In this document: positions 1 through 64,000 of the stretch, in pieces
How the letters are laid out: every line of letters begins with the position of its first letter
How positions within the stretch are numbered: position 1 is the first letter of the stretch
Assembly (NCBI GenBank): GCA_977017575.1
Contig: CDRNVI010000148.1
Location: 62,001-126,000, forward strand
Direction of reading: 5' to 3'
Source of the DNA: Paramoeba atlantica
Taxonomy: Eukaryota > Protista > Discosea
DNA: 64,000 nucleotides
Position numbers and translations under genes: made by a program
The notes under the pieces: generated by a model
What the model was told of the DNA's origin: nothing
The model's input: the letters and a program-made list of their open reading frames with translations, nothing else
The model's database searches: none

Positions 1-3000
1 AGAGAGAGAAGAAGAAGAGAGAAGGGGGAGAGAGAGGAGGGAAGAAAGTTCTTGGGTGTTCTGTTGAGAGGGGGGAGTTCGAGAATGAGAGGTCTGTTAG
101 TCCTAAGAAAGTGAGAAATAAGGTTTTTCCTCTCTCTCTCTTCTCTCTCTCACTCCTTTCTTTTCTCTTTTTCTTCCTCTCCTTTCTCTCTCTCTTTCTC
201 TCTTCTTCTTCTCTTTCTGATCTTCTCTTTCAATGTAGATTTCAAGAGCGATTACAAAACAATTTACACAATCTTCTGGAAGTCAAGATGGTAAAATTTT
301 GATGATTTGATTTATTTATTTATTTATTTTTGATGATATTTTGATTATTATTTTTAATTTTATTTGATTCTTTTTCATTTATTTTTTCTAATATTAAATT
401 CTGAAGTAGTTTTGCTGCCTCGAAAAATGGCCAAAAATGAACTGGTTTTTTTTTCTTTATCTTTTTTTTTCTTTTCTCCTCTTTTTCTCTTTTTTGGAAT
501 TCCTGATTTTTCATTTTTTTTTCAAGGATGATTTATCTTCTCAAAAAGAATTTGGTTTGGAAAAAAAACTTTCTTTTCTCTTTCTTTTTCATTTCTCACG
601 TTTTTTCTTTTTCCCTCCTTTCCCCTTCCTCTTCTTCTCTCTTCCCTCCCTCTCTCCTCTCTTCCCCCCCTCTCTCTTCAAAACAAACAAAACAAAAAAA
701 AATTATAGAATCATTATCAGAACTTGTATTAACATTAACAGACGACCAATTATTTGACTTAAAATTTCGTTATGCTGCATTTTTGACTTTGTCTACTTAT
801 ACAACTCCTCTGGAAATGCTTGAACATCTCAGGTTTTCTTTTCTCTCTCTCTTCTTCTCTCTCTTTTCTCTTTCTTGTCTCTCTCTCCCTTCTCTTCTCT
901 TATTTCCTTGATCTCTTTTTCTGTTTTTCAAAAATGAAACTTTTACAATTTCACTGGAAATGCTTGAACACCTCAGGTTTTCTTTTCTCTCTTCTCCTCT
1001 CTCTTCTCCTTCTCTTCCTGTCTCTTTCTTTCTTCTCTCCTTTTCCTCCTTTCAACAATGGATTCTTTTTTGGCTTTATTTTCTTTTCTGGTCTCTCTCT
1101 TTCTCTCTTCTTCTTCTCTCTTTTTCTCTCTTTTGTTCTCTTTTCTAACCTATCTTTAGGGTTCGGTATTTAGCCCTGGATGGCGAACCTGCAAAAGTGG
1201 TTCTTTTTTCTCTCTCTTTTTCTCTCTCTCCTCTCTTCCTCCCATTCTCTTTTCTCTCTCTATCTCTTTTCTTTCCCCCATCTCCTTCTATTCTCCCTCT
1301 TTTTCTTGCTTTTTCATTTCTCCCTCTCCCTTTTCTCCCTCTCTTATTAAAAGTAATTTAAAAAAAACAAAAAAAAAACAGAAAGTGAAAAGATTGCGTC
1401 TGGTTTCAGTGGTCAAATTTTGGATCGATGTTCAAATTCAGGATCTTCTTTCTTCTCCAGAAGTTACTTCTGCTCTCTTCTCTTTATTGGATGGTTTGTC
1501 TTTGTTTTCCCTCTCTTTTCTTCCTCTCTTTTCTCTCTTTTTCTCTTTTCTTTCTTTTTTGTCCTGTTTTTCATATTTTTCCTCTTCTCTTTCTCTCTCT
1601 CTCTCTCTCTCCTCTCTTCCCTTTCTTTCTTTTTAGAGATTAGTGAACAACTTGGAGATTCAGGGAAATCACTTCAAAAGCTCTTCGAAACAAGATCTGC
1701 TTCTTTTGTAGAGAAGAGAGAAGAGTTAAAGAAAAGAAAGAAAGAGAGGAGGGAGAGGGTTGAATCTGGAGATTATTTGGATTTTTCGGTTTGTGAAAGA
1801 GAAAAGGGTGAGATAAAAGAAAAGAAGAGAAGAGAAGGGAAGGGAAAGGATGGGAGAAAAGAAAAGAAGAGAAGAGAAGAGAAGTAGTGAAGAAAAAATA
1901 TTGATTTAATTTCTTTTTTAGTGGGATAAAATTTCTGAATTTCAATTTGCTCTTTCGTTTACAAATTATGAATTTGAGGTCTCTTATTCTCTCTTATTCT
2001 CTCTTTTCTTTTCTCTCTCTTTTCTCCCGTTTTTCTTTTCTTTTCTCTTTTCCCTTCCTCTTCTCTCTCTTTTCTCTCTCTTATTCCCTTTTCATTCAGC
2101 TCTTCGAAACTTTAAATTCACACGAATTATTGTCTTGGAACACAAAAGAAAAAAACAAAAAATGTTTAAATATTTCGAATATGATTGGTTTATCAAATCA
2201 TTTATCTGCTTGGTTTTTTTCTTTTTTCTTCTTTTTTCTTTTTCTTTTTCTTTTTCTTTTTTCTCTCTCGTTTTTCTTTCTTTTTCTCTTCTCTTTTATT
2301 TTTTCTCACTTTCCTCATTACCAAACATTCATTTCATCTTTCTCTCTTTCTTTCTCCTGTATCTTTACTTTCTAGGGTGACGACAGAGTTAACCAAAAAA
2401 GTTCGATTAACAGAACGAATTCGTCTTCTAGAAGTATTTTTAAATATTTGTGAGGAATTTTTTGATTTAAACAATTTTTCTGGGTTTTTTCTTTTTTTCT
2501 CTTCTCTCTCTCTCTCTCTTTCCTTCACTTTCTCCTCCTTTTCTGATGGGATTTCTCTCTCTTGTTTCTTTCTCTGTTTTTAGAGCCATGGCAATTATTG
2601 CTGGTTTGAATAACGCTGCTTCTCGAAGAATGAAAAAGGTTTCTTCCAAAAAAAGAAGAGAAAGAGAAAGGGAAGAGAGAGATATTTAACAACAAAAAAG
2701 AAAATGAAGAAGAGAGAGAAAGAGAAGAGAAGAAAAAAGAGACAAATTTTTTTTCTAAACAAAAAAAATTAGACTTGGGCAGGAATTGATCCAAATTTGG
2801 CTGCAAAATTTAACAAAATTGAAGAGATTATGTCTCCTGATTGTGGATATGAAAAATATCGAAATCATATTTTGGTAATTTGTTTTTGTGATTCTTAAAT
2901 TTATTATTTGTGAATTTTGGAATGTTTTAAAAAAAGAATTATTATTAAAAAATAATTTTACTTTTCTGATCTCTTTTCCTTCTCTTCCGTAGAAATGTGT

Positions 3001-3823
3001 TCCGCCATGTTTACCATATTTGGGGATTTACTTGACAGATTTGACCTTTTTGGATGAAAGTAATAAAGACACAAAAAGTGGCGCCATTAATTTTCAGAAG
3101 AGATTATTGGTATTAATTTTCGCTCTTTTCCCCTCTCTTTCTTTTCTTTCTTTTCTTTCTTTTCTTTCTCTCTCCTTTCTTTTCTTTCTTTTTCTTTCTT
3201 TTTCTTTCTTTTCCCTTCTTTCTTCTCATTCTTTTTTCATTTAGATGTCAACAACATTACAAATGGTGAGATTGTATCAATCCGTCGATTACACTGAAAA
3301 ATATCCCCCTCCAAAAGTTCTTTCTCTCTTTCCTCTCTCTCTCTCTTTTCGATTTCTTTGTTGTGGAAAAGATTTTTAATTTGACTTTTTTTCAGTTTGA
3401 TTATGTGTTGCCTTTTTTATCTTCTCAGCCACTCCATGAAGACGAGGTTCTCTTTTTTCTCCTTTTCTTTTCTGTTTTATATTTAGCCCTCTTCTTTCTT
3501 TCTTTCTCTCCTTTCTTTTCTAATTCTTTCTATCAGTGTTACATCAAGTCACAAATTATCGAACCAAAAGACCCAGAAGAGGGAACGGGTGCTCTTTTAC
3601 AATATCTCTCCCAAGAAAGATCATTGGTCAAAGAAATGATAAAAGAAGAGAGAGAAAATGAGAAGGAGAGGGAGAAAGAGAGGGAGGAGATGTGGCAAGG
3701 AATGAAAGAAGAGATTGAACAATTAAAGGTTCGTTTTTTGTTTTGTTTTTTTTGAGATTTTTTTCTCTTGCTAATTTTTTGAAATAGACTCTTGTAAAAT
3801 CTCAGAGCGATCCACAAAAATAA
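1..3823 (+). CDS. Ras guanine nucleotide exchange factor (REM + CDC25 domains), multi-exon, 5' end outside window
   Basis: Hand-spliced exons: DLKFRYAAFLTLSTYTTPLEMLEHLR (REM), RLVSVVKFWIDVQIQD, NISNMIGLSNHLSAW, VTTELTKKVRLTERIRLLEVFLNICEEFFDLNNFSG, AMAIIAGLNNAASRRMKK, PPCLPYLGIYLTDLTFLDESN..INFQKR (CDC25 signature). Last exon TLVKSQSDPQK-TAA at 3788-3823. Confidence 0.92.
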
Positions 3824-4012
3824 AATTTGAAAATAACGATTTAAAAAATAAACAAATGGAAAAGACGTGACACCAAAATTTTTGACAGAAATGACAAGTG
3901 AAAAAGGCTCGAAAAATTTTGATGGAAACTGAAATTTATTGAATGTTTTGTTGATTTTAGTAATTTGATTTTAATAAAATATCTCTTCCAAATAGATTTG
4001 AATTCTTTTGCT

Positions 4013-7000
4013 TCAATGATGGCACTGTTTGATTGAAATTGGGGATGGTCTTTCTTCTGATCCAATGTCCCAATAACAACTGCCAAAAATTTTGGATGAG
4101 GGAAAAATAATAGAATGAGAGAGAGAAAAAGAAGAAGAAAACCTCGAAGGGAATGGGGGATCTTCTCCAATATCTCGATTTGGTGCTGTTGCACCAATTC
4201 CACGAGAGAGAAGAAGACAACGAAAATTTCTCATTCTCATCCTTGCCTGAAACAAAAAAAAGATTTTTAAAAAGAAAGTTTTTACAAAAATGAAAACCCA
4301 ATTTCCCAAAAATTCAAACTTTTTTCAAAAAGATTTGTTTGCATAATTTTACCACAAAATAAAATCAAAAAGAAAGAGAAGAAGAAAGAAGAAGAAAATC
4401 AACAAAACAAGAAAACCTGGAGCATATTATTAGCGGTAGATCCATGGCTCCACAATCTCTCCGCCACAGCCGCAGCAGCAGGCCAAACAACAGCATCAAA
4501 ATTGGCATCATCCACTCTTTCTGACCACAAACATGTTTCTCCTGTTTTGGTTTTTATTTTATTTTATTTTTATTTTATTTTATTTTATTTTATTTTTATT
4601 TTATTTGTGTGTGTTATTTTTCTTTCTCTTTTTGTCTTTTTTCCTCTTTTTTTTTTTCTCAGTTTTTGAAAAGAAATGTTTTTGTTATTACCTCCAATAT
4701 AGCGATCTTCATTTTTTGGGGGAAATTTTCCTAAGAAAAAAATATGAGAAAAAAGAAACAGAAAAAAAGAAAAAGAAAAAGAAAAAAGGACCTCCGATTT
4801 GATGTTGAAAATATGTTTCCCAACCACGTCGATGGTCAAGATAATATCCTTGAGACCACAGCACATTATACCCATCAGCTAACAAATTTAGCAAATGAGT
4901 CAAAATGAAATAAATAAATAAAATAAAATAAAATAAATAAAATGAAATAAATAAAATGAAATCAATAAAATAAAATAAATAAAATGAAATCAATAAAATA
5001 AAAGAAATAAAATAAAATAAATAAAGGGAGGTGGCAAAAACCTGCTGCTTTTTCTGCAACTCTCGAATTTAACCATCCATGAACAATAACATTTTGTGGT
5101 AAAGATTTTCTAAAAGAATAAAAAGGAAAATGAATTTTAATTAAAGTTTTCAAGGATCAAATTAAATAATAAAGAATAAAGAAAGAAAGAAGGAAAAAAG
5201 AAAAAAGAAAAAAAGAAAAAAAGAAAAAAAAGAAAAAGAAAAAAAAAAAAAAAAAAAAAAAAAAGAAATAAAAAAAAAAGAAATAAAAGAAATAAAAGAA
5301 AAAAAAAAGAAATCTCAAAAAAAAAAAAAAGAAAAAACTCAACTGAAAAACACCATAAACTTCTTCCCAAGAAACAGGAGTTTGTCCCAATTCCTTCGCA
5401 AATTCATACTGCCTCATCAAAAACCATCGAAATACCTTTTTTTAATAGCAAATTATTAATTATTTAATTATTTATTAATTTATTTAAAAGATCTAAGATA
5501 AAATCATCAAAAATCAAAAATAACAAAAAAAACAACAAAAATAAAAATAAAAATAAAAATCAAAAAAAAAACCTCCTTCGTAGAAGAAAAATGTTCTTTT
5601 TTCATCCAATCTAAAATAGCAGGCGTCTCCCAACACTTGTATGTAATTTCATCTCCTTTAAAACAACATCAAAAAAATTTCCTTTTATCTCTCTCTTTTT
5701 TCTTTTCTCTTCTCTCTTTCTCTCTTTCTCTCTTCTCTCTTTCATCTCTCTCTTTTCTCTTCTCTCTCTTCTCATTTTTAGAAAAAAAATCAAACCTCCG
5801 GTATGTAATAAACCCATAGAATCTTTTGCAAACTTTTTCATTTTATAAGAATAATCAAAATCGTTGCTTTTCTCTTCTCTTTCATTTTGAAGAATTGCCA
5901 AAATTCGATAAATTTCTTTCACAGTTTGAAATGTTTGGTTTTTACTGGAGAGCCAGAAAGAAAGAGAAAGAGAGAAAGAGTGAGAAAGAGAATGATCGAT
6001 TTCATCAAAAAAACAAATTCCAAAAAAAAAGGAAAGAAAAAGAAAAAGAAAAAAGAAAAAAGAAAAAAGAAAAAAGAAAAACCTGGGATCAAGAGGGATA
6101 TTACAATCACCACTGGAAAGAGGAGGACAAAGAGTGTATTTACTTTCGCAATGTTCTTTCCAATTTTTTGGGAGAAGTTCTTCTTCTCCAATCCCCCACG
6201 CTCTTTTTTTGAATTGTTTAAAAAATCATTAATTTGTTTTTTATCGGGGAAGAGAGAGAGAGAGGGGGAAGAGAAGGAAGAGAGGGGGAAAAGATAAGAA
6301 CAAGAGAGAGAAAAAGGATAAAAGAGAGAGAGAAAAAGAGAAAAAGAAAAAAGAAAGAAAAAAAAAGAGAAAAAAAGTTAGTTGACTGCGATGGGACTTG
6401 AACCCACAACCTTCGGCACCGTAGACCGACACTCTACCAATTGAGCCACGCAGTCATTTGTTGATGTGGGAGGGAAAAAAGGAAGAGAGAAGAGAAAAAG
6501 AAAGAGAGAGAGAGAAAAAAGAAAAATGGTGGGAAAAAAAAATGAATTTGATTGACTACGATGGGACTTGAACCCACAACCTTCGGCACCGTAGACCGAC
6601 ACTCTACCAATTGAGCCACGCAGTCATTTGTTGATGTGGGAGGAAAAAAAGGAAGAGAGAAGAGAAAGAGAAAAGAGAAGAACCTGGCATGGGAAGGAGC
6701 ATCAGCTTCAAAATAGACGCGAATTCCTCTTTTCTGAGCGTATGAAATAATTTCTCTGACATCTCGAACTCCATATGTTTCTCTTTGTGACCAGGCTATC
6801 CAGAAAGAGAAAAGAATAAGCCAATTGGAAAAAGAAAGAGAGAAAGAAAAAGAAGAGTTGAGAAAGAGGGAAGGGAAAGAGAATTAGAAGAAAAAGAGAA
6901 GAGAAAGAGAAAGAGAAAGAGAAAAAAACCTCCTTGGATTAAACGAGGAAATTGTTTCAAATGGAGAGGAAAAGATTGACTATCTATTATGAAATATTAT

Positions 7001-9103
7001 TATTATTCAAAATCGCTTCTCTCCTTGTATTCTTCTTTCTTTCTCTCTCTCTCTCTTTAATACCTGTTATATGCCAATGAAGAACATTTAATTTTGAATA
7101 AGACATCGCATCAAGAAGTCTCTTGATTGTCACCAAATGGATGTAATGCCGAGAAGTATCCTGTGAGATGAAAGAAAGAAAAAAAAAAATCTCAAAAAAA
7201 ATACAAAAATAAATCAAGAAAAAATAATCTTATTTTAATAAATTAGAAACCAAAACAAAAATAATAAATCATAAAATAAAATAAAATAAAAAATATTTAA
7301 TCGTTTTTTGAAAACATTCTCTTCCTTGCAAGCAAACTTGACAGGAAGGTTCGAGTTTTGAAGTGAGAGGAAACCACTCTTGCCTAAAAATTTTTAATCA
7401 AAAAATATGTTCTATCTTATTTTTAATTAATTAATTAATTAATTAGTGGCTTGCTCTCCCTTCAAACCCCAAACCTTCCTCCTGAGGTCAAGTTTGAGTC
7501 TCTAAGTTCAGAAAAAAAAAATTGTTCTCTTTCAGAAATTTAGAAATGGTTGCCATTCCTTCCCAAAAAGAAGCCATTCGGGAAGACAGAGGCTCCATTC
7601 ACACTCACTCCTTTAATCAATGAAGGGTTCATTTGAATTTTTGGATGATTCCTCCATCCATTTTATATTATAATTTCAACTTCAATTCAGTTTTCAACTT
7701 CAACTTTTGATCTTTTACCACAATATTCCTCTAACCTTTTTTGAGTTCTGACGATCCATCGGTCCCCCCGGAATTCATTCACAGAGGTGAATGAACATCT
7801 CAATCCGAGATTTGATTTGGTTCATTTCACCACATCATCAGATTGGTGGGGGGTTTCGTTGCCATTCGAAGGAGGAATGTCAAGTGAGATTCCCACAATA
7901 TGCTCAGTGTGGTCCTTCTACCACTTGTCTAATGATATTGAAACAATAAAAACACAAAAATTAATACAATCCACATTTGAGGTATTTTTTAACTATCAAT
8001 TCGAAAACTTCTTCTTTTTTGAGAAGCTGAGAAATCTGAGTTTTTAGAGTCATCGATTAAGGGAAGGTGAACAGCAAATCTGGGATTCAATTAGCAATAG
8101 CTGCTCATTCTTTTGATAACATCGCTTGATCGCTTTTGTTTTTCATTGCTTTTCATATCATTCTCAAATTCTCAAATTCTTTATTGTTTACGAAAAGAAA
8201 AATGAACAGAAATAAAAAGTAAAAATAAAATAAAATAATCAATAAATAAACAGAAAAAAGAATAAGAAACAAACCAGATGAAAGCCACGATGTTTAAAAC
8301 GAGGAAAATCAGAAATCTCGAGAGGGATTGCTGGCAATACATATTGATCATTTGAGACATTGTACATCACCTTTTGAAAAGAAAGAAGAGTTTTTATTAA
8401 GAAGAAAATGGGAAAAAAAAATACAAAAAAAATACAAAAAAAATACAAAAAAAAATACAAAAAAAAAAGAAAGAAAAAGACAAAAGAAAAAATACATATT
8501 GAGAAAATGTTTCTAAACCACGAAGAGCCCCCCAAACAGTTTTGGAAGACAATTTGGCACGATATTTCTGTTGTTTGTTTTCTTTTTGGGGCAAAGAGAT
8601 TTCGTATGATTCGTCTACGTTGTGTGTTAGCTGTTCCGGTTTTGGAGTGTGAATGGAAGATGTTTTTTTTTTGGAGAAGAAGAGAGAAGAAATTTTTTTG
8701 TGGGGTTAGAGAAGGGGAAATTATTCTTTTTGAAAAGAATATAAAAGATAATAAAAGTGTCTGATTCAATAGGAATTTAGAGTAATATTAAAGATAATTA
8801 ATAATAAGAATAAGAATAATAATAATAATAATAAATTAAAAAAATTAAAAAAACCTCTTCAAGTTCTGATTCAATAGTAATTTGAAGAGCGCCAAGGATC
8901 ATATTTTCGGAATGAGAAAAAGTGTGATCTTTTATTACTCGAGAAAGAACATCCTCTTGATTTTTTTTTAGTATTGGAATGAGAGAGAGAGAGAAGAAAG
9001 AGAAAGAGAGGGGGGAAAAGAGAAAGGAGAGAGAGAAAAAAAAAGAAAAAGAAACCAAAAATATTTTCAGGAGGAGAAATAGGATGAGAACAAGAAAGAC
9101 CAT
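4013..9103 (-). CDS. Beta-N-acetylhexosaminidase (glycoside hydrolase family 20), ~16 exons, with putative signal peptide
   Basis: Exons give VDESY..., [68 protein letters not shown] (catalytic D-E), [38 protein letters not shown]. The start ATG at 9103 ([12 protein letters not shown]) is less certain than the core. Confidence 0.93.
6383..6455 (-). tRNA. tRNA-Arg(ACG): tRNA-Arg, anticodon ACG (copy 1), inside a hexosaminidase intron
   Basis: Minus strand GACTGCG-TG-GCTC-AATTGGTA-GAGT-G-TCGGT-CTACGGT-GCCGA-AGGTT-GTGGG-TTCAAGT-CCCAT-CGCAGTC-A folds to a full cloverleaf. A/B boxes are present and an oligo-T terminator follows. Confidence 0.95.
6553..6625 (-). tRNA. tRNA-Arg(ACG): tRNA-Arg, anticodon ACG (copy 2), inside the same intron
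   Basis: Identical to copy 1 except one acceptor-stem change (C to T, giving a G-U pair). It shares the 5' flank, so the pair is a 170-bp tandem duplication. Confidence 0.95.
7447..8116 (+). CDS. Possible nested antisense gene or gene relic of unknown function in a hexosaminidase intron (start codon not found)
   Basis: Five segments (7447-7486, 7544-7626, 7746-7786, 7842-7981, 8048-8116) join in frame at GT-AG junctions: [83 protein letters not shown]...[26 protein letters not shown]-stop. Composition is coding-like, unlike other introns. Confidence 0.4.
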
Positions 9104-11105
9104 GAGAAAAGATGAGTTTGTGATAACGTTCTATTCCTTCTTTTATGATTTTTGAAGTTGATTTTGTGTATATTTGAAAACATGGATGTAACTAACAAAG
9201 AGAGGAGAGAGAGAGAGAGAGAAGAGAAGAGAGAGAGAAAAGACAGGAGAAAAGAGAAAGAGAAAGAGAGAAAAAGAGAAAAGTCGGTATTATCTCAATA
9301 AACTTTTTGATGAATCACTCTCTTTCTCTCTCCTTTCTCTTCTTCTTCTTCTTCTTCTCACTCTTCTCAACCAAATAATAATAAAACAATACCACAAAAC
9401 CACAAGTTTGTTGAGATAAAGTTTGGGGAAGTGGCCAAACAGAGAGAGAAGAAGAAGAAGGAAACAATTCTTTTGTGTTCTTTTCTCCAAATCGATCAAT
9501 CTTTTCAAAACCTTTTCTTTTTCTTTTAGTTGAAGGAGAGAACAGAAAGAAAGAGAAGAGAAACAGAAAGAAAGAAGAGAAACAGAAACAAAAGAAAGAG
9601 AAGAAAAACTTTTCAAAACCTTTTCTTTTCTTTTAATAGAGAAAAACAAAGAAAGAAGAGAGAGTGGGAAAAGAGAGAGGGAAGAGGAAGAGAAAAGAGA
9701 AAGAAAGAGAGAAAAGAAAAAAGAAAAAAAACCTGGTTCTCTTTCCTTTCTCTCCTTTCTTCTCTCTTTCAACTTCTCCAAAGCAGAAACTCTCAAATCT
9801 TTCTTCAAATCAATTTTCTCTCTTCCTTCCAACAATCTTTCTTTCTTTCCATTACAAAATACAACAAAAAGAAAAAGAAAAAGAAAAAGAAAGAAGACAA
9901 TTTCAAAACTTCTTCTTTTTACCATTCCAAAAAGAACACAAAAAAAACCGAAAAAAGTCTTTTCTCTTTCTTTCTCTTTTCTCTCTTACTCTTTTTGGTT
10001 CATTGGAGTTGAGAAAGATTTTTTCAGTTTTTTTTGATTTTGTTTTCTGAAAAAAAAAAAAAAGAGAAAAACAACAAAATCCAAAAATTAATTGAAACCA
10101 AAAAGTCAGAAACCAAAAAATGATTTATTACCACCCTCCCTCTCTGAAAACCAAGCAAGAAACTAATACATTTTGAACCAATCATGCTCTTCTTCTTGAA
10201 ATTACCGAACAAGAGGGATTCTTTTCTGATCCGTTTTCCCTTTTTCTTTTTCTTCCCTTGATCCAATCTCTCTGAGATTTTGTGTTTTTTTTGTGTTTTT
10301 CTCAAAAAATGAAACACACTCCAACAAACCTTTTCTAAAAAAAACCAATTAAGAAACAAAATATTGGGCCATTGCTCTTTCTTGATCGAGATGGATTTCC
10401 TTTCTGATTCCATTTTTTGGGATTGGCCCCCAATCTCTTTCTTCTTTTGAAATCTCAAAACAAGACACAAAACCTTTTTCTTTTTCTGAAACCCAATGAA
10501 GAGAGAAGAGAGAGAGAGACCATCCACCATCTTTCTTTTTCATTGGCAACCTTAAAAACTGTTGCCCCTTTCTTCATGAAGCTAGTTGTTGATAAAAAAA
10601 ATGGTCGAAGAAGAAGAAGAAGAAGAAGAAATAAAAGGCAAGAATTTGAAACAAAGAAAACTGAAAAGAGAAAAAGAGAGAAACAATAACAGAAAACTGC
10701 GAGACAACGCTGTTTTTTTTCCTTTTTTCAAAGAGAGAAGGAGAGAGAAGGAAAGAGAGAAGAGAAAAGAAAGGAGAAAAAGAGAGAGAGAGAGAAGATC
10801 TTCTTCAAATCCACCAACAAAAACAAGATTGGTGTTGCTCGAAAAGAATCTTTCTCTTTCTCTTTTTGGTGATAACCAACAGAGAGAAATGAAAAAGAAT
10901 TTCAGTTCAATTTCAGTGAAAAAGGTTTTTGTTTCTTCTGTTAATTTTTGGTTTTGTTTCTTGTCGTTTTGTTCGTTTTTTGGTTTTGTTTCTTGTTCTT
11001 TTGTTAATTTTTGGTTTTGTTTCTTGGCGTTTTGTTAATTTTTGGTTTTTGTTTTTGTTTTATTTTTATTTTATTTTTGTTATTTTTTCTTTTTTTGTGA
11101 TATTT

Positions 11106-13204
11106 ATGGAAAGAACAAAAGAAAATGAGGAGAATCTTGTTGAGTTCTGTTGTGGCATTTGTTTCGAAGTCATGTCCTGGTCCAAAGTCCCAAGAATGCT
11201 TCCTTGTGGACATTCCTTCTGTTCTTCTTGTTTAAAGAAAATAACAAATCTGGGAAATACAAAGAAAGAGAAAGAAAGAGAAGAACTGAAACAAGAATCT
11301 TCTCCTTTGTTCCAAGAAGAAGAAAAGAAAACTTCCAAAAGTTGTTCTTGTCCCTTTTGTCGAGAGGAGTTTGATTGTGATTTGGTTGAAAATTTGAAGG
11401 TGAATTACACTCTCTCGATCACAGCCGATCTCCTCAGCTCTTCACCATCTCCTTTTTCTCTTGGTATAATTATTTTCTTTTCTTTTCTCTTTCTTTTTCC
11501 TTTTTCAAAAGAAATGATAAATTCATTTTTTTCTTTTTTCATAAAAACAGAAGAAATGAAATGTGTGAATTATGAGACTTGTGGTCAAAGGACCCAAATG
11601 TACTGCCCCAAATGCGAACTCTTTATCTGTGAATTGTGTGATCCTTTTCATACTTCTACAATATTTACTCAAAACCACTCTCGAATAAGACAACAACAAC
11701 AACAACAACAACAACAACCTCTCGAATGGAATGATGGGCGATTCTCCAAGTCGAAAAGATGTTCGGAACATCCCTCTGAAGTTGCAAACGCTTATTGTTT
11801 TGAATGTCGTATTTTTGTTTGCATTTGTTGTGTGTTGAATGGACCTCATGAGAACCACCGAGAGAATGTGAGTCCGTTTGAAGAATGTGTTCGAAAGAAG
11901 AGACAACAAGTACTCAAGATTGGGGGTGTTCTCAAGCAACAAATGAAAGAAGTTGAAAAAAAGAAAAGAGTGATTGAAGAAGAAGTTCAAGATTTAGAAG
12001 AAGAACAAAAAAAATTGGAAGATGAAATGCAACTATTGAAAGAGAAATTGGTTCAGAAACAGCAGAAAAGGAAAGAGGTAAATTTCGATTTAGATGAGAT
12101 ACGAATGAAACAGGATACAATCGATCGATTATCCAGAACACCAAAAGGTTTTTTAATTCTTGATGAAGATGTTTATTCAACAATTGTAGAAGCTGCAACA
12201 AATCTGGTTGGAGAACAACAAACAAGAAAACAGAAATTGGTTCTTGTCTGGAATGATCCTTCGCGAACTCCCCTCAGAATCTCTGTGAATGTCCCACGAG
12301 ATGGAAACATCTTCGATCTTAAAGAAGCAATTAGTAAGGTCTTTCTTTTTCTTTTTTTCTTTTTTTGTTTTCTACAAATCAATAATTGGTTTCTTTCAGT
12401 TAATTGGGATTCCACCAGAACCTATTCATGTGGCTGAAGTGTACCAATCGAAATTCTTCAAAGAATTTATAAACGAAGATCATTTATCAGAAATACGCCC
12501 TAATGACTTTATCTATGCATTTGAACTCACAAACAACTTCGGGGACCTATCTTTTTCTTCAAAGGTTTTTGTAATTTTCTTTTCTTTTTCTCAAAAGAAC
12601 AAATCACTCTTGATTTCTATCTAAATTTATTGTTCAAAGAAAATCGATAATGGCAACGTTTTGCATCTTCGAGTGATCCAAAGGAGGACGGACAATTATG
12701 AATTGTTTTCAATTCCAACAATCTGTTCTGTTTCTGAAACAACTACTTACAAGCAACTGTACAAGAAAGTATGTTCTTTTTTTTCTTTATTTTTCTTGAA
12801 TTGAAAAATTGATCATTTTGAATTTGGTCTTGCTCACACATTAGATGGTCCATACAATTCAAAGGCGTCTTTTGAAGAATTCAAACGAGATTAAGCCATT
12901 CTTTTCCAAGGTTCCTTTTGATTTTTATTTAATACCTCTTGTTTGTTATTGTAACCACTCACTCACTCCTCAACAGAGAGACCCCATAGATTACTCAAAC
13001 CCACTCTTCCAAATGGTGGTGACGAACAAACTTGGTTACCAAACCTTCGAAATCTTGTCAGATTTAGGAGATCGGCCCGTCTTTTCATCTCAAAAAGAGA
13101 AAAACATTTACATTGTGTTGAGATGGGAAATGGACACTCTTTCTTGTGTTTATGACGGAAAACACAATGACCCCAGAGAAATCCATGAGAGTTTTTGGGA
13201 GTGA
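11106..13204 (+). CDS. TRIM-like E3 ligase A: RING - B-box - B-box - coiled coil - USP4/11/15-type ubiquitin-like insertion module
   Basis: C3HC4 RING CGICFE..LPCGHSFCSSC..CPFC. B-boxes C..TCGQ..MYCPKCELFICELC..H..H and CSEH..AYCFEC..VCICC..H..H. Heptad coiled coil. C-terminus LVWNDPSRTPLRISVNVPRDGNIFDLKEAISKLIGIPPEPIHVAEVYQSKFFKEF..DFIYAFE..LFSIP..LYKK..LRW..HES. Six exons; ATG at 11106 (the longer track ORF start lies in T-rich leader). Confidence 0.88.
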
Positions 13205-13248
13205 AAGAATCTTTTTATTCAGAAGAAAACCGTTTTCTCTCCTCTTCA

Positions 13249-13274
13249 CTATCCTCCAAGAGTAAGGTAATAAA
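13249..13274 (-). pseudogene. Last 8 codons (LYYLTLGG-stop) of the neighbouring secreted-protein gene, left at the duplication breakpoint
   Basis: CTATCCTCCAAGAGTAAGGTAATAAA matches the 3' ends at 15626-15651 and 17262-17287, then switches abruptly to unrelated sequence. Confidence 0.8.
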
Positions 13275-13542
13275 ATTTCTCTTGAACAAGATAGATTCTT
13301 TTCTGATCTGTTCCCTTTTGATGCAATCTCTTGGTTCTTTTGAAAGAACAGAATTCTCTCAACCTTTTCTGAAATTCCTCGAATAACAGAAAACTGCGAG
13401 ACAACGCTGAATTTTTCCTGTTCCGTCGAGAGAGAAGGAAAAGAGGAAGAAGAGAACTTTTTTGTTTTTGTGGTTCTTGTTTTTGGTTTTTGTTTTTGTT
13501 TTATTTTTTTTGTTATTTGGTGTTTCTTTTTTTGTTTTACTT

Positions 13543-15582
13543 ATGGAAAGAACAAAAGAAAATGAGGAGAGTCTTGTTGAGTTCTGTTGTGGCATTTGTT
13601 TCGAAGTCATGTCCTGGTCCAAAGTCCCAAGAATGCTTCCTTGTGGACATTCCTTCTGTTCTTCTTGTTTAAAGAAAATAACAAATCTGGGAAATACAAA
13701 GAAAGAGAAAGAAAAAGAAGAAAAGAAAACATCCAAAATTTGTTCTTGTCCTTATTGTCGAGAGGAGTTTGATTGTGACTTTGATTGTGAAAATTTGAAG
13801 GTGAATTCCACTCTCTCGATCACAGCCGATCTCCTCAGCTCTTCGCCATCTCCTTTTTCTCTTGGTATCATTCTTTTCTTTTCTTTTTCTTTTTCCTTTT
13901 TCCTTTTTCAAAAGAAATGATAAATTCATTTTTTTCTTTTTTCATAAAAAACAGAAGAAATGAAATGTGCGAATTATGAGACTTGTGGTCAAAGGACCCA
14001 AATGTACTGCCCCAAATGCGAACTCTTTATCTGTGAATTGTGTGATCCTTTTCATACTTCTACAATATTTACTCAAAACCACTCTCGAATAAGACAACCT
14101 CTCGAATGGAATGGTGGGCGATTCTCCAAGTCGAAAAGATGTTCGGAACATCCCTCTGAAGTTGCAAACGCTTATTGTTTTGAATGTCGTATTTTTGTTT
14201 GTATTTGTTGTGTGTTGAATGGACCTCATGAGAACCACCGAGAGAATGTGAGTCCGTTTGAAGAATGTGTTCAAAAGAAGAGACAACAAGTGCTCAAGAT
14301 TGGGGGTGTTCTCAAGCAACAAACGAAAGAAGTTGAAAAAAAGAAAAGAGTGATTGAAGAAGAAGTTCAAGATTTAGAAGAAGAACAAAAAAAATTGGAA
14401 GATGAAATGCAACTATTGAAAGAGAAATTGGTTCAGAAACAGCAGAAAAGGAAAGAGGTGAATTTCGATTTAGATGAGATACGAATGAAACAGGATACAA
14501 TCGATCGATTATCCAGAACACCAAAGGGTTTTTTAATTCTTGATGAAGATGTTTATTCAACAATTGTAGAAGCTGCAACAAATTTGGTTGGAGAACAGCA
14601 AACAAGAAAACAGAAATTGGTTCTTGTCTGGAATAACCCTTCGCGAACTCCCCTCAGAATCTCTGTGAATGTCCCACGAGATGGAAACATCTTCGATCTT
14701 AAAGAAGCAATTAGTAAGGTCTTTTTTTTCTTTTTTTGTTTTTTTGTTTCTACAAATCAATAATTGGTTTCTTTCAGTTAATTGGGATTCCACCAGAACC
14801 TATTCATGTGGCTGAAGTGTACCAATCGAAATTCTTCAAAGAATTTATAAACGAAGATCATTTATCAAAAATACGCCCTAATGACTTTATCTATGCATTT
14901 GAACTCACAAACAACTTCGGTGACCCATCTTTTTCTTCAAAGGTTTTTGTAATTTTCTTTTCTTTTTCTCAAAAGAACAAACCACTCTTGATTTTGATCT
15001 AAATTTATTGTTCAAAGAAAATCGATAATGGCAACGTTTTGCATCTTCGAGTGACCCAAATGAAAATGGGCCCTTTGAAATTGTTTTCAATTCCAACAAT
15101 CTGTTCTGTTTCTGAAACAACTACTTACAAGCAACTGTACAAGAAAGTATGTTCTTTTTTTTTTATTTTTTTCTTGAATTGAAAAATTGATCATTTTGAA
15201 TTTGGTCTTGCTCACACATTAGATGGTCCATACAATTCAAAGGCGTCTTTTGAAGAATTCAAACGAGATTAAACCATTCTTTTCCAAGGTTTCTTTTTAT
15301 TTTGATTTAATACCTCTTGTTTGTTATTGTAACCACTCACTCACTCCTCGACAGAGAGACCCCATAGATTACTCAAACCCACTCTTCCAAATGGTGGTGA
15401 CGAACAAACTTGGTTACCAAACCTTCGAAAGCTTGTCAGATTTAGGAGATCGGCCCGTCTTTTCATCTCAAAAAGAGAAAAACATTTACATTGTGTTGAG
15501 ATGGGAAATGGACTCTCTTTCTCGTGTTTATGACGGAGAACACAATGACCCCAGAGAAATCCATGAGAGTTATTGGGAGTGA
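13543..15582 (+). CDS. TRIM-like E3 ligase B (paralog of A, same architecture)
   Basis: Same domains and intron positions as A. Lacks most of the poly-Q run (single CAA versus CAA x9 at 11691-11717 in A) and has a shorter RING insertion. Confidence 0.88.
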
Positions 15583-15625
15583 AAGAATCTTTTTATTCAG
15601 AAGAAAACCGTTTTCTCTCCCTTCA

Positions 15626-16840
15626 CTATCCTCCGAGAGTAAGGTAATAAAGTCTCACTGAAACACTTGCAATATCAATACGACTCCCACCGGGACAACC
15701 TTCACAAATATTCGTTACATAAATATAATTGGTCCCTCCCCCGTAAACATACCCAGGCCACCCATTTTGATACAAAGTCGATTGTGAGAAAAGCCAAGAA
15801 CCATCACAACCTTTGGTTGTACAATAATCTGGATCTTGAGGAGGAGACAACATTTGTGGGTAAATTGTTTGATTAATTGCTGGTGGGAAAGAAAGAAAAT
15901 TTGTCAATTTAAAATAGAACAACAAAAAGGAAAAAAAGAAAAAGAAGGAAAAAAATACGTGAAATTCTTCCCATGTACACTGACATACTCGCATTTTGAG
16001 AGCAAGTTCCATCACCAAAAAACCTTCCAAAAAACTCAAATTCAGCTGTCACAAGTCCTGATTGACTTGGTAAAGGATCACGAAAATAGTATCTCATTGT
16101 TGTTCCAACAGACATTGTTCGAACAGATCGCGCTCCACATTGTCCCGGAGTTCGAGTGGCAGATGTTCCACCAGTATAGTAGGTAGCATTCATTGCAACT
16201 GATGAAAATCCATAGACATTTGGGGAATAATAAACTGTTAATTGTGCTGAGTTGAGACAAGAAACGTCATAAAAACTGGTCACTGAAAAATTGTTTTCTC
16301 CTCCAAGATTCATTCCTGGAAATCCATTTTGTGCTACAGTTGCCAACGTAATCGATCCATCACAAGTATTACACTCACATCGAACAGGACTTTCTTGAGC
16401 AGACAGAATGTTAATCGCATATCCATTCACATACGCACCAAGATCAGTTAGATCTTCTCCCTCACAACCATAAGAACCAAGGAGAGTTACCACCATTTTG
16501 GTGACCATGGAACCAACAGGGGTTCGGTCGGTGAAAGTAAAGTTTCCATCGTGCCAATTTGGTCGATTCGAACACTGAGAAAAAGAAAAGAAAGTGAGTT
16601 GAATGTTCTTGTGGAAACAAACAAACGAAAAAGAACCGCATATTCTCCAGGATCACCACATTGAGTGCAGATCGCGGGATTTCCGGTCCAGCTGAACGAT
16701 GTTGTGTAAGAATCTGCAGGTGGTGGTGGTGGTGGTGGAGGTGGAGGTGGAGGTGGTGGTGAAGGTGCAGGTGAAGGTGCTAAACCACCATGGACGATGA
16801 CCAAAAAAAGAGAGAGAAGAAGGAAAGAGGGAGAAAACAT
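15626..16840 (-). CDS. Secreted protein A: signal peptide, poly-Pro linker, two tandem Cys-containing modules of unknown family
   Basis: MFSPSFLLLSLFLVIVHGG signal; PSPAPSPPPPPPPP linker; module 1 ICTQCGDPGEYAC..FTD..GSYGC..CECNTCDGS..NGFPGMNLGGEN; module 2 FRDPLP..GRFFGDGTC..YCTTKGCDGS..NGWPGYVYGGGTN. Three exons. Confidence 0.85.
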
Positions 16841-17261
16841 TTTCAGAAAAATGGTTTTGTTTTTCTTTGACGTTGAGGAACAAAATAGAAAAAAACACCG
16901 CCCACTCCTTTTCATTTTCTGAGAATTGCTTTTTTGTTCGTCATAGATACATCCAAATCACTACCTAGACGTTTTTGATTGTTTGAGTTATTCAGTTTTG
17001 ATACTTTTTCAAAATCAAAAAAATCCCACTCCAAAAAAGAAATGAATGTTTTTGTTCAATGAAAAAGGAATTTTTTGGCTTTTTCCTTTCGAAATTCAGC
17101 GATTGTTTTCTAAAAACTCGAATCGAACCAAAGTTGCTTTTTCCTTGCGAATTCTTTTTCATTCATACAAGATTTCTTGGAAAAACTCATTTTCACTTTC
17201 TGCACCAGAACCACCAATATGGATTCAAATTGTCATTTAATTTATTGCATTCTTTGAGTCC

Positions 17262-18449
17262 TTATCCTCCAAGAGTAAGGTAATAAAGTCTCACTCGGAC
17301 ACTCGCAATATCAATACGACTCCCACTGGGACAACCTTCACAAATATTCGTTACATAAATATAATTGGTCCCCCCACCATAAACATACCCAGGCCACCCA
17401 TTTTGATACAAAGTCGATTGTGAGAAAAGCCAAGAACCATCACAACCTTTGGTTGTACAATAATCTGGATCTTGAGGAGGAGACAACATTTGTGGGTAAA
17501 TTGTTTGATTCATTGCTGGGAAAGAAATTTGTCAGTTTAGAGGAACAACAAACAACAAAAAGGGAAAAAGAAGAAAAAAAAAATACGTGAAATTCTTCCC
17601 ATGTACACTGACATACTCGCATGATCAGAACAAGTTCCATCACCAAAATACCTTCCAAAAAACTCAAATTCAGCTGTTACAAGTCCTGATTGACTTGGTA
17701 AAGGATCACGAAAAGAAAATCTCATTGTTGTTCCAACCAACATTGTTCGAACAGTTCTTTCTCCACATTGCCCCGGAGTTCGAGTGCTTGTTGTTCCACC
17801 AGTATAGAAAGTAGCATTCACTGTAACTCCTGAAAATCCATTAACATTTGGGGAATAATAAACTGTTAATTGTGCTGAGTTGAGACAAGAAACGTCATAA
17901 AAACTAGTCACTGAAAAATTGTTTTCTCCTCCAAGATTCATTCCTGGAAATCCATTTTGTGCTTCAGTCGCTAACGTAATCGATCCATCACAACTATTAC
18001 ACTCACATCGAACAGGACTTTCTTGAGCAGACAGAATGTTGATCGCATATCCATTCACATACGCACCAAGGTCATTGAGATCTGCTCCATCACAACCATA
18101 AGAACCAAGGAGAGTTACCACCATTTTGGTGACCATGGAACCAACAGGAGTTTCGTCAGTGAAAGTAAAGTTTCCATCATGCCAGTTTGCTCGATTTGAA
18201 CACTAAGAAAAAGGAAGTGAGTCAAAAATTCTTGTGGACTTCAATCAACCAAAAACGAAAAAGAACCGCATATTCTCCAGGATCACCGCATTGAGTGCAG
18301 ATCGCGGGATTTCCGGTCCAGCCGAACGATGTTGTGTAAGAATCTCCAGGTGGTGGTGGTGGTGGTGGTGGTGGTGATGGTGGTAAAGGAAGACCACCAT
18401 GGACGATGACCAAAAAGAGAGAGAGAAGAAGGAAAGAGGGAGAAAACAT
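17262..18449 (-). CDS. Secreted protein B (paralog of A)
   Basis: Near-identical exons and the same two intron positions as A. Shorter poly-Pro linker. Confidence 0.85.
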
Positions 18450-18742
18450 TTTGTGAAACTTTTTGGGCGGAAAAAAAGGAAACAACGCTCTCGAAAAGGG
18501 AGCATCCAAATTAAGATAGAAACGTTTTTATAAAAAGAAACATTGTACTTCAGGCTTGATGAAATAATCAAAAAAGTCCCACTCCAAAAGGGCAAGGAAA
18601 CTTTCGGTTCAACGAAAAAGGAATTTTTTCTCTTTTTCTTTCTCAATTACTCGCACCAAAGGGCTTCCTTTTCGTTCTTTCTTGTCGTTTTTTCGACACG
18701 AAAAACAAACTCCCATTCTTTCTCTGCAGAGTTCTTTGAGGA

Positions 18743-20271
18743 ATGTTTTCACCCATTCTTGTTTGTTTCTCCCTCTTTTTGCTGACTGTCAATGGCCTTT
18801 TCTCTCCTGTGGTTGACGGGGCCATGAACACCCAAGCTTGCAACCCAGATGGACTCCGTAACAATTGTTCCGCGAATACACAGCAAGAATGCGAAAATCT
18901 TGGTTGTTGTTGGGATTTCACAATTCAACCGTATTGTTATCAACCAAACCAAATGGTTCCTTCACCGACACCTTCACCAACACCCCCACCAACACCTCCG
19001 CCAACACCTTCACCAACACTCCCACCAACACCTTCGCCAACACTCCCACCAACACCTCCACCAACACCTTCGCCAACACTCCCACCAACACCTCCACCAA
19101 CACCTTCACCAACACCTCCGCCAACACCCCCACCAACACCCGGAAATTCTTACACAACATCGTTCAGCTGGACCGGAAGTCCCAATATCTGTTCTCAATG
19201 TGGTGATCCTGGAGAATATGCGGTTCTTTTTCGTTTTTGGTTGATTGTTTCCACAAGAATTTTCGACTCACTTTTCTTTTTCAATTCACATTTTGGAACT
19301 CACTTTCAACCTCTTTCTTAGTGTTCGAATCGAGCAAACTGGCACGATGGAAACTTTACTTTCACCGACCGAACCCCTGTTGGTTCCATGGTCACCAAAA
19401 TGGTGGTAACTCTCCTTGGTTCTTATGGTTGTGAGGGATCTGAACCTCTAACTGACCTTGGTGCGTATGTGAATGGATATGCGATTAACATTCTGTCTGC
19501 TCAAGAGAGCCCAATTCGATGTGAGTGTAATACTTGTGATGGATCGATTACGTTGGTGACTGAAGCACAAAATGGATTTCCAGGAATGAATCTTGGAGGA
19601 GAAAACAATTTTTCAGTGACCAGTTTTTATGATGTTTCTTGTCTCAACTCAGCACAATTAACAGTCTCTTATTCTCCAAATGTTAATGGATTTTCAGGAG
19701 TTACAGTGGATGCTACTTTCTATACTGGTGGAACAACGGGCACTCGAACTCCAGGACAATGTGGAGAAAGAACTGTTCGAACGATGTTGGTTGGAACAAC
19801 AATGAGATTTTATTTTCGTGATCCTTTACCAAGTCAATCAGGACTTGTAACAGCTGAATTTGAGTTTTTTGGAAGGTATTTTGGTGATGGAATTTGCTCT
19901 CAAAATGCAAGTATGTCAGTGTACATGGGAAGAATTTCACGTATTTTTTTCCTTCTTTTCCTTTTTCCTTTTTGTTGTTCTGTTTTAAATTGACAAATTT
20001 TCTTTCTTCCCCACCACCAGCAATTAATCAAACAATTTACCCACAAATGTTGTCTCCTCCTCAAGATCCAGATTATTGTACAACCAAAGGTTGTGATGGT
20101 TCTTGGCTTTTCCCACAACCAACTTTGTTTCAAAATGGGTGGCCTGGGTATGTTTATGGAGGGACCAATTATATTTATGTAACGAATATTTGTGAAGGTT
20201 GTCCCAGTGGGAGTCGTATTGATATTGCGAGTGTTTCAGTGAGACTTTATTCCTTGCCTCTTCCTTCTTGA
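18743..20271 (+). CDS. Secreted protein C: signal peptide, trefoil (P-type) domain, Pro/Thr/Ser mucin-like linker, same two Cys modules; inverted relative to A and B
   Basis: CNPDGLRNNCSANTQQECENLGCCWDFTIQPYCY fits the trefoil C..R.NC....C...GCCW...P.CY pattern. (PSPT/PPPT/LPPT)n linker follows. Modules and introns are homologous to A and B. Confidence 0.85.
18958..19140 (+). repeat. Coding 12-nt-unit tandem repeat (CCTTCACCAACA/CCTCCACCAACA/CTCCCACCAACA) encoding a PSPT/PPPT linker
   Basis: Directly visible; about 15 units. Confidence 0.9.
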
Positions 20272-20516
20272 AATGAAACAATTTTCATGACAAAATTAGA
20301 CCCCTAAAATAAAAAAAAAATCTGGCCAATCGATCTTTTTTGTTTGGCAAGAGAGAAACAGAGAAAAGGAGGTTGACGAATTGGGAAAGGAATTTTCCGT
20401 TCTTCCCTTTCACCCAAAACTCTTTCTTCGAAAAAAGATCAATTTCCAAGAAAATTCGGTGGGTCCCTCCTCCTCCTCCTCCTCATTTTGAAGATTTTTT
20501 TTGGACAAAATATCAG

Positions 20517-23500
20517 ATGGCCAACGAAGAAGTCGACGTTGTGGTTGTTGGTGCAGGTTTTGGGGGAATTCATCATGTCTTTCGTGCGAGACAAGAAGGC
20601 CTCACTGTTGTTGCTCTCGAACGTTGGAGCGGTTTTGGGGGGTTTGTTTTTTTTTTCTTCTTTTTGATCGAGGCTCTGAGAATTGATCTTTTTTTTTTTG
20701 ACAATTTTTGATTGAAAATCTTTCTTTTCAAATCTAGAACCTGGCACAAACCAAACTATCCTGGAGCTCACTGTGATACAGACTGCAACGATTATTGTTT
20801 CTCTTTTGACGAACAACTCCAAGAAAGTTGGAAATGGCCAAATCGGTATGCGACTGGAGATGAATTAGAAGAATACATCTCCCACACCGCTGAGAAACAC
20901 AATCTGAGACAATACTTTCGATTTAACGAAGAGGTTGTAGGAGCGAAGTTTATTGAAGAGACAAATCGTTGGGAAGTCAAAACAAGAAAAGGGAGTCTCT
21001 ATTGCGGACAATTTCTTGTCCTTGCCATCGGTTGTCTTTCCATCCCTCTCATCCCTTCCTTTGCGAAAGAACACGCCGGGCCAATGGGTCGACCACTCTC
21101 AAACAAAAAGGAAGAAAGTGATCAAAAAATGCCTCTTGTTTTTCATTCTTCCCAATTTTCACAAGATGTACCCGTTGGTGGAAAGAAGGTTGTGATTGTG
21201 GGGACTGGGAGTACTGCGCAACAAGCCAGCCCTGAAATTGCCAAAGTGGCTTCCAAAGTCTCGGTTCTCCAACGGACACCGAATTACTCAATTCCAAATG
21301 GTCTTTTTTTTCTCATTTTTCAAGTAATATTTTTGAATATCATATTTTGGAATCATCTATTCGAATATTTTTTTCTTTATTTTTCACAATCATTTATTGA
21401 AATCATTTGACACAGGATATACAACGAATTACAAACAACCAAAGGACTGGAAAACATTTCGAAAAGAAGCAATCACAACCTCATTTGGTTTCAATGAAGG
21501 TGCCAACCCCTCCAACCCCAAAAAAGCAACTGAAATGACAAAAGAAGAATGTCTTGCTGAATTAGAAAGGAGATGGGCAATTGGTGGGTTTCAGTGGCTT
21601 GGCTGCTTTTCTGATTTGTTATTAAATCCTGAAACCAATATGATGGTTGCTGAATTTGTGAATAATAAGACTCGCCAACTTGTCAAAGATCCTGTGACTG
21701 CGGAACTTTTGTGTCCTGATTATCATTATGGGTGTAAGGTTCACAAAAAACTCTTTTTCTTTTTTCTGTTTTTAAAAATTTTAAAAACAATTTTTAATTA
21801 TGGTTTTTTTTAAAAATTTTATTTACCTCTTAGAGACCTTCCATGTCAATGAACACAGACTGGTGGGAACATTTTAATCGTGATCACGTTGAACTCGTTT
21901 GTGTGAAACAAGATCCAATCGAACAAATTGTCAAGGAAGGAGTTTTACTTGAATCTGGTCGAATTATTGAAGCAGATGTGATTGTTTTATGTACAGGTAA
22001 CCTTTCTATTTTCTTTCAACAACAACAAAAATATCTTCTTGATTTCTTTTTCAATACCAAAAAGAAAACACAACAAACACAGATTGCCTTTATGTTTAAA
22101 GAGTAACACATTTTTCTCTTTTCTCATCACAGGATATGATGCCATGACGGGCGCTTTCTTCCACATCAACCCAATCGGTCGAGATGGATTGGAACTCAAA
22201 AGTGCTTGGGAATCAGGTGCTCATTCATATTTAGGGATGGCGACTGTTGGGTTTCCAAATTTCTTTTGGATAGGTGGACCACAAACTGCGTCAAGTTTGG
22301 CAAGTTTTGTTCAAGTTAATATTTATTTGAGTGTTTTTTTTTTCTTGTTTTTTTTTTTTCCTTCTCTTAATCAGATTTTTTTTTTCTCCCATGATCCCAG
22401 GCCGCCGAAGTAGGGAGTGATTGGATCTTGAAAGCAATTCAACGAACAAAACAAATCGAAAAGAAGAAATATATTGAAGTGAAACCACAGGCACAATCAG
22501 GATGGTCTGGGATGACAGGAATCCTTGGGGGTTCAGTTCTTCTTGGTCGCCCTGAATGTGGGTCATGGTATTTAGGATTGAATATTCCAGGCAAAGCTCA
22601 AGCGTTCAATATCTTCCTGAGTTGGAATCAGTGGCATGCGAAAGCAAAAGCAGAAGAAGAGGGTGGATTCCAATCTTTTGTTTTTGGGGATGAGAAAACT
22701 GATCTGGATTCAGTGAAACTAAAACCAAGTTTACTTCATCCATCCGTTCAAAACTGGCTTGCTGGAATTGCGGAGCTCACCAAAGATCAACCTCCCCCAC
22801 CCATTACCCCAGAAGGACAGAGAGGAAGATTCTTAGGAATGGTTGCAACACTTGGCCAAGGAGGGAACGTTGGAAAGCCAACAGATTATCAAGTGAATGA
22901 AAATGTACCTGTTCGTGTTTATAACCCACCAATTAAAAAAAGAATGGAAGATGGACTTGTACCTTGTCTTGTTTGGTATCACGGCGGAGGGTTTGTGGTG
23001 GGCGACCACACAGTCACACATGCCGCTCTTGCAAGAGATTTTTGTTCTGATTTAGGTGTTGTGGTTGTTGTTGTTGGGTATCGACTTGCTCCTGAAAACC
23101 CTTTTCCTGCAGCTTACAATGATTCTGTTGCTGCGTATGAGTGGGTTGTGGAGAATTCTGAGCTCTTGAAGATTGATCCATCACGAATTGTTGTTTCTGG
23201 CGATAGTGCAGGTGGTAATTTGGCGTGTGGTGTTTGTTTGAATATGATAAAGAAAAGAAAAGACGGAAAAACGATCAACAAACCAGTCAGCGCAGGCTTA
23301 TTTTATCCGTATTTGACGGTGCACACTAATACCCTTCCTTCTCGTGAAAAATTTGCTGACACCCCAATGCTAAAGAAGGACAGCCTTCGATGGTTTGAAA
23401 ACCAATACCTTTTTGGAGGCAATTCTGCTCCGAGTGAAGAAGATCTGAAAGTAAAAGATGATCCTCGAGCTTCCCCATTGTTAGTAGATTCAACGGAACT

Positions 23501-23789
23501 AGAAGGATATCCAGTAACTTTTATTCGAACTGCAGAAGTTGACCCTTTGAGCGATGATGGGAAAGTATTTAGTGAGAGATTACAAAGTGTTGGTGTTGAT
23601 GTTGACATGGGACAGGTTCAATTTTCTTCTTTTTTTTTGAGTTATTTTTTTTTTGTCTTGTTTTTAACCACTCCAGGATAGGTGAATGGAGTTCTCCATC
23701 CATTTATATTGCTTCGTGATCGATGGGCACCTGCTGGTGTTGCTTACAAAGAGTTTTTGGATTTTTTTAGAAAGACAACTATGAACTAA
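20517..23789 (+). CDS. Baeyer-Villiger (class B flavoprotein) monooxygenase fused to a C-terminal HSL-family alpha/beta-hydrolase (esterase/lactonase), 7 exons
   Basis: Monooxygenase motifs: GAGFGG (FAD), GGTWHKPNYPGAHCD, GTGSTA (NADPH), QRTPNY, GCK/R, CTG/YDA, SWYLGLNIPGK. In the same exon with no stop come esterase motifs HGGGF, GYRLAPENPFPAAYND, GDSAGGNLA, DPLSDDG and, in the last exon, GVLHPF. Confidence 0.92.
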
Positions 23790-23886
23790 TTATGAAGAGA
23801 TCTTGGCGCACTCTTCAATAAAATTGAGAGAAAAAATCATCGTTGATTCTACATTTATGTCACCCATTTCTTTATTAAACACAGAA

Positions 23887-24947
23887 TCAAGAGTTAAGAT
23901 GAACTTCATTTCTCTCTTCATTGAAAACAAACTTCAACAAAATGAAAGCAAGGAGGAAACCAAATAGGCTACCACCAACAAATAACAATAAATCTTTCCA
24001 AAAAGAGGATGAAGATGATGGAGGAGATGGAGTGGAAGAGGGAGGAAATTCTGAGGGAGATGGTGATGGAGATGGAGTTGGGGATGGGGTTGGAGTTGGG
24101 GATGGGGTTGGAGTTGGGGTTGGGGTCGGAGATGGAATTGGAGATGGAGATAGAGAGGGAGATGGAGCTGGAGATGGAGATGGAGATGGGACTTTTATAA
24201 AAACAAAAAAGTCATGATATTCAGCCTCAGGCAAGAGGTCAAGAACATTACAAGAATCACGGAACTCAACACCTCTGAGATTGTAAGGTGAAGGGTCACT
24301 ACAATTAACTGGGGTCCAGAAATCAGTGTCGGAAATCTCACTGCTTTCACAATGGGAATTGGAAGAAGTCTCACATTCGTTGCTTGAACAATAAGTCAAA
24401 TCACACATAAAAAATGAATAAAACATCTGCACCTTTTCACTAATCTTCAGGAAGTACTTGTCCTCGTCGATCTTCGAACAATCATCAGATTCTCCAACTT
24501 CCTCATTGTACTTCTCAGCTAAACCAAGTGAGTAAAATAATCTGGTCAACTCAAAATCGAAGGAAACAAACCAATTTGTTCTGAAAGAAAGAATTCGGAC
24601 TCAGAGCGAGCGATGTACGTGTAGTTGTCGAAGAAGTTCAAGACAGTTGTCACGACAACTCTTTCAAAGTAGTCGAGCTCATCGTCATTGTAGAAAAAGG
24701 TGTCCTCAGTTTGCCACTTGCCGAGAATGCTGCAACCATTGCAAGGTTCAATATCAGAGGCAGTTTCGCAAAACCCTCGCTTCTCTCTGGCATTATCTGG
24801 AGGGAGGAACGCCCTTTGGAATGAATTGAAGTGAAAACGAGCCTCCTCGTCCATCCTATTCTTGAGAGTCTCTCTCATCTTTTGTTTGTTTACACCAGAG
24901 GCGACAAAAGAGACAGCGTAAAAAAGACACAACAACAGAGACTTCAT
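23887..24947 (-). CDS. Type I membrane protein of unknown function (signal peptide, Cys-containing ectodomain, PS/PT stalk, C-terminal TM helix), probably 2 exons
   Basis: [18 protein letters not shown] signal. A ~59-nt GT-AG intron (about 24541-24599) joins the two track ORFs in frame. (PS/PT)n stalk; TM segment [19 protein letters not shown]. Confidence 0.75.
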
Positions 24948-25136
24948 CGTTTCCACCAAACGAGAATGGAAACGCAACAGGAGGAGGAGTTTTCTGCAAC
25001 AAAAACACACACCCCAAAGAGAAATTCTCGTGTGCCCAAACAAAAAATGAGGCACCTTTGGGAAAGAAAATCCACGTCATCAAACCAAAATTTTCCATTT
25101 TTGGTTTTTTTTTCATTTTTGTTGCCGTTTTTTGTG

Positions 25137-25637
25137 ATGGTAGAAGAAATTATTGTCGCTTCCACCATCCTCTTTGCTGGGGCTCTTGTTTATTTTTTTT
25201 GTGGGGAAGAGAGGCTCTCTTCCAAACAAAGCCCAACAGAAAAAGAATCTACTTTTGACCCATACGCCCTCGAAATTGTTGCTCAGCACAACACTCCTGA
25301 AGACATTTGGATCCAGATTGGGAACAAGGTTTGGCATTCAACTTTTTTTTTCAATCAAATTGATTCTGAATCACACAAACTAGGTCTATGATGTGACTTT
25401 GTTTTTAACTGAACACCCAGGAGGTGATGAAGTTCTTCTTGACTACGCGGGTTCTCAAAACTGCTCTTTTTTGATATTGTTTTGAGTTTCTCAATTTTTT
25501 CACCAGGAAAAGATGCAACGGAAGCTTTTGAAGACATAGGTCATTCAGCAGATGCAATTCAGATGCTCTCAAAGTTTGAAGTTGACCTTGAGGTTTTCTT
25601 TTCTCAAAAAAACCACAAAAAAAAGCTCACATTGTGA
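25137..25637 (+). CDS. Cytochrome b5-like heme protein with N-terminal membrane anchor, 3 exons
   Basis: HNTPEDIWIQIGNK/VYDVTLFLTEHPGGDEVLLDYAG/KDATEAFEDIGHS carries both heme-ligating His (HPGG, GHS). The N-terminus IIVASTILFAGALVYFFC is hydrophobic. The exact C-terminus is uncertain. Confidence 0.9.
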
Positions 25638-26039
25638 TCGGAACAGAGAGGGAAAAATATCAAAGCAGCAAGAAGAGGAAATTCACATGAATAATTTTGT
25701 TCCAAGAGGTCTCCCAACAGTTTAAAAGATTGGTTTCTTCATTCATTTTGGAGAAATCTTTAGTACTGTCTCCTTATGAAGACAATAACTCAACACCACA
25801 ATCCCAGGTTCTCGATTCTTCAGAGAGAGCCTCTTTCTCTTTCTCTCTCGTTCTCTCTTTTGGAGATTTTTTCTCAGGCAAGAAAAGGAGAATAAAAGAA
25901 TTTTTCAACCACACAATTTTTCTTGTTTTTCTTGTTCGTTCGTTTTTCTCTTGCAAGTCTTGTTATCGTTTTGTTTTTTGTGTTTGTTTTTGTTTTTATT
26001 TTGTCTTTGTCTTCCACCTTTCATCGACAACTTCAACCA

Positions 26040-26288
26040 ATGGGGGCTAACTTCTCACGTCGTCGCCGAGAGAAGTGGGGGAAAAGTGAGATTGATGATC
26101 TGGGGGAGGAAAATGAGGGACCTGAATTTTGTGCCCCAGATTGCACTAGTGTGCACTGGAAGAGAAAATGTATCAATTGTCAAAAGAATTATGGCAACCA
26201 CTTTGGTCACTATTGTGATGCTGATCGAAAAACCAAAGCGGATTTCTCAATTTCAATTGCCAGAAATATTAAGGGAGCCAGGGGTTAG
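26040..26288 (+). CDS. Small (82 aa) N-myristoylation-motif protein with Cys/His cluster, copy 1
   Basis: MGANFS (MGxxxS); CAPDC-x3-H-x4-C-x2-C-x6-H-x2-H-x-C. The ORF is conserved between two tandem copies. Confidence 0.7.
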   Translation: MGANFSRRRREKWGKSEIDDLGEENEGPEFCAPDCTSVHWKRKCINCQKNYGNHFGHYCDADRKTKADFSISIARNIKGARG

Positions 26289-26397
26289 AAGGTTAGAAGG
26301 TTTTCTTTTCTATGTTTTGTCTTCGCCTCTATGTTTTCCAAAATGAATTCACCTCAAGAAAAAAAAGAATTGCATTTTTTCTTTGAAAAAAAGAAAA

Positions 26398-26512
26398 GGT
26401 CGCTGTCATCATAGAAAAAGGAGTTCCCATTGCGAATGCTCCAACCATCGCAAGGTTCGATCTCAGAGAGGCAGTTTCCTCTCTTGTCTCAGTCATCTGG
26501 AGGGATGTTGAT
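26398..26512 (-). pseudogene. Degenerate fragment of the type I membrane protein gene (homologous to about 24674-24810)
   Basis: Translates INIPPDD*DKRGNCLSEIEPCDGWSIRNGNSFFYDDSD versus [45 protein letters not shown]. It has an in-frame stop and a deletion. Confidence 0.7.
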
Positions 26513-26786
26513 GTTGTAGTATTGTCTCCTTGTCATGACAATAACTTGACACCACATCATCAGGTTCTCGATTCTTCAGAGAGAGCCTTTCTCTCTCTCT
26601 TGTTCTCTCTTTTGGAGATTTTTTCTCAAGAGAAAAAGAGAATAAAAGAATTTTTTCAACCACACAATTTTTCTGTTTTCTTGTTTTCGTTTTTCTCTTG
26701 CCAGTCTTGTTATCGTTTTGTTTTTTGTGTTTGTTTTTGTTTTTATTTTGTCTTTGTCTTCCACCTTTCATCAACTGCTTCAACTG

Positions 26787-27026
26787 ATGGGGTCTAACTT
26801 CTCACGTCGTCGAGAGAGGGAGGAAAGTGAGATTGTTGATCCAAAGAAAAGTGACGGACCTGAATTTTGTGCTCCAGATTGCTCGAGCCAGCACTGGAAT
26901 CGAAAATGTATCAAATGTCAAAAGAGTTATGGGAAACACTTTGGCCACTATTGTGATGCTGCTCACAAAACCAAAGGGGATTTCTCAATTTCAATTGCCA
27001 GAAATATTAAGGGAGCCAGGGGTTAA
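26787..27026 (+). CDS. Small (79 aa) N-myristoylation-motif Cys/His protein, copy 2
   Basis: MGSNFS..EFCAPDCSSQHWNRKCIKCQKSYGKHFGHYCD..FSISIARNIKGARG. All Cys/His are conserved with copy 1; the duplicated unit is about 750 bp including flanks. Confidence 0.7.
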   Translation: MGSNFSRRREREESEIVDPKKSDGPEFCAPDCSSQHWNRKCIKCQKSYGKHFGHYCDAAHKTKGDFSISIARNIKGARG

Positions 27027-27396
27027 AAGGTTAGAAGGTTTCTTTTCTATTTTTTGTCTTCGACTCTCTGTTTTCCAAAATGAATTCACCAAGAAAAGAA
27101 AAAAGAATTACATTATTTCTTTGAAAAAAAAAAGAAGAGCCAGAGAGATTAGATATTTCTATTTACAATAAAAAACAGGGGCTATGTTCTTTTTGTCTTC
27201 CAATCGAGTTTAAGAAAGAAAAAAGGTGGAGAGAGAGGAGACATCTCCCATCCTTCAGGAGAGAGGACAGTGAGATTTCAATCGTTCTTTTTTTTCTTTT
27301 TTGGATCAAATGCATTCTCCAAAGATCTTTGAACCCCACGATCAAACCCCAACCAACAAAGATTTTTGTTCGAAAAAGGAAAACGGAAAAAATGTG

Positions 27397-28964
27397 TTAA
27401 AGAGAAAGAACGATATGGAAAGTCGTCATTGCTGACATTGCAAGGAGCGTGAGAAGTAATCCTCTCAGTGTTGAGGTTAATCGACAAGCTTCAGGAATCA
27501 TCTCTGTAATTACAATAAACATCATTGCACCACCTGCAAACCCCAACCTACCAACAAAAGAAAGAGAGAATCAGAAGAAAAAGACCAAAAAAATCAAAAA
27601 AAAAATCAAAAAAATCAAAAAAATCAAAAAATATTCAAAAAAAAGAAGAGAGAAACTCACCCTAAGGGAAGCATTGTTACTGTAAGGTCTTTTCCAAGAT
27701 AAGAGAAAGCAAGAACTGCAAAAAATGGTTGGGGCATATGAGAAACCGACACCCAAAAAGTAGCTGTCATAAATTTAACCCTATTTTTATGTATTTTACT
27801 TCTGATCTCTCGATTTAAAAAAAATCTTTTTCTTTTAAAAATAAAAGAAAAAACTATACCCTTTTGATAAAAGAACAACAGCAATCGCAACCCCCTCTGG
27901 AATATTGTGAAGTGCCATCGCAATTGTTATGAATACTCCCTATTTTTTCGATCGCTTTAAGAAAGAGCAATGAAACGAAAAAAGAAAGGAAGAAAGAGAT
28001 AAAATGACAAACCAAAACATGACCACCAGTAAAAGAGAGACCCATGGCAAGTCCTTCAGCAAAAGCATGCGAGGTAATCGCTCCAACAACTAAAATAACT
28101 TGTCTAGTTATTTCGAAAGAAAAGTAAGTCTAACTTTCAAAGAAAAAAAGAAAAAGAAAAAAGAAAAAAGAAAAACTATAATCAAGAAATTATAAACCTT
28201 GATTGAGAAGTATCTAAGTCGCCAATGGAGAGTCCACCAAATTTTTTTTCGAGAATCTCTTCGGAAATGAGCTATCATCAAAGACAAAAGAAAAATAATA
28301 AACAAACAAAAAAAATTAGAATTTGATCGAAAAAAAAGAAAAAGAAATTATATTACCATTGAAATAATACCAATCAAAATCCCAAGCAATCCGTATGGAA
28401 CATTTGCGCTAAGTGACTCAACAAAGAGAGAAAGAGATGCTGAACTCATCATTCCTGAAAAAAATAGAAAAAAAGAGAAAAAGAAAGAAAAAGAAAGAAG
28501 ATTAATGGAATTATTCCCAAAAGAAAGAAAGAGAAAAAGAAAGAAAAACCAGCTGCAAGGGCATTCATGACCCCCATCACTTGTTTTGGGATCTCTAAAG
28601 ATTCGAAAAATGAGGAAACAAGAAAGAAAGGGAAAAAAGAAGAAGAAAGTTCGGACCATTTCCTAAAATCAAAAGTGAGAAAAAGAAAAAGAGTAAAATA
28701 ATTCAAAAAAAAAAGAGAGAAAAGTTTTTCACAAACCATAAAAAGCAAAAGGAAGAATCCCAACTCCAGAGAGCAGTGCAGAAAAAAAGGTCAAACAAAA
28801 CACCTTTTCTGTTTCATCAGATTCTTTTTTTTCAAAACACAAAAAGAAAGAAGAGAAGAGAAAGAGAAGTGAAAGAGAAAGAGAAAAGAAGAGAAATGAG
28901 ATACATAAGAACCATTGAGAGGAACTTCAATCAGCCCAACTTCTTCAGAAGATGGGAGAGGCAT
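27397..28964 (-). CDS. ZIP (ZupT/GufA/ZIP11-like) zinc/iron transporter, multi-exon
   Basis: SALLSGVGILPFAF, MNALAAG/MMSSAS, ITSHAFAEGLAMGLSF (TM4), ALHNIPEGVAIA (TM5), SHMPQP, GFAGGAMMFIVITEMIPEA. Confidence 0.88.
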
Positions 28965-29389
28965 TGTTTCAAAAGTTTTTTTCTGAACTTTTTGGTTTTT
29001 TCTGTCGTTTGTTTTGTAGTTTGAAGAATTAGTTTGTATTTTTTTGTTTAGGAGGGGGGAAAACTCAGAAACTTCTTAATTCTTCTTCACTAAAACTTCT
29101 TAATTCCAAACACAACAACACAACAACACCTTTCTTCCGCAAACAAAACACGCCAAAAAGAAAAAAGGCGAAAGAATCCGAGAAAAAAATGGAGGATAAA
29201 AATCCCACAAACACCTTATTTTCAAGTGAGATTTCACTGACTTTTCTCAACCATTTCGTTTGAATATTTTTTAGATTTCTAAATTAAGCGTATAAACGCT
29301 GTTTTTTGAGTTGTTTTTGTGTGTGTCGTTTTGGAGCAAGAGTTTTCTCTTTTCCTTTTCCTTTTATCTTTTTTTGTTTTGAAAAAAAA

Positions 29390-29575
29390 ATGCTTCAACC
29401 AGTCACCCCTCTCCAAGTGGTCTTGACCTTGATGGTTTCCTTCTCTCTCTGGTACTTTGGAACCTACAAAAATCCAGTCGCGCAATTAGCCCCGTTTTAT
29501 CCGATGTTGTGGGTTTTGATTTGTCTCTTGCCTTCCTTTCACCCAAACCGAAAGAAGGATGAAGGTGAAAACTAA
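29390..29575 (+). CDS. Possible small (61 aa) two-TM protein
   Basis: MLQPVTPLQVVLTLMVSFSLWYFGTYKNPVAQLAPFYPMLWVLICLLPSFHPNRKKDEGEN. Non-repetitive coding-like sequence, divergent from ZIP and convergent with AAGAB. No family recognised. Confidence 0.4.
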   Translation: MLQPVTPLQVVLTLMVSFSLWYFGTYKNPVAQLAPFYPMLWVLICLLPSFHPNRKKDEGEN

Positions 29576-29611
29576 AAACCCTTTGAACCCAAAAAAAAAA
29601 CAAGTTCTTCT

Positions 29612-30626
29612 TCAACGATCCCCCTTTCCAAAAATATCGAGATCCTCAGCGCCAAAAACTCCATCCTCGCCCCCTTCGCCATCATCACACAAAAGAGAAG
29701 CAAAACTCAGAGCCACTTGCGCAGCAATCTCCCTCCTTTCTTCATCAGGAAGAGTTTGAGCCAACGATCTCAGTTGCCCAAGCTCTTGCATTGTTGTTAA
29801 GAACTGATCCTCGCCTTCGCCCTCAATCCCAAGATTCATAAAAGTTTCATTCATTAAGAAAGGATTTCCTCCTGTTGTTGTTGTTCCTAACCCTCCTAAT
29901 CCATTTGTTGTTTGTAATCCCTCTTGTTGTGGTTGTTGAATAGGAACCTTATCTCGAATCTCACGAAGACTATTCGTAAAAGAAACGAAATCATCTTCCT
30001 TTTCTTTTTCTTTTTCTTTTTCTTCAATCTTCTTAGGTGGTTGACTCGCTGATTGTTTGGTCGGATCTTTTCGGGTCATATTCGGCCACATATTTGCATC
30101 AAGAACTTGAAAGATACGGTGGTAACCAATTACCTCCCCTTCAAACTCCTTTTCTTCTTGGTTTAGGTCGATCAATTCGAAGCCAAATTCCAAACAACGT
30201 TCAAGAAGGGAAGGGTCAACTTTAACACCAACATTTCCAACACACAATTGAATTGGTGCCTTCAAAAAAAAAACATTTTAGAATTCAAAGAAAAAGAAAA
30301 AGAAAGAAAAAGAAAAGACCTCATATTCTTTCAGTCGCATGGATTCAAACAAACTCTCCAACTCCTTTGGACAAAGAGACGAATCAACCAACACGATCAA
30401 AGCATCAGCTTCTTCGGTCAAACACTTCCAACTTTCCTCTTTCCCTTTCATCAAATCAGAGAATGACAAATATTTCAGAGAAAGAAGAGGCAGAATAATA
30501 TTTGTTGTCCAACAAAACTGCGCTCTTTGACCTCTCTTTGGTTGGTTGTTTCGATGATAAAGTTTCGATGAAGTTTGATCGTTCTGTTTCGACAACCACA
30601 ACAATATTTCCTTCACTATCGTCCAT
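29612..30626 (-). CDS. AAGAB: Alpha- and gamma-adaptin-binding protein p34 homolog
   Basis: LDNKYYSA, ADALIVLVDS, IQLCVGN, CLEFGFELI, GYHRIFQVLDANMWPNMTRK, LRSLAQTLPDEERREIAAQVALSF. One clear intron (about 30255-30319). A second frame change near 30440-30470 needs an atypical 31-nt intron or a frameshift. Confidence 0.82.
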
Positions 30627-30928
30627 TTTTTTTCCTTTCCAAAACCAAAGAAGACAAAAAAAGAGAAAGAGGAGAAGAAGAGAGAGAAAGAGAAAGAGAA
30701 AGAGAAAGAGAAAGAGAAAAGAAAAAGATGAAAACAGAACGAAAAAACAAACAACGAAAAAGCTGACGTCATCTTTTTTTTGGTTTCTTTTTTTTTTTCA
30801 TTTTTCTTTTGCAAAACAGAATAATTATTATTTGTTTTTGTGATTGTTTTTTCTTTTTCTTTTCTTTCTATTTTGCAGTCGATTAAATAACTTTGTTTTT
30901 GAAGATGAGATTATATCACAGGAGTTCT

Positions 30929-33900
30929 TCAATGTTCCACTTGTTGAAGAGCAAGGAGATTACTTTTTGCTTCAGTGAGTTGTTTTTGACAATCAAAAAA
31001 GGAATTTAAGAGTTCTTCAATTGCTGTTTCTGAGTCTCGAGGTTCAGCATATCTTGAATATTGGTGACACTACAATTCTTTTATCAGAAAGAGAAGGAAA
31101 GAGAGAAAAGAAAGAAAAAGAAAAAGAAGAACCTTATCTTCCGTCAGAATGTCAATTGATTTTAGAGCAGAAGAAAATTGGAACTAAAGGGAAAAAAAGA
31201 AGAAAATCAGCAATGAAAGAAGAAGAGGAAAGAAAGAAGAAAGAAAGAAGAGGAAAAGGAAGAAAGAAAGAAGAACCTGTGGGGGAGGATGGGAATCAGA
31301 ATAACTGACACTTTGAAATGACAATGTTTCTTGAATTACTTTCGCAACCTGTTCAAAAAAAAAGTTTAAAAAAACATTCTCTCTCTCTCCTCTCTCCTTT
31401 TCTTTTCTACACATTATTCTTTTCATCATAACGAGAACAAAAAAAAAATGACCATAATCCATTTTTTGAAATTAATACAACCGAGCTGTTTGTCCTTATT
31501 TCCATCATCCAAGAAAGTCAAATCACTTAAATGAGCTCCAATATAAGGAATACAAGGCGGTTTGATTGTCTATTTTCTTCCATCAGTTTTCTTCCATCAG
31601 TTTTCTTTCATCAGTTTTCTCATCAGAAAGAGAAAAATAATAAACAATAAACAATAAAAAAGAATAAAATTTTATCTCAAAAAAAAAACTTTCAAAACAC
31701 CAAACACTAAATCCAAAATACTAAAAAGAAGAAATTGCCATAAAAAACCTTGAGATGATTTCGATACACAGCATAACTCGCAGAATGAGAGAGAATCTCA
31801 GCCATATGATCATATATCTTCTGAGAATCGGAACTAATTCGAGCCCATGTCTTAAGAAATAGTTGAAATGTTAAAACAAAAAAAATAATAATTGAAAGGT
31901 GTTTGAAGAGAAGAGAAGAGAGAAGAAAAGAGAAAAGAATATAATTCTGTTTCTTCAAACCTTTTTCATTCGCCAAAAGGCAGAATTCGTTAAACCACCA
32001 AACATCGCCATATAACTTGATATAAAACAAAATCAAAATTAGTTTTTTTTTTTAAAAGAAATCAAATTTGAAAAAAATAATATCAAGAACAACAAAGAAA
32101 CCTCGATAAGTTATTCAACTCAAACAAATGTTCGCAAAGTTTAAGAAACTTTTCCAATAATTTGACTCGATCATCAGCTCTCATCCTTTTCATAAGTTCT
32201 GAAGTCACCCTTGAAAATACCATTTTAAGAATTGTTTGGAAGCATAACAACACAAACAAGAAAAAGAAAGGAACAAACAAGTACCAAACAATAAACATTT
32301 TAAACATTTTAAAATAAGAAACATCCATCAATTAATCCAAATGACAAACAAAAGAAAAAAAGAAAAAAGAAAAAAAGAAACCAAGTAGAAATACGAGTAG
32401 AATTCGAAATCATAGCAGAAATTTTGGGACAATTTGAAGAAGTTCGTCGATTCCAAGTTAAAAGTTCTACAGATGGAATCTCAGAAAATAAATCAAATTC
32501 TTCAAAAGTGATGGATTTTGCAATTTCTGCTGGATCAAAAACATCCCACTGATATAATAAAACATTCAAAGAAAGAAGGAGAAAAAGGAACTGAGAGAAA
32601 GAAAAAGAGAAAAAAGAGAAAAAAGAGAAAGTGTCGAAGAGAGAGAGAGAGAGAGAGAGAGAAAGAAAGAAGAACTGATAGATCTGCAGGATTTCGAGAT
32701 GGTTTAAAATACATCGCTGCATCATAAAATTCTTCTTTTTTTTGCTTAAAATAACCAATCAAATTGGGAGAAATGAGTTCATCACTATCGATTTCTAAAA
32801 GAAAAAGAAATTAAAAACACTCAAGAAAAGAAAAAGAAAAATACAAAAGAAAGAAAGAAAAAAGAAAGAGAAAAAACCTTGAAAGAAAGAGGGTATTTCT
32901 TGTTCAACTGTTTTATCAAAAATCAAATCAGAAATATTGGTATCAATCCAACACTTTAATGTTTCGACAATCTCACTTTTTCTCCAGTAATTTGGTGGAA
33001 GAGTCTAAAAAAAACAAATCCAAATTAATCAGACGAGAATCTCAAAAACAAGTCATTTTGTTAAAGAAAGATAGTTTTAAAAATTTAACCAAAAGAAGAC
33101 AAACAAAACAAACAAATAAAATGAAAAAAAAGAAAAACGAAAAGAAAAAAAAAGAAAAAAGAAAAAAGAACCTTTTTCATCGGATCACCACTCCACCTCC
33201 TCCTCAACAACCTCACAACCTCAAAAGCAGTAGCAAACCTCGTATAAGTCAAAAAGAAAGCTTTCCGTATCTCAACAACATCAGGAGTATTCTCAGTCAT
33301 TGTCGCAATAACATCAGGAAGAGAAGTCAAATCAATTGCGCTCTGAGGCGGAGAAGCAAGAGCTAAATGAGGAGGAAGAATAGTCGGCCTTCTCTCCCTT
33401 CCTTCATCCCCCTTCTTGCTACTCTTATTTCGAAATCTTGACTTTTTCTTTTTTTGGTTCAAATCATCAGATGAATGAGAAACTTGAAAGTAACCTCTTG
33501 GATCTTCTCTTGGAGCAAACTTAGGAGATCTTCGAGATGTTTTTGGAGATCTTGTGATCGAATTTTTACTTAGCTCAGGAGAAATAGATCCACCATCACA
33601 ACGCATAATCGGTTCAGGACAAACAACCCCCCTTGCTGCAGAGACAGTTGTCGCATCAGAAAGAGTCACACTCGCAATCATTACAGGAGAATTAGGATGG
33701 TTTGTCATGGGGGGACTAAAATTGAGTAAAGACCGGTCTCGAATAATCGAACTTGGAGCTCCTTCTTCATCTTTTGCCGTTGAAAGAGAAGCGAAAGTTT
33801 GGTTTCGATAGGGGAACGCAATTCCTCCTCCTCCTCCTCCTCCTCCTCCTTCCTTTCCTAAAGGAGAATTGCCTTGTTGGAATTGGGGTTCAGGTGAATT

Positions 33901-36900
33901 AATCACAGATCGATTCTTATCCTTTACCTTCTTTGTCCCAGAACCTTTAAAAAATCCAAATATTTCTTCTTTTTGTCCCTCTTTTACCTTTTCTACTCCC
34001 CCCTCCTCTCCTCCTTCCTTGTCCTTCTTTTTGTCCTTCTTCTTCTCTTTTTTCTTTTCCTTTTCCTTTTCATTCTCTTTTCCTCCTTCACCTTTCCCTT
34101 TCCTTGATCTCAATGGAGATCGATTTGTAAGTCGAGAAGCAGAATTCCGGCGTCCAAGAGTTGCAACTGAATAAGATTTTGACGGTAAAGTGGGAGAACT
34201 TTCATTCATTTTGATGGACACCACAGAATCTTCTCTTTGACGAGGAGGAGAATCAATCATTGGATCATGGTGGTGTCGATTTAAAAGAATCTCGCTCCCC
34301 CCAAGATCAGGACTTGCACTCTTCCCAAGTCTCCTTTCTGAATTGGATAAAGGGGTGTTCGTTTCCGAGCTCTTTGCAAGTTCCGGAGATAAACTGCCAG
34401 GATCTAAACTCTTTCTTACATCCCTTGGAGAACTAAATCCTGGTCGAACTGGAGAAAGCATTGTTTCACGTGTTGATGAAAGTATCTCCGCTCTCTTGAC
34501 AGTTTTCCACTTTGCATCAGATGGGCCCTCTTCGCTTCCAGTAGGCGAGGGTGAGTCAACGGAGGGTGAGCCAATGGAGGGTGAGTCAATGCCAGTTTCA
34601 TTTGAATTCTTTCTTGGCACACCTCTTGAACGGGATGTTTTTCTCCGAGGAGAAAAAGAAACCATTGAAAAGAGGGGAGTTGAAGGAGAGGAACAAGGAG
34701 GAGTGGTCCTAAACCCTTCTTTCGAATTTGGAATTCGAGATTCAAAAGCTTCTAAAAGAAGACTCAAGATTGGGAGAAAATCCTAAAAAAAAAGAAGAAA
34801 ATTATCAATTATAAGCAATGAACAAAAAGCAGATTTGGAGAAATGGAGAGAGAGAGAGAAAAAGTTGACCTGAAGGTCATGGGTATCAGAAGAAAAGGGC
34901 TCTAGCAAATCAGAAACTTCAGACATCAAATTCTTCGCAGCGATTTGGATCGACAATTTTTCTTCATGAACCTGATAATCAATAATATTTTGTGAGAAAA
35001 TGAAAAAAAAAAAAAAGGGAAAGAGAAGAAAAGAAAAGAGTACTTTCATAATATGTGTTAGCAAACCAATCATTCCAACGGAAATCTGAGTCAAACCATT
35101 CCAACTTGCTTCTTCAAAATGGGAATGTAATTCTTTCAAAAAGTTTGTCAACAATTAAAAAAAATCAGATCTATTACAACTCAAAAAAGGATTAAAACCT
35201 TGAAAAACTGTGGAAAGTTCTTCACTGTTTTCACAAATCTTCGAATACAAATACACCCGTTCAGAAATCACCGAGGAAAGTTTCTCAAAACTCATCCCGA
35301 GAGGGAAGTGTTCTTTTAGATACAGGACCCAACAAGAGAAAGAGAGGGGGGGGGGGAAAGAAAGAGAAAGAGAAAGAAAGAAGAAAGAGAAAGAAAGGAG
35401 AAAAACGAAAGGTCAAAAAAAGAAAAGGTCAAAAAAGAAAAAGAGATTCCCAGAAAATCACCGCCTGCTTCAGCCACAAAAAGAAAATTCTGCGGTAACT
35501 GGTGGTGTCCCAAACAAAACGAAGGGACACCATTTCCCTTTTCGTTTTTTCGAGGTAAAAATTTTGAATTTCTGTTTTTTCAAATTTAGTTTTTGAGTAA
35601 ATTTGAAAAAAATATTAAAAATTTGTGTGGTTTTTTGGATCTGTGTTTCAAATTTTTTTCTTTCCCATTTTCAAATGAAAAATCCAAAATTAAAATAAAA
35701 ATGTTTTATTTGATTTTTTTCCTTCTTTTTCTTTTCCCAACCAACAACAGTCTCACCCTTCGTGAGTCGCAGGTAAGGTTTGGACAAAACCCATCATCGT
35801 CGGATCAAGATCGATCATCTTTTCATAAGGAGATTTTTGGAAAAATTGGATTTCCTGGATCGTTCGAGCAGCTTTCCGAAACTTAGCAAAATTGAGGAGT
35901 TTTGGATCCGAATCTGCAATCCATGTTTGTTGTTCGAGAGTCTCTGTAAAGTTGGCTAACGAAAACTTAAAGTTCGGGATTGAAGGAAGCTTCTTTTCTT
36001 CCAAAACAGAACGATAAGTGACGTAGTGGTTGGTTGGAGAAAGGAGATCATTCAACTCTTTTAAGTGTTTCACTCCTTTGTGGATCAGAGACTTATTTTC
36101 ACGAGAACTCAGCACAACAGCTTCAAAGAGGGTGAAGACACCAAAAACGTTCCTCAGGCGTCGGCAGTGTTCCATAATTTCGAGAAATTTTTTGATGATT
36201 GCAGTCTTTGGGACATACTTTTCAATTTCAACTTTCACCCATTCATTCACAGCAACAATTCGCTTTGAGATGAGAAGTTCAGATGGTTTAGATAACGCAA
36301 CTCGAGGATCAATCAACTTATACAATCGAATGTCGTAAAGAGTCCATTGCTTAGCAATCACGGAACTGCTCATATCCAATAAATCCCATTTGGTTGACTC
36401 AGGAATCACATAGATTCGCGGTTTTGTTACAGTTGCAGCGCCAGTTGTTTTTCTCTCCAGAGTTTGAATGAGATTTTGAACTTGGCTCTCTTGGAGAATC
36501 GATTTTAAGGAAGAGATAAATTTCTTTGCGTTGGCTTTGAGGTCAGGGTTGTCTCGAAAATCTTGAGGAACACAACTCACCCAAACTTTCATCAGATTAA
36601 AACATCGAGTCATTAGATTCTTCTTCTCGTCTTCAGGAGATTCTCCCTCACCATCTTCTTCACCACCAGCAGCAGCAGGGTCACTCAATGAAGAAGGAGG
36701 AGTACTAATATTTTGGAGGAGATCAACTCCTTTCAGAAACGCAGGGTAGACACAAAGGAGGTCAATCGCAAAAGACGGGTCAGGGTTCATCTTCGATAAT
36801 AAACTTCCAAGAAGTTGAGGGATCGTTCCAGCGATAATTATATTTGCTCGTAAAATCAATTCCTTATTTTCCCCCTCTAAATTTCCAAGTTCTCCCTCTT

Positions 36901-37381
36901 CACCTTCTTTTTCTTTTTCTTTTGCTTTTTCTAATTCTTTCTCTCTCTCTCTTTCTTCCTTCATTTTTGCTTCTTTCTTTGCAATCCTTTGCCCATAATC
37001 TTTATTCTCTGCTCGAAGGACATTAATTTGCTCTTTCAACTGTTCTGGATCATGAGGGATAAACGAAAGATTAATTCGATTTTCTTCTGCTAATTTCATC
37101 ACTGCAGCTGTTCGATATCCCCTCAACTTTCGTTTTAACCGAAGGACTTGTTCTGAAACAGTAGATAAAGTTTGTCTCATATGTTCATATTTCGATAAAA
37201 TTTTTGTTTGTTGTTCTTCGAGAAACGCAATTCGATCCAGCATCTCAACCTTTTCTGGGTCGACTTCTTCACCCCCCTCCCAATTTTTTACAACCTCATC
37301 ATCAAACCCAGTCACAGATTTTTCGAGTTCCGCAATCTGGCGATATAAATCACTTCCAATTTCGCTGATTGGGTGAGACAT
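30929..37381 (-). CDS. Large RasGEF with probably two REM+CDC25 modules (divergent N-terminal module, S/P-rich linker, canonical C-terminal module)
   Basis: ORF 35753-37381: coiled coil, IIAGTIPQLL..FAIDLLCVYPAF, VWVSCVPQDF, IAKQWTLYDIRLYKLI, LLNFAKFRK (divergent GEF). Downstream exons: AFFLTYTRFATAFEVV, KCWIDTN, EIAKSITFEEFDLF, NSTRISTW/VTSEL, ELNNLS, PCIPYIGAHLSDLTFLDDGN..INFKK. An in-frame GTGAGA..CAG junction (about 35757 to 35572) links the halves, but two separate genes cannot be excluded. Confidence 0.8.
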
Positions 37382-37717
37382 ATTATATTCTCTCTCTCTG
37401 ATCGATCAGCTTTCTTTTTTCTTCGCACACCCTCTCTCTCTCTCTCTCTCGCAAAAAAAAAAAAAGGAAAACCCAACAGAACACACACAAAGAAACACAA
37501 AAACACAAAAAAATCACAGCCAAAAAAAAACAAAACGCTTTTTTCGAAACAACAGTAAAAAAAGACTCGAAATCGAAAATAAAGTACAACGAAAAAAAGA
37601 GTGCTTTTTATTATTTCTTTTGAGCGAAACAAACAAATGAGTCGAAAGAAAATGAGGAGGGGGGAGAAAGGGAGAGAGAGAGAGAGAGAGAGAATGTGTT
37701 GGTTTGCGATGAAAAAA

Positions 37718-39916
37718 TTAATTGGTTACAGTGAAAGTCCCTGTGAAAATCACAATCGGACCGTCCCGCCTTTCAGTGACCGACAAGAGGGTACCGAAAT
37801 TGTGTCCATCTTTATGACGAGCAGTCACAATTCGTCCTTTACCGACGACCACAGATTCAGAAGCTTTCTTCTTTCCGTCTGCATAATTTTTGAGAAGTTT
37901 TCCGTGGATATTGTGAATTTCACCGCTGGGAATGAGCTCATTCACATCTCGACCAATCAATTCTTTGTCACTGAACCCAAACAGCTCTTGCGCTGGTTTG
38001 TTGAAAGCACGAACAATAGCATCGGAAGTAATAACACAAGCAGGGATAAGTAATTGGTCAATAACGTCGGTCTGTTGCTTCAAGACAGCAGAGTCGGCCA
38101 CAGAACGATCTTGTTTTGAAAGGACTTGGATAATTCCAGTAAAGATCTTGTCGCCAGATTTTTCAGCAGCCAGTGTCACGGAAAGCATGCACTCTAATTT
38201 GTTTCCATATCGATCTTGTCCAGTCACATTTCGACCTTTCCCAACAACACTGGAACTTCCTCCAGGTCCTCTCCCTTGTCCAGTTTTCGCGAAATTGGAA
38301 ACATAAGAGGTGTGGTTGTCGTATGTCTCACCAGGAGGGATCAACATTCGGACATTGTGGCCAAGAATTTCAGAAATAGTATATCCGAAAACCTCACGAG
38401 CAGCCCCGTTCATCTCCTGAACGATTCCTTGTTCGTCAATAATCAATGCAGGGATCACCAAAGTCGAGATAACATCTCTCTGAGTCTGCAATACCGTCCC
38501 TCCACTAACTTTTTCTTGTGATTTAAATTGAAGGATGTAATATGGCGTTCCATCAATTTCACGATGAGAAAACTCAACAATCTTCGCAATAAGAGTACTC
38601 TTCTTAGTGTAACAAATCACATCTCGAGAGTTGTTGACTAACAATCCTCCTCTGATTCCACGAAGAGTCCCAACATAATCTGAGAGCAAATCTTCCCCAG
38701 TTGTACTGGAGATAGCAGGGCAAATAACAGATGCGGAGACTCCAAGCAAGGAGCCTGCGTCGTGCAAAAACGCCTCATACGACTTAGGGTTCGAGTACTG
38801 AATAACTCCGTCGGTATTGACCACGACCACAGGGTCTGGGTAACGATCAAAAGCGCTGAAAAGAGGCTGCAAATCCTTTACTTGGACGCTACCTCCAACT
38901 CCTCGCTCGCCACCTTGAATTTCTTGGACGATCGCAGTAAAAGTCACATCGGTTTCAGAAAGCGACAACCACACATCAAAGAGTTTGCCTTCTTTCGACT
39001 TGGCAACCACTTTTCGGCCTTTCCCAATAATTCGACTGTTTCCTTCACGACGATATCTCCTAAGGTACCGACTATGATTTTTAGCATCATCTTCGTTCAT
39101 TAACATCCTCACATTACGTCCAATAACTTCCTCTCGATCAAATCCAAACATATCCTCAGCCGACGCATTAAAAAATTGAATCGTTCCTTTTCGATCCGCA
39201 ACAATCACACCATCAACAAAATTTTCCAAAACACCAAAATCTTCTCCTGAATCAGACTCAGATTTTTTTGACTTGGAGGACGATGACTTGGAGGATGACT
39301 TTCCCTTCTTCTTCCTTCGAGCCGAAAAGACTGTCAATTTGACTCTTCCTTTTCTGGCAGCTGTAAGAACGGCTTGAATATCCTCATTGTTTCGCAAAGT
39401 CACCATATCCCCATCTTCATCTCGATACTTTGCAGAATAACCAGAGCCAAACTCTTTCGCAAGTTTCGATGAGAAGGAGTCAAAAGTTTCATTGGAACTT
39501 AAAAGGAGTGTTCGAATTTCATCTTTGAAAACACACTTGACTCTGAGATTTCCTGAACTACTGCTGCTGCTGCTTGGCGCGGCTGAGTGACCCGCCTGTG
39601 ATGATCCGTGCTGCGAGCCTGAGTCTTCCGAGCCATCGTGGCTCTGTGATGCTTGCTTTGTTCCTCGAAGGGTCGCAACTTTTCGAAGAATCTTTTTTCT
39701 ATGACCCATTCGTTCGATTGGGATCGCAATCAGATCGTCTTCATCAATATCAGCGAGCATTTCACCGTCCACCTCGTTGAAGAAGAAAACATCACGATAT
39801 TGAGAAAGGTTAATTGAATTTAACCAAAGACCGACTTCAACAACATCCCAATCGGCGATGTTCTTGTTTTTGATGAAGTCCAAACTATCTTTTCCATCCT
39901 TCTTTCCTTTGAACAT
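37718..39916 (-). CDS. Intronless SAM - PB1 - PAS x4 protein (FixL-type heme-PAS signatures, no catalytic output domain)
   Basis: SAM: WDVVEVGLWLNSINLSQYRDVF..VDGEML..MGHRKKIL. PB1: RVKCVFKDEIR..KYRDEDGDMVTL. PAS1: DGVIVADRKGTIQFFNASAEDMFGF..IGRNVRMLM..NHSRYLRRY..IIGKGR. PAS3 and PAS4 have the same H..Y/L and VVGKGR; PAS2 is degenerate. Confidence 0.92.
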   Translation of the reverse strand: MFKGKKDGKDSLDFIKNKNIADWDVVEVGLWLNSINLSQYRDVFFFNEVDGEMLADIDEDDLIAIPIERMGHRKKILRKVATLRGTKQASQSHDGSEDSGSQHGSSQAGHSAAPSSSSSSSGNLRVKCVFKDEIRTLLLSSNETFDSFSSKLAKEFGSGYSAKYRDEDGDMVTLRNNEDIQAVLTAARKGRVKLTVFSARRKKKGKSSSKSSSSKSKKSESDSGEDFGVLENFVDGVIVADRKGTIQFFNASAEDMFGFDREEVIGRNVRMLMNEDDAKNHSRYLRRYRREGNSRIIGKGRKVVAKSKEGKLFDVWLSLSETDVTFTAIVQEIQGGERGVGGSVQVKDLQPLFSAFDRYPDPVVVVNTDGVIQYSNPKSYEAFLHDAGSLLGVSASVICPAISSTTGEDLLSDYVGTLRGIRGGLLVNNSRDVICYTKKSTLIAKIVEFSHREIDGTPYYILQFKSQEKVSGGTVLQTQRDVISTLVIPALIIDEQGIVQEMNGAAREVFGYTISEILGHNVRMLIPPGETYDNHTSYVSNFAKTGQGRGPGGSSSVVGKGRNVTGQDRYGNKLECMLSVTLAAEKSGDKIFTGIIQVLSKQDRSVADSAVLKQQTDVIDQLLIPACVITSDAIVRAFNKPAQELFGFSDKELIGRDVNELIPSGEIHNIHGKLLKNYADGKKKASESVVVGKGRIVTARHKDGHNFGTLLSVTERRDGPIVIFTGTFTVTN

Positions 39917-40628
39917 GGCGAGAAACCAAACCAACAAAGAGAAACCAAAACCAAAAACGAAAAAACCAAAAACCAAACAAAAAAAAAATAATTGTTTGTT
40001 CCAACGACGAAAAAAATTCGATTTTTTTTGAAATAATTCGAATTTTTATTTTCGAGTATTTTTAATCAAATAAATTATTACAAATTGAGAACAAAACCGC
40101 AAATTGCTCGATTCGTACTGAAAAAGATGACGTCAATGTATTGGACCAACTGCTGTGACAACATTTGCTCGGAAGAAGAAAGAGGGTTCGTCCCTCCCTC
40201 CACACCAATTCTTCAGACACCAAACACAAAACAAAACAAAATTTAGAAAGAAAAAAAACAAACACAATCCAAATTGGTCCCCCAATGAGCTTTTTTATCT
40301 TTTTTTTTGGGGGTTCCCTTTCGAACATTTGATTGAGCACAAATATTTCAAGAACAAAAATTTCCTTTGTCAAAACTTTATTTTGGTAGCTTCTTTTATT
40401 TCTTGATTCATCATCGATCTTGAAACGGCAAAATTTTAGAGAAAAAAGGATTCCATTTTTGGAAATCATCACAGTTTTTAAGAACATAGCAAAAAGTCGA
40501 ACCAAGCTCAATCACCGTATCAAAAAATCCTTTTTTGTTGTGTTTTTTGGTTGCATTTTTTTTTTCTTTTCCTCTCTCCTTCCTCTCTTCTCTCTTCTTT
40601 TCCATGAACACGTCTGAGAAAAAAGAGA

Positions 40629-43600
40629 ATGGCTGACCCCCTTCTTGCCTACTCCTTTCGAAAGGGTGTTTTCTTTTTTATGTTTGGGTGGTTGGTGTAC
40701 AGTTTGCTTTCTGTCTCGAGAGAGCATGAGATTCTTGATCCTTATTTTGTTCTGTCTTGGGGTGTGGTCATTTTGGCTTTTGGACAATCTCTTGAAAGTG
40801 AAAGAGATTTTGTTCCTTTTCAAGTTTTTTATGGTATTGCGTGGTGTGTTTCATCCATCTCTTTTGTTTTCTTTTGGTATTTTCTTATCGCTCACAGTTT
40901 CGAAACGAGGTAACTTTTTCTTCCATTCATCCCCCTTCCTTCCCTTTCATTCTTTTTGATCTTTTTTTTTTTTTGTTTTCACAGTGATTGTTGTTCTGAT
41001 GCTGTGTTATGGATTTCTCGAACCATTACTTTTCTTTCACCTCTTTTCTTTTTGCTGATCGACATCATTCTTTCAACGAAAGAGATCTGCATTGCCTTTC
41101 AGTTGTTCCCACAAGTTTTCTTTTCCTTTCATTTTTTATTTTTTATTTTTTATTTTTTTATTTTTGTCAATTATTTTTCCTTGAAACTTTCTTCTGACCC
41201 AGAAAATATTTGTGTAGTTTCGTTTTTTTCGCCCTCTTTTCTCCATTTTGATGAGTTGGTTGATTTTTTTTGCTGAAGAAGCTTTCAACTCTCCCTTTAC
41301 CACTCATTTTTCATTAAACGTTGCCCCGTTTTTGACCATCACCATGATTTCTTCAACTCTATCTGCTTTGGGCCTTTATATTTTTCTGAATCAAGTGAGT
41401 CCTCGACATGTTCTTGAACGTTCATCTTCTCGGGAGCGTCTTCTTCCTTCTGAAAAAGAATTGGTGACAGAAGGAAAGGAGGACATGATGGGTCTTTCCT
41501 CAAGTTGAATATTTTTTCCCTTTCTCTGTTCTTTTTTCGTCAATCGATCTTTATTTTAACCAAACTTAATTCCAGGTGAACCAATCTCCACTGCAACTGT
41601 TTATTCTTCTGGTGGTTTTGGAACAATAGAGTATCATGGTTTTCCTTTCCTTTTGAATTTTTTTATTATTAGTATTCAGTCCTCTAATTTATTTTGTGCC
41701 TTCAGATGAAAAGATGCCCAGGAGTGCGCTCATCTCTTCCACATCCTCATCTCCAAAATATACTTCAACTAAAACAAATTCTTCTTCGCCCACCACACAC
41801 GACAATCCTTCATCTCAACAGCATCTCCCAAAACATCCATCAACACCTTCAAATTACTATCCAATCCCATCCGCTTCACCACCACCATCATCATCACCAT
41901 CAATCCAATCACCTCTTTTGACAGCTCCTGTTTCTCCTTCTTTTTCTCGATCACATTCACACCCAATACCATCTCCATCCGCCGTCTCTCCATTCCCAAT
42001 GGTCATTGTATCATCTTCATCATCATCCACACTAAATGACCCTCCTGAATTGACTCTTCACCAATCGAATCCAAATCTTCAATCTGAGGTCAAGGCTCTC
42101 CTCCGGAAAAAGAGAGGACGATCATCAACACTAACTGAGGTGTTTTATTGTGTTTTTTTTTTGACCCATATTTTGATTCTTTATTTTCTTTTTAACCTCT
42201 CCTTTTTCTCAGACTTTTGATAATATGCTGAGTGGATCTGAATTAGAACCCCGTCTTGAAAATTCGTTTGGGTTTTCTTTTTTTTTCTTTCACCTCACCA
42301 CTACAACAACTTATTTTTGTTCTTTAGGACTCCAGGAAGGAGTTCTTCAAGTACCGATGAATTTCCTCCACTGATTTTCGAGTCAAAATTGGAAGAAACT
42401 TATTTACCCATTCCCCCCCAACATACAGATCGATATTCAACTTTCATCGAGGTCAGAGGCATTTTTTAATCTTTCTTCTCATTTTAAAAATTCTCATCGT
42501 TATGGTGGATAGGAGCTTCGTGACTCTCAGTCAAAACTTGTATTTGATGTTTACACACTTATATTTAATCAGGTTATTTCTCTTTTTTTATTTTTCTTTC
42601 TCTCTCTGGGATTCATTGTCTTATTTTTTTTGCGATAGACACCAACAGAAGATCCTGAGGTGATTGCGAGACATGAACAATTGATGAATTCTCTCATTGT
42701 GGTCTTCGAGGTTTACTTTCTTTTTTTTTTCTTGGTTTGTTCATCCTATTGTCGTTCGTTCCCTCTCAATTCTTGTGTAGGCTGACCATAAATCACCTCT
42801 TCTTCTCCAATCCTTTGTTGAGTATGAACTTCTATCATGGTTCTTTTTTTCACTTTTGTCTGGTTCTTGATGTGTTTTTTCGATCCCACTGATAAGTTTC
42901 TTTCCACAGCGAGATGAAAGCCATGTTATTTCGCGAAGAAAGGTATTTTTTTTACCAAAAAAATTACTTTTCTTTTGGCTTCTGATAATAATTTGATTTT
43001 TTTTTTTTAAATTAAGTTTATCCGGTCGATTATTTCAAAAATACAATCGATATGTAAGTTCAGATTACATTGAACTTGTTCTTTTCTCTTCGATTCAATC
43101 TGTACTTTCAGAACCTAAACTTGACCCCACTCTTGGTAAAAAAAAATTAAGTTTCTTCACCCAGAATTGGATATGAATTTGGAATGACTTTTCTTTTGGT
43201 CAGATGAAGGGGAAAGATTGACAAGAAAAACAAAACACCTCGTTCGATCGATCATTGCAACGCAAATTCCTGCACCAATCCAGGTTTGATCATCTCCTTT
43301 TTGCTCTGTCTTTCCTTTTTTTTTTTTGGTTGAAATTTGGTTTTAGTCAACTTGTGCTTATCTTGCTTCTCGAGTGACAAGTCTTTTTCCTGAGGAGAGC
43401 ACCTCTCTTGTTCCTCAATGTCTCGCATCTTTTATGTTCCTTCATCTTTATTGCCCAGCTGTAGTCTTTCCAGAACGTTTTGGTTTGGTGGGTTTGAACA
43501 TCTCAGATGAGGTTCCAAAACAAAGAAGAGTCTCTTTTTTTTGTTTCAACTAACTTGATATTTCATCAAGGCAAGAGGAAAACTTGTTTTATTGTCGAAG

Positions 43601-43972
43601 TCTCTCTTTTATCTTGCACTTGGGATTGATTCGTCTTGTCCGGAAGCAGGTATTTTTTTTGATTTTTAATTTTATGCACACCTAACGCAGCTTTTTTTTT
43701 TCACTTCTTAGAGCTTGCTGTTTTCGACTCTCTTTCTCAAGACCTTGGAGAGGAGTTCCAAGAATTTTTAGGAAGGCTCTCTTCCGTCCAAAGGTTTCTC
43801 TCTCTCTTGTTTCTCTTTTGTTTGTTACAAAGAAAAAATTTTGTTCTTATCCCCACACAGCGGAGCGCCACCTCAGAACAGAACAATCAGTCAGTTCGAA
43901 CTTCAAACAGAAATTGATTTCTTGAGGCCCTTCCAATATTTATACAACCAACCCAAAGAATTTGATGGTTGA
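40629..43972 (+). CDS. RasGAP-domain protein with a predicted N-terminal multi-pass membrane domain and S/P-rich linker (~16 exons)
   Basis: C-terminal exons give MLFREE(S)LSGR (arginine-finger motif), YIELVLFSSIQSVL..KLDP, FMFLHLYCPAVVFPERFGL, KLVLLSKSL (RasGAP). The 5' exons have about 5-6 hydrophobic helices. All junctions splice in frame, including 41504-41575 and about 41639-41705. The GAP part is secure; the fusion is less so. Confidence 0.75.
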
Positions 43973-44323
43973 AACAAAGGAAAAAAAAGGAAAAAAAAAG
44001 GAAAAAAAGGAAAAAAAAAAAGGAAAAACGAACGTGGTCAATGTGTGGAATCTACAAAAGGACGAAAATCTGTCAGATCATCGGATAAGATTTAAAAATC
44101 CGAATTTGATTTGACGACCTTTTTTTTTTGCGTCGAAAAACTTCTCGCTTTTTTTTCTTTTTTGTTTGGTCGGCCGGTGAGACCTTTTTTGTGTTGGTTT
44201 TTGTGTTGGTTTTTCAGTTTTGGCTGTTGGTTCGAGTTGGTTTTTTTGGGTTGTTTGATTTTTTTCTTCTTCTTTTTTTTTTTTTTTTTTGGGTTTTGTG
44301 TTTCAGATGAAGAATCAAAGAAC

Positions 44324-47300
44324 ATGAAAAAGAAAGGGACCTGGGGTAGAAAGAGACAGAATTCTCAGATTCTTTCTCTCTCCTCGTCGTCTCCCTTTCG
44401 CCCATCTTCTCCCGAACCCCGTGTTCGGGAGAAAGAAAAGAGACCAGAGAAAGAGAAAGAGAAAGATGGTGAGAAAAAAGAATCGGGTGGAGAGATTCCT
44501 CCGATCTCTGAGTTAAATGTTCGGTTGTCTCACTTTCTAGTTGAAAAGTTTGTTCTCTTCCTTTTTTTCCTCCCTAAAAATTCTGTTTTTCCAAAATGAT
44601 CCATCCTTGTGATGTATCATCACAATGAACCATGACAACAACCCACAACCTTCCTCTTTTTGTCTTTTTGTCTTTTTATCTTTTTTTCGAGACCAAAAAT
44701 CTAATTCTTTGTAATGAAGAGGTGCTGACGCAAAACAATTATCTGAAGTTTTGGGGTGGGGTCCTTCGAAGAAATGGAACTTCATTAACAAACACCAAAC
44801 CCCTTCTTCTACATTTGGGTCAGCCTTTTCTCCCTTTTCCTTCTCTCTTTTTTCCCAAGAGTGTTTCTCTTTTAATCATAACAAAATACAGAGACAAACT
44901 AAGATGGGAAAAGGCGACTGTCAATGAGTTCGTCGATCATTTGGTTCGTTCCAAACCCCAAAAAATCGAGCCTTCTTTTCTTTCTGTCTTGCACAACAAA
45001 TTGAAAGTCAAAAGTTGGATTAAAAGTTTTATGAAGTTTGGGGGAATCTCATATTTGTGGAATTTTTTCTTGGCTGTTCGTCTTGAAAGGTACTTTCTTT
45101 GGACTTGGTCTTATTGTGTGGTCTGTTGTTGAATGATTTGTCGATTGTTTTCGTTTTTCTTTTTTGCTAACAAATTGTTTCTTGTTCCTTCTTGAAAAGA
45201 AACGACACATTACATACAGAAGCTCTCAAATTAATTCGTGTATCTTGTAACTTCAAAGCAGTTCGAACGATGTTGACAAAAAACGACCTCCTGAACGACT
45301 TTATCTTCTCTCTCGCGGTCCGAAGTGAACCAGCAATCGATTATGTCTTACAAATTTTGATCATTCTATGTGCCAAAATCTCATCAGGAACCCAGCTTGT
45401 CATTCACTCCTTTGGTTACTTTGCGACAGAGAGAAAAGAAAAGAGATACCAATTTTTAGTTCATGTGTTGCGCCATGCAAGGATGAGATCGGTTCGTGAA
45501 AATACCCTCTTTTTGATTAATGAGTTGTTAGAGGGAGAAGGGAGAGAAGGATTTTGTGAGAGGATGGAGTTGAGGCGGGAGTTTATCCATTTGAGTATCC
45601 TAGATGTTATCGATCACCTTTTGGGGTTTTTTGTTTTTTTAATTCATTTTGTAATTGAATTTTTTTTACAACTTTCTTTTAAACTTTGTCTTTCTGAACA
45701 GAAGAGAAGATCTCTCCGATGGGATGGTCCAACAAATTAACATCTTTCGTGAGAGTCAGGCATTAGATGAAAAGGAATGGCAAGAGAAGAAAGAAGACGA
45801 ATTTGGACAACTTGATTTAAAGGATCCAATGGGGATCGCGAGGGCAGTATTAGATCAGGTCCAAAAAGTTCTTTCACTTTTTTTCTTTTTCCTTTCTCTG
45901 ACCCTTTTCTCTTCTTTTCTTGACGAGTAGGCAGAGGGAAACGAAACACTTCAATACACATTCTCAAATGTATTTCTGAATATGCTTCAACTTCAACCTC
46001 AATCTCAAACATCACTTTCAGCACTTCAGGTTAACTCCCCTCGGATTTCCTCTCGATCTTAAATAACACATTCTCAATTCCTCAGATTATTGACACCTTT
46101 TTATTGGCTGTTACGGATGAGAAACGAGAGAACGATCTTCTGACAGCCGATCAAACTCGTGAGCTGTTACAAAATTGTGCTTCTGCTCCAAGGTTTGTTT
46201 CTTCCTCCCTTCAAATGGCGATTATTGAATGATGAAATAGAAAATCAGAGCCGAATCTAGAAGGATGGTCTTCTTCTTCCTTGCCTTCCTCTTCTTCTTC
46301 TTCCTCTTCTTCTTCCTCTTCCTCTTCCTCTTCCTCTTCCTCTCCCTCTCCCTCTCCCTCGTCTCCCTCGTCTCCCTCATCTCCTTCCTCTTCCCACCCT
46401 CTCCCCTCATCATCATCTACCCTCTCTTCTTCTCCCTCCCCCTCGTCTCCCTCGTCTCCATCTCTTTCCTCTTCTATTGTCTCCTCTTCAATTCCCCCTC
46501 CACCTCCACCACCACCTCTTCCTGGAAGCTCTCTAAGTTCTTTTTTTCCAACCCTCTCTTTTTCTTGGTTCGCTTCTAATTTAACTCTTCTTAGTGAATC
46601 TTCTAAACATCAAATCGCGAAAATTATCTTTAGAGCGATCGGAACCTTCCAGCAAAATGCAGGTTCTTTTTGCTCTTAATTGTGTTCTTAAAGTAAAGTC
46701 AAAGAGAATATTTTGGAGGAGAAAAAAAGAGAAAAGAGATAGGGCTCATATCAAATCGAATAGGGATTGCATTGGACCAAGTTACCACAAATGAAAATCA
46801 AAGGTTCCATGTGGGAATCTGAACCAACCTTTTCTCCGTCTGATCTTCAAGTTTTCATTTTTTCTGCCCTTTCTGCCTTTGTTTCTCCTTCTCATTTTCG
46901 AACAGGTTCTCGATTTGGAAGAACATTTTCGTGTGGATGAGTCGAAGAAACAAAATGAACGTCATGTTGAGAAAAAGAAGGTTTTTTTTTTTGAAGAAAA
47001 GAAAAAAGGAAAGAAGAAGTCTTCAAATTCTAAAATTATCTCTTCATACAGGTTGTCCCACAACTCCTTGATGCTCGGAGGTCACAAAATTTAAGTATTT
47101 TTTTACAAACCTCGAAAAAGTCTCCTTTTGAAATCCAAAGGCACGTTATGAATCTGAACTGGGAGGTCTTTTTTTAATTTTTTTCAACATCTCTTTTCTC
47201 TTCTCAATCTTAAAATTGGCCAGGTTTTGACCTTAGAAATTATTAAACAATTAAAACATTTTGTTCCTACAAAAGATGAAATCTCATCAATATCCGAGTG

Positions 47301-49528
47301 GCGAGATTTGAACGATCAGAAGCCAGTTTTCTTTCTCTCTTTTTATTAACAGAAGTGACTTATAAAATTTTTGTTCTTCTGATAAAATTAATCTTTGTGA
47401 ATTCCAGTTGGAGGAAAGGGTCGAGTTGCCCATTGCGGAAACTTTCTTGGAAGTAATGGCAACTGTCAATCATCTTTCAGAACGTCTTCAAGTAATTTTT
47501 TTTTTCTCTGTTCTTTTTTCAATTTTTATTTAAAAATGGATGAACTGAATTTTTTTATTTTATTTTTCTTTCGATATTTAGATTTTGGAAACTCGTTTAA
47601 ATCACCATTCTTTGATGGAGCAGGTCGAACAAAATCTGGATTTGTTACAAAGAGCTCTTGTTGAAGTTCTTTTTCTTTTTTTTTTTTGTTTTTTTGAAAA
47701 TTACTTATTGGAGTTCAAAAAGATAAAAAATTCCACAAAATTAGAGAGAATTTTGGAGTTTATTTTGCATCTTGGTTCTTCTTTCTTTCTTTCTTTCTTA
47801 TTTGTCACTTTCTTCTTCGTCTTTTTTCCTCCCTTTAAACTTTTCGTGCAGGAAATTACATCAATACAGGAACTAATAAGGGAAAATGTGACGGATTTCA
47901 AATTTCTTTTCTTCGCCGACTCCCCCTTTTCCGAAGGTTTTTTTTTTTTTTCCTTTCTCTTTCCTTTTTCTCCCTTTGAATTCTTTGTTCAGTAAACGAA
48001 ATCCACAAATGAACTTGGTGACCTTTCTTGTAATATTTTTAGAGAAATCCTTCCCAAGTCTTCTTGAGGTTTGCTTTCTCGATCTCTTCTATGCTTTCTT
48101 TTTTTCATTTCTCACTTTTCTTTCCTCTTGATTGAAAAGATATCGGAATTGATCGAAACAGTTCAAGAAGCTTCAAAAGTTGATGTTCAATTTGTGTCTA
48201 ATTCCATTTCTACCCTCTTTTCTGGAATGAATTTTGTCAAGAAGGTTTTAAGTTCTGTTTTTCAAAAGATATTGTGATTTCAGAGATAAAAGAAGAAAAA
48301 GATCTGACCTTTCTTTTAGACAATTCCAAAATTGGGAAACTCAAAATCAGACAAATGTGTCAATCTGATGGGTACTTCTTTCACTCTTTCTGTTAAATTT
48401 GACAAAAAAAAAAACTCACATTTTGAACAGAAAAATGGGTTGGAGAAAATTTTCAAAAAGTCAAAACAGTTGCCAAATTTAAACAGAAAGCTGACGCTCT
48501 TCATCAGGAGGTAACTTACCTTTTTTTCTTTCTTTCTTTCAATGAGATTCTTTTCTTGTTTTCTATTCTTTTATTCAAATTCCCTCTAACGATTTTTGTT
48601 CCCCTTCACAGGTTTGTCTGAGATTTGGAGAAGATCCGAAAGGGACTGACACACAAGAATTGTGTGATATTCTCAATTCATTTTTCTCCCAAGTTCAAAA
48701 GGAAAGAAAGAAATTGGAGCAAGAGGCGAACCAAAGGGAGAAAGAAAAGAAGCGAGGGGAAGCAAGAATGAAAAAATTAGGTATTTTTGGGTTCCTTTTC
48801 TTTTCTTTTCTTTTCTAAATATTCTTTTTGTTTCCAATAGAAAAAAAAGAAAATGGAATTCCGAAAAAGAAAGACTCATTTGACCTTGCTGTTGACAATC
48901 TATTCGAAAATATGAAAGCTGGACGACAAAAACGTAATTTTCTCCCCTTTTTCCCTTTTTCTTTATCTCCTTTTCTTTCATTTTGGGATTGATCTCTTTG
49001 TCCCCAAAGGAATTCAAGAAAGACAAAATGGACATTCCCACATCCCGACACCAAACTCCCCCATTGTAACAAAACGACCAATGCGAACAAGACAAAGACA
49101 AAGACGAAACTGGGCAGATATTTCTCTTGAGATTGGCACTCCCATTCCTTCAAAAATATCTTTAGGTGAAGAACAAGAAGGAGGAGAAGAAAGAAGGGAA
49201 GAAGAAGGAGAAGAGAAGAGAGAGGGAGAAGAGAGAAGAGGAGAGGGGACTGCTCTTGGTCTTGCACTTGAAGTTGATGGGATTAGCCGACAAAGGAGAG
49301 AGAGAAGAAAAGGGATGGGTGGGCAGAGAAGGCGAGTGTCTGTTCCAATTGGCAATTTAGATGAATTTGATCTTGCCTCTTTTCAGTTTATTATTTCTTC
49401 TTTTTTTTCTTTTCTCCTCGTTCGTCTTCATTTTTGAAGTTTGGTTGATACTCAATTAATTCCCCAACAGAGCGGTTGCAAAAGAAAGACGTGCAGAAAG
49501 GAGAAAATCTCTTGGAATTGATTTCTAA
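44324..49528 (+). CDS. Diaphanous-related formin (GBD/FH3 - FH1 - FH2 - DAD), many exons
   Basis: PPISELNVRLSHFLVEK..SKKWNF (GBD); RENTLFLINELL..RMELRREF (FH3); Ser/Pro tract ending IPPPPPPPPLPG (FH1); GLHWTKLP..GSMW, LLDARRSQNL, ILEFILHLG, RFGEDP (FH2); VDNLFENMKAG (DAD-like). Confidence 0.9.
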
Positions 49529-49647
49529 TTGCCAAAAATCAGCTGATTGACCTCCCAACCAAAGATGATATTTTGAAAAAGAACTGCACAAAGAATTTTT
49601 TTTTGAAATCATTTTTCTCTTTTGTGAAAACCAAAATCTGAAATTTA

Positions 49648-49938
49648 TTATTCAAATTTGTAATAATGTCTTTTGATCTTTGGAGGGTGGCCGTTCTTCT
49701 TTTCCACCACTTTTCCCTCCTCCTTCTTATCCCCTTCCTTCTTCTCGATCTTAAACGAATATCCATGAGCCATCGCATCTTCCATTTCGTCACGTTTACC
49801 ACGAGTCTTCTTCTGTTGCTGAAATTTCTGGTACCTCTTCAAAAGTCTAGTCGAACCCTCTTTACCAAAGACAATATGGAACTTCTCATCTTTCTTGAAG
49901 CACAAGGGTTGAGGTGGTGGTACCACCTCTTCTTCGTC
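49648..49938 (-). pseudogene. Orphan 3' half of an unknown gene, cut off at a rearrangement junction
   Basis: Coding-like LDEEEVVPPPQPLCFKKDEKFHIVFGKEGSTRLLKRYQKF..AHGYSFKIEKK..YYKFE-stop with no start. It abuts directly on the antisense array-gene fragment at 49939. Confidence 0.5.
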
Positions 49939-50065
49939 AAGAAATTGTGAATGGTTTTGGGAATTTATTGATGATGATGAAGACGAAAATGCTATTCACC
50001 TTCGAATCTGTAAATTTTTTGAAGAGAACATCCAACAATGTCAAATCAAGCCAGCAAAGAGGTGA
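49939..50065 (+). pseudogene. 3' fragment of the ~155-aa array gene family
   Basis: RNCEWFWEFIDDDEDENAIHLRICKFFEENIQQCQIKPAKR-stop; the 5' three quarters are missing. Confidence 0.85.
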
Positions 50066-50129
50066 TGATGAATTGAGGAGTTTTTTGTTTGTTTTTGTTT
50101 TGTTTATTGAATTGTGTTGAGAATGAACT

Positions 50130-50540
50130 TTAAGCCTTGGAGACCTTGAATTGACCGTGCTTTCCGTGTTTGACATTCTTTGGTTCTTTGGGCTTTCCAT
50201 TATCATGGAATCCAACTCCATGCCCACGACTGGCGGTGGATTCGAGGCAGTAGTGGTTTCCGTGCTTCGAAACTTCAAACACACACCATTTCCCTCCCTT
50301 TCCAACCTTCAAGTGTCCATCCTTTCCAACTTTGAGGAACTTTCCACCGTGAGCAACGTTCTCCAACTTGACATGTTGGGGTTTGGAACCCTTGTTGAGA
50401 CGATGGACCTTCCAGGTGGCGGGTTTTCGATCACCACCATCAGCAGTAACTTCGCTTCCATCGAACTTCAAGTTCTTTCCAGAGGCTTCGTTGTGGAGGT
50501 GGAGGTGGTTTCCTTCTTGCCAAAATCGAGCAGCTGCCAT
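50130..50540 (-). CDS. His/Lys/Gly-rich beta-trefoil protein (hisactophilin/fascin-like), 136 aa, intronless
   Basis: Three internal repeats HLHNEASGKNLKFDGS / VKLENVAHGGKFLKVGKDG / YCLESTASRGHGVGFHDNG, typical of fascin-type beta-trefoil lobes. Many His residues. Confidence 0.7.
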   Translation of the reverse strand: MAAARFWQEGNHLHLHNEASGKNLKFDGSEVTADGGDRKPATWKVHRLNKGSKPQHVKLENVAHGGKFLKVGKDGHLKVGKGGKWCVFEVSKHGNHYCLESTASRGHGVGFHDNGKPKEPKNVKHGKHGQFKVSKA

Positions 50541-50851
50541 TTTTTTTTTGGAGTTTTGATTTGAGTTTCGAGAAATTGTCGAGTGATAAAGGATCGAGAG
50601 AGTCCTCTCTTTGCGACAACCTTGCGAAAAAGAAGAACCTTGCCAAACGAAAAACGAGAACGACACCTTTTCAGAATGGTGCGTTTTTATATTTTATTTT
50701 GTATTATTTTTTGTCAAAAGCAAAAATACAAATCATCCAACACTCATTTGAAAGTAGTACTCCCGGAAAGGAAAACGCGTTTTGGCTTTTTCCTTCTCTC
50801 TCTTCTTGGCGATCAAAGAAGAAAATCCCCTTCGATATCTTTTGTGTTGAG

Positions 50852-53014
50852 ATGCAGTTACGAGGGGGAAAAAGGAAGAGAGAGGAGAATGAGTTGGAGA
50901 AAGAAGAAAAAGTTAAAGAGAATGAGATTCAAGGAGAAACAAGAAGGATAAAGAAGGGTGAGCTTGATGAAAAAACCGTTGGGGAAGGTTTTCGATGTGG
51001 AATCTGTTTTGAGATAATGAGTTGGGAGAGATCGCCAAGAGTGTTGCCATGTGGACATTCTTTTTGTTCTGAATGCCTCTCCAAGCTTCTTCATATTCAA
51101 CAACAACAACAACAACCCCAAACACCACCCAGCTCCTCTCTTCATGGAGATTCTGATGTCCCTCCTCACTTTCCAGAACCACAAATCCCTCATCGCCTCT
51201 CTCGAACCACCCCTCCAACTCATCTGATTGATAAACGAGTAACTCTTCCCACTCCCCTCTCCTCCTCCTCCACCTCCTCCTCCTCTTCTTCGATTTCATT
51301 TTCATTTTCTTTTTCTTCAGGAGAGGTTGGAACAAGTAGTGTGGGAAAGGGTAATTGTCCTTTTTGTCGAAGTGTAATTGAGTGCAAGTCGATCGAATCT
51401 CTCCCCCACAATTATTTAATCCCTGAAACGATTGATGTTCTTCTTTCTTCTCAAGTATTATCTTTAGATCATTCACCAGGTTTGAGTTTTGAATTATTTT
51501 TCTCTCCTTTTTCTTTGTCTCTGATCTTTTTCTCAATTTCGTGAATTTGGAACAGAAGAAAAATCGAGATGCGTCAACTTTAAAAGATGTGGGGAGCAAA
51601 CATCGATGTATTGCCCCAATTGCGAAGTATTCATTTGTGATTCCTGTAATTTATCTCATTCTTCAAGCGTCTTTACTCAGAATCACAAACGGCAACAACA
51701 ATCTTCTTATTCTGCTGGTGGTGGTTCAAATTCGTTCGAAACAATCAAGAAGAAACATTGTTCTGAACACTCTTCTGAGTTTGTGTTTGGGTATTGTTTT
51801 GGGTGTTCTGTTTTTGTTTGTGGTTGTTGTATTTTGGGGAGTCATAGTGAACATAAGGAAATGATATTTTCACTTGCTGAAAGTGCGAAAAAAAGAAGAG
51901 ATCAAGTTGCAAAGATTGGAGATGATCTGAGGAGAAGAATGCAAGTTATTGAAAAGATACAACAGGAGAATGTAGATGAAATCAAGTCATTGAAGGAGAA
52001 ATTAATGAAGAAAGAGAAGGAGCAAAAAGAATTAGAGTTGGAAATTGGGGACTTGAAGATGAGACATGATACAATTGGTCGATTGTCTAATATGCCGACA
52101 GATGATTCGATTTTGAATGAAAATATCTTTTCAACACTTCTCCAAACTGCCAATGATCTTGTGGATGAGATGATCCAAAAGAAAGAAACATTCGAGGAGA
52201 GGGAAGATACTCGTGAACTTCAAGTTTCCTTTCCTTGGGAAGGATCTCCATGGGGAGTCAGCGCGAATAGTGGAGGGAACATTCTTGTGGCTGAAAGGAT
52301 GAAAAATGTAACGCTGAGGAATCGAGAAAATGGATCTCTTATTCGGACATTTGACTCTCTTAATCGCTCTTTTGGATTATTTGATGATCCAATCGATGTT
52401 TCATGTGGAACAGAGGATCAAGTTGTTGTCCTTGATACCGCGAAATGTCAAGTTGTGATATTCAACAAAGAAGGCCACTATGTCAGGTCCTTTGGATCAT
52501 GTGGTTCTCGATATGGCGAATTTAAAGGTCCTTGTAGCGTGGTAGTTGATAAAGAAAATCAAATTATTGTTGCTGATAGTGGTAATCACCGAATTCAAGT
52601 ATTTGGATCTGATGGGAGATTTATTCGATGTTTTGGGAGATAGAAGGGCAGTTCTTCTCTCCTACTGGAGTGGCGATTGATCGAGATGGACATCTTGTTA
52701 TTTCGGACCTTGGAAATCATCGAATTCAAGTGATGGGAATTGAAGGGAATTTTCTTTTTGCTTTTGGAAGTTACGGACCAAAAGATTCTGAATTGAGTTT
52801 TCCACAGAGCGTTTCAGTGGATGGAAAAGGTCGGATTGTTGTTTGTGATTCAGGAAATGAACGGATGTGTGTTTTTGAAAAAGATGGAACTTTTCTTTTT
52901 TCTTTTGGTGATGGTAAACTGAACAGTCCTCGTTGTGTTGCGAGTGATAGATATGGCCATATTATTTCTGATTGTTTTTTGGAAGGTGAAAAGACTGTTC
53001 AATTGTGGTTGTAA
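50852..53014 (+). pseudogene. TRIM-NHL gene (RING - B-box x2 - coiled coil - NHL beta-propeller) with a frameshift in the NHL repeats
   Basis: RING CGICFEIMSWERSPRVLPCGHSFC..CPFC. B-boxes and the intron after the RING match TRIM A/B. NHL repeats: FKGPCSVVVD..IIVADSGNHRIQVFGSDGRFIRCFG, FFSPTGVAID..VISDLGNHRIQV, SFPQSVSVD. The frame changes with TAG at 52641-52643 (about 10 nt short of the repeat consensus). This may be an assembly error. Confidence 0.8.
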
Positions 53015-53335
53015 ATTTCTGTCAAATTTTCTCAGTTTAAATTAGGATGTCATGGAAAGTGTTGAATCAAATTTCAAAAGAAGGCAGTTGGGAATAATTC
53101 CCACAAATTCAAGGAAACCAAACCAAAAAACCAATTGAATGAAATTTCATTTTCTAAATTTGAAATCATGGGTTTGCTTTCAAAAAATGATCCCAACCAA
53201 AATGAAATCACAACAAACTTTTTCTCAGTTGTAAAAATTGGCTTCCTTGGTGTCCTTTTTGGGTGGTATTTCAAATTTGGTTTTTCGTTTCAGCTTTTTT
53301 GGTTTTTGGTTTTTGGTTTTTTGGTTTTGGAGAGG

Positions 53336-53800
53336 ATGAGTGATGACGAACAGTGGAAGGCAAGAATTTTAGTGAGCAAGACTTGGGGTGAAGAATTGAA
53401 GGGGTTAAAAGAAAGAACATCGAAAGTGCTCTTCTTCGACCAACAAAAACTTTCTGAAGAAGAACTTATTCTCCCTTTTGATGGAGTTCTTTATTTCCCT
53501 CCAGGTGGTCTTCATTTTCTTTCAACAGAGGAACTCGATGAAGAAGCGGAAAGTGTTGAGAAACTTGGTTGTGTTGTTGGTGGACTTGAAGGAAAATGTT
53601 TGGGAATTTGGGTTGATTCGGATGATTGGGATTTGAAAGATACAATGGTAGAGAAACTTCGTTTGAAAGAAAGAAATTTTGAGTGGTGTTGGGATTATGT
53701 CGATAATGGCGAGAAAGAAAATGATCTCCACATTCGATTATGTCAATTTTTTGAAGAGAATACCAAACAACAATGTCAAATCAAGCCAGCAAAGAGGTGA
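53336..53800 (+). CDS. Array gene copy 1 (154 aa, unknown; predicted flavodoxin-like alpha/beta fold)
   Basis: KARILV..KLSEEELILPFDGVLYFPP..LEGKCLGIWV..KLRLKERNFEWCWDY..CQIKPAKR. Confidence 0.85.
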   Translation: MSDDEQWKARILVSKTWGEELKGLKERTSKVLFFDQQKLSEEELILPFDGVLYFPPGGLHFLSTEELDEEAESVEKLGCVVGGLEGKCLGIWVDSDDWDLKDTMVEKLRLKERNFEWCWDYVDNGEKENDLHIRLCQFFEENTKQQCQIKPAKR

Positions 53801-53862
53801 TGATGAATTGAGGATTTTTGTTTATTTTTGTTTTGTTTATTGAATTGTGTTGAGAATGAAAC

Positions 53863-53913
53863 TTGACATTCTTAGTTGTTGGGGTTTTCCATGAGAATTT
53901 ATCCAACTCCATG
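53863..53913 (-). pseudogene. Relic of the 3' end of the beta-trefoil gene in an array spacer
   Basis: GACATTCTT..GGGGTTTTCCAT..ATCCAACTCCATG matches 50172-50223 (HGVGFHDNGKPKEPKNV) in the same position relative to the family stop codon. Confidence 0.6.
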
Positions 53914-54074
53914 GAAAAGGTGGAGCCAACTTGCAAAAATGAAATCCCAACAAACCAAAAATGAAATCCCAACAAACTTTTTCTCGGTTGTAAAAATTCG
54001 TGTCTTTTTGGAGCGTTTCAAATTTGGTTTTCTGTTTTCTGTTTTCGTTTTCTCTCTTTTGGTTTTGGGGAAGG

Positions 54075-54542
54075 ATGAGTGATGGTGGTGAAGAGGAATG
54101 GAAGGCAAGAATTTTAGTGAACAGGACTTGGGCTGACGAAGTGAAGAACTTAAATGAAAGTACATCGAAAGTGATCTTCTTCGACCAACAAAAACTTTCT
54201 GAAGAAGAACTTGCTCTCCCTTTTGATGGAGCTCTTTTTTTGCCTCCGGCTGATCTTCGTCTTCTTTCAACAGAGGATCTTGATGAAGAAGTGGCAACAT
54301 TTGAGAAATTTGGTTGTGTGGTTGGACTTGAAGGAAAGTGTTTGGAAATTTGGGTTGTGGGGGCTGATCGGGATATGAAAGATACAATAGGAGAGAAACT
54401 TTGTTTGAAAGAAAGAAATTGTGAGTGGTGTTGGGATTATATTGGCGATGATGAGAGGATTGACGATCTCTATCTTCGAGTTGGTAAATTTTTTGAAGAG
54501 AATACTCAACAACAATGTCAAATCAAACCAGCAAAAAGGTGA
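54075..54542 (+). CDS. Array gene copy 2 (155 aa)
   Basis: Intact ORF with family motifs. Confidence 0.85.
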   Translation: MSDGGEEEWKARILVNRTWADEVKNLNESTSKVIFFDQQKLSEEELALPFDGALFLPPADLRLLSTEDLDEEVATFEKFGCVVGLEGKCLEIWVVGADRDMKDTIGEKLCLKERNCEWCWDYIGDDERIDDLYLRVGKFFEENTQQQCQIKPAKR

Positions 54543-54718
54543 TTTTTATTGAATCATCACTTTGAATGGGATTGATTTTGAACTGATTCACCATTTTGAA
54601 TGTCTTTTTTCTTCATTGTTTTGTGTTGAGAAAAAGTTTTGCAATTCATTTTCAAATTTTTTGTTGAAAGAGAAAGAGAAAGAGAAAGAGAAAGAAAAGA
54701 ACAAACTTTTTGGATTTT

Positions 54719-54748
54719 GACTTCAAGAATTTTAGAGTGCTATTTTTT
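54719..54748 (+). promoter_or_regulatory. Conserved upstream motif GACTTCAAGAATTTTAGAGTGCTATTTTTT about 40-75 nt before the ATG of array copies 3-7 and 9 (candidate promoter element)
   Basis: Recurs at about 54719, 55423, 56129, 56826, 57521 (variant) and 60911 while adjacent A/G-rich tracts vary. It may simply reflect recent duplication. Confidence 0.35.
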
Positions 54749-54785
54749 TCTGTTTTTGTTTTCTCTCTTTTGGTTTTGGGGAAGA

Positions 54786-55259
54786 ATGAGCGAGGGTGAT
54801 GAAGAGGAATGGAAGACAAGAATTTTAGTGAACAAGAATTGGAGTTACCTTGTGAGGAGGTTAAATGATAGTACATCGAAAGTGATCTTCTTAATCCAAG
54901 AAAAACTCTCTGAAGAAGAACTTGTTCTCCCTTTTGATGGAGCTCTTTATTTCCCTCGAACTGGTATTCGTACTTATTCAACAGAGGAACTCGATGAAGA
55001 AGTGGAAACATTTAAGAAATTTGTTCGTTTTGTTGGTGGAATTGAAGGAAAGTGTTTGGGGATTTGGGCTGAGGTGGATGATCGGGGTATGAAAGATACA
55101 ATGTTTGAGAAACTTCGTTTGAAAGAAAGAAATTGTGAGTGGTTTTGGGATTATATTGGCGATGATGGTGAGAGGATTGAGGATGTCTACCTTCGAATCT
55201 GTAAATTTTTTGAAAAGAATACTCACCAACAATGTCAATTCAAACCAGCAAAAAAGTGA
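54786..55259 (+). CDS. Array gene copy 3 (157 aa)
   Basis: Intact ORF with family motifs. Confidence 0.85.
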   Translation: MSEGDEEEWKTRILVNKNWSYLVRRLNDSTSKVIFLIQEKLSEEELVLPFDGALYFPRTGIRTYSTEELDEEVETFKKFVRFVGGIEGKCLGIWAEVDDRGMKDTMFEKLRLKERNCEWFWDYIGDDGERIEDVYLRICKFFEKNTHQQCQFKPAKK

Positions 55260-55495
55260 TTTTTATTGATCATCATTTTGAATGAGATTGATTTTGAACT
55301 GATTCACCATTTTGAATGTCTTTTCTCTTCATTGTTTTGTGTTGAGAAAAAGTTTTGCAAATTTTTTAAATTTTTTGTTGAAACGAAAGAGAAAGAGAAG
55401 GGAGAACAAACTTTTTGGATTTGACTTCAAGAATTTTAGAGTGCTATTTTTTTCTGTTTTTGTTGTTTTCTCTTCTCTTTTGGTTTTGGGGAAGG

Positions 55496-55966
55496 ATGAG
55501 TGATGGTGGTGAAGAGGAATGGAAGGCAAGAATTTTAGTTAACAAGAATTGGAGTTCCCTTGTGAGGGGGTTAAATGATTGTACATCGAAAGTGATCTTC
55601 TTAATCCAAGAAAAACTCTCTGAAGAAGAACTTGCTCTCCCTTTTGATGGAGCTCTTTATTTCCCTCGAACTGGTATTCGTACTTTTTCAACAGAGCAAC
55701 TCGATGAAGAAGTGGAAACATTTAAGAAATTTGTTCGTTTTGTTGGTGGAATTGAAGGAAAGTGTTTGGCAATTTGGGTTGATAAGAATGATCGGGGTAT
55801 GAAAGATACAATGTTTGAGAAACTTCGTTTGAAAGAAAGAAATTGTGAGTGGTGTTGGGATTATATCAATGATGGTGAGACGATCAAGGATGTCTACTAT
55901 CGAATCTGTAAATTTTTTGAAGAGAATATTCAACAACAATGTCAAATCAAACCAGCAAAAAGATGA
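55496..55966 (+). CDS. Array gene copy 4 (156 aa)
   Basis: Intact ORF with family motifs. Confidence 0.85.
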   Translation: MSDGGEEEWKARILVNKNWSSLVRGLNDCTSKVIFLIQEKLSEEELALPFDGALYFPRTGIRTFSTEQLDEEVETFKKFVRFVGGIEGKCLAIWVDKNDRGMKDTMFEKLRLKERNCEWCWDYINDGETIKDVYYRICKFFEENIQQQCQIKPAKR

Positions 55967-56192
55967 TTTGGATTGATCATCATTTTGAATGAGATTGATT
56001 TTGAACTAATTCACCACCTTGAATGCCTTTTCTCTTTGTTGTTTTGTGTTGAGAAAGGTTTTGAAATTTTTTGGGTGAAACGAAAGAGAAAGAGAAAGAG
56101 AAAGGAAAGAACAAACTTTTTGGATTTTGACTTCAAGAATTTTAGAGTGCTATTTTTTTCTGTTTTTTTCTCTCTTTTGATTTTGGGGAAGA

Positions 56193-56657
56193 ATGAGTGG
56201 CGAAGAAGAATGGAAAGCAAGAATTTTAGTGAATGAGAATTGGACTTCCCTTGCGAATGGGTTAAATGGATGTACTTCGAAAGTGGCCTTCTTAATTCAA
56301 CAAAAACTTTCTGAAGAAGAACTTGCTCTCCCTTTTGATGGAGCTCTTTATTTCCCTCCAGATGATCTTCGTTTTTTTCCAACAAAGAGACTTGATGAAG
56401 AAGTGGAAAAGTTTGAGAAATTAGTTTCTTTTGTTGGTGGAATTGAAGGAAAATGTTTGGCAATTTGGGCTGATAAGAATGATCGGGATATGAAAGATAC
56501 AATGGGAGAGAAACTTCGTTTGAAAGAAAGAAATTGTGAATGGTTTTGGGATTATATTGCTGATGGCGAGAAGATTGAGGATGTCTATCCTCGAATCTGT
56601 AAATTTTTTGAAGAGAATACTCAACAACAATGTCAAATCAAACCAGCAAAAAGGTGA
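56193..56657 (+). CDS. Array gene copy 5 (154 aa)
   Basis: Intact ORF with family motifs. Confidence 0.85.
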   Translation: MSGEEEWKARILVNENWTSLANGLNGCTSKVAFLIQQKLSEEELALPFDGALYFPPDDLRFFPTKRLDEEVEKFEKLVSFVGGIEGKCLAIWADKNDRDMKDTMGEKLRLKERNCEWFWDYIADGEKIEDVYPRICKFFEENTQQQCQIKPAKR

Positions 56658-56899
56658 TTTTTGTTGATCATCATTTTGAATGAGATTGATTTTGAACTGA
56701 TTCACCATTTTGAATGTCTTTTCTCTTTGTTGTTTTGTGTTGAGAAAAAGTTTTGCAATTCATTTTAAATTTTTTGTTGAAACGAAAGAGAAAGAGAAAG
56801 AAAAGAACAAACTTTTTGGGTTTTGACTTCAAGAATTTTAGAGTGCTATTTTTTTCTGTTTTTGTTTTCGTTTTCTCTCTCTTTTGGTTTTGGGGAAGG

Positions 56900-57367
56900 A
56901 TGAGTGATGGTGGTGAAGAGGAATGGAAAGCAAGAATTTTAGTGGACGAGAATCTGGATTACCTTGTGAAGAGGTTAAATGAAACTACATCGAAAGTGAT
57001 CTTCTTAATCCAAGAAAACCTTTCTGAAGAAGAACTTGCTCTCCCTTTTGATGGAGCTCTTTATTTGCCAAAGGATCTTCATTTTTTTTCAACAAAGAGA
57101 CTTGATGAAGAAGTGGAATCATTTGAGAAATTTGTTTCTTTTGTTGATGGACTTGAAGGAAAGTGTTTGGCAATTTGGGTTGATGCAGATGATTGGGATA
57201 TGAAAGATACAATGGTGGAGAAACTTCGTTTGAAAGAAAGAAATTGTGAGTGGTGTTGGGATTATCTTCATTTTAACGAGAGGAGTTATGCTGTCTACCT
57301 TCGAATCTGTAAATTTTTTGAAGAGAACACTCAACAACAATGTCAAATCAAACCAGCAAAAAGGTGA
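56900..57367 (+). CDS. Array gene copy 6 (155 aa)
   Basis: Intact ORF with family motifs. Confidence 0.85.
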   Translation: MSDGGEEEWKARILVDENLDYLVKRLNETTSKVIFLIQENLSEEELALPFDGALYLPKDLHFFSTKRLDEEVESFEKFVSFVDGLEGKCLAIWVDADDWDMKDTMVEKLRLKERNCEWCWDYLHFNERSYAVYLRICKFFEENTQQQCQIKPAKR

Positions 57368-57595
57368 TTTTTGTTGATCCTCATTTTGAATGAGATTCAC
57401 CATTTTGAATGTCTTTTCTCTTCGTTGTTTTGTGTTGAGAAAAAGTTTTGCAATTCATTTTCAAACTTTTTGTTGAAACGAAAGAGAAAGAGAAGGAAAA
57501 GAACAAACTTTTTGGATTTTGACTTCAAGATTTTTAGAGTGCTATTTTTTTCTGTTTTTGTTTTCGTTTTCTCTCTCTTTTGGTTTTGGGGAAGG

Positions 57596-58066
57596 ATGAG
57601 TGATGGTGGTGAAGAGGAATGGAAGGCAAGAATTTTAGTGAGCGAGAATATGGAGTACCTTGTGAGGAGGTTAAATGAAAGAACATCGAAACTGATCTTC
57701 TTAATCCAACAAAAACTTTCTGAAGAAGAACTTGCTCTCCCTTTTGATGGAGCTCTTTATTTCCCTCCGGATGCTCTTCGCACTCTTTCAACAGAGGATC
57801 TTGATGAAGAAGTGGAAGAATTTGAGAAATTTGTTTCTTTTGTTGGTGGAATTGAAGGAAAGTGTTTGGCAATTTGGGTTGATGTGAATGATCGGGAGAT
57901 GAAAGATACAATGGGAGAGAAACTTCGTTTGAAAGAAAGAAATTGTGAGTGGTTTTGGGATTATATTGGTGGTGATGAGAGTGATGAGGATGTCTATCCT
58001 CGAATCTGTAATTTTTTTGAAGAGAACACCCATCAATGTCAGATTAAACCAGCGAAGAGGATGTAA
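57596..58066 (+). CDS. Array gene copy 7 (156 aa; altered 3' end next to the GPCR insertion)
   Basis: Intact ORF ending KPAKRM-TAA; the normal spacer is replaced downstream. Confidence 0.85.
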   Translation: MSDGGEEEWKARILVSENMEYLVRRLNERTSKLIFLIQQKLSEEELALPFDGALYFPPDALRTLSTEDLDEEVEEFEKFVSFVGGIEGKCLAIWVDVNDREMKDTMGEKLRLKERNCEWFWDYIGGDESDEDVYPRICNFFEENTHQCQIKPAKRM

Positions 58067-58364
58067 TCGAAAATACTTGGGTCTTTTCCTTCCTCCCCCC
58101 AAGTGCAAACCTTCGGTGTTGGTTTGCAAAAATCTCTCTTGAAAGATTTGAATCCTTTTTTTTTTGCTTTTCTTTTCAAACAACAAAGAGACAAAAAATC
58201 AAGAATACTCAAAAAAAATTGTTGATTGAATTTCTCTTCAAAATTCAATGAAAACAAAAAACTCTTCCATCAAAAATAAATAAATTGATTTTCATTGTTT
58301 TCGGTTCTCCTGAAGGTGAGGGTGAATCAGATTATTGATTGATTCATGGAAAAATCAATCTGGT

Positions 58365-60032
58365 TTAGTGGCCATCAGAAGTAGAAGAAGAATCTCGATT
58401 GATAACTAATTCTTGGTAACTGTTCTTTGATGAAGTCAATACTTTCCTTGAAAAAATGAACTCTTTCCACCAAAGAGAGAAATAGGGATTGGTCCAAAAG
58501 AGAATCATACTCGCACATCCAGGGAACAATGATGTGATTAAAAAGAAAGTAATAAAGGAATATCCATGATCATACTTTCGTTCACATGGTGGCAGATTAG
58601 TTTGAGGGTGAGAAGCGACACAATCCATGAATTGAACGATGTTTCGATTTGAGAGTTTCTGCTCTGTTACAAGGTATAAAACGACAAGAAAGAGGAGCAT
58701 CACACCACAAATTAAAAAGAGGATTTGGTCGGCAGGTTGTTTGATAAACCGAACAAAAAATGTGGTATATGGTCTAAAAATGGGTAAGAAAAAAGGGAAG
58801 AAGGAGAAATAGAGAAACCCCCCAAACAAAATGAAAGTTTTTTAATATCCAACAACTAAAAAAAGGAAAAAATAATTGACGAGATTGAAAAAACCTTATT
58901 GTCTGGCAGAACAAGTTGAAGGAGACAAGAACCCAATGAGTAAATCCAAGATGGAGAAAGAAGACAAAAAGCGAAAACTGAATCGCAGATCGTGTTGAGA
59001 GTTGGAGGTGAGAAACTGATTTCCAATAATTCTTTTTCCCTTCACAAACAAAAGATTTTGGTCCACCTATTCTCAAAAAATCAAATCTCAATGAGAGAAT
59101 TTGTTTTCCAAGAAAATTACCAGAGAAAAAAGACAAACCGACAAAGGTTGACCATTGAAGACATAAAAATGCAAGAGCAAAACTCCCACCAGAAAGAAAA
59201 ACAACATTATTTGGATACCTTTTTAATGAAGAAAGATCAAAAAAAGAAAATAGAGTTAACTTTCTCCAAAAAAAAACAAAAACTGGGGGCAATCTTAAAT
59301 GAAACAACGATTCAAAAAATTGAGAAAATAGAGTTTTACCTTAAATCAGTCATCAGAGAAAGAGGAATCAATGAAACTACAATCGAGAATAAAGAAAACC
59401 ATGTGAACACAAAACTGATAATTCGAACCCAATTCTCCAAAGATTGTCCAAAAAGATATTGATAACATTCAACAACACATTCATCATTATCATCAAAAGT
59501 AAACGGATCTGGACAACATTCAATTCTCTCTTTTGATCCATTTAAACATGTTTCAACCCCAATTGGTGTTTCTTTCACTTTATCAATCTGTCTTTCAACT
59601 TCACTTTCACATCCATTTGTTGTTGGAGAGGGAGAGGGAGAAGGAGAGAGTGAAGGAGAGAGGGAACAATTGAGTTGAAAATCAACAGAACAAAGAGAAG
59701 AAACTTGAAGACAAGATTCTTGTTCCAAACAATGTTGTTCTTGAAAAGAAGAAGACTCACACGAAAATCCTCCAAACATCAATTGGCAATAATAAAACAA
59801 AAAAGGTCTTCGACAACTTTTGAACCATTCGAACGTTTGAAACGACCAAAGAAACATTCTGATTGAAGAAATCCTCTTGTTCGTTCTCTTCAATCGATAC
59901 ATTCCCAGTCAACACAACCGAACATTCATTTTCAAGAGAATAATGAAAACACCCTTTTACGTCATCACAAAAAGAACAAGGAAGAAGAACAAGAGCAATA
60001 AAGAACCAACAAAAGAGAAACCCCAGACGCAT
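58365..60032 (-). pseudogene. Frizzled/Smoothened-like (Fsl-type) GPCR gene, apparently damaged
   Basis: Signal peptide and Cys-rich domain (C..YSLENEC..; CRRPFLFYYCQLMF..C). TM1 followed by R/YPNNVVFLS (Frizzled RYP.R.IIFLS position), TM3 FFLHLGFTHWVLV, TM6-ECL3 FMDCV..C, TM7. There is a frame change near 59840-59880 and no sequence found for most of TM4-TM5. Confidence 0.7.
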
Positions 60033-60293
60033 CCACCACAAAACAACAAAACGAAAGAAAAAGAACAACCAAAAAAAACAAAGAGAAGTGAGTTCCCACT
60101 CCCCCAATAAAAATGAATGAAAAGGTTCGCACGACAAAATAATCTGTGATAAAACCTTTTATTTCTAAATAAGAAAAGAGAGAAAAAGCGGAAATCAAAC
60201 CTATTTTATCTAAATAAGAATCAAAAAAAAGTTGTTTTTCTTGCTTTTTCTGTTTTCGTTTTCGTTTTCTCTCTCTTTTGGTTTTGGGGAAGG

Positions 60294-60757
60294 ATGAGTG
60301 ATGGTGGTGAAGAGGAATGGAAGGCAAGAATTTTAGTGAGCATGACTTGCGGTGAGGAGGAGTCCTTGTGGAGTTAAATGAAAGTACATCGAAAGTGATC
60401 TTCTTCGACCAACAAAAACTTTCTGAAGAAGAACTTGCTCTCCCTTTTGATGGAGCTCTTTATTTCCCTCCAGATGGTCTTCGTTTTCTTTCAACAAAGA
60501 GACTTGATGAAGAAGTGGAAAAGTTTGAGAAATTTGTTTCTTTTGTTGGTGGAATTGAAGGAAAATGTTTGGCCTTTTGGGTTGATTCGGATGATTGGGG
60601 GATGAAAGATACAATGTTTGAGCAACTTCGTTTGAAAGAAAGAAATTGTGAGTGGTTTTGGGATTATCTTGATGATGAGGATGTCTATCCTCGAATCTGT
60701 AAATTTTTTGAAGAGAAGACCCAACAACAATGTCAAATCAAACCAGCAAAAAGGTGA
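60294..60757 (+). pseudogene. Array gene copy 8, frameshifted in the first variable block
   Basis: ILVSMTCGEEESLWS-TAA in the start frame; the rest (ELNESTSKVIF..KPAKR) is in another frame. Confidence 0.85.
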
Positions 60758-60982
60758 TTTTTGTTGATCATCATTTTGAATGAGATTGATTTTGAACTGA
60801 TTCACCATTTTGAATGTCTTTTCTCTTTGTTGTTTTGTGTTGAGAAAAAGTTTTGCAATTCATTTTCAAACTTGAAAGAAAGAAAGAAAGAAACACTCTT
60901 TTTGAATTTTGACTTCAAGAATTTTAGAGTGCTATTTTTTCTGTTTTCGTTTTCGTTTTCTCTCTTTTGGTTTTGGGGAAGA

Positions 60983-61450
60983 ATGAGTGATGGTGGTGAA
61001 GAGGAATGGAAAGCAAGAATTTTAGTGAGCATGACTTGGGGTGACGAAGTGAAGAACTTAAATGAAAGAACATCGAAAGTGATCTTCTTCGACGAACAAA
61101 AACTTTCTGAAGAAGAACTTGTTCTCCCTTTTGATGGAGTTCTTTATGTACCTGCAACTTATCTTTGGGATCTTTCAACAGAGGAACTCGATGAAGAAGC
61201 GGACAGATTTGAGAAACTTGGTTGTGTTGTTGGTGGACTTGAAGGAAAATGTTTGGCAATTTGGGTTGATTCGGATGATTGGGATTTGAAAGATACAATG
61301 GTAGAGAAACTTCGTTTGAAAGAAAGAAATTTTGAGTGGTGTTGGGATTATGTTGAAAGGGGCGAGAGAGAAAATCAACTCCACATTCGATTATGTCAAT
61401 TTTTTGAAGAGAATACTCAACAATGTCAAGTCAAACCAGCAAAGAGGTGA
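60983..61450 (+). CDS. Array gene copy 9 (155 aa)
   Basis: Intact ORF with family motifs. Confidence 0.85.
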   Translation: MSDGGEEEWKARILVSMTWGDEVKNLNERTSKVIFFDEQKLSEEELVLPFDGVLYVPATYLWDLSTEELDEEADRFEKLGCVVGGLEGKCLAIWVDSDDWDLKDTMVEKLRLKERNFEWCWDYVERGERENQLHIRLCQFFEENTQQCQVKPAKR

Positions 61451-61521
61451 TGATGAATTGAGGATCGTTTTTTGTTTGTTTTTGTTTTGTTTATTGAATT
61501 GTGTTGAGAATGAAACTTGGT

Positions 61522-61573
61522 GGCATTCTTTGGGTATTTGGGGTTTTCCATTATCATGGAATCCAACTCCATG
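61522..61573 (-). pseudogene. Second relic of the beta-trefoil gene 3' end in an array spacer
   Basis: CATTCTTTGG..TTTCCATTATCATGGAATCCAACTCCATG is nearly identical to 50174-50223. Confidence 0.7.
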
Positions 61574-61715
61574 TAAAAGCCTTTCAAATTCAAGGAGACC
61601 AAACCAAAATGAAATCACAACAAACTTTTTCTCAGTTGTAAAAATTGGCTTCGTGTCTTTTTGGCGCGTTTCAAATTTGGTTTTCAGTTTTTGGTTTTGG
61701 TTTTTGGTTGGGAAG

Positions 61716-62177
61716 ATGAGTGATGAAGAAGAACGGAAAGCAAGAATTCTTGTGAACATGAATTGGTACGCCTTAGTGGCCCGGTTAAATGAAAGTACAT
61801 CAAAATTGGTCTTCTTAATGGCACAAAAATTTTCTGAAGAAGAACTTGCTCTCCCTTTTGATGGAGTTCTTTATTTACCTCCAGCTGATCTTTGGGATTT
61901 TTCCACAACGAAAATTGAGGAAGAAGTGGAAAGATTTGAACAATTTATTCACTCTGTGGATGGAATTGAAGGAAAGTCTTTGGCCATTTGGGTTGATTCG
62001 GATGATTGGGCAATGAAAGATACATTGGTCGAGAAACTTCGTTTGGAAGAAAAAAATTGTGAGTGGTGTTGGGATTATGTTAGACGTGATGAGAAAGACA
62101 ATGCTATTCACCTTCGATTATGTAAATTTTTTGAAGAGAACACCCAACAATGTCAAATCAAACCAGCAAAGAGGTGA
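61716..62177 (+). CDS. Array gene copy 10 (153 aa, most divergent)
   Basis: Intact ORF with family motifs. Confidence 0.85.
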   Translation: MSDEEERKARILVNMNWYALVARLNESTSKLVFLMAQKFSEEELALPFDGVLYLPPADLWDFSTTKIEEEVERFEQFIHSVDGIEGKSLAIWVDSDDWAMKDTLVEKLRLEEKNCEWCWDYVRRDEKDNAIHLRLCKFFEENTQQCQIKPAKR

Positions 62178-62884
62178 TGATGAATGGTGATAAAACTTCT
62201 TTAAACTCGATTTTTACCCTTTTTACTCTTGAGAATGGACAGACAAAGACAAGGAATCATAAATGAATCCCAACAAAAATGAAAATAACAACGAACTTTT
62301 TCTAAGTTGTCAAATTGGCTTCGCGTCTTATAGGGGTGTTTCAAATCTGGTTTTCATTCTTCTCTCTCTTTTTTGGTTTTTGGTTTTTGGTTTTTGGTTT
62401 TTGGTTTTTGGTTTTGAAGATGAAGATGAAGATCGTTAAATCCATTCAAATGAAGAACTTTTCGATTATACGAAGCAGAATCGGAAACAAGAAAGTCGAG
62501 AGCAACAAACAGAATTCCTCCAATCAACTGATGAAGAAAATTGGCCAAAGGATCAAACCCATAATAATAGGGAAAACATGTACTCTCTACTGAATAGAGA
62601 AAGATGGAAAAGGTGTACAACCAATTCACCACTCCCATTTCAGAAAAAGAAGAAGGAAAACGAAAACAAAAACAAAACAATTTTGAGGCTAAAAATAGGG
62701 CGTTAAAAATTATTAAAGGTGAGTCAGAAAATTCATTTTTCTTATTTTTTTGGGGTTTTTCCCAGAATGAAAATGATGGAATTGGATGGACTATTGAGCT
62801 TCATACGGCGATTGATCTTCAAAAGACACTTCTCTTCTTTTGAAAAAAAAAACAAAAAAAGACAAAACCCCTCTCGTCTTCTTT

Positions 62885-64000
62885 TTATCTCCTCTGATTA
62901 TACACAACTCGGAGACAAACATATCCAGCAAAACGATAAAAGGCGGCCATTCCAATCAAAATAAACAAATTCTCCCAAATACCCAATGCATCAGAACCAA
63001 GGAGACAAGTGGCACCATCTGATTCTGAATCAGAACAAAAAATGTAATTTGTTCCATCACATACGTCTGGGCACTGTTGCAGAAATGAATTCAGTTTCAG
63101 AAATTAATTAATTCATTGAAAAAAAGAGAAAAGAAAAAAGGACAAACCGGAGGTTCCACATCATCACAAATACAATTTCCATCAAATTCATTTTGTAAAA
63201 GTGCAGTGAACGCATAATTAAATGGAGACAAATACCTTCAAAGGGAGTAAAAGATTAAATGGTTTGAAATGTAGAATTTTTTTTGGAGAATTAAAATCAG
63301 AGAAAAGAAGAGAAAAGAAGAGAAAAGAAGAGAAAAGAAGAGAAAAATCAAACTTGAGCCAAGTATAATAATCAGGAATGGTATCGGTATTGATGTAAAA
63401 TCCTCCAAATAACAAAAATATCACTGCAATAAACCATAAGATCAAGAGAAAAAAGAGACAACTCACAAAACCAACAAACCAAACAACAACAAAAAAAGAG
63501 ACACAAAATAATAAATAAGAATAATAATATAAACAAACCAGTAAAAAGAGAAGCAAGCAATTGAGCAATTTGGGGAGTGGCAGTCAAACAACCAAAAAAC
63601 ACAAAAATGGAAGACATTGTTGTAATAAACACAAAAATAATTAACAAAAATTTTAAAAAGTATTGAAATTCCGGTCTAAACCCTATTTTGAAAGAAAAAA
63701 AAAGGTGAATTGAGAGCAATTTTTTAAATAAAACAGACAAAAAATGATCGAATGAAATCAGAATCCCAAAAGAATTAAAATATTAATCATTAAAAAAAAA
63801 AAATAAATAATAAAAATAAATAATAAATAATAAAAATAAATAATAAAAATACAAATAAATAATAATAAAAAAAAAAAATGAAAAAAAAAAAAAAACTCAC
63901 AAACCAACAAACCAATAAGAAACCAAACAAAAGATAATAGGACTGACAAGAAGAGCAGGAACATCAGACATAGTTTTCGCAAAATAATAAGCGGAAACTC
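62885..64000 (-). CDS. ABCG (White-family) transporter, C-terminal transmembrane domain; 5' part outside window
   Basis: VSAYYFAKTMSDVP..SPIIFCLVSYWFVG, LFGGFYINTDTIPDYYTWLK, YAFTALLQNEF, IWENLFILIGMAAFYRFAGYVCLR-stop. Confidence 0.9.

Follow-up and report, generated by a model that had tools for sequence, protein, structure and literature searches.

A tandem pair of TRIM-like ligase genes in Paramoeba atlantica with a C-terminal domain related to the insert of a USP4/11/15-type deubiquitinase

Introduction

The C-terminal classes described for TRIM ligases comprise COS-FN3-SPRY, SPRY, PHD-BROMO, filamin-NHL, MATH, ARF and TM. The C-terminal recognition domain of a TRIM chassis can be swapped for a captured host module, as in the TRIM5-cyclophilin A fusion (TRIMCyp), and the MATH domain of TRIM37 is of a type shared with USP7, giving a TRIM protein and a USP one kind of recognition domain. 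Among the deubiquitinases, the insert of USP4, USP11 and USP15 is commonly depicted as UBL2 together with a disordered region, and its function is still debated. The insert of human USP4 is sufficient for CtIP/MRN binding (PMC4643306), UBL2 of human USP15 is needed to bind the 19S proteasome (bioRxiv 10.1101/2025.08.13.670075, preprint), and UBL2 of human USP11 sets K48 chain preference (PMC12718135).

Here we describe a locus of the discosean amoeba Paramoeba atlantica in a window of 64,000 nucleotides, the whole stretch of DNA that was analysed (positions 62,001 to 126,000 of contig CDRNVI010000148.1, assembly GCA_977017575.1). Two neighboring genes there encode TRIM-like ligases of the RING/B-box/coiled-coil (RBCC) type whose C-terminal domain was copied from the insert found in the USP of the organism itself. 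We consider this account highly probable as a whole, with the ligase most likely binding the partner or partners of that insert. The copied segment is homologous to and collinear with the insert of USP4, USP11, USP15 and Ubp12 over its whole length, with first UBL, hairpin, helix and terminal strands, from behind the finger strand to the HES motif before the D2 helix. Whereas the insert sits within the catalytic core of those enzymes, the TRIM copy is placed C-terminally on a RING/B-box/coiled-coil and has neither Cys box nor His box.

Gene Models and Transcripts

Both genes, and all of their features given below, are on the forward strand and occupy 11106-15582, where a sequence-only reading of the window had placed them. 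Gene 1 (11106..13204, from open reading frames and sequence) runs from the ATG at 11106 to the stop codon at 13202-13204 and encodes 577 aa in six exons (11106-11463, 11551-12338, 12400-12564, 12640-12768, 12845-12910 and 12977-13204, including the stop). Its tandem paralog, gene 2 (13543..15582; ATG at 13543, stop at 15580-15582; 557 aa), was modelled by analogy to gene 1 and is likewise in frame, with six exons at 13543-13864, 13955-14718, 14778-14942, 15018-15146, 15223-15288 and 15355-15582. Both frames are intact, and the introns of gene 1 are of the GT..AG type and keep the frame throughout. The aligned proteins are about 95% identical at the amino-acid level, dS between the genes is 0.043 and their introns are 95% identical; intron 2 measures 61 nt in one paralog and 59 nt in the other, and thus cannot be coding.

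In RNA contigs (run X5, records 23 and 25) all five introns of gene 1 are removed; with 95-99% identity, this RNA represents an isolate or copy that differs slightly. The fifth of these, 12911-12976, is a 66-nt segment that is in frame and free of stop codons and is nevertheless spliced out. The C-terminal exons of gene 1 are joined to exon 2 in these contigs, with a contig break at 12203-12211 inside exon 2.

The RBCC Chassis

The RING finger, two B-boxes and coiled coil that had been read from the sequence are borne out by Pfam searches on exon pieces and by the helix in an AlphaFold2 model. The RING of gene 1 (11151..11369, aa 16-88; PF13445, 1.2e-10, and PF00097, 1.8e-8, on exon 1) has all eight zinc ligands in the order C-x2-C ... 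C-x-H-x2-C-x2-C ... C-x2-C, with Ile in C-G-I-C and Arg directly after the last Cys (CPFCR). The RING of gene 2 is located at 13588-13767, and its long variable loop is 13 aa shorter than that of gene 1. The B-box region of gene 1 (11562..11858) is matched by PF00643 (1.4e-9) in two stretches of exon 2, with B-box 1 at 11562-11678 and B-box 2 at 11760-11858; a (CAA)n poly-Q tract lies between the two B-boxes of gene 1 and is absent from gene 2. The coiled-coil region (11859..12215) is made up of one long helix and, after it, a short return helix that ends at NLVGE. In the AlphaFold2 model of the exon 2 piece the long helix spans residues 110-195 (86 residues, block-mean pLDDT 73 to 98) and the return helix residues 206-221.

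When the RBCC part was used as a protein query, all matches were open reading frame calls of the same assembly. This genome holds large TRIM-NHL families, as seen in the open reading frame tables, and TRIM-NHL paralogs in the window (50990-53014) and at two further loci (L001 and L002) have RING, B-box 1, B-box 2 and coiled coil in common with genes 1 and 2, as well as the intron after the RING exon. The Cys/His columns of the B-boxes are invariant among seven paralogs in an alignment that includes the TRIM-NHL proteins. Exon 2 is 32-38% identical by tblastn to these paralogs (window 51558-52286, L001 and L002) up to NLVGE, and 34-43% identical in the exon 2 alignment. The coiled coil up to NLVGE is the last stretch homologous to them, and RBCC homology ends about five residues upstream of the point at which USP homology starts. 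From there on the architectures differ, since the paralogs carry an NHL propeller where genes 1 and 2 carry the USP-insert module, a di-UBL according to a proxy model described below. The motif SVN..DGNIF in the module is similar to the first NHL blade of the paralogs; the DNA there follows the USP sequence, and the likeness is therefore treated as chance.

The C-Terminal Module and Its Relatives

In gene 1 the module occupies 12219..13201 (aa 343-577) and is interrupted by four introns, with the first UBL at 12234-12528 (aa 348-425) and a second, UBL-like half at 12658-13192 (aa 444-574); the module of gene 2 is at 14599-15579. Whereas a USP insert is flanked by the finger strand following the first zinc pair and by the D2 helix of a USP domain, this module comes after the coiled coil, and the stop codon marks its end. 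All of the motifs quoted in the sequence-only reading (QTRKQKLVLVW, LIGIPPEP, LFSIPTICSV, YKQLYKK, IVLRW and EIHES) were found, and so was the C-terminal module itself, for which a length of about 250 aa had been given; this figure was too high, and the length is 235 aa because 12911-12976 is an intron. The further claims of that reading, that the likeness extends beyond the first UBL to the whole USP4/11/15-type insert and that Cys box and His box are missing, agree with collinear tblastn blocks and a USP-only profile in the one case, and in the other with the absence of PF00443 from every exon and of any catalytic remnant around the genes. Likewise, tblastn with the catalytic pieces D1 and D2 of the organism's own USP gave only noise in 10000-17000. 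The module itself would, judging from its sequence, be devoid of deubiquitinase activity.

No Pfam match was obtained for the separate C-terminal exon pieces, which are too short, and none of SPRY, NHL, MATH, PHD-BROMO, ARF, FN3 or COS was matched on the exon pieces. The last-exon piece had no match among PDB sequences, and the exon 3 piece (55 aa) returned nothing informative from the ESM Atlas. A PDB match of the module is the intra-catalytic UBL of USP19 (6kqv). When exon 3 alone (55 aa) was compared with 1.84 billion proteins, the only significant matches were three USP inserts (P0008, P0009 and P0010), the first of which comes from the same assembly, where it is flanked by Ubiquitin_3 and UCH open reading frames. 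The TRIM-like protein scores 82 bits against a profile for which only the USP inserts of other organisms were used, and the post-UBL half reaches 20.2 bits with a USP-only profile, compared with a maximum of 9.8 in 2000 shuffles, so that it beats every one of them; a USP-insert match in profile searches is thus found. Within the module, conservation is highest in the first UBL (58-62 bits to USP15-like proteins), and the UBL half matches at the insert position in 121/121 USPs of a sample covering animals, plants, fungi and protists. In a tree, TRIM modules and the organism's own USP group as sisters (SH-aLRT 98), within the DUSP-type group and outside the USP19-like group. The reverse direction, in which the USP would have taken the module from a TRIM protein, is rejected, since the insert is present in all 121 USPs and the TRIM copies are nested in the USP clade.

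Donor Gene and Capture

The donor (L003, same assembly) is a DUSP-UBL-USP deubiquitinase with Pfam matches to DUSP, Ubiquitin_3 and three UCH pieces. By tblastn the module matches positions 9779-11072 of L003 in three collinear blocks (E 8e-27, 8e-15 and 3e-23), and a resemblance of this extent is far beyond chance. Module and insert are 57.5% identical over 233 aligned positions; at the DNA level the similarity is about 66% over coding blocks, one of which crosses intron 2 with gaps. The TRIM module is shorter than the USP insert (235 vs 283 aa), most of the low-complexity linker being gone. USP homology sets in a few residues past the finger strand and extends to HES(Y/F), immediately ahead of the D2 helix, with the stop codon 2-3 codons past the last conserved motif of the insert, and the module is joined in frame just after the coiled coil. 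The edges therefore agree to within a few residues with a capture at the boundaries of the insert.

TRIM introns 2 and 4 fall at codon boundaries that also carry an intron in the USP gene, in phase 0 in both, intron 5 shares the phase and is one codon off, and intron 3 is near a USP intron, within a variable linker. With intron 5 included, three of the four intra-module introns are thus counted as positioned like those of the USP gene, which points to a genomic partial duplication and not to retroposition. The capture was a DNA-level partial gene duplication, from mid-exon to mid-exon of the USP, in which the internal introns were retained, and the whole gene was duplicated in tandem much later. 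TRIMCyp differs in this respect, having arisen by retroposition of a whole intronless cDNA, while here an internal gene segment was copied as genomic DNA with its introns. The MATH domain of TRIM37 and USP7, in turn, is free-standing, whereas here an insert was excised from a catalytic core. Donor, boundaries, shared introns and tree together support the interpretation that an E3 ligase captured the insert of a deubiquitinase.

Fold, Selection and a Variable Hairpin Tip

The fold was transferred from a proxy, a Daphnia USP15-like insert modelled alone (pLDDT 83.9, pTM 0.78), to which the TRIM module aligns at every predicted secondary-structure element. The top structural matches of the proxy are PDB 2ylm and 5jtv, both USP7 UBL4-5 (residues 887-1086: Z 15.2, rmsd 3.3 Å, 177 residues), and Pfam USP7_C2 (PF14533) matches USP4/15-type inserts above its cut-off. 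On the proxy model, a di-UBL unit like USP7_C2 / UBL4-5 is the most fitting description of the USP4/11/15 insert, and the TRIM module is probably a self-contained unit of this type. Since the N- and C-terminal strands are in one folded body in the proxy model, the unit would tolerate both insertion into the USP finger and life as a terminal domain. The fold is shared between USP7 UBL4-5 and the USP4/15-type insert by this model at a sequence identity of only about 13%, and the TRIM exon pieces themselves have no Pfam match. Furthermore, the di-UBL unit of USP7 is located after the catalytic domain, where it works with a C-terminal activating peptide.

Relative to the donor USP, dS of the module is saturated at a dN of 0.31, and the module has been under purifying selection since capture. 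Between the recent paralogs dN/dS is 0.29 for the RBCC part and about 1.2 for the module (0.7 without the patch described next), the latter calculated from very few changes. A single divergent patch of nine residues (gene 1 12676..12702, gene 2 15054-15080; IQRRTDNYE vs TQMKMGPLK) differs at 9/9 positions, while the remainder of the module is nearly identical. Its 27 nt hold 11 substitutions, 10 of them non-synonymous, as many as the other 678 nt of the module. In the Daphnia proxy model the patch maps to the tip of a long β-hairpin of the second UBL; in a USP19-like protein a MYND finger sits in the same hairpin loop.

Possible Roles of the Captured Module

The TRIM-like protein would be an active TRIM-type E3 dimer in which the di-UBL serves as targeting domain. 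Since its module is paralogous to the one by which the deubiquitinase docks, the ligase most likely shares the binding partner or partners of the USP insert. Ligase and deubiquitinase would in that case meet on a single client or site and perform opposite chemistry there, and a ubiquitin writer and eraser would probably share one docking module.

A competing reading, which is unlikely, pairs the ligase with the deubiquitinase itself: just as the insert docks in cis, the module would bind in trans to the catalytic core of a USP, either the donor or another, and the ligase would recruit, inhibit, activate or ubiquitinate the deubiquitinase instead of sharing its clients. The UBL2 insert of USP4 reportedly binds the USP4 core and partly inhibits it, as found by Luna-Vargas et al. 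in 2011. In USP7 the structural twin of the insert, UBL4-5, binds the catalytic domain of the same protein and activates it (PDB 2ylm, 5jtv), and E3-DUB pairs such as BRAP-USP15 are known (PMC3522295). However, after divergence to 57.5% identity with saturated dS, a core-binding surface on the TRIM module is only putative.

It also seems unlikely that the di-UBL directs the protein to a receptor for ubiquitin or UBLs, with the 19S proteasome as an example, which would make the ligase a proteasome-associated or shuttle-type E3. This reading draws on human USP15, for which UBL2 is required for 19S/26S association and on its own shifts proteasomes in native gels (bioRxiv 10.1101/2025.08.13.670075, preprint), and is in line with the first UBL being the best conserved part. 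By contrast, the same USP15 preprint describes the predicted binding site as sterically doubtful, and conservation in the TRIM proteins covers the whole di-UBL and not the first UBL alone.

Improbable is a role as integrated bait, in which the copied insert would mimic the deubiquitinase. Any protein of a parasite, virus or selfish element that seizes the USP insert would then be caught and ubiquitinated. The logic of TRIM5-CypA would have been reached independently in a protist, and the nine-residue hairpin tip would be a fast-evolving contact. The large TRIM-NHL families in the same genome and the complete divergence of the exposed tip within an otherwise nearly identical module fit such a role; however, only two copies are known, the patch could stem from gene conversion or relaxed constraint, and we know of no pathogen ligand of the USP4/15 insert.

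That the genes are functionless debris of a partial duplication, transcribed by chance, is very improbable and already disfavoured: the architecture is lineage-restricted, having been found nowhere else in the searches made, but both frames are intact, five introns are correctly spliced, all secondary-structure elements are kept at a dN of 0.31 and saturated dS to the donor, and the RBCC part is constrained between the paralogs. Hardly credible is a gene-model artefact, with the module as a separate small gene or the contig a chimera, for even though the RNA contigs break at 12203/12211 beside the coiled-coil/module junction and no single one bridges 12203-12211, RNA depth is equal on either side of this gap (10.9 vs 11.2), the junction lies mid-exon in one continuous frame with no start codon there, DNA contigs from three other runs span it (X2 record 12 covers 12194-12676), and both tandem copies carry the identical junction. 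A targeting role, with the ligase sharing the partners of the USP insert, is the reading that we prefer.

Novelty and Implications

The C-terminal domain had been placed outside the TRIM classes known to the sequence-only reading, and as a 235-aa USP-insert homolog it does fall outside those described. A literature search for a TRIM class with this C-terminal domain found none. No ligase was among the matches of a USP insert in the ESM Atlas, UCH families excluded, all of which were fragments of deubiquitinases or UBL families of USP7/USP47. Clustering by exact sequence groups the last exon with its paralog in the window and nothing else, and a JGI metagenome scan with this exon gave no relative. 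The C-terminal class of the TRIM-like ligase thus appears to be new, as we could not find it described, nor a counterpart elsewhere in the searches made.

With donor gene, breakpoints and shared introns all in one genome, this is an exceptionally clear example of a module captured by one enzyme class of the ubiquitin system from its opposing class. It amounts to a natural transplant, in which the USP4/11/15 insert behaves as an autonomous, selectable unit able to work outside a catalytic domain. This argues that the main job of the insert is docking, and not only the tuning of catalysis in cis.

Gene structure and transcripts of the tandem copies

The region 11106-15582 holds two genes, arranged head-to-tail on the + strand, that encode TRIM-like proteins of 577 aa and 557 aa with ~95% identity on alignment. 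Gene 1 comprises the exons 11106-11463, 11551-12338, 12400-12564, 12640-12768, 12845-12910 and 12977-13204, gene 2 the exons 13543-13864, 13955-14718, 14778-14942, 15018-15146, 15223-15288 and 15355-15582, and all introns are GT..AG with a size of 59-90 nt. Intron 2 cannot be coding, since its length differs between the copies (61 nt in gene 1, 59 nt in gene 2), shifting the frame. The two genes are separated by a dS of 0.043, with 95% identity between their introns. In gene 1 a (CAA)n poly-Q tract (11689-11718) separates the B-boxes and the long RING loop (11270-11310) is 13 residues longer; gene 2 has neither the tract nor the extra residues.

The sequence is present in five public runs, four of which were compared with the window, namely an RNA library (X5) and three DNA-like runs; among these four, splice joints are seen in X5 only. 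Record 23 of X5 joins 11462 to 11550, while record 25, a single 767-nt contig, reads 12211-12336 / 12398-12557 / 12633-12768 / 12845-12908 / 12975-13242, so that all five introns are removed in RNA. In record 25 the C-terminal exons are joined to the end of exon 2. The sequence-only reading had put the C-terminal region at ~250 aa; the region is present, but measures 235 aa, since record 25 identifies 12911-12976 as an intron, though it is open and in frame. No single X5 RNA contig spans 12203-12211, a gap that adjoins a position variable between the paralogs, immediately 5' of the junction, and whose flanks lie in the same exon and frame with equal depth. The X5 contigs match the window at 95-99% identity, indicating RNA from another isolate or copy. 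One of them has a 12-nt in-frame insertion at 13194, right ahead of the stop codon, that repeats the last codons in tandem, as well as several single-base differences from both genes alike, which points to another isolate or a third copy as the source of this transcriptome.

The N-terminal RBCC part

Pfam places a RING in exon 1, where the zinc ligands are complete, and finds the B-box twice in exon 2. In the AlphaFold2 model of exon 2, a helix of 86 residues (block-mean pLDDT 73 to 98) leads into a short return helix. The RING/B-box/coiled-coil (RBCC) region is 32-38% identical by tblastn, and 34-43% in the exon 2 alignment, to RING/B-box/coiled-coil/NHL genes of the same assembly, located at 50990-52286 of the window and on two other contigs. 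This homology stops at an NLVGE motif (aa 342).

The C-terminal module and its donor

The motifs that the sequence-only reading gave for the USP4/15 family were compared with real sequences, and named USP4/15 proteins such as P0032, P0034 and P0042 have their elements in the same order. A profile built from 62 USP inserts, all from other organisms, supports the proposed insert match with 82 bits on TRIM aa 343-495 and, collinear with it, a further stretch at 508-563; for the post-UBL half by itself the score is 20.2 bits versus <=9.8 in all 2000 shuffles.

Exon 3 alone (55 aa) matches the solved UBL inserted in the USP19 catalytic domain (6kqv, E 0.003), and a search of 1.84 billion representative proteins gave no more than three significant matches. 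P0009 is a metagenomic USP4/15-type fragment, matched directly behind the fingers' first zinc pair, and P0010 is a USP19-like protein, matched at the UBL within its catalytic domain. P0008, with 62% identity, comes from locus L003 on another contig of the window's own assembly (ENA ERZ24900291), where it is flanked by ORFs with Pfam Ubiquitin_3 and UCH. In the L003 exons Pfam recognizes a DUSP split over two pieces, Ubiquitin_3 at 25 bits against a cut-off of 24, and UCH pieces with the Cys box (2e-10), the middle (3e-11) and the His box (3e-24), which identifies the gene as the organism's own DUSP-UBL-USP of USP4/11/15/Ubp12 type. A ~48-aa low-complexity stretch, acidic and Gly/Ser/Met-rich, separates the first UBL of this USP from the hairpin (L003:10146-10400) and is absent from the TRIM copies. 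The same interval contains a 111-nt intron, which ORF callers read through (P0008) because it is open and in frame.

Against L003, TRIM aa 343-425, 442-500 and 504-575 align collinearly by tblastn (E 8e-27, 8e-15 and 3e-23), and the module is 57.5% identical to the assembled USP exons over 233 aligned positions, with saturated dS and a dN of 0.31. On the USP side similarity starts at ...VPVPKNKSQK/LVLVW, right behind the finger strand after the first CxxC pair, and ends at DIHESY, 10 residues ahead of the helix preceding the second zinc pair. On the TRIM side it starts at QTRKQK/LVLVW, ~5 residues past the end of RBCC homology, and runs to EIHESFWE, directly ahead of the stop codon. The capture at domain boundaries that was proposed earlier is borne out to within a few residues, and, as judged by sequence, the captured segment is the USP insert with none missing and none added. 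In line with the earlier reading, which saw no Cys-box or His-box, the TRIM proteins are without deubiquitinase catalytic residues, and no remnants of a USP core are found around the TRIM genes.

Introns 2 (after AISK / AVSE) and 4 (after LYKK in TRIM and USP) share codon boundary and phase with the USP introns. Intron 5 has the USP phase one codon off, beside a one-codon indel, and intron 3 lies ~1 codon from the USP intron in another phase, within a variable linker. The common positions indicate that the module was copied as genomic DNA, mid-exon to mid-exon, and rule out retroposition. In the insert tree the TRIM pair branches as sister of the L003 USP (SH-aLRT 98), within the DUSP-type group and apart from the USP19-like one. 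Transfer clearly ran from USP to TRIM, since the insert is found in 121/121 retrieved USPs, which cover animals, plants, fungi and protists.

Predicted fold of the module

As a fold proxy for the module (12219-13201), a USP15-like insert from Daphnia (P0034:448-722) was modeled in isolation with 61 other inserts as alignment (pLDDT 83.9, pTM 0.78), with disorder in the internal linker only. In the literature the USP4/11/15 insert is presented as a UBL2 plus a disordered region, whereas the proxy is predicted to form a compact di-UBL like USP7 UBL4-5, in which the second UBL would be built from segments flanking the disordered loop on either side. USP7 UBL4-5 is the top match in Foldseek and VIA-align (E 2e-8; Z 15.2, 177 residues), followed by ISG15 and di-ubiquitin, and Pfam USP7_C2 is above cut-off on USP4/15 inserts. 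All named matches in AlphaFold DB clusters are ubiquitinyl hydrolases, several others being nameless, and an Atlas search with UCH families left out gave nothing beyond deubiquitinase fragments and UBL families of USP7/USP47. All secondary-structure elements of the proxy model are covered by the aligned TRIM module.

At 12676-12702 / 15054-15080 the paralogs differ at 9/9 residues in consecutive codons, and these 27 nt carry 10 non-synonymous substitutions and one synonymous; elsewhere in the module an equal number is spread over 25x more sequence. In the model this patch maps to the second UBL, at the tip of its long hairpin, and the equivalent loop of a USP19-like protein harbors a MYND finger. 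The difference could be due to diversifying selection, or to a tract converted from an unseen copy, and would bear on the predicted binding surface of the module.

Functional implications

The genes are shown to join an RBCC chassis to a transcribed and conserved module of USP origin, which is self-contained as judged from the proxy model. C-terminal domains of TRIM proteins select the target, so that the di-UBL would be the targeting domain of the ligase. For human enzymes, the literature describes three docking roles of the insert: that of USP4 is sufficient for CtIP/MRN binding (PMC4643306), USP15 UBL2 is required for 19S proteasome binding (preprint, bioRxiv 10.1101/2025.08.13.670075), and USP11 UBL2 determines chain preference (PMC12718135). 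We tentatively favor a reading in which the clients are common to ligase and deubiquitinase. It is rather unlikely that the module binds the USP core in trans. Docking on a UBL receptor or the proteasome appears similarly unlikely. That the module is an integrated bait is improbable.

A second deubiquitinase-derived UBL module on a TRIM chassis is seen at L002:10001-12868 (ENA ERZ24900291 ctg3731l, the window's assembly), where one uninterrupted ORF (P0004) has a RING preceded by USP7_ICP0_bdg (PF12436, 1.7e-16, 60.8 bits), and the following ORF encodes B-box/coiled-coil/NHL. If both ORFs form one gene, it would be a TRIM-NHL that carries a USP7-type UBL unit at its N-terminus. On the same locus, a single ORF (15150-16517) fuses nitrile hydratase beta and alpha subunit domains (precomputed Pfam NHase_beta_C and NHase_alpha).

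Database searches, with short queries and thinly sampled annotated protist proteomes, returned no protein with the RBCC plus USP-insert architecture, and no description of it was found in the literature. The proteins add a new C-terminal class to the TRIM-like ligases but do not amount to a new kind of system, and under the favored reading of common clients, ligase and deubiquitinase would meet them via paralogous reader modules.

Follow-up and report, generated by a model that had tools for sequence, protein, structure and literature searches.

How could a protein that carries PAS domains of the bacterial FixL type pass on a signal when it has no enzyme of its own, and how did an amoeba come by it? 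Bacterial heme-PAS gas sensors, a well-studied class, to our knowledge all have an enzyme or DNA-binding domain as their output, and we know of no characterised protein joining SAM, PB1 and PAS domains, the combination encoded in the 64,000-nucleotide stretch of Paramoeba atlantica DNA analysed here (the window). ORF calling and translation delimit an intact frame on the minus strand at 37718-39916, opening with an ATG at 39916-39914 and comprising 732 codons plus a stop; its features are listed in Table 1. The domain order claimed in the initial annotation, a SAM and a PB1 domain followed by four PAS units, is borne out by Pfam, by a profile built from PAS1 and by the AlphaFold2 model. Pfam assigns PAS to the 732-codon protein with 132.6 bits in three stretches, the PAS1 profile recovers four PAS units (225-335, 352-461, 478-601 and 614-729), and all six domains fold in the model, with disordered linkers at residues 87-121 and 201-226. 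The second linker keeps its Lys/Ser-rich character across homologs; that it acts as a nuclear-localisation or membrane-binding patch would be a guess.

Table 1. Features of the SAM-PB1-PAS gene and its product, in window coordinates.
Feature	Position	Strand	Basis
Complete intronless CDS, SAM-PB1-PAS1-PAS2-PAS3-PAS4	37718..39916	-	ORF, translation; start and length as in 20 homologs
SAM domain, residues 22-84	39665..39853	-	Pfam SAM_1 70.8 bits, SAM_2 61.6 bits
PB1 domain, residues 124-198	39323..39547	-	Pfam PB1 47.8 bits
Lys/Ser-rich disordered linker, residues 201-226 (RRKKKGKSSSKSSSSKSKKSES...)	39239..39316	-	pLDDT <50 over 201-226
PAS1, residues 227-335; His281, Arg287, Arg301	38912..39238	-	phmmer vs 1dp6 FixL
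PAS2, residues 345-466; divergent, Gly at His site, R431	38519..38884	-	PAS1 profile, model
PAS3, residues 476-602; His535, Arg562	38111..38491	-	phmmer vs 1dp6, residue table
PAS4, residues 612-730; His671, Arg695	37727..38083	-	phmmer vs 1dp6, residue table

Run X1, taken to be RNA only as a guess, contains a 2312-nt contig that follows 37705-39931 colinearly with no gap; coming from a probable transcriptome run, this contig suggests that the gene is transcribed. Homologs are also present in the MMETSP and EukProt transcriptomes. The depth of the contig in X1 is high, but depth cannot rank genes. An artefact or a pseudogene was ruled out by the intact frame, the domain-wise conservation and the colinear transcript-like contig.

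The absence of a catalytic output domain from the protein, also claimed initially, agrees with the Pfam search, which finds no kinase, cyclase, phosphodiesterase or DNA-binding family in it; neither a Ser/Thr kinase, as in PASK, nor a bHLH domain, as in the bHLH-PAS factors, is joined to the PAS domains. The NCBIfam model of the FixL kinase (NF041777) gives 194 bits, below its cut-off of 850, and this score comes from the PAS stretches only.

The best sequence match of PAS1, PAS3 and PAS4 among solved structures is in each case the heme domain of Bradyrhizobium japonicum FixL (1dp6), with phmmer E-values of 6.9e-17, 4.7e-12 and 1.2e-11, respectively. The residues that had first drawn attention to these three domains align as expected of FixL-like sensors: H281, H535 and H671 with the proximal His of the FixL motif RSRHDSY, and R301, R562 and R695 with the Arg of IIGIGR (the strand-G Arg, B. 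japonicum Arg220), which in FixL contacts bound O2 or propionate. Judged by its sequence, PAS1 is the most FixL-like of the four units. Its alignment with 1dp6 runs ungapped over 95 residues and also retains FixL Arg206, Tyr203, Tyr207, Val188, Leu191, Met192, Ile215, Ile216 and Leu236; of 49 columns that bacterial FixL-like PAS domains conserve, PAS1 keeps 33 and PAS2 keeps 12. Using Foldseek, the FixL heme domain 1d06 was matched to the predicted model of PAS1 at an rmsd of 1.2 Å over 111 columns.

The helix-F Arg of FixL (B. japonicum Arg206, S. meliloti Arg200) binds the heme 6-propionate, and its counterpart in PAS1, R287, is kept in 18/18 four-PAS members of the family. The equivalent residue of S. 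meliloti FixL, R200, is needed for signal transmission (PMC10765370). Most homologs have Asn at this site in PAS3 and PAS4, as do both domains here. These two domains also carry an extra stretch in the FG loop, of about 7-8 residues in PAS3 (where the 1dp6 alignment has a 7-residue gap on the FixL side) and about 4-5 residues in PAS4. Given that the FG loop moves on ligand binding in FixL, the insertions and the Asn substitution indicate that heme binding or its coupling may differ from FixL in PAS3 and PAS4. FixL Ile218 is replaced by Lys in PAS1, PAS3 and PAS4, giving the motif GKGR.

Nearly all of the 18 four-PAS homologs compared keep the His and the G.GR Arg in PAS1, PAS3 and PAS4, and the shorter family forms, with two or three PAS units, keep them in each unit. 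PAS2 had been described as lacking both residues, which is correct for the His, replaced by Gly in all four-PAS members, and incorrect for the Arg, present as the nearly invariant R431. The PAS1 profile recognises this domain with 18 bits, a PDB search with it turned up no FixL structure, and the model gives it a PAS fold.

From these residues we infer that PAS1, PAS3 and PAS4 most likely hold heme b on the helix-F His, as do bacterial FixL and DosP. Membership of the FixL/DosP cluster of heme-binding PAS domains, cluster 3 of Xing et al. 2023, is alone no proof of heme binding, since 40% of the sequences in that cluster are without the His (PMC10468136). The PAS domains of the amoeba protein could have given up heme and work as modules for another small ligand or for protein interaction, their His and Arg having a structural role or serving the other ligand. 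Eukaryotic PAS domains descended from the cluster, for example those of PASK, have lost heme binding (PMC10468136), PAS2 of the same chain has lost its His yet stays conserved, and the FG-loop insertions and the Ile-to-Lys change depart from FixL. We nevertheless regard this alternative as unlikely: the His persists in three domains in homologs down to 26-37% overall identity, no PAS of the two- and three-PAS forms is without it, and the FixL-like columns kept in PAS1 include the hydrophobic pocket residues.

If heme is bound as proposed, the heme-type domains would bind a diatomic gas, O2 being our best guess, since PAS1, PAS3 and PAS4 all retain a distal Arg of the FixL type. A different use of the cofactor, as a reversible ligand, has been proposed for PpsR and some eukaryotic PAS proteins, and the array could likewise report heme availability or redox state, through Fe(III)/Fe(II) or thiol/heme ligand switching, and not a gas. 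The PAS array of the enzyme-less PpsR/CrtJ (4hh2) is in fact the top Foldseek match and the best multi-domain structural match of the array, a chain with three heme sites would report heme supply in a graded way, and the missing propionate-binding Arg in PAS3 and PAS4 could weaken heme affinity. PpsR resembles the amoeba protein in having several PAS domains and no enzyme domain and in acting via protein contacts; it differs in binding DNA through a C-terminal helix-turn-helix and in having neither SAM nor PB1, and the identity is only 12-15%. A heme or redox reporter is distinctly unlikely in our view, given that none of the heme-type domains has lost the O2-stabilising distal Arg and that PAS1 keeps almost the whole pocket that in FixL holds heme permanently.

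With no catalytic domain in the chain, a signal would have to be passed on by contacts of the SAM and PB1 domains. The SAM region forms a helical bundle over residues 13-85 in the AlphaFold2 model and is among the two best-conserved domains of the family, with a mean identity of 0.69. Among solved structures it comes closest to the SAM domains of Caskin-1, Shank2/3, ANKS1B and DGK-delta. By sequence it thus resembles the polymer-forming SAM domains (Shank3, Caskin-1, DGK-delta, tankyrase), and this resemblance to self-associating domains is the sole hint that it may polymerise head to tail. As stated in the initial annotation, the PB1 domain has a basic as well as an acidic motif, namely the beta-1 Lys K127 and the OPCA-like YRDEDGDMV (164-172), in common with p62/SQSTM1, plant ARF/Aux-IAA proteins and TFG; K127, D166, G169 and D170 are invariant in an alignment of 21 homologs. 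A complex prediction for two copies of the PB1 region (residues 118-202) returned a score of 0.00, which counts as 'no answer' and speaks neither for nor against binding.

Taken together with the PAS residues, this domain content suggests a probable sensor of a gas or of redox state that relays its signal by binding to other proteins. We propose a cytosolic sensor, belonging to a family in amoeboid protists, in which ligand-dependent changes in the PAS array would be passed on via protein-protein contacts of SAM and PB1, either as self-association or as recruitment or release of partners with a matching SAM or PB1 domain.

The partners may be sought among Ras regulators. The SAM-PB1 module turned up almost exclusively together with the FixL-like PAS block, and the exceptions to its pairing with that block alone are fusions to such regulators: one relative encodes RasGAP-START-SAM-PB1-PASx2 in a single ORF, and another is a RasGEF-SAM-PB1 protein. 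These fused relatives point to Ras signalling as the output of the family, a more specific lead than the 'MAPK scaffolds' named at the outset. The most specific candidate output would therefore be control of RasGAP or RasGEF activity, and through it of how the amoeba moves or feeds in response to oxygen. A search of the Paramoeba atlantica genome for Ras regulators, RasGEF or RasGAP, that carry a SAM-PB1 module brought up none. Other PB1 proteins of the genome, such as that of the p62-like gene at G000:C158:110000-111409, would be further candidate partners. RasGEF loci number about 30 in the genome, and the window contains three, so the adjacency of the gene to RasGEF loci could be local chance. 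A conserved neighbourhood with Ras regulators was rejected, since the RasGEF and RasGAP neighbours are not kept on the contig of a 70%-identical ortholog (L011). A non-signalling hemoprotein, dedicated to heme storage or buffering or to NO/O2 scavenging and merely concentrated by SAM and PB1, would suit the three potential heme sites per chain, the missing output enzyme and the high contig depth in X1 (though depth cannot rank genes), but it is very improbable, because the FixL signalling residues Arg287 and Arg301 are retained and the conserved multi-domain order and the Ras-regulator fusions of relatives fit signalling better.

The putative sensor belongs to a broad family. At least 36 clusters at 50% identity combine SAM, in most cases together with PB1, with FixL-like PAS domains; they include sequences from Paramoeba, Pellita, Mayorella, Stygamoeba, Echinamoeba and the heterolobosean Pharyngomonas. 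The architecture occurs in several orders of Amoebozoa and in one heterolobosean. Our literature search found no paper on members of this family, no paper naming SAM, PB1 and PAS domains together, and nothing relevant on the architecture, on heme-PAS proteins in amoebae or on FixL in Amoebozoa; an ESM Atlas feature search returned generic single-PAS clusters only.

The bacterial ancestry suspected for the PAS block is upheld by its relatives and by phylogeny. Outside the family, PAS1 comes closest to histidine kinases of the FixL type from bacteria (41-43% identity), and in a tree with bacterial FixL all PAS domains of the family form one clade beside the FixL-type kinases (support 100/98). 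Within this clade PAS3 is the sister of PAS4 (support 97/87) and the stem branch leading to PAS2 is very long (2.4-2.6). The single clade implies that the PAS block was acquired once, long ago, and then duplicated internally. The gene's intronless state had been read as consistent with recent assembly, an interpretation that does not hold: the architecture is widespread, two paralogs in the Paramoeba atlantica genome have introns and share the position of one, inside PAS1, and the 70%-identical ortholog, from another organism, is likewise one uninterrupted ORF, so the intronless state is itself old. For the same reasons, and given the age of the family, recent gene transfer was rejected as its cause; intron loss is the simplest explanation.

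The PAS fold, the helix-F His and the strand-G Arg are thus shared by PAS1, PAS3 and PAS4 with FixL of B. japonicum and S. meliloti (1dp6, 1d06) and with E. coli DosP. FixL is the best match in both sequence and fold, PAS1 keeping the propionate-binding Arg (Arg206) and most pocket residues. The amoeba protein departs from both bacterial sensors in its eukaryotic host, its N-terminal SAM and PB1 domains, its lack of a histidine kinase, GGDEF or EAL output, and its four tandem PAS domains, one of them without the His, with FG-loop insertions in PAS3 and PAS4 and Lys in place of Ile218. Eukaryotic FixL-type PAS domains can work as heme and O2 binders, if the FixL-like heme-PAS proteins (FXL) of Chlamydomonas reinhardtii, which reportedly bind both, are a guide; these belong to another lineage, have a different domain context and are not known to carry SAM-PB1.

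In its fullest form, the model in which the protein senses gas would have lobose amoebae perceive O2 (or NO/CO) directly through this family: ligand binding to the multi-heme PAS array would switch SAM/PB1 assembly and, through it, local Ras-regulator activity, and so steer motility (aerotaxis) or feeding without a second-messenger enzyme. We hold this complete chain to be doubtful as yet. Were it true, the family would be a heme sensor with a purely assembly-based output, made in eukaryotes out of a FixL module that was taken up from bacteria long ago. Eukaryotes have few direct heme-based O2 sensors, and one amoeba genus of the family includes fish-gill parasites. What the locus presents is a FixL-type module in several copies, coupled to eukaryotic oligomerisation domains. 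Should heme and gas binding be borne out, the family would offer a tractable model for PAS signal relay without an enzyme, a candidate oxygen receptor for amoeboid behaviour, and a clear example of how eukaryotic scaffolding took over an ancient sensor domain of bacteria, its testable output being Ras regulators.

The window gene lies in a single open frame on the minus strand, from a TTG at 39976 to a stop at 37718, and translation from the first ATG, at 39916, yields 732 residues, a protein whose N-terminus and length agree with those of 20 homologs. Pfam identified only SAM, PB1 and PAS, and a PAS1-derived profile delimited four PAS units, so the SAM-PB1-4xPAS architecture of the initial annotation is real, as is its lack of an enzymatic domain: no kinase, GGDEF, EAL, cyclase or DNA-binding family was found by Pfam. 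An AlphaFold2 model built from a 21-sequence alignment displays six folded domains and disordered linkers at residues 87-121 and 201-226; its mean pLDDT of 76 and pTM of 0.36 leave the mutual placement of the domains undefined.

Features of the window protein, its surroundings, paralogs and relatives
Feature	Location	Strand	Remarks
SAM	residues 22-84		Pfam
PB1	residues 124-198		Pfam
PAS1	residues 225-335		PAS1-derived profile
PAS2	residues 352-461		PAS1-derived profile
PAS3	residues 478-601		PAS1-derived profile
PAS4	residues 614-729		PAS1-derived profile
RasGEF gene	window 35753-37381	-	RasGEF_N + RasGEF (Pfam); flanks window gene
Weak RasGAP match	window 43350-43511	+	29.2 bits; 3.4 kb upstream of window gene
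RasGEF match	window 2585-3103		
RasGEF match	window 31459-32527		
Paralog	C139:165072-167635		47% identity
Paralog intron	C139:166103-166232		T-rich; PAS1 FG loop, directly before REGNS
Paralog	C156:286267-288940		42% identity
Paralog intron	C156:287495-287551		T-rich; PAS1 FG loop, directly before REGNS
PB1+UBA ORF	G000:C158:110000-111409 (L012 1000-2409)	-	469 residues
PB1-like family, example	L014 1172-2149	+	~330-residue ORF
P0144	L018 1557-4262	+	RasGAP fusion
P0111	L019 422-2297	+	RasGEF fusion

Expression was assessed from contigs of public sequencing runs, which give neither transcript ends nor levels. In a 2015 run guessed to be RNA (X1), a 2312-nt contig is colinear with window 37705-39931, the neighbouring RasGEF gene is covered by its own contig, and no contig spans the intergenic stretch 39944-40667. 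Contigs from X3 and X5, two runs whose type is not on record and whose behaviour is DNA-like, cover that stretch from 40002 onward; against these, the gene-only pattern of X1 fits a transcriptome. A 2025 metatranscriptome (X2) contains fragments about 95% identical to the window gene, at 37796-38419 and 39661-39873, differing mostly at synonymous-looking spacing, which points to a close and probably expressed relative in the environmental sample. Many family homologs derive from transcriptomes.

Among solved structures, the best match of the whole protein was the FixL heme domain 1dp6 (E 6.9e-17), aligned without gaps across residues 229-323 (PAS1), and DosP was also matched. Queried alone, PAS3 and PAS4 had FixL as top match (E 4.7e-12 and 1.2e-11), and PAS2 gave no FixL match among solved structures. 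Foldseek paired single PAS units with the FixL heme domain 1d06 (rmsd 1.2 Å, 111 columns, 37% identity) and the PAS array with PpsR and DosP. H281, H535 and H671 (PAS1, PAS3 and PAS4) align to the FixL proximal His and R301, R562 and R695 to the Arg of IIGIGR, as initially proposed; PAS2, said to lack both residues, indeed lacks the His, replaced by Gly, but retains the Arg. With FixL numbers counted from His200 of the printed alignment, PAS1 is identical to FixL at Val188, Leu191, Met192, Tyr203, Arg206, Tyr207, Ile215, Ile216 and Leu236, which we take to be pocket residues. That list is confirmed in part by PMC10765370. PAS1 differs from FixL in having Arg for His214 and Lys for Ile218. PAS3 and PAS4 carry Asn at the Arg206 site and extra FG-loop residues (about 7-8 and about 4-5, respectively). 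Of the 49 columns at least 80% conserved among 15 bacterial FixL-like domains, PAS1 keeps 33, PAS3 27, PAS4 25 and PAS2 12. In the FixL/DosP cluster 40% of members lack the His, and some eukaryotic PASK PAS domains fall within it (Xing et al., PMC10468136). A non-heme role for the PAS units of the window protein, with His and Arg kept in PAS1, PAS3 and PAS4, seems doubtful, and sensing of heme or redox state through the same units is less probable still.

The PB1 domain bears K127 and the acidic motif YRDEDGDMV, both invariant across the family, which assigns it to the two-faced type and upholds the basic Lys and acidic motif first described. The SAM domain resembles self-associating SAM domains of solved structure; a complex prediction with two PB1 copies returned no verdict. 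A hemoprotein with no part in signalling is very improbable. Where FixL-type heme-PAS sensors would have an enzyme, the window protein has this eukaryotic scaffold, and we favour with moderate confidence that it would sense a gas or redox state through heme, with output by assembly or recruitment.

Classical PB1 genes are few in the P. atlantica genome: besides the paralogs there are a p62-like PB1+UBA ORF, one further gene and a PB1-like multi-copy family. The first, on contig C158, carries PB1 at its N-terminus and shows a weak UBA-like match towards its C-terminus; it resembles a p62/NBR1-type autophagy receptor and is a possible PB1 partner. The last has expanded to about 24 copies on contigs C149, C177, C143 and C144; the N-termini of these ORFs are PB1-like, aligning to positions 22-66 of the Pfam PB1 model (24-28 bits), and the remainder has no known match.

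A word search retrieved 22 further proteins with the same domain set (26-70% identity to the window protein), no characterised member among them. When the SAM-PB1 part (residues 12-200) was searched exhaustively, 117 representatives matched with E no higher than 1e-10, and 36 of the best 150 have FixL-like PAS domains; where the match spans SAM and PB1 together, Pfam found PAS in 27/28 and PB1 in 26/28, and the module is seen almost only with the FixL-like PAS block. Members come from the Amoebozoa (Discosea: Paramoeba aestuarina, P. atlantica, Pellita catalonica and Mayorella sp.; Tubulinea: Echinamoeba exundans), the amoeba Stygamoeba regulata and the heterolobosean Pharyngomonas kirbyi. P0037/P0018, an MMETSP1310 entry attributed to the green alga 'Chloroparvula japonica', is probably an amoeba contaminant of the algal transcriptome or culture. 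The number of PAS units ranges from two to four, and the shorter forms retain His and G.GR in every unit. Our literature search found no paper combining the names SAM, PB1 and PAS, nor any joining FixL or heme-PAS with amoebae. The window gene is intact and probably expressed, and the family to which it belongs is sizeable and unstudied.

Outside the family, PAS1 is closest to bacterial FixL-type histidine kinases of ~500 residues (41-43% identity, 147-163 bits), several with two tandem His-bearing PAS units. The proposed PAS phylogeny against bacterial relatives placed 38/38 amoeba domains in one clade in a 63-domain tree (99/90), and, in a wider tree, 55/55 domains of SAM-PB1-PAS proteins, Pharyngomonas and RasGAP-fusion domains included, in one clade (100/98) that excludes the 25 bacterial and chytrid domains; with only 115 columns, the deeper branching order is not settled. 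Family domains cluster by position in the protein, with PAS3 sister to PAS4 within the four-PAS form (97/87) and PAS2 inside the clade on a very long branch. Because all family domains form one clade and the nearest outsiders are bacterial FixL-type kinases, the PAS block is of bacterial ancestry, as first suggested, acquired once and duplicated within eukaryotes; the four-PAS form derives from duplication of the last unit, with loss of the His in PAS2.

Among the metagenomic bacterial proteins, the ~500-residue FixL-type histidine kinases P0048-P0051 carry His and IGIGR in both tandem PAS units and are thus putative double heme-PAS kinases. P0029, a 1184-residue histidine kinase of the chytrid fungus Clydaea vesicula, has one FixL-like PAS with the His kept and GLGK replacing G.GR; its placement among bacterial domains looks like a separate acquisition. 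P0099 and P0132, SAM-PB1-PASx3 proteins from the Pharyngomonas kirbyi transcriptome, nest domain by domain within the amoebozoan family tree, which would reflect eukaryote-to-eukaryote transfer, contamination, or very ancient descent followed by losses.

Two paralogs were detected in the 45.7-Mb P. atlantica genome, and both cluster with P0020, a divergent protein of P. aestuarina, indicating an old second subfamily. Their N-terminal halves are broken into several blocks, the PAS1 FG-loop intron occupies the identical position in both and is absent from the window gene, and both run uninterrupted from that site to the stop. The 70%-identical ortholog P0003 is likewise one ORF (2196 nt), carried by a metagenomic contig of 211 kb, so the intronless state is common to the orthologs. 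Recent assembly, with which it was initially said to be consistent, is rejected in view of this ortholog and the intron-bearing paralogs, and the state is best read as an old intron loss.

Two relatives from public runs join the module to Ras regulators. P0144 is a RasGAP-START-SAM-PB1-PASx2 fusion in a single ORF, with FixL-like PAS units, a START part that is a START-like region, and a RasGAP domain represented by its C-terminal half (51.6 bits); P0111 is RasGEF-SAM-PB1, lacking PAS, with its RasGEF split by an intron. The window gene itself is bracketed by the RasGEF gene and the weak RasGAP match. A conserved Ras-regulator neighbourhood was rejected, as it is not kept on the ortholog contig; since, in addition, RasGEF loci are numerous and locally clustered in the P. 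atlantica genome and a search of it found no Ras regulator bearing SAM-PB1, we regard the Ras link as hypothetical, suggested by domain fusion, and do not count it as a finding. To the initial annotation this analysis adds the range of the family, the tree of its PAS domains, the evidence from introns and the fusions with Ras regulators; the fusions, P0144 and P0111, provide a lead on the family's output.

Follow-up and report, generated by a model that had tools for sequence, protein, structure and literature searches.

Germline recognition families such as the TRIM5-type SPRY loops and the LRR surfaces of plant NLRs occur in tandem arrays with a frozen scaffold, display dN/dS >1 in a few surface loops and undergo some block exchange. 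The same features are seen in an array of the amoeba Paramoeba atlantica, which differs from these families in having a predicted (beta-alpha)5 scaffold and in encoding a bare 155-aa domain without a signalling or effector domain. To our knowledge, no diversifying repertoire described so far is built on the (beta-alpha)5 fold. Proteins of the flavodoxin-like class (flavodoxin, CheY/REC, TIR) have the same size of ~150 residues, built of five beta-alpha units with element lengths near those of CheY, and bind FMN, a phosphoryl group or partners at the C-terminal edge of the sheet, where the variable loops of the array sit. We give an even chance to the reading that the array is a germline repertoire of diversified cofactor-less binding modules with a constant docking side.

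The window, by which we mean the whole stretch of DNA analyzed, comprises 64,000 nt (GCA_977017575.1, contig CDRNVI010000148.1, positions 62,001-126,000 of the forward strand). Open reading frames and alignment reveal nine intact copies of 153-157 aa, a further copy with a shifted frame and a 3' relic, all on the plus strand (Table 1). The original prediction counted ten intronless copies. Nine of them are intact, but in the tenth a net +5-nt indel within variable block 1 disrupts the frame, which reads through from 60368 onward. The scaffold motifs quoted as near-invariant were all found in the copies, whose pairwise identity is 64-85%, with 55 invariant columns. The repeating unit is ~700 bp long: start-to-start distances are 689-739 bp with one exception, a 2.7-kb gap at 58.1-60.3 kb occupied by unrelated minus-strand ORFs. 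Copies align end to end, without intron-like gaps, with a 159-aa protein from the short contigs of a JGI data set, and the genes are therefore intronless, as had been proposed.

Table 1. Coordinates of the array copies, their subfeatures and neighboring elements in the window
Feature	Position	Strand	Description	Basis or remark
Copy 1	53336..53800	+	intact, 154 aa	ORF and alignment
Copy 2	54075..54542	+	intact, 155 aa	ORF and alignment
Copy 3	54786..55259	+	intact, 157 aa	ORF and alignment
Copy 4	55496..55966	+	intact, 156 aa	reference for residue numbers and structure model
Copy 5	56193..56657	+	intact, 154 aa	ORF and alignment
Copy 6	56900..57367	+	intact, 155 aa	ORF and alignment
Copy 7	57596..58066	+	intact, 156 aa	ORF and alignment
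Copy 8	60294..60757	+	pseudogene or assembly error	
Copy 9	60983..61450	+	intact, 155 aa	ORF and alignment
Copy 10	61716..62177	+	intact, 153 aa	most divergent copy of the window
Variable block 1 (aa 16-25, reference copy)	55541..55570	+	post-strand-1 loop and first turns of helix 1	
Variable block 2 (aa 56-64, reference copy)	55661..55687	+	post-strand-3 loop	
Variable block 3 (aa 95-101, reference copy)	55778..55798	+	post-strand-4 loop and start of helix 4	
Variable block 4 (aa 123-134, reference copy)	55862..55897	+	post-strand-5 loop, with indels	
Tail IKPAKR, reference copy	55946..55963	+	K-P-A invariant in 43/43 aligned members	
Example inter-copy spacer	55967..56192	+	conserved non-coding	spacer alignment
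3' relic of family member	49937..50065	+	last 41 codons and stop	upstream of TRIM-NHL gene
TRIM-like neighbor gene (context)	50561..53014	+		ORFs; Pfam NHL and zf-B_box

Simple GA/GAAA repeats form a purine-rich stretch in the example spacer, which also contains the conserved element GTGTTGAGAA and a T-rich tract with interspersed G that ends in AG directly before the ATG. The spacer alignment of the window revealed no ORF conserved between copies. Multiplication of the genes would proceed in units of 700 bp, with unequal crossing-over as the simplest mechanism; coding scaffold and spacer stay alike among copies. Genome-wide (45.7 Mb), at least 60 matches are found in about ten arrays, most of them with open frames. 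Relatives are few, 20-33 among billions of proteins. Searches of Pfam and PDB sequences left the family without a match, and the claim that no described family is alike holds in sequence and profile searches. The family is lineage-restricted and consists of small single-domain alpha/beta proteins; those of the array are probably cytosolic.

We modeled the reference copy with AlphaFold2, using an alignment of 43 diverse family members. The (beta-alpha)5 fold put forward in the original prediction was obtained with confidence (pLDDT 88.7, pTM 0.83; all five models at 87-89), in the element order E11-15, H20-28, E33-37, H43-47, E52-55, H66-82, E90-94, H97-109, E118-122 and H130-149. The modeled domain would thus comprise five parallel strands and five helices. 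Amino acid entropy among the copies peaks at residues 16-25, 58-64, 95-101 and 123-135 of the reference copy, coinciding with all four of the variable blocks that had been proposed, and each block begins right after a predicted strand (1, 3, 4 and 5), as claimed. Judging by the strand topology, the four blocks would form a single face. Block 3 encloses a nearly invariant Asp99 in the family alignment. Family-wide entropy averages 0.98 bits in the pre-strand loops and tail versus 2.33 bits in the post-strand loops.

The NG86 estimates of dN/dS are 1.64 for block 1, 2.81 for block 2 (aa 58-64), 2.57 for block 3, 0.59 for block 4 and 0.65 for the scaffold. In blocks 2 and 3, dS (0.175 and 0.147) is the same as in the scaffold (0.152), which argues for selection and against local hypermutation. 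Comparison of models M2a and M1a yielded an LRT of 123, with omega 3.9 at 25% of sites, whereas simulated M1a nulls gave LRT values of 0-7. The M2a sites include 17, 19, 20, 21, 24 and 25 in block 1, 56, 58, 59, 62 and 63 in block 2, and 96, 97 and 100 in block 3. Of the thirty sites with a posterior >0.9 for omega > 1, 21 lie within the 39 residues following strands 1, 3, 4 and 5, an enrichment with an odds ratio of 14 (p 5e-9). In an independent subfamily, whose 11 copies share 30-38% identity with subfamily A, the LRT is 111 and omega 8, and the selected sites again follow strands 1, 3 and 4. The expectation of dN/dS >1 in the blocks is thus upheld for blocks 1-3 and fails for block 4 (segment LRT 3.5, p 0.17), which is variable yet looks neutral.

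Young, weakly constrained duplicates might produce a similar picture if their surface loops drift while gene conversion homogenizes scaffold and spacer, the blocks then reflecting tolerance rather than adaptive recognition. The family is indeed weakly constrained overall (whole-gene omega 0.89 under M0, scaffold omega 0.62-0.65), and the neutral, indel-bearing block 4 fits such drift. The codon tests presuppose no recombination, and recombination inflates M2a tests; the backbone of the tree has a support of 11-37%, which points to exchange between copies, and some blocks are common to copies in patchwork fashion. An omega > 1 class is also still detected in a control restricted to scaffold columns (LRT 41), meaning that the test is not block-specific or that selection extends beyond the blocks. 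However, dN exceeds dS 1.6- to 2.8-fold in blocks 1-3, and the mean pairwise difference per nucleotide is ~4 times higher in the variable blocks (0.32) than in the non-coding spacers (0.082), which drift should not exceed. The signal also persists when each segment is given its own tree (LRT 36.7, 38.2 and 16.3 for the segments of blocks 1-3), recurs at the homologous loops of the independent subfamily, and coexists with strong constraint at about half of the sites (omega 0.10-0.15). We therefore consider drift alone unlikely.

The tail, with the consensus [ILVF]KPAK[RK], is nearly invariant in the family and extends beyond it. In the genome, KPAKR followed by a stop is found at 49 places, KPAKRx and stop at 59, and KPAKK and stop at 12 (>100 in all), against 0, 0 and 3 for the respective reversed-pattern controls. 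The same tail terminates open frames in which Pfam detects SPRY and Laminin_G_3 domains. One tail-bearing frame lies directly 3' of an ankyrin open frame and overlaps it in a different reading frame; the tail probably closes ankyrin proteins too, and tentatively we also place it on PH-like and LRR-like proteins. Its synonymous codons differ between families, indicating that the peptide is conserved and not the DNA. In the SOCS-box families, one C-terminal box is attached to SPRY, ankyrin, WD40, SH2 and Rab-like GTPase domains. The tail resembles this arrangement as a common C-terminal element on unrelated binding domains, an analogy of layout only: the SOCS box is a 40-residue helical box, whereas the tail has just 6-8 residues (the consensus plus 0-2 more). 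Being so common genome-wide, the tail may serve generally in protein sorting or turnover (as a degron) rather than as a repertoire-specific handle.

These occurrences of the tail bear on a reading in which intragenomic conflict replaces the sensing of outside agents, the proteins being antidotes or immunity proteins, or serving as targets or decoys for a toxin, selfish element or meiotic driver that evolves fast. Tandem amplification, rapid loop evolution, restriction to a small lineage and the lack of a conserved enzymatic site are typical of such systems. Against it, the 700-bp units include no partner toxin or paired gene, the spacers hold no conserved ORF, and a tail shared with SPRY and laminin-G proteins, and probably with ankyrin proteins, suggests a wider cellular pathway. 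This makes intragenomic conflict improbable.

Structure searches place TIR, CheY/REC, flavodoxin and G-domain/pseudo-GTPase folds in a tie at Z 8-10, and the motifs of these classes are absent from the family; as far as its sequence tells, the domain is devoid of any cofactor, nucleotide or catalytic motif. The best Foldseek match is CENP-M (4wau_A, E 8e-5, TM 0.54), then Arf and Arl proteins, with flavodoxins at E about 1e-4 and TM 0.43-0.52. When the Foldseek list is re-aligned, Gi-alpha comes out first with its Ras-like domain (Z 9.8, 150 residues, rmsd 4.0). The exhaustive search is led by 4c6t_A, the TIR domain of RPS4/RRS1, at Z 10.0 and an rmsd of 3.2 A, colinear with the model over 126/141 residues. 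G-alpha and Arf structures match at Z 9-9.8, Fbx4 at Z 9.2, and REC domains at Z 8.0-8.2 and TM 0.54-0.61; a shape search of the ESM Atlas returned mainly REC domains and one flavodoxin. The particular kinship with flavodoxin suggested earlier is not borne out, as TIR, G-alpha/Arf, CENP-M and REC match as well or better and no sequence profile provides a link. The flavodoxin-like class as a whole has no sequence similarity to the family and matches it in structure no more strongly than G domains do. The family is without the FMN-phosphate loop of flavodoxin, the aspartate pocket of REC and a family-wide TIR glutamate. The replacement of the FMN-phosphate loop had been predicted correctly: variable block 1 takes this post-strand-1 position, which is also the P-loop site of G-proteins.

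The Foldseek ranking, the Gi-alpha and Fbx4 matches and the hypervariable block at the P-loop position would suit a pseudo-GTPase or degenerate G-domain adaptor (cf. CENP-M and the G-like domain of Fbx4) that has lost nucleotide binding and acts as a structural subunit of a complex. CENP-M and the pseudo-GTPases share with the array family a small alpha/beta domain that lacks an enzymatic motif and in which the P-loop position is degenerate. However, G domains have six strands with an antiparallel strand-2/strand-3 hairpin, and pseudo-GTPases a six-stranded mixed sheet, whereas secondary structure suggests five parallel strands here: the four-residue link between helix 1 and strand 2 and the helix-bearing, 14-residue link between strands 2 and 3 would fit an all-parallel five-stranded sheet and not a G domain. 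The ESM Atlas matches likewise point elsewhere, no Ras-family Pfam match was found, and CENP-M is a single-copy kinetochore subunit, as opposed to a hypervariable multigene family. We hold this reading to be quite unlikely.

Plants and bacteria have stand-alone TIR proteins that act via oligomerization or enzymatic activity, and the BB loop after strand 2 is the key loop of TIR domains. That the array encodes an oligomerizing or NAD-cleaving TIR-like signaling domain, with variable loops tuning assembly or inhibitor escape, agrees with the top exhaustive match, the (beta-alpha)5 order and the length (~150 aa), but is very improbable: the Z of 10 is just 1-2 units over unrelated G-domain, REC and SDR matches, no member matches Pfam TIR models even at E up to 10, a TIR_2 profile search of the whole genome gave zero matches, no acidic residue is conserved family-wide where helix 3 begins (positions 71-72 carry E in most members, but P0025, P0031 and P0035 have K, I, A or M there), and the loop corresponding to BB is among the most conserved parts of subfamily A.

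In the preferred reading of a diversified binding repertoire, diversifying selection would push apart the loops after strands 1, 3 and 4 at the C-terminal sheet edge, while the loop after strand 5 would drift, and the opposite edge (the pre-strand loops) and the [ILVF]-K-P-A-K-[RK] tail would be held constant. The variable edge of each paralogue would bind a different, fast-changing target, and the constant edge and tail would connect all paralogues to the same partner or destination in the cell. The array might serve in sensing prey, pathogens or viruses. One possible RNA run contained no match to the array at 95% likeness; three of the four listed runs that hold the array look like DNA. Between the 3' relic and copy 1 lies the TRIM-like gene, with a B-box and NHL repeats, in which a RING-like Cys motif was noticed by eye only.

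On its plus strand, between 53.3 and 62.2 kb, the window carries nine intact open reading frames (ORFs) of 153-157 aa and a tenth copy whose frame is broken by a net +5-nt indel within the first variable block. The original prediction of ten copies therefore holds for their number, with nine of them intact. The unit period is 689-739 bp, and a single gap of 2.7 kb, about 2.2 kb of it with minus-strand ORFs, holds unrelated ORFs without Pfam matches. The copies share 64-85% identity and 55 invariant columns. In the reference copy (copy 4), amino acid entropy is highest at residues 16-25, 58-64, 95-101 and 123-135, which recovers the four variable blocks previously proposed, and nearly every copy has its own combination of loops. 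The B-box/coiled-coil/NHL gene beside the array consists of two overlapping ORFs, owing to a frameshift or a short intron within the NHL propeller. One of the ORFs in the gap combines a Ser/Pro-rich stretch, a Cys-rich module and hydrophobic spans, and from its sequence looks like a membrane receptor.

Coordinates of the array, its neighbors and related features on other contigs (L numbers denote separately read DNA stretches with their own numbering)
Feature	Location	Strand	Remark
3' relic of the family, 41 codons	window 49937-50065		upstream of the B-box/NHL TRIM-like gene
B-box/NHL TRIM-like gene	window 50561-53014		directly precedes copy 1
Overlapping ORFs of the B-box/coiled-coil/NHL gene	window 51606-52643 and 52628-53014
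T-rich tract ahead of ATG, example	window 53056-53335		280 nt
Reference copy (copy 4)	window 55496-55966	plus	source of residue numbers
Copies 5 and 6	window 56193-57367	plus	near-twins in L043 (G000:C188:46500-54600), the array on contig C188
ORFs in the gap	window 58365-60137	minus	no Pfam matches
Conserved post-stop stretch	window 61449-61518		just past the stop of copy 9
Counterpart of the post-stop stretch	L045:1278-1347		end of a related species' contig
Tail example	L053:3847-4239
Tail example	L064:3725-4126
Tail example	L056:961-1686	minus
Tail example, further	L052:1797-1988
Tail example, further	L078:146-367	minus
Terminal mini-exon	L042:1008-1139		before the first array on contig C148
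Terminal mini-exon	L043:4227-4400		within the array on contig C188
Repeat-bearing contig C87	L047 (G000:C87:18500-21900)		deviant GC

The codon analyses used 20 intact members of the close subfamily, taken from the window and its two sister arrays. By the tree-free Nei-Gojobori method, dN/dS is 1.64, 2.81 and 2.57 in blocks 1, 2 and 3, but 0.59 in block 4; the scaffold stands at 0.65. Synonymous divergence in blocks 2 and 3 (dS 0.175 and 0.147) is equal to that of the scaffold (0.152), which speaks against a locally raised mutation rate. Per-nucleotide difference amounts to 0.32 in the blocks, 0.094 in the scaffold and 0.082 in the non-coding spacer for the six copies with alignable spacers. 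A custom-written codon-likelihood test with fixed topology and scaled branch lengths gives an omega of 0.89 under M0 and favors M2a over M1a (LRT 123, p 2e-27), placing 25% of sites at omega 3.9; six data sets simulated under the M1a null yield LRT values of 0-7. The sites with omega > 1 at a posterior above 0.9 number 30, and 21 of them fall within the 39 post-strand residues (odds ratio 14, p 5e-9).

Backbone support of the tree is only 11-37%, and some blocks are common to copies in a patchwork. As the copies have probably exchanged sequence, the test was rerun on the four quarters of the gene, each with its own tree. The resulting LRT values of 36.7, 38.2, 16.3 and 3.5 indicate that the signal is retained in blocks 1-3 and lost in block 4, so that the expected excess of dN/dS over 1 applies to the first three blocks and fails in the fourth. 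A four-gamete test on block classes finds one violation only, which implies that patchwork exchange is modest at this resolution. The scaffold-only control is unclean (LRT 41; sites 29, 34, 37, 68, 75, 81, 107, 137 and 146), reflecting either selection on some helix surfaces or recombination that still inflates the test. We therefore place weight on the tree-free dN/dS, the spacer comparison, the segment trees and a second subfamily. This independent group of 11 copies on other contigs (subfamily C, 30-38% identity) returns an LRT of 111 and an omega of 8, with the selected sites likewise located after strands 1, 3 and 4. With recombination and the scaffold-only control as caveats, the paralogues thus display omega > 1 in loops on a conserved scaffold, as expected of a diversifying repertoire. 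Drift combined with concerted evolution, which could accommodate the patchwork of blocks and would be harder to reconcile with the tree-free dN/dS and the spacers, is a rather unlikely explanation of this pattern. Conflict inside the genome is another conceivable explanation of fast-evolving loops in tandem paralogues, and we regard it as improbable.

An AlphaFold2 model based on the ten window copies alone has a pLDDT of 60 and was set aside. The model based on 43 members with 26-85% identity reaches a pLDDT of 88.7 and a pTM of 0.83, all five models being at 87-89. It comprises strand 11-15, helix 20-28, strand 33-37, a short helix 43-47, strand 52-55, helix 66-82, strand 90-94, helix 97-109, strand 118-122 and helix 130-149. 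Foldseek against the PDB ranks CENP-M at the top (E 8e-5, TM 0.54), followed by many flavodoxins, Arf-type GTPases and receiver domains; on re-examination of the Foldseek list, the Ras-like domain of Gi-alpha comes first (Z 9.8, 150 residues, rmsd 4.0). The exhaustive VIA structure search is headed by the RPS4/RRS1 TIR domain (Z 10.0, rmsd 3.2 A over 126 residues), with G-alpha, Arl, Fbx4 and receiver domains below at Z 8-9, and the ESM Atlas shape search returns chiefly receiver domains (TM 0.54-0.61), plus a flavodoxin. The matches are nearly tied, and best Z scores of 7-8 are common without kinship according to the notes of the search tool; the model can therefore be placed only in the broad three-layer alpha/beta/alpha class. 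No single fold family is singled out by the searches of four structure libraries. Of the flavodoxin-like (beta-alpha)5 fold originally predicted, the five alternating strands and helices stand in a confident model, but TIR, G-domain and receiver matches tie with the flavodoxins.

The connections between the modeled elements would favor an all-parallel CheY-like layout over the strand-2/strand-3 hairpin of G domains: helix 1 is linked to strand 2 by four residues, and strand 2 to strand 3 by 14 residues that bear a helix. Matches to flavodoxin, REC and TIR domains are consistent with five parallel strands; the G-domain matches are as strong. All four blocks start right after model strands 1, 3, 4 and 5, in agreement with the proposal that they follow the C-ends of strands. 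The C-ends of the strands in a parallel sheet share one edge, where folds of this type usually bind their ligands, and the topology of the model suggests that the four blocks are all located there.

Sequence comparisons support the claim that the family is undescribed. Pfam yields no match for three copies at E up to 1 and no consistent match for 43 diverse members at E up to 10, PDB sequences searched with one copy and with a profile give nothing below E 0.07, and the best score of an ESM Atlas feature search (0.79) provides no usable lead. No description of the family was found in the literature on the KPAKR motif, diversifying flavodoxin-like folds and amoeba hypervariable arrays. At E up to 10, the 43 members leave the Pfam profiles of flavodoxin (PF00258), receiver (PF00072), TIR (PF01582 and PF13676) and Ras (PF00071) domains unmatched. 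The T/S-x-T-G-x-T FMN-phosphate loop is missing after strand 1 of the copies, where the residues following I-L-V (NKNWSSLVRG, SKTWGEELKG, DENLDYLVKR etc.) form the hypervariable block 1; the suggested replacement of the loop by this block is thus borne out. As for the acidic pocket of receiver domains, strand 3 ends in L-Y-F-P, without Asp, and the residues after strand 1 are variable. The position of the G-domain P-loop also corresponds to block 1: GxxxxGK[ST] and NKxD occur in none of the copies, and D-K-N-D of the reference copy is unconserved among them. A pseudo-GTPase adaptor is an improbable reading. A TIR-like enzyme, to which the top VIA match would point, is very doubtful: the TIR_2 profile has no match in six frames of the whole genome, the aligned members appear to have no family-wide TIR glutamate, and E71 and E72, invariant in subfamily A (the close copies), are substituted in the distant members P0025, P0031 and P0035 of the sequence alignment.

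The side of the model that would lie away from the blocks is conserved. Mean entropy among the 43 members is 0.98 bits in the pre-strand loops and C-terminal tail, against 2.33 bits in the post-strand loops. The pre-strand loops bear E-E-E-W-K-A-R, L-S-E-E-E-L-x-L-P-F-D-G, G-G-I-E-G-K and R-L-K-E-R-N/G-C-x-W, and invariance is limited to the columns of Leu54 and of K-P-A in the tail. The tail is also found beyond the family. In the genome, KPAKR followed by a stop occurs at 49 places (0 in the control), KPAKRx at 59 (0) and KPAKK at 12 (3), with family members making up about half of the tail-motif places. In a broader form, [ILVFMY]-K-P-A-K-[RK] with 0-2 further residues ends open frames at more than 100 places, and reversed-pattern controls do so almost nowhere. 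Outside the family, open frames that end in the tail contain SPRY domains recognized by Pfam, several of which are arrayed in tandem, and one Laminin_G_3 domain. Another tail is found immediately 3' of an ankyrin open frame identified by Pfam, which it overlaps in a different reading frame, and the two are probably one gene. Two more tail loci look ankyrin-like by eye and one looks LRR-like, and a PH domain match at a tail locus is weak, below the Pfam cut-off. The tail is frequently encoded on a short terminal exon, after a pyrimidine tract. Different families use different codons for it, which shows conservation of the peptide rather than of a DNA element. On contig C140, arrays of the family are found together with tail-bearing LRR-like and SPRY genes, all within 65 kb of one another. 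A terminal mini-exon ending in KRAKNIKPAKRS, seen before the first array of C148 and within the array of C188, belongs to another tail-bearing gene.

From its sequence distribution, the tail may be a genome-wide C-terminal signal. The gene product is probably a bare single domain in the cytosol, with an acidic N-terminus and neither signal peptide nor membrane span seen by eye. Most plausibly, the three loops under diversifying selection on the variable edge would bind different, fast-changing targets, and the opposite, constant edge would, together with the tail, connect all paralogues to a common partner or place. As a tentative possibility, more than 100 genes of unrelated binding folds would form one recognition system, their shared [ILVF]KPAK[RK] end plugging into a single effector such as a ubiquitin ligase or sorting receptor, with the alpha/beta family as its most expanded and fastest-diversifying arm. 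This set would include SPRY, laminin-G-like, probably ankyrin, perhaps LRR-like and PH-like domains, and the cofactor-less (beta-alpha)5 domain. SOCS-box families, where one C-terminal element is found on SPRY, ankyrin and GTPase-like domains, offer a parallel in layout only; a sorting signal or a degron would be an equally good reading of the tail. If the tentative reading is true, the alpha/beta family would be the first hypervariable immune-type repertoire on a flavodoxin/TIR-like fold.

Tandem, diversifying germline repertoires are of an already known kind; the novelty here lies in the scaffold, in the bare-domain architecture and in a tail that recurs genome-wide. We know of no other use of the (beta-alpha)5 fold as a germline binding repertoire. 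If our reading is right, a unicellular eukaryote possesses such a repertoire on a small (beta-alpha)5 domain. A new scaffold would then join the short list of natural hypervariable binders, offering protein engineers a compact, possibly cofactor-free frame of 155 residues and providing a handle on how protists discriminate prey, symbionts and viruses. The shared C-terminal tail is a testable entry point toward a common partner of more than 100 proteins.

At least 60 matches to a profile built from the window copies are present in the 45.7-Mb assembly to which the window belongs, most of them with open frames. Close arrays are three: two on C148, the window's among them, and one on C188. More distant subfamilies are located on C140, C190, C168, C178 and C207, and an additional one, found via the tail motif, on C139. 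An exhaustive search of 1.84 billion cluster representatives yields 20 proteins at E up to 0.001, and a word-seeded search of 5.8 billion proteins yields 22-33 family proteins. The relatives outside the genome, all small and nameless, were found in a handful of ENA assemblies and a single JGI data set. The distant member P0035 originates from a different sample and shows at most 31% identity to anything in this genome, which indicates that the family spans more than one organism. Its locus (L044, a 10.6-kb contig of ENA ERZ26869290) is gene-dense, with an mRNA cap methyltransferase, a thioredoxin, an ankyrin protein and several orphan ORFs, and could be part of a compact protist genome or of a large DNA virus. 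Window copies 5 and 6 have near-twins in the array on C188 (bootstrap 100); the two are adjacent in the window and separated by three other copies on C188. The latter represents either a segmental duplicate that has been rearranged or a haplotype of different structure. GC content is 0.31-0.43 in 2-kb bins of the window and about 0.35 in the array. Contigs C87, C2, C3, C12, C30 and C56 have a GC of 0.44-0.49, and C87 carries a repeated 3.5-6-kb unit with Cys/His-rich ORFs; given contigs of such deviant composition, the assembly may be derived from more than one organism.

About half of the codons are strongly constrained (omega 0.10-0.15), which provides indirect evidence that the family genes are translated. 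Public runs of 2023-24 that contain the array look like DNA in the three runs examined, having long contigs, over which the array is fragmented, and covered spacers. One run with this species label that may be RNA yields none of the array at 95% likeness, a result uninformative on expression either way. The one hint of expression is a 159-aa member on two short contigs of 1.1 and 1.3 kb in JGI data set 3300017035, whose accession range we take to be that of marine protist transcriptome assemblies. The two contigs are identical across about 1,040 nt and diverge upstream, and look like isoforms from a transcript assembly. They are only 77-83% identical to the copies here, and therefore come from a relative.

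Ahead of the ATG, every copy has a T-rich tract interspersed with G and ending in ...GGGGAAG, which resembles a splice acceptor, possibly for a spliced leader; the tract is unspliced in the related species' contig. A 70-nt stretch immediately after the copy 9 stop has 97% identity to the last 70 nt of the related species' contigs, exceeding the identity of the coding sequences and indicating a conserved 3' element. Every spacer of the array retains its core, GTGTTGAGAA, and the element may represent a 3'-end or RNA-processing signal.
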